Source of the DNA: Scyliorhinus canicula | Lineage: Eukaryota | DNA length: 64,000 bases | Direction: 5' to 3' | Assembly: GCF_902713615.1 (NCBI RefSeq) | Contig: NC_052171.1 | Span: 1,612,001-1,676,000, forward strand | Part shown: in pieces, positions 1 through 64,000 of the stretch | Position numbering within the stretch: the stretch's first letter is position 1 | Layout of the letters: each line of letters starts with the position of its first letter | The notes under the pieces: generated by a model | Database searches by the model: none | Seen by the model: the letters and a program-made list of their open reading frames with translations, nothing else | What the model was told of the DNA's origin: nothing | Position numbers and translations under genes: made by a program

Positions 1-1226
1 TGTGGGAAGCCCCACACAATGTCTGACATGAAATGTAAATGAATCATTATGTATAACATGCAAATATAAATGCAGTGAGGCACTTCATACTGTTGTGTAC
101 TTAACCTGAGAAAGATTGAACAGTGCTGCACTTCAGATAATGCAAAATTTTAACTGTTCTGCAATGTATTTTACAAAATGGTATGAATATATTTCTGAAC
201 AAAGCAAAACAAAAAGTAAGACAGACACCTCAACCCTTATGCATACACAAGTGACATAAACAAACTTCCTTAAGTGCAGTTTTGTCTCTGCAGTCTACAC
301 GTCCCAGTTTGTGCACCTCAGACCAGTATTTTCCAGTCTATCATGGGTGCCTTGGTGGCCCAGCCACAAGTCTATTGACTGATGGTGGTACTGGATGATC
401 CTGGCGACGAGCACGGCAAGGAAAATGTCACTGCTCGTACCTTCTTATCTCAAAATTATTCAATCTTCTCAGAGGTTTGGGTGATCTGCTGCCACCAAGT
501 GGATAAACCCTGTCACCAATTCACAAGAGTCATCCTGAGAGATTGAATGGGTTGAGTCTATCCACTGTGGTGTTTAGAAGGATGAGAGGTGATTTCACTG
601 AAAGAAATTAAATTCTGAGAGGTCCTGACAGGGCAGAGACTGAGAGGATGTTTCCTCTGATTGGAGTCGAGAACTAAAGGTTGGTATCTCAGGACAAGAC
701 CATTTTGGACTAATCTGAGAAGAATTTGTTTCACTCAGAGGATTGTCAATCTTCACAATTGCCTGCTCCAGATGACTGAAGATGCTGAGTTGTCATGTCT
801 GTGATTGCACAAGTCCCCCTGGCAGGAAATCAGCTTGGAATTTGTTTTTTCGATTTTGATGGTTTATTCTTCCGATTTTGAGCAGTATCTGCTGATCTGT
901 TCCAGGAACTACATTAGCATGAATTTGCAGCCCATGAATTCTCATTTAAAAAGCCAATTCACCAGAATTCCATTCCCCCTCCAAATTCAGCAGTGGATAA
1001 TTAAAAGTCTGTTTCCTGACTGGATGTAAGTGACATACACCTGGTGAGTTTAAGTTCATCAACAACTTTGAGATATGTCCATGCTGCTTTTGTCTATCGT
1101 TAAGAAAGTCGATGGGAGATTTTGGGTGCTTGTATCAGAAGCTGTACTGAGGCTTGGCACAGGAGGCAAGACCAGAGAGGAGGGGGAAGATAGAAGCCGG
1201 AGTGGAGAGGAACATGGGAGGAACAT

Positions 1227-2445
1227 ACTAACTTGATAGAGTTTTTCGTCAAGGTCACAAAGATGATTGATGCAGGTAGGGCAGTGGATGTTGTCTATAT
1301 GAACTTCAGTAAGGCCTTGACAAGGTCTCTCATGGTAGACTGGCACAAAAGGTGAAGTCACACGGGATCAGGGGTGAGCTGGCAAGATGGATACAGAACT
1401 CGCTAGGTCGTAGAAGGCTGAGAGTAGCAATGGAAGGGTGCTTTTCTAATTGGAGGGCTGTGACTAGTGGTGTTCCGCAGGGATCAGTACTGGGACCTTT
1501 GCTGTTCGCAGTATATATAAATAATTTGGAGGAAAATGTAACTGGTCTGATTAGTAAGTTTGCAGACAACACAAAGGTTGGTGGAATTGCGGATAGCGAT
1601 GAGGACTGTCAGAGGATACAGCAGGATTTAGATTGTTTGGAGACTTGGGCAGAGAGATGGCAGATGGAGTTTAATCCGGACAAATGTGAGGCATTTTGGA
1701 AGGTCTAATGCAGGTAGGGAATATACAGTGAATGGTAGAACCTTCAAGGGTATTGACAGTCGGAGAGATCTTGGTATAAAGATCCACATGTCACTGAAAG
1801 GGGCAACACAGGCGGAGAAGGTAGTCAAGAAGGCACAAGGCATGCTTGCCTTCATTGGCCGGGGCATTGAGTATAAGAATTGGCAAGTCATGTTGCAGCT
1901 GTACAGGACCTTAGTCAGGCCACACTTGGAGTATAGTGTTCAATTCTGGTCGCCATACTACCAGAAGGATGTGGAGGCTTTAGAGAGATTTACCAGGATG
2001 TTGCCTGGTATGGAGGGCATTAGCTATGAGGAGTGGTTGAATGAACTCGGTTTGTTCTCACTGGAATGACGGAGGTTGAGGGGTGACCTGATAGAGGTCT
2101 ACAAAATTATGAGGGGCATAGACAGGGTGGATAGTCAGAGGCTTTTTCCCAGGGTAAATGGGTCAATTACTAGAGGGCATCGGTTTAAGGTGCGAGGGGC
2201 AAGATTTAGAGGAGATGTACAAAGCAGGTTTTTATCACAGAGGGTAGTAGGTGCCTAGAACTCGCTGCAGGAGGAGGTGGTGGAAGCAGGGATGATAGTG
2301 GCATTTAAGGGGCATCTTGACAAATACATGAATTGGATGGGAAAGGAGGGATACGGACCCAGGAAGTGTAGAAGATTTTAGTTTAGACGTGCAGCATTGT
2401 CGGCGCAGGCTTGGAGGGCCTGTGCTGTACTTTTCTTTGTTCTTT
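1227..2445 (+). mobile_element. 5'-truncated CR1-clade LINE (RT C-terminal half plus 3' UTR), decayed
   Basis: SGVPQGSVLGPLLF, SKFADNTKVGG, YRTLVRPHLEY, LRGDLIEVYKIM; frameshifts; CTGTGCTGTA tail. Confidence 0.92.
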
Positions 2446-3199
2446 GAAGTGGGAAGATGGAGATAGAACTGGTGGGAGGTGAAGGAGCTGAGTGGAATTC
2501 TGAAAGGCTGTCCTGGTGCTGAGGCCATGCTGTCAGGGACAAACTGAACAGATTATCCTCGGCTCTAAGGGCCATATTAGAGGGCTCTGCATCTCTTGGG
2601 TGGGTGCAGGTCTCTTTGGGCAGTGCAGTATAGTGTTCAGGGTGTTCAGTGACCTAAAGAATTTGGTCTTGGGGTTGAAACATTGTACTGTCAAACAGAT
2701 GGCAGTCACAATTATGGGAGGCATCTACATCCTGTAAGCTGGGAAGTATCATGGGGGGGGGGGGGGGGGGGGGGGGGGCAGCCCAGAGTGTCAGGGTTCT
2801 CAAGAAGGGGAGAGGTCAGGTCAATAAAGGGTCTGGGACATCATGGAAGGGTTCAGGAGGAGGACAGGAACACCAACATGGATTATGATGGGTTTATGGG
2901 TCGGATCGTGATCAGAGGAAGTGGAATTAGGAGGTGGTGAGAATGGAGAAGGATGGGAGGGACTTGGTGGATGACAGGGAGGGATTGGAAGCTGCACATG
3001 AATGAGAGCAGTACCATTTTCAACTTGACCTTCCAGTTCTAAAATCAAGAAAGAAGAAAATCAGTTGGATTGCAGTTCAGGGCGTGTGGGAGGATTTCAG
3101 TACAACAAAGCGTCATTAGTTTAAGGGAAACCTGATAACTGTCTTGCTTAAACCATGGACAGCATGGCTCAGCTCAGTGCAGGAATAGCTTCTTTGACA

Positions 3200-5375
3200 A
3201 TATGTGGCAAGCCCAACAAGAGGAGTCACAATTTTGGATTTAGTCTTGAGAAATGAAGATGGTCATGCAGGTGATGTGATAGTGGGCAACCTTATCGGGG
3301 ATAGTGACCACAATTCAATTTGATTTAGTATTATTGTAGAAAAGGACAGAGATGAATCATGAGTAAACGTTTTAAACTGGGAAGGCAAATTTTAAAAAAG
3401 AAATGATTTGGCTCAGGTGGACTGGACAAGACTACGAAAGGATAACTCAGTGGGAAGCATTCATAAGTGAGATCCTTCAGATACAAAGCAGACATGAACC
3501 CTGCAAAAAAAAGCATGATACTGCCAAATCTGGACCCCCGTGGTTGTCTAGAAAAATACATGGGAAGATTAAAGAGAAAAAGAAATCTAATGACCAAAAA
3601 CCTGCAGATAGCCTCAAGGAGCAAAATAAGAAATGAGGAAATCAAAGAGAGGGCATGAAAAAACATTGCAAGCAAATTAAGGAAAAGCCAAAGATGTTTT
3701 ACCAGTATACAAAGAGCGAAAGGATAGCTTAGGGAAAAGGTAAGATCTCTCAGAGATGAAGAACTTGTGTGAAGATGCAGAGGACATGGAAAGAGTTTTA
3801 AAATAATATTTTGTCTCTATGTTCACAAAGGAAGGGGATGACGCAGTGTTGATGGGCGTGAGATTGTTCTTTGTTGCTGAGGTTGTGGTCTTTGTAGCTG
3901 CCAGTCTTCCAAGGTCGTGAAGTGTTAAAATCATCAGTTGGTTTGGTTCTTTGAACGGTTCTTAGAACATGCAGGCTTTAGAATTCTCTATGGGGAGTCC
4001 CCTTCAATTGAAAGACCCCACCATACTGATTCTCTGACTCACTGCAACAATATTAGAATCTTTCACCTGAGGATTTCAAATAGGTTTTTAAACAGCCCCT
4101 CTTTCTGCAGGTTGGACTGACTGCAGAAATAAAGACACAGGCCACCAGTTGAGATAAATCAGATTCAGCTCACCAGTCTTTTAAACAGATCAGAGGGATC
4201 AAGGCATTGTACTCTCCGGCTTCAGGGAGAGAGAACTTTGTCTTCTTCAGCTCAGTCCCAAAAATCGAAACCGGAAACCTGAGAGCCAGTCTGCCTGTCT
4301 TTCTCGAAACTTCTGAAGGGTTCCACCAATGGTAATCGACAAAAGGGGTTTGTCCCGAAATTCTAGGATAGCCGATTGGCTGCCAAGCCTGTCAAAATGG
4401 GTCTTCGCTGATGTCATAGCACATCAAAGTTTTTTTTATCAAATGAAAAGGTTGGCCCCAGCAATGTGCAGGTGCAGGATGTATAACAGCCAAAGGTCAG
4501 AAATTTAAAGGGATTCACAAGAGCGCTCCTGACAGCGGAAATAGTAATCCAAGAAGAGCAGTGTGAAATATTGGATGAAATAATTATAACAAGAGAGGAT
4601 GTGTTTGAGTTGTCGGGATCCTTGAAAGTGGGTAAGTCGTCAGTGCTGGATCGATTGTTTCCCAGGTTGTTCAAGGTCAGGAGGGAAATAGCAGATGTTC
4701 TGAGGATTATTTTCCAATCTTTGCTCGACACAGAGGAGGTGCCAGTGGACTGGAGGAATGCAAATGTGGTTCCGTTGCTTGAGAGGTGTGTGAAGGAAAT
4801 GGCCAACAATTATAGGCCAATTAGTCTAACTTGGGTGTTGGGCAAATTGTTAGAATCAATCCTGAGAGATTGGATAAACTGTCACTTAGAAAGGCATGGA
4901 CTCGTCAGGGATAGTCAGCATGGCTTTGTTAAGGGATGGTGAAATTTGATTGAATTCTTTGAGAAAGTGACAAGGAGGATCGATGAAGGTGTAGTGCAGT
5001 GGATGTCGTACAGATGGATTTTAGGAAGGCATTTGGCAAGGTCACACATGGCATTGACCAAAAAAGTAAAAGCCCATGGGTTACATGGTAATGTGGCGAA
5101 TTGGACCCAAAGTTGGTTTCATAATGGGAACCAAAGTGTCACAGATTGAACCTAAGTGGAAGAAGGATTAGAGGGGACACGAGGAAACATTTTTTGTGCA
5201 GAGGGTGGTGGGTGTCTGGAAATTGCTGCCTGAGTTGCTGGTGGAGGCAGAAACTCTAAACTCTTTTAAAATGTACCTGGATCTTCACCTTAAGTGCTGA
5301 AAGGGCACCTGAGTGTCTTTGGGTTGGCATGGACAAGACAGGCCGAACGGACTCCCTCTGTGCTTTCTATGGTTC
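3200..5375 (+). mobile_element. Degenerate CR1-clade LINE fragments interrupted by a solo LTR
   Basis: VPVDWRNANVVPL, NYRPISLT, SQHGFVKG; CR1-type 3' tail near 5340-5375. Confidence 0.8.
3847..4534. mobile_element. Probable solo LTR (688 bp) inserted in CR1
   Basis: TGTTG...TGACA ends; flanks GCAG/GCGG (4-bp TSD with 1 mismatch); CR1 sequence resumes on both sides. Confidence 0.55.
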
Positions 5376-6280
5376 TTTCTATCACTGATATAATTTCCCA
5401 AGGTTTTTCTGTGAGCAAAGAAATTTGCTCAGCACTAACAGTTGGAGGTAGCTGTGAACAACATTGTCCCAATTCTCTGCTACATGCTCACACCAACACC
5501 CCACATGCCATATAACATTCAAACCCTTTACTGCCTTTTAATCGGCAACCCATTGATAACAATTTTGTTTATGTTTATATTTTTGCCATCTATTATTCTT
5601 TATGTGTGTCTATGTGTGTAAGAAACTGTGGAACACACATACTCCATCGATAATATGGACACTTAGATGTGCCATTTGGAAAAAACAATCATCAGATCCC
5701 GATTGTAGATTAACAATCATCATAAATCCCCATTATAAATTTTAATGCATATCCACTGCTTAATGAGGATATTTGTTCTAAACTCAGAGCAAGGTCAGCG
5801 AGATGGATAATCTGACACAAGGCAATGGTAGTTTGCTGAGACAGTGATGGGAAGAAAAAAAAATCACACAAGGTTGTGTTTTTGACAACCAACCAGACAC
5901 ATTCACACACCTTTACCTTGATTTCTTTCTCATGTTTCAGACCAGGCTGTTCAGAATCAGACAGATTATTGTGTGCTTTCTGGATTGGTAATTCTAGGTG
6001 CCCTCAGGGAAGCCTAAAAGGGGAAAATAATTTTAAACTGGCAGACTGTAATGTAAATAAGAACAACCTATTTCTTAGCAACTATGGTGCACAGAGTGCA
6101 AGTGTCAGCTAAGAAACCAAGCTTGACCAGACTATTGGTGTCAGACAGAAGAGTGAAGAAATGTAGCACAGATCCTCAAAGTGGAAATTCTCCATGAGAT
6201 GCAAGTTCTGTCACATAACAAACTCAAACTCTTCTCACAAAGCTGCAAACATCGTAAATATTCACAACAACCCGAGATTT

Positions 6281-6625
6281 GGGGCAGCAGGGTAGCATGG
6301 TAGTTAGCATAAATGCTTCACAGCTCCAGGGTCCCAGGTTTGATTTCCGGCTGGGTCACTGTCCGTGTGGAGTCTGCACGTCCTCCCCGTGTGTGCGTGG
6401 GTTTCCTCCGGGTGCTCCGGTTTCCTCCCACAGTCCAAAGATGTGCGGGTTAGGTGGATTGGCCATGCTAAATTGACGTAGTGTCCTAATAAAAAGTAAG
6501 GTTAAGGGGGGGGTTGTTGGGTTACGGGTATAGGGTGGATACGTGGGTTTGAGTAGGGTGATCATGGCTCGGCACAACATTGAGGGCCGAAGGGCCTGTT
6601 CTGTGCTGTACTGTTCTATGTTCTA
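6281..6625 (+). mobile_element. Full-length tRNA-derived V-SINE (HE1-like)
   Basis: tRNA-like head, V-core GTGGGTTTCCTCCGGGTGCTCCGGTTTCCTCCCACAGTCCAAAGA, CR1-derived tail GGCCGAAGGGCCTGTTCTGTGCTGTA. Confidence 0.9.
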
Positions 6626-6786
6626 TTAATACAATCAAAAGGTTGACATGCATCTCATTTCTATTCAACAGAAGTCTACTCTGGTCACATTGACAAGGAA
6701 AGCAAGGTTCTGAAATGTGCAATTAATTCTACAAACTTGTGAATTTCTCCACTGATCAGTTAGTTTTTCTTCCTACTGCCAATTCA

Positions 6787-7014
6787 CATGCTGCAGGGAT
6801 ATGGGGAAAAGGTAGGGGAGCTCATGGTGCTCATGCTGCAGGGATATGGGGAAAAGGTAGGGGAGCTCATGGTGCTCATGCTGCAGGGATATGGGGAAAA
6901 GGTAGGGGAGCTCATGGTGCTCATGCTGCAGGGATATGGGGAAAAGGTAGGGGAGCTCATGGTGCTCATGCTGCAGGGATATGGGGAAAAGGTAGGGGAG
7001 CTCATGGTGCTCAT
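6787..7014 (+). repeat. 45-bp perfect tandem repeat x5 (CATGCTGCAGGGATATGGGGAAAAGGTAGGGGAGCTCATGGTGCT)
   Basis: Direct reading; 15-aa periodicity in ORF track. Confidence 0.95.
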
Positions 7015-8585
7015 TTGGAGAGCCGGTGCAGACAGGTGGGCCATCCATGATCCTTCTGCACTGTAACAATCCTGTGATTCAGGCAGTTTTGGCTTATTTT
7101 TTCCAATTAAGGGGCAATTTAGCGTGGCCAATCCACCTACCATGTGCATCTTTGGGTTGTGGGGGTGAGACCCACGCAGACACAGGAAGAATGTGCAAAC
7201 TCCACACAGACAGTGACCCAGGGCTGGGATCAACAATTTGGGCTTCTTGTTTTGACGCTATAGACTGATTGGTGTATGACAAGCTGCTCATTATCCTTCC
7301 TTTCTAGTGTCAAAACGTTAGTACACTCTGCACCAGTACAGTACAAATTGCTAATTTGTACAATTTGCACAATAATGACAAAATAATGAGAATTCAACAA
7401 TACTGTGTCATCTGAGACAAAGCTATGAATTCAATTAAGTAAATTGGGTAAAGATGAAGTCAAAATGTAAATCCACAGTCTATGCAGCACCCAGAACTCG
7501 GTATTCTGGCAAAATTATTACCAGGGAATTAGGTACGCCAGCACACGTGACAATGATATCAATGCTGCACACATGGGACTCAGAGATAAGCCACTCAGTC
7601 GAGCTTGTCACTGAACACTTGAATAATTCGACCGGACCCCACACAGAAAACTTTACAGGGAAAAGCTGATGGAATCGGAGGTCTTTTTGGCTCCTTTTCA
7701 GTGCAGACTCCGTTAATTGGTTTGACCTCCTTTTACTGGTCAGTGCACGACGGTGGAAGGTGGATCCAGCAAGTTGAAAGTTAAGTGGCTCTTTCAGCAA
7801 TGCAATGCTGTCCAAATGAGCAGGCAAAGGTCTCCTGGTGAGTCGAAGCAATAGTTAGAGGCTTTGAAGCTACTCCTTCTCTTTATCTTCCCTTCTGTCC
7901 TGAAGATACAACTTCACACATGCACATTGCAGTCCTGCGATCTGATCAAGTGGCCTAATTTCATGGCTCTAATTAGTCTGCAGCATTCTCAAATCTACAA
8001 ATGATCGGAGAAAACACATTTCAACTGATGGTTGAAAGTTGCATTTAGCAAAATAATGCTTTTGGGGATCAGTGACAATTCGGGTAAATCCAAAATGAGG
8101 CTGCTCCCTTTAGGTCCGACTGTCCAAGAGGACCCGAGTTCTCCCATGCACAAACGGGCCTAAAGAAATGAGCTGGATAATTTTCCCTGGCCACCCAGCA
8201 CGGTGATACAGTGGTTAGCACTGCTGCCTCATTGCGCCAAGGACCCGGGTTTGATCCCACCCCTGAATCACTGTCCATGTGGAGTTTGTCCATTCTCCAC
8301 ATGTCTGCGTGGGTCTCACCCCCACAACCCAAAAAGATGTGCAGGTTACCTGGATTGGCCACACTAAATTGCCCCTTAATTTAAAAAAAAATTCCCAGGC
8401 CATCAATGATTACCTCTATCTAGTTGGCTCAACAGCAGTGTTTGCAGGAATCTGGGAGCCAAGGAGTGATGAAAGTAGAAGTGGGAAACAAAGACAAAAT
8501 TACATTAGTTGATTAGCAGTTCAAGGTAGGCAAAAGAAAGACTAACTAGAGGGACCCCCCACAGGGACACCTTAACTAAACAAAC

Positions 8586-10156
8586 ACCCAACGGAATGTG
8601 GGTCATACAGACCCATATCTCTGCTGAACGCAGACGCCAAAATACTGGCCAAAATCCTAGCCAAAAGGCTAGAAGACTGTGTACCTGAGGTGGTCACAGA
8701 GGTCCAGACGGGCTTCGTCAAAGGTAGACAGCTTACCGCGAACATCAGGCGCCTGCTGAACGTGATAATGACCCCCTCCGGGGAGAGAACACAAGAGGTG
8801 ATCGTCTCCCTGGACGCAGAAAAGGCCTTCGACAGAGTCGAATGGAAATACCTCATAGAGGTACTGGAGCGGTTCGGGCTTGGAACAGGGTTCACCGCTT
8901 GGGTAAAGCTCCTATACAACGCTCCCATGGCGAGTGTACGGACCAACAATACCAACTCCCAATACTTCCAGCTGCACAGGGGCACTAGACAAGGATGCCC
9001 ACTGTCCCCGCTGCTGTTCGCACTAGCAATCGAACCGCTAGCAATCGCGCTCAGGGCAGCAAAAAATTGGAGGGGGATCCGAAGGGGAGGTAGAGAGCAC
9101 AGAGTCTCACTCTATGCGGTGAATCTGCTCCTCTATATCTCGGACCCACAAAGCAGCATGGACGGAATCATAGCGCTCCTGAAAGAGTTTGGAGCCTTCT
9201 CGGGCTACAAACTCAACATGAGCAAAAGTGAGATCTTCCCAGTACACCCGCAAGGGGGTGGGCAGCACTAAAGGGGCTGCCGTTCAAACAAGCCCGAAAT
9301 AAATTCCGCTACCTGGGGATCCAAATAGCCCATGACTGGAAAGGGATCCACAAATGGAACCTCACCAGCCTGACGGAGGAAGTTAAAAAGGACCTGCAAA
9401 GATGGAACACACTCCCGCTCTCCCTCGCGGGGAGAGTCCAGATGATCAAAATGAACGTACTGCCCAGGTTCCTTTTCCTGTTTAGATCCATTCCGATCTA
9501 CATCCCCAAGGCCTTTTTCAAAGCGCTGGACAAACATATCATGGCGTTCGTATGGGGGGGTAAAAATGCTAGGATCCCAAAGAAAGTCATACAAAAAACA
9601 AAATCCAGGGGGGGGCTAGCCCTCCCGAATCTACAATTCTACCACTGGGCGGCAACAGCCGAGCGAGTAAGGGGATGGATCCAGGAGCCAGAAGCCGAGT
9701 GGGTGCGTGCGGAGGAGGCCTCCTGCATGGGAACCTCCCTCCGGGCCCTCGCCACGGCAGCACTCCCATCCCCACCCAAAAAACACTCCACCAGCCCAGT
9801 GGTGACAGCCACCCTCCAATCCTGGAACCAACTGCGGCAGCAATTTGGCCAGATCTATTCCTGGGGAGGAGGGCGGACGCCCTTGCCTTTGCCTCCCTGA
9901 TCGCCCGCCGTAGAATCCTGTTTGGCTGGCGGTCAGCAGCACCACCCAGAGCTGCAGACTGGCTGTCCGACCTCTCGGAATCTCTCCAAATGGAGAAAAT
10001 CAAATTCGCCATCCGAGGGTCGGACGACGGCTTCCACAGAACGTGGGAGCCATTCATGCAACTGTTCCGGGACCTGTTTGTGGCCAACGTACATGAGGAA
10101 GAATAGTCGGGTGGCCAAGAACCAGGGGAAAATGGGCGGGAATCGGGGGAAGGTAG

Positions 10157-10188
<32 letters not shown>

Positions 10189-10460
10189 CTACGGGCTCGG
10201 TATGGGGGTTTGATGGCAAGCCAAGGCCCAAAACCAAACTATAAATAAATGCCTGTAAACACGTGCCTCGGCCATATTGGGGAATGTAAAATATGTATGC
10301 TGGCTAAAGGGGGCGGCCACAATTATTGTTATGAAGATGCTTACCTGTAAATATTCATGTTAAATTTTTGTGTTTTCCTTTTTTTTTTCTCTCTCTCTAA
10401 TAACTTGTAATTTGTCATATATAAAATATGAAAACTCAATAAAAAAACATTTATAAAAAA
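8586..10460 (+). mobile_element. 5'-truncated, internally deleted L1-clade LINE with 12-bp TSD AACTAAACAAAC
   Basis: RT motifs QTGFVKGR, SLDAEKAFDRVEW, RGTRQGCPLSPLLF; YADD decayed to YAVN; AATAAA and poly(A); TSD at 8574-8585 and 10461-10472. Confidence 0.92.
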
Positions 10461-11013
10461 AACTAAACAAACCCTCCCCCCTCCCAAGGGAACCCTGAAA
10501 TAGGGGGACCCCCCCCCCCCCCCAGAGGGACCTCCTACAGACCCCTGTCTGGAAGCGAAAGCAGTTCAGACAGGGGCAGTGAAAGAAAATGACAGTTGTA
10601 ACACTTAAACTAGAAGCATCATCTGTCCATTTCTGGAAAGAGAAGAGCTGTGGCCTGTGTTTAAACCTCTCAGATCCATTAGCTGCAAGCCATTCATTCC
10701 TTTCTGGTGGTGGGCTGTGATTGAAAGCTTCTACAAAACTGCTGTTAGCTTTGCTTCATTCACCTTCACAGTGCTGAAATCACAATGTTTGCAAATATCA
10801 TCCACATCAAAGTAAGTTAAGCACTGTCAATTGCCAGCTCAGCACTTCAAAATCACTCAAGCCTGAAGAGGCACGATTGGAATGCAGTTAACTCAGGTTA
10901 AACACAGATCACAGCTCTGAATCCTACATGAGCAATTCTTCTGGACTTTTGAAAACAGATCTGTTCAATTGCATCTCAATTTTTATGCCAGGGTGCCAAT
11001 ATTGCAGAGAAAG

Positions 11014-11595
11014 GGGGCAAGATTCTCCGCGAATGCGGAGAATCGTAAAGGCTGTCGTGGGACAGGCCGTGACCCACGGCAGCCTTCACGCCCACTTCCG
11101 GGGCCGATTCTCCTCCCCCCGGGCGGGGCTAGGAGCGATGACAACGCCAACCCGCGCAAGCGCAGTTGCCGTCTTTTCCCTCCGCCGCCCCGCAAGACGT
11201 GGCGGCTTGATCTTGCGGGGCGGCAGAGGGAAAAGAGTGCATCCGTTACGGACGCACGGCCCGCGATCGGTACCCACCGATCGCGGGCCTATGCCTCCCT
11301 TGGCACGGCCGTGGTACTGCCGTGCCAATCGGGCCCCCAGATGCCCCAAACGGGCATCTGGCGCCCGTTTAACGACAGCAGCGAGCAGGTGTGTTTGCTG
11401 CCATGTTGAAACGGCGTGAAGGCCCGGCTGCTCGGCCCATCGGCCTTGGAGAACCGCCGCTCGCCGTAAAAAACGGTGAGCGGCGATTTGTAGCGTGGGT
11501 CGGGCGTGGGGGGGAGAGAATAGTGGGAGGGCGTGAAAAATGTCGGGAGGCCCTCCTGCTATTCTCCCACCCGGCGTGGGGGGCGGAGAGTCGCA
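11014..11595. mobile_element. GC-rich non-autonomous TIR element (MITE-like, possibly PIF/Harbinger)
   Basis: Imperfect terminal inverted repeats GGGCAAGATTCTCCG and CGGAGAGTCGCAC; CpG-rich interior. Confidence 0.5.
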
Positions 11596-11760
11596 CTCAG
11601 GGTCTTTTTCTCACTCTTTTAAAAGAGCTTTGTGCTTGGATCCTCTCCCCTGCTCTCTTATCCCTTTGGTCTTGATTGTAAACTTTTGTGACCAGTTTTC
11701 TGCCTTTATTTTAAAAGTGTCAGGTAATACCTCACATCTGCATCGAGCAGCAGGACCTCA

Positions 11761-13044
11761 GGCGCGATTTAATGGAAAGGTTTCTCAGTGCAGTACTGAG
11801 CGGGAACTGCGACAAGCTTCCTGACGCTCAGCCCAGCGAGGCCACCACCAGTATAAAATGCTAATTGATCCACTTAACGAGGCCTCATGGGCTACACGCC
11901 TAAAATGAATGTCCCGATGGCTGATTCGCCTGGACCGCTTCTGACAACTCCCCATCAACAAGGGGGAACAGCACTTAAATTAATCCTGCAGAGCACATCC
12001 AAACAGCTCGCAGCTCGCAGCGATTCCAGTGAGGAGTCCAGCTATGACTTGGGGGTGCTGACCTGGCCAGACTGTTGGGCAGGGTTGAGATCAAATGGAA
12101 TGCCCTATTTCCCTAAGGGTCTTGAAGGGACATCCACAGGGCAGCCAGTGCCACCTGGGAACAAGTGACAAAGGCTGTCAGTTTGGGGAGCCAAGAAGGA
12201 CCGGCACCCAGCGCCAGAAGAAGATCAACAGTGTGGGCAGTGTGGTGACACAGTGGTTAGCAGTGCTGCCTCATGGCACCGAGAACCCAGGTTTGATCCC
12301 GGCCCCAGGTGTGAAGTTTGCACATTCTCCCCGTGTCTGAGTGGGTCTCACCCAAAACAACCGAAAAGATATGCAGGTGTATTGGCCACGTATTTTCCAA
12401 TTGGATGGGGCTTTTCACAGAAACTTCATTGAAGCCTACTTGTGACAATAAGCAATTATTATTTTTATCATTATTATTAACTGGAAAAATGTTTTTATAA
12501 ATATCAAATAAAGATCAACGACCTCCACTGGACGGCATGGGTATGTTGGCATAGGCTTCCTGGCACTGCCACCGCCCAGCATCATTCTGTGCCCCAGCCC
12601 ACCCATGTCCATCAGTGCCGCCCACGCCGCCCAACTCATAATGATCTTCACGATTGTCACATTAACTTAACACTGCAATGACGTTACTGTGAAAATCCCA
12701 CAGTCGCCACGCCCTGGCGCCTCTTCGGGTACACAGAGGGAGAATTCAGAATGTCCAATCCACCTCATATGCAAGTCTTTCAGGACTGTAGGAGGACACC
12801 GGAGCACCCGGAGGAAACCCACGCAGACACGGGCAGAACGTGCAGACTCCGCACAGACAGTGACCCAAGCTGGGAATCAAACCTGCGATCCTGATGCCGT
12901 GAAGCTATTGTGCTACCGTGACATACGCCCCATCCCCCAAAACCTCCCTCCCATCCATTCCCCCCTCAAGTTTGGCCTTTCCCGTGATCTGACAGCCTCA
13001 TTGCACTCTTGCTCAATCGCAACGCAGCCATTAAATCGTGCCCC
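11761..13044. mobile_element. PIF/Harbinger-like non-autonomous element with nested SINEs
   Basis: TIRs GGCGCGATTTAATGG and CCATTAAATCGTGCC; TCA on both flanks (3-bp TNA TSD). Confidence 0.7.
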
Positions 13045-13059
13045 TCAAGTTCACCAAGG

Positions 13060-13930
13060 TAGGATATGAGACGAGCTAAGAGTGTGTTGGTATCATTCAA
13101 ATCTGGAAGTAACAAAAGCATGAATCAGGGTTTCAGCAGCAGAAGAGTTGAGGCAGGGATGGGACAGGGTAAGTTTTTTTTCAGTGAAATTAGGCAGTCT
13201 GAATGATATAGGCAGAAGCTCATTCCGGCATCAAATATGACATCAAGGTTGTGAACAGTGTGGTTTGGACTCACACTGTTGCCAGGGAGAGGGATGGAGC
13301 CAATGGCTGGGGAATGTAGTTTATACCAGGGCCAAAGAAAATGGCCAAGGTTCTCCAATCAGGGTTTGTGCCACCACTGCTGTCAGTGAGAATGGAGAAC
13401 TTGCGCTCAGTCAAAACAACATTCACTCCAGCAGGACTGGAGAATCCGCCAGCGTGAATAGACAGAGAATTCCGGCCAACGTCTTCAGTCCTCGCAATAT
13501 GTACGTGGAACAAAACTTCCGCTTATCCGGTACTGGATGTCGGTAAAACTAATCTGACAGTTTACAGTGGATGAATTCAGATTGGTGGTGGTGACTGGAG
13601 TTCGGTATTGTGAGCATGCAAGTCAAAACTGATCCTGAAATTGTGGACGATGTTGTCAAGGGGTTGAATGTCAATACTTATTAGGAACAGGTCAAGGATA
13701 GATCCTTGGGGAAAGCAGAGGTAATGGTGAGGGAGCGGCAAGAGATGCTATTCTTGGTGATTATCTTGTTTTGGTGAGATAGGTAAGAACGGAGTCAGTT
13801 CAGTGGAGTCCCAGCCAGAGAGAGAGCTGTTGGAGGAGGATGCTGTGATCAAGAATGAATGGTTGAGAAGGAAGAAGAAGGATAGTTTACCTTTGTTACA
13901 GACACATAGGATGCCATTTATTAAGCCTCA
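13060..13930 (-). mobile_element. Old L2-clade LINE fragment
   Basis: Minus-strand SIPLPGNSVSPNHTVHNLDVIFDAGMSF resembles L2 RT C-terminus (VRNLGVIFD). Confidence 0.6.
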
Positions 13931-14479
13931 TTTTGGTTTGGGGCAGAGTTGAACACGAGTAGAGAAACACATGTCCTGCAGCCAACTGCAGTTCCTTACT
14001 TCCCAAATCGCTTCAGGTTTTGTCGAAGTCATATAAAACTGGGACAGAATCTATGACTTTGAATGGGACTTGAATTACATTTACGCAGTGGTTTAATTAT
14101 CCCCTGTCCTTTAATCCTCTTTCATCTGAGGATTATCTTCACTCACTCAATGCAGAACTCTCAGAGATTAACTCATGCTTCGAGACAGTGATGCAACACA
14201 AATTTGTTTTCTCAGGATCTAGATGGCACCAGACAGATTCACTTTTTAGCTCAGCTTCACTGTGTGGGAGCGGCAGGACTTTGCTTTGCAGCGCCTCACA
14301 TCGCAAACTTCTGATCAAACCTATATTTGCAATCCACCTTCCTGGGTGATCAGAAATCATCATTGGAAAAGGAGTCAACCTGAGCTCTCCCAACTCACCT
14401 GCTCATCACAAAGCAGTCAGGACACAATTCATTGAAATATTATGGAGACACACTTACTTTCAAAGTTGCAAACATCAGA

Positions 14480-17400
14480 GCAGGGACTGTGTAGGGGAGG
14501 TAAAGAATTCGGAATATTCGGCAATCACTATCTCGGACCATGCCCCGCATTGGGTGGACCTGCAGGTCGGGGGGGGCGAATTACCAACGCCCGCAATGGA
14601 GGTTAGACGTAGGAGCGTAGTCGGAGGAGGGGATATGTGAGAGACTTCGGAAGTGTATGCAAAACTACTTGCAGGTGAACGATACGGGGGAGGTTTCAGC
14701 AGCGACCCTGTGGGAGGCGCTGAAGGCAGTAGTGAGAGGGGAGCTGATCTCAATTCGGGCTCACAGGGTCAGGGCGGACAGAGCAGAAATGGACAGATTG
14801 GTTAGGGGGATTTACCGGATAGACAAGGAGCATGCGGAGTCCCCGGGGAAGGACCTACTCAGGGAGAGACGGAGATTACAGGCGGAATTGGGGGTGCTAT
14901 CCACGAGTAGGGCCGTGGAACAACTTAGGAAGGCGAGGGAAGTGGTGTATGAGCATGGGGAGAAGGCCAGCAGATTGCTCGCGCAGCAACTCAGGAAGAG
15001 GGAGGCGGCCAGGGAAATAAGTAGAGTGATTGATGGGGAGGGGGTCAGAGTGATCAACCCGGCAGGACTGAATAAGGTATTCCGGGACTGCAATAGTAAG
15101 CTATATACTTCAGAACCCCCGGAACAGCCGGAGGAGATGAAAAGGTTCCTGGACGGACTAACCTTCCCAAAAGTAGGAAGGGGACTAGTGGATGGGCTGG
15201 GGGCCCCGATTAGAGCGGAGGAGGTATTGGGGGGCCTAAAGGCCATGCAGTTGGGGAAAGCCCCGGGGTCAGATGGATACCCAGTAGAGTTTTACAAGAA
15301 GTTCTCGGAGTTAGTGGGACCGGTCTTGACTAGGGTTTTTAATGAGGCAAGGGACAGAGGGACCCTGCCGCCGACGATGTCACAAGCCACCATCTCGTTG
15401 ATACTGAAGTGGGACAAGGACCCGGAATCCTGCGGGTCATACAGGCCAATCTCCCTGATCAATGTGGATGGCAAGCACCTGGCAAAGGTCCTGGCGATTA
15501 GAATTGAGGACTGCGTACCGGAGGTGATTGGGGATGATCAGACAGGGTTTGTGAAAGGCAGGCAGCTGACAGCTAACTTGAGACGATTGCTGAATGTGAT
15601 CATGATGCCCCCGACGGGCAAGGAGGTGGAGATAGTGGTGGCAATGGACGCTGAGAAGGCCTTCGATCGGGTGGAGTGGGGCTATCTGTGGGAGGTGCTC
15701 GGACGGTTTGGGTTCGGGGACGGACTGGTGAATTGGGTCAGACTACTGTACCAGGCCCTAAAAGCTAGCGTTAGGATGAACAGGGTAGTGTCAGATTATT
15801 TCAGGCTACATCGCGGACCAGTCAGGGATGGCCACTCTCCCCGTTGCTGTTCGCGCTGGCCATAGAGCCGTTGGCGATTGCGTTGAGAGCTGCGAAGGGG
15901 TGGAAGGCAATGACTTGGGGGGGGGGGGGGGGGACACAGGGTCTCTCTCTATGCGGACAACCTGCTCCTGTATGTGTCGGACCCACTGGCCGGGATGGAA
16001 AATATACTGGAAACACTGAGGAAGTTCGGCCAGTTTTCAGGGTACAAATTAAATATGGCCAAGAGTGAGATGTTTGTGGTGCAGGCAAGGGGCCAGGAGA
16101 ATAGACTGAAGGAGCTGCCATTTAGGCTGGTTGAGGAAAGTTTCCGGTACTTGGGGATACAGGTGGCACGAGACTGAGGCAGGTTGCACAAGTTAAATTT
16201 GACCAGGGTGGTGGAACAAATGAAGAGGGAGTTTCAGAGATGGGATGCACTCCCGCTGTCACTGGCGGGGAGGGTGCAGATTGTAAAGATGACAATCCTC
16301 CCTAGATTCCTGTTCATCTTCCAGTGCCTCCCGATTTTTATCCCACAGTCCTTCTTCAAAAGAACTGGCAAAATCATCATGAACTTTGTCTGGGCGGGAA
16401 AATCCCTGCGGGTGAAGGTGATGCTTGAAAGGAGCCGCAGCGAGGGAGGGCTGGCATTGCCGAGTCTGATCAATCAGCAGCTAACATAGCCATGATAAGG
16501 AAGTGGATGGTGGGTACAGGGTCTATCTGGGAGCGGGTGGAGGCAGCTTCGTGCAGGGGCACCAGTTTGGCAGCCCTGGTCACGGCTCCCCTACTGCTGT
16601 CGCCGGCCAGGTAGCCTGGTAGTGGGAGCGGCCCTGCGGATATGGGGCCAGTGGAGGAGGCATGTAGGGGAGGTGGGTGCGTCTGTCTGGCCTCCAATAT
16701 GTGATAACCATCGGTTTGCCCCCGTGAACATGGATGGAGGGTTTTCGACCATGGCGGCGGGCGGGGGTGAGGAGGGTGGGCGATATGTTCCTGGAGGGGA
16801 GCTTTGCGAGTTTGAGGGGCTTGGAGGAGAAATTTGATCTGATAAGGGGAAATGACTTCAGGTACTTACAGATGCGGGACTTTGTCCGCAGACAGGTCCC
16901 ATCCTTCCCACGCCTCCCGCCAATAGGGATCCAAGACAGAATAGTCTCTAGAGGAGAAGGAGGAGAGGGTAGAGTCTCGCATATTTATAAGGTGCTCATG
17001 AAGGGGGAAGAGTCCCAGACGGAGGAACTGAAACTCAAACGGGAGGAGGAGCTGGGCGGGGAGATGGAGGACGGGCTGTGGGCAGAAGCCCTGAGTAGGG
17101 TAAACTCAACCGCAACATGTGCCAGGCTCAGCCTGATTCAATTTAAGGTCGTTCACCGGCCCACATGACGGTAGCTCGGATGAGCAAATTCTTTGGGGTA
17201 GAGGATAAGTGCGCTAGATGCGGGGAAGGACCAGCGAACCACGTTCACATGTTTTGGGCATGTCCTAAGCTTAGGGGGTACTGAGAGGGATTTGCGGGAA
17301 TCATGTCCCGGGTGCTAAAAACAAGGGTGCTGATTAGTCCAGGGGTGGCAGTTTTTGGGGTTTTGGAAGACCCGGGAGTCCAGGGCGAGAAAGAGGCCGA

Positions 17401-17809
17401 TGTTTTGGCCTTTGCTCCCCTGATAGCCCGGCGACGAATACTGCTGGCATGGAGGGACTCAAAGCCCCCGAAGACTGAGCTATGGCTTTCGGACATGTCA
17501 AGTATTCTGGGTATGGAAAAAATTAAGTTCGCCTTGAGGGGATCTGTACTGGGATTCGCCTGAAGGTGGCAACCATTCATCGACTTCTTTGCGTGAGAGT
17601 GAACGTCAGCAGGGGGTGGGGAGATTAGAGTAGAGTAGGAGGGATAAATAGGCGGGTAGTATCGATGGGAGGAGCGGGCTTGTGCAGTATGGTTCGATTG
17701 AAGTATTGATTTTACGTTGATATTTGCACATTTTTGCCTTTTTTTTTTGCTGTTATCTGTAACTGCTTACAATGCCGAAAAATACGTCAATAAAATTGTT
17801 TGATAAAAA
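14480..17809 (+). mobile_element. 5'-truncated L1-clade LINE (ORF2 end of EN, RT, C-terminus) with 18-bp TSD AAAGTTGCAAACATCAGA
   Basis: LWEALKAVVRG, KAPGSDGYP, YRPISLIN, DQTGFVKGR, DAEKAFDRVEW; frameshifts and stops; AATAAA 17789 plus poly(A); TSD at 14462-14479 and 17810-17827. Confidence 0.95.
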
Positions 17810-18719
17810 AAAGTTGCAAACATCAGAATTTATTCCTTTTTAAAAATCAAATTGCATGTCATTGCATATGAGTGAGTCGGTATTTCTGCACATTCTATTA
17901 ATAATGATTATATTATTAATATAATAATGAATTATTATGAATTGAATCTGCAAGGGCCAGAAGGTGATTATTGGAACACAGGAAGGCTATTCAGCCTATT
18001 GAGCCGGGTCCATAATTCAATTAGATCATGGTTGATCATCTACCTAACTGCCAGTTTCACACACCATTTCCATATCCCTTTACGTGGTTAGTCTCCAGAA
18101 ACCAATCAATTTCTATCATGAATATGCTCAATGATTGAAGTCTGGGGTGGAGAATTCCAAAGATTCACCACTCGCTAAATGAAGACATTTCTCCTCATCT
18201 CAGTCTGAAATAGCCGACCCCTTTTCCTGAGATTATTTTCCCTACTTTTAGACTAACCAGCTGGGAGAAATATATTATCTACATGGACCCTGTCATGCCT
18301 GTTCTGTATGACTCCATAACAAATCCAGTCTCCTCAATCTCTCCTCATACAACAATCGCGCTATCCCAGATGCAAGGATCCTCCTGTTTATTCCTTGTTT
18401 TTTTCCCTTTTAGTTTATGTTTGCTATTTCAATTGTTGTACGTGGACAATTAATGTGCCTCTGCTTTAAGTTGGACTTCACTTTTAATTTGAGTGGCTGG
18501 TAAACTGAAAATTTACCAATGAGCTATAGCAAGACAGGTTGCAAGTTGTTTACATTTCAGATCAACTGATTCCAGGGGATCAATGGAAACACACCTTGAT
18601 GGACTTGGCTGTCGGCCAATGGACTGTTTTGAACTGCCATGTCCTGTCAATGGCCCCTGCAGATAGGTTGGGATTTTCTCTGGAATGCTTCTTCCTGTGT
18701 AATTGTGTTTTCTCATTTA

Positions 18720-19040
18720 TTATAGAATTTAGTGAAGAAGGAGGCCATTCAGGCCCATCGAGTCTGCACCACCCTTACAAAGAGTACCTACTGAAGTCCA
18801 CGTATCTACCCTACCCCATAACCCCCACTTAACATTTTTTGGACACTAAGGGCAATTAGAATGGCCAATCAACCCAACCCGCACATATTTGGACTATGGG
18901 AGGAAACCGGAGAACCCGAAGGAAACCCACGCAGACATGGGGAGAACATGCAGACTCTGCACAGTGACACAGCTGGGAATCGAACCAGGGGCCCTGGAGC
19001 TGTGAAGCAAGTGTGCTAACCACTGTGCCATCCTGCTGCC
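18720..19040 (-). mobile_element. V-SINE (HE1-like), antisense
   Basis: Reverse complement of V-core and tRNA head. Confidence 0.85.
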
Positions 19041-19988
19041 CATTTACTTTTGATTTGATCGCAGAAGGCTGGAGCTCTGATTTCTCTCTCAACTAATGGA
19101 TTCTTTCTGAAGATCTCTTTCTCTGCACAGCCAGATCGAACTGCAAGGAAATCTGATCAAACCACCACCTGCAGACAGCGTTCAGCTGTTTAAAACCTTT
19201 TTAAAATCCCGTGTGGGTGTGAGGGAAGACCATAAGAAATAGGAGCAGTATTAGGCCAGACGGCCCATCGAGTCTGCTCCGCCATTCAATCATGGCTGAT
19301 ATTTTCTCATCTCTGTTCTTATCAATCAGGCTGTTAGTTATTCTGGTGCAGTTGGAAACAAGCAAGAATTGAACAGGCCTGAGGCTGTCCCTTTGAATGA
19401 AAGTGCAGGTCAATAAAAGTTAAAGTGCATCTTCTGAGGAAACCCAATTGTCTGGGAATAATATCTGAATGCACCTGCCAGAAGACCATCTCTGACACCA
19501 TACTGGTCACTTCAATCCCTACTCATCCTGGGAGCTAGGCCAGCTGCAACGCCTTCAACATCGGAAGCAAGGACACTCATCTTTCATTTCATATTAATTG
19601 CCTTTTTTCACCCTTTCCTTCCTTCTGTGTGTCTGTCTTGTGTATATTTGGGTCGAAGGTCAGGATGGTAAAAAAGAGGGAGCAGTAGATTAGCTGGCAG
19701 TTACTTTGTCATAATTACTGGATATTTCAACTTTGTTTTATGTTATAAATGAACAGTCATTGTGTCCAATGTATAAACCTGGTGGCTACAATTTACTGAA
19801 CAGTCAAGGGGCTAAAAGTTCTGTAACTTTTAGAGAAATTATTGGTTCATTCACTTGTATTGGGACTCTGGGGTCTGTGGAGCTGGAACCGACCACAGTA
19901 GCAAGGGTGTCGTTAAACAGGGATTAACCTGGTGAACCTCTGTTGAACTCCCTTTGTGTCAAGTATGTCCTTTCTTGGATAAGGAGAC

Positions 19989-20269
19989 TGTTATAACCTG
20001 CCTGCTTACCACTGGCTGGGGACTAATGACAATCCCACAATCCTATGGGAGTATGAGCTTCCCCAATGAGGGGGGCGGAGAAATCATTAGCAGTCTCCCT
20101 GCATAAACAGAGCTGGCCAGTTTGGAACCAGCAGAGCGAGAGGAGTGAACAGCAAGGGCTGCGGCGGCGGCGGCGGCTGCTGCTGCAGCTGCATATATAT
20201 ATATATATATATGTTATTGTAAATAAATGTATCCTGAAAACTCGTGCTGGATTCTTTGTGGCCCTCACA
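19989..20269 (+). mobile_element. Solo LTR (281 bp) with 5-bp TSD GAGAC, inside an antisense CR1
   Basis: TG...CA ends; GAGAC at 19984-19988 and 20270-20274; internal CCAAT, GC box, TATA-like and AATAAA motifs. Confidence 0.85.
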
Positions 20270-20424
20270 GAGACAAAAACTATGCACAATACTCCAGGTG
20301 AGGTCTCACCAAGGCATGAAAGTGACAAGATCACTTTACTTCTGTACTCAAATCCCTTTGTCATGAAGGCCAACATACAATTTGCCTTCCTAATTGCAAT
20401 AAAAAAATAATAAGAAGAATAAGG

Positions 20425-20697
20425 GGAAGTAGATTTAGGACTGAGTTTAGGAGGAACTTCTTCACCCAAAGGGTTGTGAATCTATGGAATTCCTTGCCCA
20501 GTGAAGCAGTTGAGGCTCCTTCATTAGATGTTTTTACGGTAAAGATAGATAGTTTTTTGAAGAATAAAGGGATTAAGGGTTATGGTGTTCGGGCCGGAAA
20601 GTGGAGCTGGGTCCACAAAAGATCAGCCATGATCTCATTGAATGGTGGAGCAGGCTCGAGGGGCCAGATGGCCTACTCCTGCTCCTAGTTCTTATGT
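20425..20697 (+). mobile_element. CR1 3' end fragment
   Basis: [19 protein letters not shown]; tail GGCCTACTCCTGCTCCTA. Confidence 0.8.
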
Positions 20698-21223
20698 TGC
20701 GCCTGCATAGCTTTTCATGACTCGTGAATATGGACACCAGGGCTCCTCTAAACACCCACACATCCCAACCTCTCACCATTTGAGAATATCACGCTTTTCT
20801 GGTTCTTCTGCCAAAGTGACTAACTTGAGACTTGTTCGCATTAGATTCCAGCCCATTCACTTAGACTGTCCAAATCCTGTTATCCACCCAAATTCGTCAT
20901 GAATTGTTAAGAACCATAAAACAGGGGAAATAAATTGATCTGTTCTGCATTTTTGATTAAACACAGCATTTAGGAAAGCAAAAAACATGTTTACGGCTGG
21001 AAGCCTCAAGTACAGTTAGTTTATTGTGACACTAGTTATCGTCTCAATCAGAAATTGAAAAACAGGATGCAAACATGATTCAAAGCCGGGGTCATTCAAC
21101 GATAAAGACAAGAACCTGCCACCCATACCACTGCAAGAGCGCCGAGACATGACTCCAGTCCTACACTAACTGGATGGTTGACTCTGTAACCATCCAGCTG
21201 GAGGCGGGCATTAAATGGTGGCT

Positions 21224-22483
21224 TGCCAACATCATCTGCACCCTGAGATTAAATTATTTAAATAGCCAAGGAAAGAAACTGAAAGTGGACATGTTAATCA
21301 TGCAAACAAACCAGACAGCATCTTTAAAAAGGACAGGTTATTGAAATGGCAAGCTAAGCAAATAAAACAGCAATACGTTTGGTTACACACCCTCAGCATC
21401 AATAAACGATCTTCTTGCTTTGTAATTGCTGATTGATCTACTGTATATTTATTATAATTTTTGTCGTGAGCATAACATATTACCTGGCAAAAACCCAGAA
21501 GCAAAACGTCTGCCGTTGAATAATTATTCTTCATATGTTCACAGTGGCAATTGTATAACCAGGTAGCTCAGCTGTTGGTACTCTCCACTGACAGCATAAA
21601 CATAGTTGGTTACTATCAAGTAAAATTTATTTTCAGATACGTGCCTTCTTTCGTCCTCACTGTCTTCCAGTGCTCCACCTGTGTTACACGTTCCCTCTAT
21701 AGGTGTTGGTGTCTCTTCAGCACTGTCTGAACGTAAACTCTTATTGCCTCCCTAGCACTGTCTCTTCCAAAACAACATGTATTAATTAGGTCATGCCTTG
21801 AATGTGTGTAATGTCCAACGGTGCATTTCTGAAGCCATTTCAAATGTAACGTCAAGCCAGATAAGGAAATATCAGGGTAGATGACCAGGAGCACGATAAT
21901 CATTTGAGCAGTGTATTGCAGGACAAAGAGATAGAGAAATGGGAGGGAATTCCAGCACTCGGGCCTTTGGTTACTGAAGAAACAACACTGCATTCTCTCC
22001 TTGCCTACTCAGTGCTGCACCTACACTGCATGCTTCCACCGCTGCTGCAAACTGCCTTCTCCTATGAGCTCCCAACACTGCCCTGATACTGTGTGCTGTC
22101 ACTGCCTCTCTAGAGCTACTTCTGATCTTTAACAATAATAAATTGAAATTATCCAGCATCTTTAACACGGTGAAACATCCAAAAGGATATCACAGGCGAA
22201 TTGTCAAACAAACTAGAATACCGAACCATGTGACAAGGTATTTGGAGATATGATCATGGCTTGGTCAAAGAGATGGGCTCAGCTAATCCCAGGAGGCACT
22301 GGAGAAAACTTCTGCTCATCATCATCTTCTGCCAACATCATCTACACCCTGAGATTAAATTTTTTAAATAGCCAAGGAAAGAAACTGAAAGTGGACATGT
22401 TAATCATGCAAACAAACCAGACAGCATCTTTAAAAAGGACAGGTTATTTAAATGGCAAGCTAAGCAAATAAAACAGCAATACG
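21224..22483 (+). repeat. 154-bp dispersed direct repeat (21224-21377 and 22330-22483)
   Basis: Manual alignment, 3 mismatches. Confidence 0.9.
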
Positions 22484-23375
22484 GCAGTTACTCTGAAAAT
22501 ACCCGAAGTCGCCACATTCCGGCGCCTGTTCGGGTACACTGAGGAAGAGTTACGTAACAGCCACGTCTTTCGGGAATTGTGGGAGGAAACGCACGCAGAC
22601 ACAGGGAGAACTTGCAGACTCCTCAAAGTGACCCAAGCTGGAAATCGAACCTGAGACCCTGAAGCTGTGAATCAACAGTGCTACCCACGGTGCTACTGTG
22701 CTGCCCACAGCAGGGGAGCAGGGTGGGGGGAGCATTTGGACCACTGCCTTTGGACTGGATCTCCAAATGAGCATCATGACACCCCACCATCCATCCCCTG
22801 TCCTGTTAAGCACAATAAGATAACACGGGCTGCAACTGGATGCAGCTTTACGTGAGAGATACTCCACACCTTGAAGTTAGTTCAATATGATTTATTGCAC
22901 CTGTCACACAGCTAGCTCAATCCTCTGAGTTCGACTGTCTGCTAACCTACTGTGATTAATCTGTCTGACTGAACCAGACTAGCTCTTTGCCACGTGCTGT
23001 AGGAGTTATATATGTACACCCTGACTCGCAACGTAGATGTCACCAGTGGAAAGAGGCGGAGTGTGTCTCGTGCCTTTTATACTAGGAAACCACCCCCAAG
23101 TGTTGTCTCTGCATATCATGATACCCCCTGCACACTTAGCCATCGTTCCTGTCAAAACGATCATTGAATGTCTCGATTGAACCTGCCTCCACCACACACG
23201 AGGGAAGCTTATTCCAGACCCCCTCCCTCCCTCCCTCCCTCCCTCCCACCGCATTTGCTTCTTTTGCACATCACTTCCCTGTCCTTCGGCATCATTTTTA
23301 CCAGCAGGAGTAAGGAATGAGGCGGGTGAATGATTGAGCAGTGCAGGGATTGCCTGGTTCAGACTGGATGCGGCC

Positions 23376-23788
23376 CCGGGGGGGGAGAGGGGGGGGGTGC
23401 AGGATGAGGCTGGGGGGTGCAGGATGAGGGAGGGGGGGTGCAGGATGAGGAGGGGTGCAGTATGAGGGGGGGGTGCAGTATGAGGCGGGGGGTGCAGGAT
23501 GAGGGGGGGGGGGGTGCAGGATGAGGGGGGGGTGCAGGATGAGGCCCGGGGGGGGGGGGGGGGGGGGGGGGGGGTGCAGGATGAGGCCCGGGGGAGGGGG
23601 GGGGGGGTGCAGGATGAGGGGGGGGTGCAGGATGAGGGGGGGTGCAGGATGAGGGGGGGGTGCAGGATGAGGGGGGGTGCAGGATGAGGGGGTGGGGGTG
23701 CAGGATGAGGGGGTGGGGGTGCAGGATGAGGCCCGGGGGGTGGGGGGGGGGTTGCAGGATGAGGCCGGGGGGGGGGGGGGGGTGCAGG
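23376..23788 (+). repeat. G-rich tandem repeat (G)n-TGCAGGATGAG, about 18 units, followed by a (CAGA)n microsatellite
   Basis: Direct reading. Confidence 0.95.
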
Positions 23789-23808
23789 CAGACAGACAGA
23801 CAGACAGG

Positions 23809-26800
23809 CTGCCTGCTCCCTGTGCTGCACTCTGCCAGCTCCCTGTGCTGCACTCTGCCAGCTCCCTGTGCTGCACTCTGCCAGCTCCCTGTGCTGCGCT
23901 CTGCCTGCTCCCTGTGCTGCACTCTGCCAGCTCCCTGTGCTGCGCTCTGCCAGCTCCCTGTGCTGCGCTCTGCCAGCTCCCCGTGCTGCACTCTGCCAGC
24001 TCCCTGTGCTGCACTCTCCCAGCTCCCTGTGCTGCGCTCTCCCAGCTCCCTGTGCTGCACTCTGCCAGCTCCCTGTGCTGCACCCTGCCAGCTCCCTGGG
24101 CTGCACTCTGCCAGCTCCCTGTGCTGCACTCTGCCAGCTCCCTGTGCTGCACTCTGCCAGCTCCCTGTGCTGCACTCTGCCAGCTCCCTGTGCTGCACTC
24201 TGCCAGCTCCCTGGGCTGCACTCTGCCAGCTCCCTGTGCTGCACTCTGCCAGCTCCCTGTGCTGCACTCTGCCAGCTCCCTGTGCTGCACTCTGCCAGCT
24301 CCCTGTGCTGCCAGCTCCCTGTGCTGCACTCTGCCAGCTCCCTGTGCTGCGCTCTCCCAGCTCCCTGTGCTGCGCTCTGCCAGCTCCCTGTGCTGCACCC
24401 TGCCAGCTCCCTGTGCTGCGCTCTCCCAGCTCCCTGTGCTGCGCTCTCCCAGCTCCCTGTGCTGCGCTCTGCCAGCTCCCTGTGCTGCACCCTGCCAGCT
24501 CCCTGTGCTGCACTCTGCCAGCTCCCTGTGCTGCACTCTGCCAGCTCCCTGTGCTGCACCCTGCCAGCTCCCTGTGCTGCACCCTGCCAGCTCCATGTGC
24601 TGCACTCTGCCAGCTCCCTGTGCTGCACTCTGCCAGCTCCCTGGGCTGCACTCTGCCAGCTCCCTGTGCTGCGCTCTCCCAGCTCCCTGTGCTGCGCTCT
24701 GCCAGCTCCCTGTGCTGCACTCTGCCAGCTCCCTGTGCTGCACTCTGCCAGCTCCCTGTGCTGCACTCTGCCAGCTCCCTGTGCTGCACTCTGCCAGCTC
24801 CCCGTGCTGCACTCTGCCAGCTCCCTGTGCTGCACTCTGCCAGCTCCCTGTGCTGCACTCTGCCAGCTCCCTGTGCTGCGCTCTGCCAGCTCCCTGTGCT
24901 GCGCTCTGCCAGCTCCCTGTGCTGCGCTCTGCCAGCTCCCTGTGCTGCACCCTGCCAGCTCCCTGTGCTGCACTCTGCCAGCTCCCTGTGCTGCACTCTG
25001 CCAGCTCCCTGTGCTGCACTCTGCCAGCTCCCTGTGCTGCACCCTGCCAGCTCCCTGTGCTGCACCCTGCCAGCACCCTGTGCTGCGCTCTGCCAGCTCC
25101 CTGTGCTGCGCTCTGCCAGCTCCCTGTGCTGCGCTCTGCCAGCTCCCTGTGCTGCGCTCTGCCTGCTCCCTGTGCTGCGCTCTGCCAGCTCCCTGTGCTG
25201 CACTCTGCCAGCTCCCTGTGCTGCACTCTGCCAGCTCCCTGTGCTGCACTCTGCCAGCTCCCTGTGCAGCACTCTGCCAGCTCCCTGTGCTGCACTCTGC
25301 CAGCTCCCTGTGCTGCACTCTGCCAGCTCCCTGTGCAGCGCTCTGCCAGCTCCCTGTGCTGCACTCTGCCAGCTCCCTGTGCTGCACTCTCCCAGCTCCC
25401 TGTGCTGCACCCTGCCAGCTCCCTGTGCTGCACTCTGCCTGCTCCGTGCTGCACTCTGCCAGCTCCCTGTGCTGCACTCTGCCAGCTCCCTGTGCTGCAC
25501 TCTCCCAGCTCCCTGTGCTGCACCCTGCCAGCTCCCTGTGCTGCACTCTGCCAGCTCCCTGTGCTGCACTCTGCCAGCTCCCTGTGCTGCACTCTGCCAG
25601 CTCCCTGTGCTGCACCCTGCCAGCTCCCTGTGCTGCACTCTGCCAGCTCCCTGTGCTGCGCTCTGCCAGCTCCCTGTGCTGCGCTCTGCCAGCTCCCTGT
25701 GCTGCGCTCTGCCAGCTCCCTGTGCTGCGCTCTGCCTGCTCCCTGTGCTGCACTCTGCCAGCTCCCTGTGCTGCACTCTGCCAGCTCCCTGTGCTGCACT
25801 CTGCCAGCTCCCTGTGCTGCACTCTGCCAGCTCCCTGTGCTGCACTCTGCCAGCTCCCTGTGCTGCACTCTCCCAGCTCCCTGTGCTGCACTCTGCCAGC
25901 TCCCTGTGCTGCACTCTCCCAGCTCCCTGTGCTGCACTCTGCCAGCTCCCTGTGCTGCACTCTGCCAGCTCCCTGTGCTGCACTCTGCCAGCTCCCTGTG
26001 CTGCATTCTGCCAGCTCCCTGTGCTGCACTCTGCCAGCTCCCCGTGCTGCACTCTGCCAGCTCCCCGTGCTGCACTCTGCCAGCTCCCCGTGCTGCGCTC
26101 TGCCTGCTCCCTGTGCTGCACTCTGCCAGCTCCCTGTGCTGCACTCTCCCAGCTCCCTGTGCTGCACTCTGCCAGCTCCCTGTGCTGCACTCTGCCAGCT
26201 CCCTGTGCTGCACTCTGCCAGCTCCCTGTGCTGCATTCTGCCAGCTCCCTGTGCTGCACTCTGCCAGCTCCCCGTGCTGCACTCTGCCAGCTCCCCGTGC
26301 TGCACTCTGCCAGCTCCCCGTGCTGCGCTCTGCCTGCTCCCCGTGCTGCACTCTGCCAGCTCCCTGTGCTGCGCTCTGCCTGCTCCCTGTGCTGCACTCT
26401 GCCAGCTCCCTGTGCTGCGCTCTGCCAGCTCCCTGTGCTGCGCTCTGCCTGCTCCCTGTGCTGCACTCTGCCAGCTCCCTGTGCTGCGCTCTGCCAGCTC
26501 CCTGTGCTGCACTCTGCCAGCTCCCTGTGCTGCACTCTGCCAGCTCCCTGTGCTGCACTCTGCCAGCTCCCTGTGCTGCACTCTGCCAGCTCCCTGGGCT
26601 GCACTCTGCCAGCTCCCTGTGCTGCACTCTGCCAGCTCCCTGTGCTGCACTCTGCCAGCTCCCTGTGCTGCACTCTGCCAGCTCCCTGTGCTGCACTCTG
26701 CCAGCTCCCTGTGCTGCATTCTGCCAGCTCCCAGTGCTGCACTCTGCCAGCTCCCCGTGCTGCACTCTGCCAGCTCCCCGTGCTGCACTCTGCCAGCTCC

Positions 26801-27626
26801 CCGTGCTGCGCTCTGCCTGCTCCCTGTGCTGCACTCTGCCAGCTCCCTGTGCTGCGCTCTGCCTGCTCCCTGTGCTGCACTCTGCCAGCTCCCTGTGCTG
26901 CGCTCTGCCAGCTCCCTGTGCTGCGCTCTGCCTGCTCCCTGTGCTGCACTCTGCCAGCTCCCTGTGCTGCGCTCTGCCAGCTCCCTGTGCTGCACTCTGC
27001 CAGCTCCCTGTGCTGCACTCTGCCAGCTCCCTGTGCTGCACTCTGCCAGCTCCCTGTGCTGCACTCTCCCAGCTCCCTGTGCTGCACTCTGCCAGCTCCC
27101 TGTGCTGCACTCTGCCAGCTCCCTGTGCTGCACTCTGCCAGCTCCCTGGGCTGCACTCTGCCAGCTCCCTGTGCTGCACTCTGCCAGCTCCCTGTGCTGC
27201 ACTCTCCCAGCTCCCTGTGCTGCACTCTGCCAGCTCCCTGTGCAGCACTCTGCCAGCTCCCTGTGCAGCACTCTGCCAGCTCCCTGTGCTGCACTCTCCC
27301 AGCTCCCTGTGCTGCACTCTGCCAGCTCCCTGTGCTGCACTCTGCCAGCTCCCTGTGCTGCACTCTGCCTGCTCCCTGGGCTGCACTCTGCCAGCTCCCT
27401 GGGCTGCACTCTGCCAGCTCCCTGTGCTGCACTCTGCCAGCTCCCTGTGCTGCACTCTGCCAGCTCCCTGTGCTGCACTCTGCCAGCTCCCTGTGCTGCA
27501 CTCTGCCAGCTCCCTGTGCTGCACTCTGCCAGCTCCCTGTGCTGCACTCTGCCAGCTCCCTGTGCTGCACTCTGCCAGCTCCCTGTGCTATACTCTGCCA
27601 GCTCCCTGTGCTATACTCTGCCAGCT
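23809..27626 (+). repeat. 23-bp minisatellite (TGTGCTGCACTCTGCCAGCTCCC)n, about 166 copies
   Basis: Direct reading; 23-aa periodicity in all six ORF frames. Confidence 0.98.
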
Positions 27627-27679
27627 ATGCCCATTGCCACCCTGCCTCTTGCTCCCTCTCTGGTGAATTCTCTGCCTTT

Positions 27680-27760
27680 GAAAGGCGGAGCCGGTGGCCT
27701 TGGCCGCCTTTCCGCGACGTCACCGCGTCTATAAAAGGCGGCTGGGCGGGCTGGAGCGGG
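27680..27760 (+). promoter_or_regulatory. SLC20A1 core promoter: CRE-like GACGTCA (27716-27722), TATA box TATAAAAG (27730-27737), GC box GGGCGG (27744-27749)
   Basis: Motifs read directly; at the 5' edge of a CpG island (about 27680-28930). Confidence 0.75.
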
Positions 27761-28007
27761 AGATGGCGGACAGCTGGCGGTCAGGACAGTGACTTTGTCT
27801 CCGGAGCCGGACATTCAGCAGCGGACCCCCCCTCACCCCCCGGAGCGACCCTCTCCCTCCTCAAGCCCCCCTCCCCCGGTGCTGCGGCGCCGCCTCCCTT
27901 CCACCGCCGAGTGGGATTCAACTGACCTGAGAGCGCGGCAGCTGGGCCTTGCCGGCCGCGCTTCCAACTTCACCCTCGCACCGACTAGAATCGCATCGGT
28001 TTAATTG
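27760..28007 (+). other. SLC20A1: Probable non-coding exon 1 of SLC20A1 (start approximate)
   Basis: Starts about 30 nt downstream of TATAAAAG inside a CpG island; donor TTG|GTGAGT at 28008; partner acceptor TTTCCGCAG| at 30490. Confidence 0.75.
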
Positions 28008-28219
28008 GTGAGTGCGGTGATTGTTGTTGTCGGGGAGAGGACGGCGACACACGGATTGGGCTGGGGGGCGGGGGGGGCAGCAACAACCGCACGGGGCGGG
28101 CGGCGGATTCCGGAACAATCCGGCTGCGGCCTCCATTCATTCCACAGGCGGCGCGAGGGGGAGCTCGCGGCAATCAGCGGCCTCGGCTGGCAAACGGTCA
28201 TCGGCGCGAGATCCGGGCC

Positions 28220-28446
28220 GACTGTCCCCGCGGGGGGGGGGGGCTGTCCGCGCGCCCGCGGGGGGAGGGGGGCGACTGTCCGCGCGCCCGCGGGGGGGGG
28301 GGGGGCTGTCCGCGCGCCCGCGGGGGGGGGGGGGGCTGTCCGCGCGCCCGCGGGGGGGGGGGGCTGTCCGCGCGCCCGCGGGGGGGGGGGGGGCTGTCCG
28401 CGCGCCCGCGGGGGGGAGGACTGTCCGAGGGGGGGGGGGGGGGGGT
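28220..28446 (+). repeat. GC-rich tandem repeat (G)n-CTGTCCGCGCGCCCGC, about 7 units, SLC20A1 intron 1
   Basis: Direct reading. Confidence 0.9.
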
Positions 28447-28525
28447 GACGTGACCTCTGGGACTGCAGGCTGAGATGTGGGGGGTGGAATGTTGTCTGAG
28501 CATTGGGGGGGGGGGGGGGGTTAAT

Positions 28526-28594
28526 GGGTACCCCTGCCCACCCGGCGGGGTACCCCTGCCCACCCGGCGGGGTACCCCTGCCCACCCGGCGGGG
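28526..28594 (+). repeat. 22-bp tandem repeat GGGGTACCCCTGCCCACCCGGC x3
   Basis: Direct reading. Confidence 0.9.
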
Positions 28595-30491
28595 AGAGGA
28601 TGACCCTGCGGTGGGGGTGAGGCGGTCTCTCCTTTAGCTAGGATGGTGGGACACCTGTCGATGGGACTGATAGCGGCTGGAGAGCCGTTTGCCTGTCTGT
28701 CCTTCCCAGCCCCAGGAGGCAGATGGGTGGCTGGGTTGACAGATCTGCGCCCTGGGGGGGGAGCATCCTTTGCATCCTGTTTACTCTTGGAAACGTTGCA
28801 AAGAGGCGCGAAAAGGGATGGTGCTTTAAATTGAAAATAATAAATTGTCGACATCGAGCGCGTCGTGAAAATTGGGTTGGGCTCTTTAAATTTCGTCCAC
28901 AACGTCTGATCAAAGCGTCTGCCCACACGGATAATAGGCAGGATTTAGTTTTTAGCTTTTAGTTAAATTAAATGAGAAAATCGTTATCATTAAATGAGAA
29001 AATCGCAGTCGCAAGAGACTTGAGTGGAACCGCCGATTTCCATCAACCGAAGGGTTGGGCTGTAGAGCTTAGACTGAATAGATTCCGTGGCAAAAACACT
29101 TGACCGACAGCTTAAAGTTTTATTTCTGGAATCCACAAGCACCTGAGGACTACTCGTTGACACCACAGATCAACCAACTCCCTGAACCCCTCCATATCGC
29201 CCTCAAATTATGCCCTGTTTTGGTCGTCCTCTATTTGAAAGGAAGTACATTTGAGGAGTTGGTTTTTGGAGGAGTTACATTGAGAGCATTGTTTTTGAGT
29301 CGTTTTTAATATAAATTTAGAGTACTCAGTTTTTTTTTCAATTAAGGGGCACTTTAGCGTGGCAAATCCACGGTTGTGGGGGTGAAAACCATGCAAGCAC
29401 AGGGGGAATGTGCAAACTTCACATGGACAATGTTTTCTGAGTCTTTTGGACCATTGCATATCATGAGACCAATCTTTTTCACTGGTTGTAAGTAGCGAGC
29501 TGTGAGGAGATTCTCTTTCTTAAATGTCCGCTCCTCACAATAGAGACTCCCTGAGAGATGAATGTTAAATAAGAGACAGTTAAAGGCAAAATGGTACTTT
29601 ACAGGATGAGGAAAGGGAGTTCTAGAATAGTCCTTGATACCTGAAGAAATAGCCCTCGTTGTGCTCAATGCACAAAATGCTTTTTGAAGTAAGTACAGTT
29701 GAATAATGGAGTTACATTTGGACAAGAATTTTCTGTGTGCGCAGGATTGAGAGTTTGACAGCAGAAATCTGGATGAATGCGGTTTGTGGAATAGATAACA
29801 GAATTTTGAGAGCTGCATCTTGCTTTTGTTGGGGGGGGGGCAGAGGACTCAATTTTCTTCCCCACCCCCATGTGACCAATCACCTACCCTGCACATCTTT
29901 GCATTGTGGAGTGAGACCCACACAGACACTTGAGTGAGAATATGCAAACTCAACACGGACACTGGGCTGGATCGAAGCCGGGTCCTCGGTGCCGTGTGGC
30001 AGCAATGCTAATCACTGCGCCACTCGGAAAGAGTTCCGTGTATGTTGGCAGCCCCCTGGTATCTGCTGTAGAAAGCATCTATCATACAGTAGAAATGCAA
30101 TGCAGTTTGCACTTGATAGCTTAACTTGTATTTCCTGCTGAAATAACTAAATTTGATTTCTTGGAAAATGAATGACGACTTCATATCACCACTGCTGATA
30201 GATAGTATTTTAATGTTTTTGAACTGTAGCAATTTCAACAAACCTGCATATGTGATAGTCAAATCTCTCTGGTTTTGAACTGTACCAATTGAATCTGCTG
30301 TTTGAGAGGTGAAGTGATATTGTACTACATTTTCAGATTCACTTTTGGTTTATCTTCTAGATAGGAAGCAAATGATAGGGGTGAATGGGCTTATTGACCT
30401 AGTGTAGCGCTTTGGACCCATGTGGCATACATTGATTAATGGACAGATGGTATTCGATATTTATAGCATGTTCTCCTCTTATTTCCGCAGG

Positions 30492-30548
30492 ATGAAGAAC
30501 ATCCCAAATCTACTGTGTCCACAATGGGTTTCACTTCAATCATTCTAA
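30492..30548 (+). other. uORF1, 18 aa: MKNIPNLLCPQWVSLQSF*
   Basis: ATG at second base of exon 2; overlaps uORF2 in another frame; TAA at 30546-30548. Confidence 0.55.
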
Positions 30549-30601
30549 TTGTTGACTGTTGTAAAAACCGTCCAAGACAGACTATTAAACACAGTGGATA
30601 G
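30524..30601 (+). other. uORF2, 25 aa: MGFTSIILIVDCCKNRPRQTIKHSG*
   Basis: ATG in strong Kozak context (ACAATGG); TAG at 30599-30601. Confidence 0.7.
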
Positions 30602-30768
30602 CAATTACTGCTGCACAATACTTCAGTGTAGTGCATATTAATCTTCATTATTTAATCCAGTTATTTATTACATATCAAAATATTTTGTTACCTTATTTTG
30701 TATATTTAAGTCAATAGTATTTTTTTTAAAACTCAGTACCTCTAAAAGCATTACAAGCCCGAGTGACC

Positions 30769-41672
<10,904 letters not shown>

Positions 41673-42355
41673 ACAACTGCCCAAGCACCATCCATATTGA
41701 GGCAATGTTGCTGTGGCTATTACCCTGCTTCAGTAGAGCAAGTTATTCAGATTGTGAATCCTGTAAACCAGAAGTCAAAACAATCACTTGTCCAACTTTG
41801 CTGAATATGTGCTATACAAATTCTGTTTCCATCATTTTGTTTGTCTTGGAAATGTGATGAAGTACTTCAACTTGAGAAATCTTGTCTTTTTTTTTGTACA
41901 GTGAGTTTATTACTGCATGTTTTTAATTAACGAGGCATATTGCTATATAATACTGTGAACAATGAACTTGAGCTTCTTTAGAACATTTAACACTTGAAAC
42001 AAGTATGCATAAAGCACTGGGATTCTGATTGAGCCACTTGCATGTCTGCTTGGGGCAACATAGTACCAAAAAGTGCAAGATTCACATGCACTGTTCTTTT
42101 ACAAGTCTTCCATTTAAAACTGAAATTAGAAAAATATTTCTCATTTGTAAATGAAGTTAAATGTTCATTAAAGATTAGCAAGCCTTGCACTAGACTGGTG
42201 TGTTTTTTAAGATTGCAACAAAATACAGAATTGTGTTCAAGTCTTTGTATTTCCATAAGTCACATGTATGTTAAATTACATGTGGCTGCTTCAAAATATC
42301 CAACTTCAGGTTCAAATATTACTTCACTATACCAATGCAGTAAAAAGTCATGGAA

Positions 42356-42361
42356 AATAAA
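42356..42361 (+). terminator. Candidate SLC20A1 polyadenylation signal AATAAA (3' UTR about 0.7 kb)
   Basis: AATAAA downstream of an AU-rich 3' UTR and before TE-derived sequence. Confidence 0.45.
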
Positions 42362-42969
42362 ATCGTACCATTAGAAAGAAGGATGGGAGTGGTGTTGGAC
42401 AAGGATTGGTGCTGGGACTAATTTATTTGCACATGACTGATTGCAGTTGTAATTACAAACTGTACAGATGCAGCACATTTTGTCCAGAAAAGTTCCAAGT
42501 ACAAAAGAAACCTCGGATGATAAGACACGGGAGCAGAATTAGGACACTCGGTGCTCTATCATCGCTGATTGGGCATGCATGTGCAGTGCGGCTGTTTTTT
42601 TTTTAAACAGTTGCAGCTTCGTGTTTTAAAAGTTCGGGGAGGGGGTTTTATTCATTTAATTTTTTTTTCATTTATTTTATTCATTTTTTTTACAAGTTCG
42701 GGGGGAGGTTTATTTGATAAAATTTTACAGGGAAAAAATGCAGAACTTTGGAGAGATGGAGACTCCATACTTTCTGACACCGGAAGGCTTCACCTTCATC
42801 CGACAGGATCCATTGGAGGAGCGTGCACGAGGGCTGAAGGGACCCAAAACCATTTCTTCCATTTTTGTCAGCAGCAAACAAGGTAAGAGAAAAGGGTGGG
42901 TCGCTCGGGTCGACCAGTGTGGGTCTACGGTTGACTGGGTTGGGTCCCGAAGGTTGGCAAAAATGGGTC

Positions 42970-43400
42970 TATCTGTCTCAGAAATACTTAGTGATTTGCC
43001 CTCCACAGCCTTCTGCGCCAAAGCGTTCCACAGATTCACCACCCGCTGGCTGAAGAAATTCCTCATCTGTTTTAAAGGATCGTCCCTTTAGTCTGAATTT
43101 ATTCTCTGGTTATAGTTTTCCCTACAAGTGTAAATATCCTCACCACGTCCACTCTATCCAGGCCTCACAGTATCCTGTAAGTTCAATACGATCCCCTCCT
43201 CATCCTTCTAAACGGTAATGAGTACAGACCCAGAATCCACAACCATTCCTCGTACGACAAGCTGTTCATTCCAGGGATTGATCTTGTGAACCTCCTTTGG
43301 ACCCTTTCCGAGGCCAGCACATCCTTTCTTAGATACTATTTCCAAACTGCTCCAAATGTAGCTGCGACTGAACCGAGTCTTGTACCAGGTTTCAAAAGGT
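42970..43400 (-). mobile_element. Antisense CR1 3' fragment
   Basis: Minus-strand [16 protein letters not shown]. Confidence 0.75.
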
Positions 43401-46099
43401 ATCTGAAATGTTTGTTCAATTATTATTGCTGTGTGCAGTTCCAGTCATATTTTAGAACCCTACCCACACCAAACTCCTGGTGGGGGTATTACTCTAACTG
43501 CAAACAAAACAAGGGAGAGGGTTCAGATGAAGGAGTTTTGATAACTTTGAAAAAAGCCAATAATCATGAACACTAACAGAAGTGTCTAACACCAATTTTT
43601 TTGGGGTCATGCAGGACAAAAATAAGGTGATGAATCCTGGCTGGAAGTGAGTGCATGTAGCATTTGTAACGTTATGGCTATATTTATGCTGTAAATTGGA
43701 ATAAGTTGTTTCCTAGCCATATGGTGTCAAGAGCAGGCTGGTTATTTGTAGGTTATTTGACAGTGTGAGGCATGACATCAGTATATGGGTGAGCAAGCAT
43801 GTGGAGTTGAATAATCAAAACAATAAAAATAAGTGTGGTTTATTTGCCACCTGAAAAGAATTTGGCAGATTTTGGTCTTTTAGATTGGGCAAGTCAGATT
43901 GTGATGTCAAACTGGTTACAAAACAGCCTGGATATGTTACGTGAATTTACAACCGTATTCAAACAATAGGTTCTGAAATTAACCAGCAAACATACAATTG
44001 TGGATCTGGTCATGTCATGAGACTGGATTAATGCATGACTTGACAGAAAAGGATCCTTTATGTAAATGGTCATTGGGTTCAGAAATGTCAGTTAAATTCC
44101 TCATGGTAAGATAATATGGAAGCTGTAGCAGACATGAGAGAAATCAAATCTCTTATTTCATAGACCAGATTGCACCATCCCTCAATGGATACACTCATGG
44201 AAAAATAAGTTTTCAAAAATTGTTCCCAACTCAGGAGTAACTTAATATGGCCCAGCCTCCTACCCTGCAATCTTGGGAGTGTGAAGTTAAGATTCATGCG
44301 CACACTGGGAGAATGTGCAAACTCCACACGGACAGTGATCTGGGGCCAGGACCAAATCCATCTTTGCTGTCGTGAGACAGAAGTGCTAACCACTGCCACT
44401 CCTATCTATGGGAACAATGTCAAAGAAGCAACTAAAATAAAGATTTGTCCCTTCCAGGGTAATAATAAACAAGGCAATAGCAAAGATTTCAACAATATTT
44501 TACCTCAGCACAGTAAGAGACAAAATTGCATTGAAGGCTGACAAGTTGTTGCCCATCAGTTTTTTTGGGCACTGTTCTTTTAAAAAGTGGCTGTAATGAC
44601 AGGAAACCTTTTCAAGATTGCCGAGATTCTGGACTAGGCCCAGCAAATTGCAAAACTGCAAATGTAACAAAAAGGAGATGAAAAGCACAACCATAGACCA
44701 GTTGTGATTGAATAAATGCTCGAATAGCTAGACAATAGTGTCGAGCCAGTCTGATTTTGTGAAAGGGAAATAGTGTTTAATAAATTGATGTCAGAAGCAG
44801 GGTGAATAAAAGGATTCAGCAGTTGAATTCAAGGCATTGGACTATTTCCTATTTAGTGACATGGATGAAGAAACTAATATCGCCAAATTTGCTGATGAGA
44901 GAGGAGAGGTAATTTGTCAGGATGGGGTCTTAAGATCAGAACAATCCAAACAGGACATTTTATCTTGTAACTGAGGTAAGACATGCAAATTCTGAAGTCC
45001 TTGTCTTGCCTCACCAGAAACTCCATATCCTTAGTCTCCTTCCATCTTTTCCCACCTTCTATCATATTGGATTTAAAACAGTACTGCCACACCCTCTGCA
45101 ACGTGTCCAAACTGTGCTGCCGGGGCAGTAAGTGAAGGTTGCAGCTTCATGACTGGGACTGATGTTTGGTAGGTATGTGAAGTGTGAACATCATTGCAAT
45201 AGGTAGTGATGTACCTGGAAATTTGATTACAGATTCAACCGCTTCTCATGTTCTCATTCATCCCACCAAACAAAGCAAATTAATCTGAACTTGCAAGAGG
45301 AATCCTGGATGAGGTCCTAATTATTATCCAGTGGCTCTTGAATAACATAGTAGAGGGATTTTATGTAACATTAAATTCATATTTGGATGCGTAATAAGTG
45401 TAAACACCAGCTTGCAAGATAGTTACAGCAGTTGATCAATTCTATCTCCACAACACTTCACAGGAAGACTGTGGGAACTAGGAAGTAGAAAAGCAATTTG
45501 ACAGAGCTCTGAGACTGATCGAACATTTGCACTTTTGGGTAAGCTGTCTTGTGAAAGATGCAATTCCAAAAGATAACTTGGATCAAGAGGAATGTCGATT
45601 ACAGGGTCATTCTATCTTTCCTTCCTTGGATCCATCAGCAGCTTCAACGGTCTCTCGTGCGTTCAAACCTATTTGTGGAGATAGTTACAGCAGTTCTATC
45701 TTGCAAACTGGTTTGTACTTGCTTATAATCTCCAAGACTTGAACATCTATTTTACGCCTTTCCCTTTGTGTGCAGTTGTGATAGTGATTAACCTTGAAAT
45801 AGTACTACGACTTTTTTTGAACAAGTACCAGATATATTTGCAATATCCCAAGTGCCAACCCGGATTGGACACTCGCCATCGCGAGTGGTAAAGAAGGCTG
45901 TGAGCATGATCACTCAGATAAAAGCACTTCTGTTGGTACTGATACAGGATTTGAGTGAATGACGCATGGTCTCTATTACTTATCAGCATCAGACAAGGAT
46001 ATGGGCACACCCTTAACCAGGAACAGGTCCTGACAGAAACATTTAAAAAAGTTATTGAGGCATTTATGCATTTGCACATCAAATACAGTCACCAAACAA

Positions 46100-48065
46100 G
46101 CCAACAGGGCTGCAACTAACTAAATCAACTAAATATCCAATGTTCCCCCCCCCCCCCCCCCCCCCTGCTGCCATCATAACTGTTCTCAAAGAAGTCGATG
46201 AAAAGCTGCCATCTCTGGGCAAACCCCTCCACAGATCCTCTCAAAGCAAACTTTTATCTTTTCCAGCCTGGGAAACTGCCAAGTCACTCACCCACACCCC
46301 TGGTTTCGGCCCTCCCCAGACTCCATTCTAATAAGATCCGCTCCGGTTCCCAGTTCGAAGGCGCGAGAGGACAAATTTAATCTGCCGCTAGGAAAAGCCT
46401 TTAAATATCTGCAAGTACAAGCCGCCGCCACTGAGGATACAGGACAGGGTGGGCTCCAGCACCTGGGAAGGGAAGGTGTCGAATATCTACCAGGAACTAC
46501 AGGAGGCGGAGGAGCTCAAGTGCAAGTGGGAGGAGGAGCTAGGTGAAGAGTTAGAAGTGGTTCTCTGGGCAGGGTTAATTCCTCCTCATGTGCCATGCCC
46601 TGTCTAATTCAATTTAAGGTGGTCCACATGACGGCAGCGAGAATGAGCAAGTTTTTTGGGGTATGAGGTGCCCTGCAAACCATACCCACATGTTTTGGGT
46701 ATGCCTGGAGCTTAGAGAGTTCTGGCAAGGATTCGTGAGGGCAATGTCCAAGGTGCTTAACACATCGGGGCCGAGTCCAGAGATTGCGATCTTTGGAGTG
46801 TCAGAAGACCCGGGAGTTCGGGAGGGGGACGAAAGAGGCCGACATCTTGGCCTTTGCCTCCCTAGTAGCCCGGAGACGGATTTTATTAATGTGGAGGGAC
46901 TCGAAGCCCCAGAGTGTAGAGACTTGGGTTAACAACATGGCTGGGTTTCTCAGCCTCGAGAAAATAAAGTTTGCCTGAAGAGGGTCTACACTGGGGTTCT
47001 CTCGGAGGTGGCAGCCGTTCGTTGACTTTCTAGCGGGAAATTTAAATGTCAGCAGCAATCCGTAGGGGGGTGGGGGTGGAGTGAGTGCTTCATTGGGATG
47101 GTGTGGGAAGACTGGGTTGCGTGGGATAATATCTATTTAATTGTTATTGTATATTCTCTTTTTTGCACTATGTTAATGTTTTGTTATTACTGTTACTACT
47201 GTTTTATTATGAAAAATTCTGCAAAACCTTAATAAAAATACTTGTTTTAAACAAAATCCGTCTCCGGTTCACCAGGGAGGCAAAAGCCAAAACATCGGCC
47301 TCTCTCGCCCCCCTGGACTCTTCTGACACTCGAAAGATCGCCACTTCTGGACATGGGACCACCTTCACCGCCGGGCCTCCGACATCATCGGCAAACGTCC
47401 TCCCACTTGCGCTTCACTGCCCCAATCCATCAACTCCGTGTAAATTTCTGACACTTTAATCTCCCTACCCCTGTTCAGAAACATAACTGACAAGCAGTCC
47501 CAAAAATATGTAAACACTTGGATAAACTCTACTCATTACTTATTGGCGGGAGGTTTGCGGGCCTGGGGGAACTGGAAGATAAATTTGGGCTTCCCCAAGG
47601 GAACATGTTCAGATACTTGCAGGTAAAGGCGTTTGCTAGGCGACAGGTAGAGGGATTCCCTTTGCTGCCCTCGCAGGGGACGATGGACAGAGTGCTTTCG
47701 GGGGTGTGGGTCGGAGAGGGGAAGGTGTCTGACATCTATAAGGTAATGCAGGAGGTGGAGGAGTCGTCAGTGGAGGAGCTGAAGGCTAAATGGGAGGAGG
47801 AACTCGGGGAGCAGATAGAGGACGGGACTTGGACGGATGCCTTGGAGAGAGTCAACTCTTCCTCCTCATGTGCGAGGCTTAGTCTCATCCAATTTAAGGT
47901 GCTGCACCGGGCCCACATGTCCGGGACTAGGATGAGTAGGTTCTTTGGGGGTCAGGACAGGTGCACCAGATGTTCGGGGAGTCCAGCGAACCACGCCCAT
48001 ATGTTCTGGGCATGCCCAGCACTGGAAGAATTCTGGAAGGGGTGGCGGGGACGGTGTCGAGGGTC
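46100..48065. mobile_element. Cluster of nested L1-clade ORF2 3' fragments in both orientations
   Basis: ADILAFASLVARRRILL, CARLSLIQFKVLHRAH, HMFWACP; + copy 46350-47252 flanked by imperfect duplication AA(G/A)ATCCG(T)CTCCGGTTC. Confidence 0.85.
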
Positions 48066-48247
48066 ATGACATCACTTCCGCCAGATCATTTCTACGACGT
48101 CCAGGCTATCCCCAGCCGAGGTCCCGGCCAGGGGAATGACTCGACCCACTCGGCAACCTCCAATTACTTCAAGACAACCATCGAGAATACAATAATGTAG
48201 GACCAGTGCTAGGTGGGTCCACCTGACCACGAATATCTCTGTTCATT

Positions 48248-50070
48248 TTTTTTGAAAAATATTTTTATTCTCCATTTTCACATGTTCTTCAGAATTTACA
48301 CCCCACCAAGAAACAGTAAACGGTAACGAATACAATGTTAACCCCTCTACCAACAACAACGATCTCATCCGACCACCACCCCCAAACAACGGCCTGCCTG
48401 ACAATATAAGCATCAAATAAAACTAAACCTTCCAAGGAAGAAAAAGGAATCGCCCTGGTCACCGTTGACACATATCGTCCAACCCACCCCTAATATTCAA
48501 TGCCATCCAATTTCCAAAAGAGTACCGTGAATGGCACCCATGAATTGTAGTCACCCCCCCCCTCCACCCAAACTCCTCCCCTCCACTTCCTCTCGTAAAC
48601 TCCCCCCCCCAAACCCTCTTGTAAACTCCCCCCCCCCCCCCCCCCCCCCAACCTCAGTCCCTTCCCACAGCTTTTCACCCCGGCTAGACTAACCAAAATT
48701 TGTACTACCAGACTCCAATGGCTGCAGCCTCTCCCCCCACCTCACTCTCGTTCACTGGCCGGCTTATACCGGACAGCGTGGAGGCCCCTGCTCGGGTCAC
48801 CTTCCCTTTGCCCGGTCCCAGGAAAACCAAGAAATCCCCTTTTGTATGCAACCCCAGCATACACATCCAAGCCCCAAAGAACCATCATTGCAAATGAAAG
48901 TCCCAACTCTTCCAACCCTTGCCCAAATATACAGCATTGACTCATCTAGAACATGCACCAACACGCAGTGAAAAAATAAAGTTACATAAGGCTACATCGG
49001 TACACGACCCGCTCTCAGCCCCATCTCAATTCTGCCACAGTCCTTCTGCCTTTGCAAACTCCTCCGCCACTTCCAACCTCCCAAAATAAAAGTCCTTGGA
49101 TTTGTAGGTCACCCTCAACTTAGCTGGGTATACTATGCCGCAATGCACCTTGCTGATATACAGTGCCTTCTTCACCCGGCTGAAGGCAGCCCTCCTCCTC
49201 GCCAGCTCCACTGTAAAGTCCTGGTATATGTGTATACAAGCTCCAGTCCACTGCACCACCCGCTTCTGCTTTGCCCAGCACAGGACCTTCTCCTTCACGC
49301 TGTATCTACGGAAACATAGTTACTACTCTTGGCGGCTAACTCGCCTTTTGTATAGGCCTCCATGACCGATGAGCCCGATCCAGTTCGTATCGCGAGGGAT
49401 CGTCCCCCTCCCCCAATAGCTCTGCCAACAGTGTGACAAAATACTACCGTCAGCCTCGGGCCTTCCATCCCTTCGGGCAGACCCACGATCCTCAGATTCT
49501 GCCACCTGGATTGGTTTTCCAGGTCTTCCATTTTGGCTCGCAGACCCTTGTTGATTTCTATCACCTTCCGCATCTCCTTCCCCATCGAGGGGAGTTGATC
49601 ACTGTGCTGCGGTAATGCCTCTTCCACTTCCTTCAGTGTCTCACCTTGCTCTCGCAACTCGGCCGCTGCGCTTGATACCGCCACCCTCACCGGGGCAATC
49701 GCCTCCTCCACCAGCACTTTCAAAACCACCCCCATCTCCTTCATCACTTCCATGTGCTTTGTGAACTGTTTTTCAAGTTCCACAATCATCAATTTGGTCA
49801 TTTCTTCTGCTGTGAGTAATGCGGCCTTCCCTGGTGCTCCAGCCTCCGCTTTCCTTACATTTCCTGCGCTGACTTTTCCACTCACCTGCGAACTTTCATT
49901 AATCCCCTTTTTCACGGCTGTTTTTTCCCCCCCAAGCTTAGACATATCTCCCCCATGTGCCTTCTTACAGTTTTTTCAGCCTCCGTTGCCCCTGGGACTG
50001 GGCGTGAAAACCCCAAAATTTCTATTCCCGGGCAGGAGCCCTCAAGTGTGCAGCTGCCTCTCGCCCGCCG
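48248..50070 (-). mobile_element. L1-clade element with 5' UTR, frameshifted ORF1, 3' UTR and poly(A), lacking nearly all of ORF2 (HAL1-like)
   Basis: ORF1p coiled coil then LENQSRWQNLRIVGLPEG and IYQDFT...YPAKLRVT; poly(A) and AATAAA on minus strand near 48250-48270. Confidence 0.8.
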
Positions 50071-52859
50071 TCAAAAGCATGGCAATGAATTATCAAAATC
50101 AAATCAGGAACTCGCCTCCAAACCCTCGACCAGGTTCAGGGGAAAGCCCTGCACCCATCTGCCGAATCAGTCAGGATAAACACCATACAGCAGGATTTCA
50201 ATGACACGAAGACGAAACCTCACCATAGACAGTGCTCATTCTAATGCAAGAACCCTGATGCGCATCCACTGCTCTTCAAAAGGTATCCCGCAATCCTTTG
50301 AAGTGAGCTCCAACAACCTGCACCACAGAGCCGAGATTCTCACTGAGACAACACCTTCAATGGCGGCCATCATCCAGGTGCACTCTGGACTGCCGAGGCG
50401 AAAATCTGCTCAACAGCAACTGTGCCTCTACAAGCAGGGCCTCACCCCAATCGCCATGAACAAACAAGGATTTTAGCATTGTATCTTGGCTCTTCTTCGA
50501 ACAAAAACCTATCTGGAACTTCCAGGGACGTAAGTGCAAGCCATATAAGCCAAGAAAAGGAGTATGAAATGTGAATTAGGATGAAATGAAGGATGAAGAG
50601 ATGAGCAGAGCTGGAGCTTATGAAAACATAACATCGCGCCCATTCACATCACATGACCCCCCCCCCCCCCCCCCCGGTCATGACTGCATAATTAAAGACA
50701 ATGCCATTTTTCTGGGAAACTGAACTATATTTCAGACAGTGTAGATCACATGTTGGAAAAACTGAATCAATGAAAACTTAACTCAATATAAAAAATACAT
50801 TTGTTCTGAAGCTTTCCACTCATAAAAGCAATTGGAATACAGTGCTCCATAAAGTTGTCTTGTATCTGGTTAAGAATGGTACAGTAACTTTCTTAGTGAC
50901 AGGGAAGATCATGCCATACACCTGAGGGGTTCTAATGAGCCATTCAATACCACTTTTCTGGAACATAGATCAGCAAATAACCGAGTCATCCAAGAAGAAA
51001 CATCCAAGAAGAGTTATTAATTTAAAATACTTTGATGTTCCATGTAGCCGATTGTGGAAGAGAAATCCTGGTTCTCTTATTTCCTCTTAAACTGCATTTT
51101 GATTTTAAATACACCCATGTATTCATTTACATACTTTTACTCTATTTAGGACCAGTCATAATTTAGCAACTCATTAGGATACTTGTACAACTTCCCATCA
51201 TGAAAACTTCTGCATTTCTATTTTTAAACCGAGTTACTTTTACGTTTAATATAAGATATGCAATCACCCAATTACTCAACAACAAATGGAAAGTATTTAT
51301 TCATTCTTTCATGGGATGGGATGATGGATGACCATTTGTTGCCCATACAACCTACAAGGTTCCCTCTAATCCACACACCATCCGGACTTGGAATTATATC
51401 ACTTATCCTTCACTGTCAAGGGATCAAAAAATCTGGAATTCCCTGCCCAGCGGCTTTCTGGATGTACCTGCACCATCACCACTTCAAGGACAATTATGGT
51501 TGGGCAATCAAAACTGTCCTTGCCAGCAACCCCCACATCCCATTAAAAGATAGAGAAAGAAATTGTGCTCCGATGTGCTATGGCACTTAAGTGATGTGTT
51601 ATCAATCAGAATTTAATCTCAAATCACAGAGATTAATAGAAAATTGCGTTTTCAGAGGTGCTTAAAGGAGGAGAGAGAGCATTCGATCAGATTTTAGCAC
51701 CATGGCGTTTGAAGGCAGAGAATTGGTGGAGAGATTAAAATCAGTGATGTGCAAGATGCTAGAATAGGAAGTGCGCTAAGATCTGGGAAAGTTGTCAAAC
51801 AGGAGGGGGTTTATAAAAACAAGGCCATGGAAAGATTTGAAGACACAGGTGAGAATTTTAAAATTCAGATAATGTCAGTGTAAGTCAACAAACTCAGAAG
51901 TATAATAAACAGGAGAATAAGATCAAAAGGCTCCTCACTATTCAATGCTTTACAGTTCAATGCAATCATGGCTAATCTTCTGTCCGTGTGGAGTTTGCAC
52001 ATTCTCCCTGTGTTTACGTGGGTTTTGCCCCCGCAACCCGAAGAGGTGCAAGCTCTGTGGATTGGCCACCCTAAATTGCCCCTTAATTGAAAAAAAAAAT
52101 TGGGTACTCTTGAAAAAATTTTCTAAATCATGGCTGATCTTGAGCTTCAAATTCACTTTCTGTTCCGCTTCCCTGATCACTTGACTTCCTGAGAGGCCAA
52201 AACTCTTATCAGTCTCAGATTTAAATACAGTATCCACAACCTTCTGGGGTCGAGAATTCCAAAGATTCACAACTCTGAAAAAGTTTGTCTTGTACTGTAC
52301 TGTATTAAAGGTTCCACATAAACAACAGGCCCTGCATGGAAATATCGCCACCTGCAGGTTCCCTTTCCAAGCCACATGCCGATCCTGACTTGGAAGTATA
52401 TTCCTGTTCCTTCACTGTTGCTGGGTCGAAATCTGGGAGCACCCTTCGCCATGGATTGCAACGGATCAAAAAAAGCCCATTGCCACCACCTTCCCAGGAC
52501 CAATTAGGGATGAGCAATAAATGTTGGCCTCGCCCACGTCCCGAGAAGGAATGAACAGAAAAATCCCCCACTCCATTGCACAACTCTGCCACCATGATGG
52601 CAGCACAACCAGTTTTGGCCACTGAGAAAGTGAAAGAGAAAGTTCTGGCGTCCATTTGCGCCCCAATTTTCTATGTTTCTCTGATTAAGAGCAGGAGACA
52701 CGTGGTGGCCAAAAAGAAAAAGAAATGCTCACCACATCCGACTTCAGCTGGGGCTCCCCTCCTCCTCTCTGGACAAGACTGCAGCTGAGTCCCGGACCAG
52801 CAATCCTACTCAGATCGCTTAATTTCACCCTCCACAATGAAGTGGAGGCAGAATGACCC

Positions 52860-53223
52860 ATTAAAATTCCACCCTCCACAAATGGTGGGGACGGCGTCTA
52901 AAATGGCGGCCGGGCGAGCTCTTGTCATCAGGAGCAGGGCGACCATGCCGGTGGAACGAGAGAGACAGCCAATCTTGGTCTCGCAAATCCTCCTTCTTCA
53001 TCAGCGAGGCTGGGGAGAGAGAGACCGGGGTTAAAAATAGACTCACTGAACGGGCAGCGGCGACGGTTTGAGGAGCGCGGCTGGCCAGCGCCAACGACAG
53101 ACCCGTTGCCACGGAGACGGCTTGGCTCTCACCCGGAAGCGGAAGCTGCCACCACCACCACCAGGGGTCAGCTTCCTGCGCCATCCGCCCGCAAGGGGGG
53201 AAGCCGAGTGTGAGGCAGCTGTC
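52860..53223. promoter_or_regulatory. CpG-island promoter of SNRNP200: YY1-type AAAATGGCGGC (52900-52910), CCAAT, RFX X-box-like GTTGCCACGGAGAC (53105-53118), tandem ETS/GABP CCGGAAGCGGAAG (53133-53145)
   Basis: Motifs read directly upstream of the ATG; high CpG density. Confidence 0.7.
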
Positions 53224-63030
<9,807 letters not shown>

Positions 63031-63884
63031 TAAGAGTAACTTGCGGACAGCAAGTTAGACTGAAGTCATATTTTGCTTTTCATCAAGTGTTATTATGCAT
63101 ATGATAGCATAATAGTCCTGTTACTGAGCTCATTATCCAGAAGCCAGTTCAAATCTCACCAATTTGTGATTTGAATTCGGTTACTTAAATAAAGCAGAAT
63201 AAAAAATTCGTAAGCGTAAATGTCGTATCAAGCCTGCTACAGCAATAAAATCTCACCACACACAACTACAGAAACTGAAGAAAATGGATCACCATCAGCA
63301 CTGCAATCGTCATCTTGAGGGCAGTTGGATGAGCAATAAATGTGGATCTTGCTAGTGTTGCCTATATCCTGTGACTGACTGTCCATAGACTGTAGTTGTC
63401 ACAGAATCATGCAGCTGCAATGAGTTCAGCAGAATTAGTGGGACAGGGTACACTACCATACTGGAGCCTGTCTGTATTTTCTCTCTGTTTAAATTAATAG
63501 ACAGAATATCAAGTGTGCTCTCGTAAAATTGTGTCTGCATACTGGCCTGCTTTTCTTGTTTTCATTGTTTGTGGACAACCTAATAGCCCCGGTCTAAGAG
63601 ATAAGCAATGAAGGACATGAGCTGAGATAAAAGATGAAGAGAAATTGGACAGGCAGGCTGGGTGAGGCCAAAGTGGTATTCGATTATAAAAAAAACACAG
63701 TTCCTTGAATTGAGGGACTGGGGAACCAGTGGAAATCAGCCCGGTTGAGGTTAAAGATGACAATGTGGGCGTGGGACTAGATGTCGGCTGTGAAGCTTTG
63801 GTCAAGTGAGGTGAAACGTAATAGGCCAGTAATGAGTCATTGAGACAGTCTCTGCAAAAGCAAGTGACTGCTCTGTGTCTTTGT

Positions 63885-64000
63885 TCTTTTTTTTAAAATA
63901 TAATTTTTATTGGAATTTTTTACAGAAAATATAAAACGTAACGACAAACAATGAAATGCAACAAAATAACCCATAATAACTATATCACCTCCAGACCGTA
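63885..64000 (-). mobile_element. 3' tail of an antisense LINE (poly(A), AATAAA) running off the window end
   Basis: Poly-T followed by TTTATT on the plus strand, resembling L1 3' ends elsewhere in the window. Confidence 0.5.

Follow-up and report, generated by a model that had tools for sequence, protein, structure and literature searches.

The window analysed here, a stretch of 64,000 nucleotides of Scyliorhinus canicula DNA, contains the first three exons of SLC20A1, the gene for PiT-1. PiT-1 and its paralogue PiT-2 import phosphate together with sodium and are ubiquitous in vertebrate cells. We identified the following features around the translation start of the gene.

27730 to 27737, + strand: putative TATA box of the SLC20A1 promoter, TATAAAAG, predicted from sequence
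27866 to 28007 (minimum extent), + strand: exon 1, non-coding, from spliced contigs with a GT..AG joint 28007/30491
30491 to 31057, + strand: exon 2, a 278-nt leader and the first 96 PiT-1 codons, from the joints 28007/30491 and 31057/31593
30492 to 30548, + strand: uORF1, 18 codons, MKNIPNLLCPQWVSLQSF followed by a stop, with its AUG at exon-2 nucleotide 2
30524 to 30601, + strand: uORF2, 25 codons in ACAAUGG context with a UAG stop then C, as read in the genomic letters
30602 to 30768, + strand: intercistronic spacer, AU-rich and AUG-free, 167 nt, with no ATG against 2.1 expected
30769 to 31057, + strand: main ORF start (ACCAUGG) and exon-2 coding part of SLC20A1 (PiT-1), from a PHO4 match and a tree
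31593 to 31733, + strand: exon 3, from the joints 31057/31593 and 31733/32357

Transcript structure and the two upstream frames

Transcript evidence was taken from contigs of four runs from four studies, which were placed on 27650-32600. In each of the four runs a single contig joins 28007 to 30491, 31057 to 31593 and 31733 to 32357, all with GT..AG borders, and the acceptor of exon 2 (tttccgcag/G) places the start of this exon at 30491. All sampled exon 2 words are present in 18 public runs of the same organism from seven studies. Because the joints recur in four runs from four studies, they show both the exon boundary and the presence of uORF2 in the mature mRNA, and uORF2 is thereby confirmed as a real part of the spliced message. 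Exon 1 pieces spanning 27866-28006, 27900-28006 and 27926-28006 connect with exon 2 in three of the four runs (X1, X2 and X4). The exon probably starts near 27760; TATAAAAG at 27730 lies about 135 nt upstream of 27866, the 5'-most position in the listed spliced contig pieces. No ATG was read within 27766-28007. A strong-context ATG (GAGATGG) opens a 9-codon ORF at 27763-27792 (MADSWRSGQ, then a stop), about 33 nt after TATAAAAG, and it would represent a third uORF only if transcription begins upstream of 27763.

Several repeats lie around these exons. The interval 23809-27626 is a GC-rich minisatellite whose units measure about 23 nt (including ctgtgctgcactctgccagctcc); it has 65-67% GC and a strong skew and ends about 100 nt before the putative TATA box. 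In intron 1, directly after exon 1, a unit made of a G-run and then CTGTCCGCGCGCCCGC is repeated in tandem (28220-28420). Intron 2 contains an interspersed repeat at 31100-31430, with a word depth of up to about 7e5 in transcript-derived contigs and with GAATCGAACCTGGGACCCTGGCGCTG at its loose ends, which looks like a tRNA-derived SINE; another copy lies in the same genome just upstream of SLC20A2 exon 2 (L009:1080-1110).

The coding part of exon 2 (30769-31056) matches the Pfam PHO4 family (8e-24) over residues 24-95 of its product. The shark's own genome (4.2 Gb, 646 contigs) holds two copies of the exon, one in the window (contig C26) and one in a separate SLC20A2-type locus, L009 (contig C8). 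In a tree built on exon 2 alone and anchored with proteins named by their sources (bear SLC20A1, human and pig SLC20A2), the window groups with named SLC20A1 and apart from SLC20A2, L009 groups with SLC20A2, and the split has support of 92/96 over 89 exon-2 residues. Therefore, based on this grouping, we assign the gene in the window to SLC20A1 (PiT-1).

The window from 30480 to 30610 reads tatttccgcag/GATGAAGAACATCCCAAATCTACTGTGTCCACAATGGGT and onward to CACAGTGGATAGCAA. The ATG of uORF2 at 30524 stands 33 nt into exon 2 in the context tccACAATGG and opens 25 sense codons encoding MGFTSIILIVDCCKNRPRQTIKHSG, closed by TAG at 30599-30601. The main ATG follows at 30769 (gtgACCATGG), 167 nt after the uORF2 stop. 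The preliminary description had reported the same coordinates, context, length and distances for uORF2, and all of them are correct on re-reading the sequence. What it did not contain is uORF1, which overlaps the start of uORF2 in another frame. Counted from the A of the uORF2 AUG, the last nucleotide of the uORF1 stop codon (TAA, 30546-30548) is at +25. In the window, for which the context in spliced mRNA is known, the uORF1 AUG lies in uugGAUGA, with U at -3 and A at +4, and is therefore weak, whereas the context of uORF2 is optimal.

The spacer contains a conserved AU-rich block at about 30650-30705 (TTATTTATT followed further on by TTACCTTAT), which is visible in the alignment of SLC20A1 leaders. 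Its arrangement of TTATTTATT and then TTTTG.TACCTCAT is common to the shark, amphibian-like, sauropsid-like and mammalian SLC20A1 leaders and is found in part in fish. The element TTATTTATT resembles an ARE nonamer, and TACCTCA in the alignment resembles a let-7 seed match, at which the window itself reads TACCTTA.

Conservation of start, stop, length and spacer

A protein search with the exon-2 product returned 743 N-terminal fragments. In most of these the predicted gene continues from exon 2 into the intron, and so the genomic contigs behind them also contain the leader. From these contigs, a search of the shark's own genome and one JGI metagenome scan we obtained 13 further distinct exon-2 loci, ten of SLC20A1 type and three of SLC20A2 type including the paralogue from the same genome, which together with the window make 14. 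Taxon labels of Logan contigs were inferred from protein N-termini and base composition and are to be read accordingly. The metagenome scan yielded one usable vertebrate locus, the teleost L020, and one with too little upstream sequence (L021). The uORF2 peptides and their lengths in sense codons are as follows.

Window, SLC20A1, shark: MGFTSIILIVDCCKNRPRQTIKHSG, 25 codons
L001, SLC20A1, second shark-like locus with 90% amino-acid identity: MDFISIPLTAGCCKDCKRQTIKRSG, 25 codons
L002/L003, SLC20A1, placental: MEFCSLLLALQSQRNPRQQMPIRSV, 25 codons
L018, SLC20A1, rodent-like: MEFCSVLLALQSQRNPRQQTPKRSV, 25 codons
L004-L007, SLC20A1, sauropsid-like: MAFRAAPLAPRSPRRPAPQMPARSV, 25 codons
L015, SLC20A1, GC-rich, bird-like: MARHAVPNPCSRRGFRMARPPRAL, 24 codons
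L014, SLC20A1, amphibian-like: MEFSSPVTHQSQRNSKKPISIQSK, 24 codons
L010/L011, SLC20A1, teleost: MAVSSLCLIARHQSINKRSSIITG, 24 codons
L020, SLC20A1, teleost: MAVLIGVTSQHKRNKNRSSLITG, 23 codons
L019, SLC20A1, fish: MDVRSVCLIGQTKTHCSSTSLFRG, 24 codons
L012/L013, SLC20A1, second teleost paralogue: MDICPVFRLCNSLMKPTHKPCIPT, 24 codons
L009, SLC20A2, this shark: MECIHLLIASSLRNCVNTTQRSIS, 24 codons
L016, SLC20A2, mammal-like, exon-2 core identical to human SLC20A2: MECVLPLTEHSQMNCTDSSLKTSS, 24 codons
L017, SLC20A2, fish-like: MECFLQPPSLVSNLWTELQTLS, 22 codons

A homologous uORF of 22-25 codons is present at the same position in all 14 loci (11 SLC20A1-type and three SLC20A2-type), across distant taxa. 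Its AUG has a purine at -3 and G at +4 in every one of them, and its stop is invariably TAG followed by C, preceded by A in 11 of 11 SLC20A1-type loci. When ten SLC20A1 leaders were aligned with MAFFT, the only invariant columns besides the main start codon were C..ATGG and ATAGC. The lengths of uORF2 are 75, 72, 69 or 66 nt, so that all differences are multiples of three, and the segments around it are variable, with 20-40 nt before uORF2 and 74-271 nt after it. Within the uORF2 interiors of 13 loci there are no in-frame stops, compared with 19 and 20 stops in the other two frames. In the placental-type contigs GCCATGG opens the frame, in L002/L003 as well as in L018, and the two peptides differ at 2-3 of 25 residues from the string given for human in the preliminary description. 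That description had also suggested conservation from shark to human, which the alignment bears out with respect to position, Kozak context and length (22-25 codons, in every gnathostome locus sampled) and which is extended here to SLC20A2.

The spacer between uORF2 and the main AUG is nearly free of AUG codons. Across 13 loci we counted two spacer ATGs, both in L012, whereas shuffles that preserve dinucleotides lead one to expect 21.7, and every one of 2000 such shuffles contained at least eight. The spacer of L020, which stands outside this 13-locus test, has no ATG either. Thus the element has the sequence properties of a strong-Kozak short uORF, with the favorable AUG context in 14 of 14 loci and termination upstream of a main AUG that is reached across an almost AUG-free spacer. 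Non-vertebrate PiT homologues from the metagenome scan (L022-L025) have leaders without similarity to uORF2, and the remaining matches of that scan are microbial. One of these homologues, on a metagenome contig with 64% identity (L022:1-255), has tiny leader uORFs of two, five and seven codons, none of which is similar to uORF2.

The overlapping partner, uORF1, is found in ten of the 11 SLC20A1-type loci, where it starts at exon-2 nucleotide 2 or 3, and in none of the three SLC20A2-type loci. Its stop falls at +23 to +25 from the A of the uORF2 AUG in seven of nine tabulated loci and is TAA in sharks, TAG in amniote-type loci and TGA in two fishes. A stop whose position is kept as its identity switches is what selection on stop function predicts. 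The second teleost SLC20A1 paralogue (L012:1718-2003) has lost uORF1, and five further ATGs precede its main ATG downstream of the uORF2 start codon, three inside uORF2 and two in the spacer. It retains a 24-codon uORF2 that opens in ACAATGG and closes with TAG-C; in this teleost duplicate the module may have begun to relax.

Judged from these alignments, it is the frame itself, in its start, stop and length, that appears conserved, and not the peptide. The presence of the frame in both paralogues suggests that the uORF gate is probably older than the split between SLC20A1 and SLC20A2.

Frame, peptide or nucleotides as the object of selection

A short upstream frame kept over such distances could be kept for its peptide, and the preliminary description had proposed a conserved peptide similar to those of AMD1 or the fungal arginine attenuator. 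This reading finds little in the substitution pattern. The window and placental peptides are identical at seven of 25 residues. Of these, M1 is given by the start codon and L8 falls on the uORF1 stop (NTA-A, NTA-G or NTG-A). At position 2 the Kozak G at +4 imposes a GNN codon in every case, yet the window has the residue G and placentals have E. We calculated pN/pS by the Nei-Gojobori method for six pairs, using the other two frames over the same nucleotides as controls. The two sharks differ by 12 non-synonymous changes and one synonymous change (pN/pS 3.4) and the other pairs give 0.4-0.7, so that the range of 0.4-3.4 is no lower than that of the out-of-frame controls, which are 0.4-1.6 or are undefined where there is no synonymous change. 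Mean pairwise identity at codon positions one, two and three is 0.44, 0.34 and 0.40, respectively (codons 10 to the end, 13 loci), and hence second positions are the least conserved, which is the opposite of a coding signature. Purifying selection on amino acids was not detected by pN/pS or by codon-position identity in this sample of 13 loci, which is small and may miss weak selection on a few residues. Since neither measure gave a coding signature, we rejected a CPuORF as the main explanation.

A more specific form of the same idea holds that the nascent uORF2 peptide acts in the ribosome tunnel, possibly together with Pi or inositol pyrophosphate, and stalls the ribosome, thereby gating PiT-1. 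We consider it unlikely. It can call on the uORF2 interior, which is alignable between shark and placental (z 4.4) and between the SLC20A1 and SLC20A2 paralogues (z 3.2-5.4), in both cases above the neighboring spacer, and this similarity does imply that the paralogous uORFs are homologous and that some residual sequence constraint exists. There are also recurring islands, namely ME[FC] at the N-terminus, S-Q-[RM]-N in tetrapod SLC20A1 and mammal-like SLC20A2, and [RK]-S-x before the stop, and both the invariable UAG-C and the length of 22-25 codons are typical of termination-stalling uORFs. However, the bird-like, amphibian-like, teleost and shark peptides share almost nothing past M1, the residues at positions 2 and 8 are tied to the Kozak context and to the uORF1 stop, and the pN/pS values and codon-position identities run against coding. 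Still less can be said for a stable 25-residue micropeptide functioning in trans, which we regard as very improbable. A strong Kozak context predicts efficient initiation and the N-terminal half is hydrophobic in sharks and mammals, but the peptide evolves as fast as the non-coding frames and the hydrophobic run is absent from the sauropsid-like, bird-like and amphibian-like loci.

The lack of codon periodicity would equally suit conservation at the level of nucleotides, unrelated to translation, in which an exonic or splicing enhancer, a site for an RNA-binding protein or an RNA structure is maintained and the ORF is incidental. The whole exon-2 leader is unusually conserved, including the non-ORF AU-rich block of the spacer (TTATTTATT to TACCTCAT), and GATGAAGAA at the start of the exon looks like a purine-rich splicing enhancer. 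Yet the positions that never vary coincide precisely with the two ends of the frame, the start codon in its Kozak context and the stop codon; the length differences keep the frame, and in-frame stops are absent where each other frame has about 1.5 per locus. The uORF1 stop switches its identity and not its position, and depletion of downstream AUGs makes sense only for scanning ribosomes. As to structure, a search of Rfam with E up to 1 over 27600-31200 gave no match, and the single-sequence fold of the leader was no better than that of shuffled sequences (z -1.2). In the predicted fold the last codons of uORF2 pair with sequence 5' of its AUG; this helix seemed conserved by eye and was dropped because RNAalifold on ten loci gave no consensus pairs in the uORF region. 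Translation of a human SLC20A1 uORF has moreover been reported, as displayed in a published figure (PMC8262740). Altogether we find conservation for reasons other than translation quite unlikely, and the comparison favors selection that would act on the act and geometry of uORF translation rather than on the peptide.

A proposed reinitiation gate and its relation to known uORF systems

An AUG in optimal context captures most scanning 43S complexes. Reinitiation can follow a uORF shorter than about 30 codons, provided that a spacer allows the ternary complex to be reacquired, and DENR-MCTS1 promotes recycling and reinitiation after short uORFs. Against this background, we think it likely that an ancient module of two uORFs makes translation of PiT-1 depend on reinitiation. 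Given its optimal Kozak context, uORF2 would be where most scanning ribosomes initiate, translate 25 codons and terminate at UAG-C, and the chief source of PiT-1 would be 40S subunits that go back to scanning, cross the 167-nt spacer and initiate again at the main AUG. The spacer may be kept AUG-free so that these subunits reach that AUG. The weak-context AUG of uORF1, at the first possible position of exon 2, would be used by a minority of ribosomes, and because uORF1 ends just inside uORF2 we propose that this minority skips the uORF2 AUG. The ratio of initiation at uORF1 and uORF2, together with the efficiency of recycling and reinitiation (DENR-MCTS1, level of ternary complex), would then set the output of PiT-1. 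We infer this flow of ribosomes through the module, and likewise its validity in sharks.

The invariant UAG-C and the narrow range of lengths suggest that the kinetics of termination or recycling at the uORF2 stop matter. A barrier that is independent of sequence does not fully explain the UAG-C, the tight length and the similarity of interiors among distant loci (z 3-5). One could go further and suppose that the PiT module, predating the duplication into SLC20A1 and SLC20A2 (a uORF1/uORF2 pair in the former, a single uORF2 in the latter), couples synthesis of the transporters to a cellular signal, either phosphate or inositol-pyrophosphate status or eIF2-dependent stress, with the UAG-C context and the fixed length of 22-25 codons serving regulated termination and reinitiation and not constitutive dampening. 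We hold this extension to be rather unlikely, and a link of uORF2 with phosphate or inositol pyrophosphate in particular is pure speculation.

Published data from mammals bear on the proposed gate. An AUG uORF of human SLC20A1 appears among the top-ranked translated uORFs in Fig. 2A of the Trips-Viz paper (PMC8262740), and Castelo-Szekely et al. reported that on Denr knock-down the translation efficiency of the mouse Slc20a1 coding sequence goes down and 5'UTR occupancy goes up (PMC6547434), a result of profiling only, in a study that built no Slc20a1 reporter. The preliminary description had stated that no functional description was known, which is not quite right given these records of translation in human and DENR-dependence in mouse. 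It had also called the element a candidate translational switch for PiT-1. Since the mammalian leader is translated and the main ORF depends on a reinitiation factor (PMC8262740, PMC6547434), the term translational gate is reasonable; the part of the proposal that makes the peptide a sensor is unsupported. In the article texts that we searched, uORFs of SLC20A1 or SLC20A2 came up only in the Trips-Viz figure, the DENR study and one constraint table (PMC11909976); we found no description there of the deep conservation, the overlapping pair or the phosphate link, and the main text of the animal CPuORF catalogue does not mention SLC20A (PMC7530721). Regulatory uORFs that depend on reinitiation are an established class, and translation of this one in mammals has been recorded. 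The new findings are how deeply and precisely it is conserved, the overlapping partner uORF and the origin shared with the SLC20A2 uORF.

The closest counterparts are the DENR-MCTS1-dependent stuORFs, with which the element shares an AUG in optimal context, 22-25 codons, termination well upstream of the main ORF, a spacer of 74-271 nt free of AUGs and a mammalian orthologue, mouse Slc20a1, reported as DENR-dependent (PMC6547434). It differs from them in having two overlapping conserved uORFs, an invariable UAG-C and a length held over a great span of evolutionary time and across two paralogues, and the DENR data come from mouse cells only. With the ATF4 and GCN4 switches it has in common two uORFs whose relative use could set the output of the main ORF and a probable dependence on reinitiation. 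However, in those systems a downstream uORF overlaps the main coding sequence or abuts it out of frame, whereas here the inhibitory uORF2 is clear of it, ending 74-271 nt before it in all loci, and uORF1 overlaps the start of uORF2 instead of lying upstream. The AMD1 MAGDIS, AZIN1 uCC and fungal AAP elements are similar in that a uORF of a metabolite-handling gene keeps its position over a long evolutionary distance, but they are defined by amino-acid conservation and peptide-dependent stalling, and in uORF2 no selection on amino acids is detectable.

Start context, stop and length (within three codons) are held in both paralogues and in all sampled jawed-vertebrate lineages, which we consider strong comparative evidence for translational gating in the control of PiT. 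As a kind the element is ordinary, conserved regulatory uORFs being well known. The comparison nevertheless defines the exact nucleotides for mutation, namely the two AUGs, the UAG-C, the length and the AUG-free spacer, and it corrects an expectation, as the peptide does not appear to be what selection maintains. Haploinsufficiency of SLC20A2 causes primary familial brain calcification, and dosage of the transporter is clinically relevant. A 2024 paper, as cited in PMC12404772, reports variants that introduce uORFs in patients with this disease. Should the coupling to a cellular signal be true, variants in the native uORF would be relevant to the reading of SLC20A2 5'UTR variants in brain calcification.

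A human SLC20A2 uORF, c8riboseqorf45, is listed in the GENCODE Ribo-seq ORF set as mutationally constrained and with the age 'Primatomorpha' (PMC11909976). It is a translated leader uORF of the paralogous gene, and the 24-codon uORF of the mammal-like locus L016, which begins ME-C, may be identical to it. If so, its age is far beyond 'Primatomorpha', because the shark's own SLC20A2 (L009) has the uORF, and the published age may need correction. The uORFs of the three SLC20A2-type loci (L009:1239-1250, L016:140-151 and L017:1245-1256) all begin with ATGGAATG, in which a second, out-of-frame ATG follows 5 nt after the first and opens ORFs of 6-14 codons.
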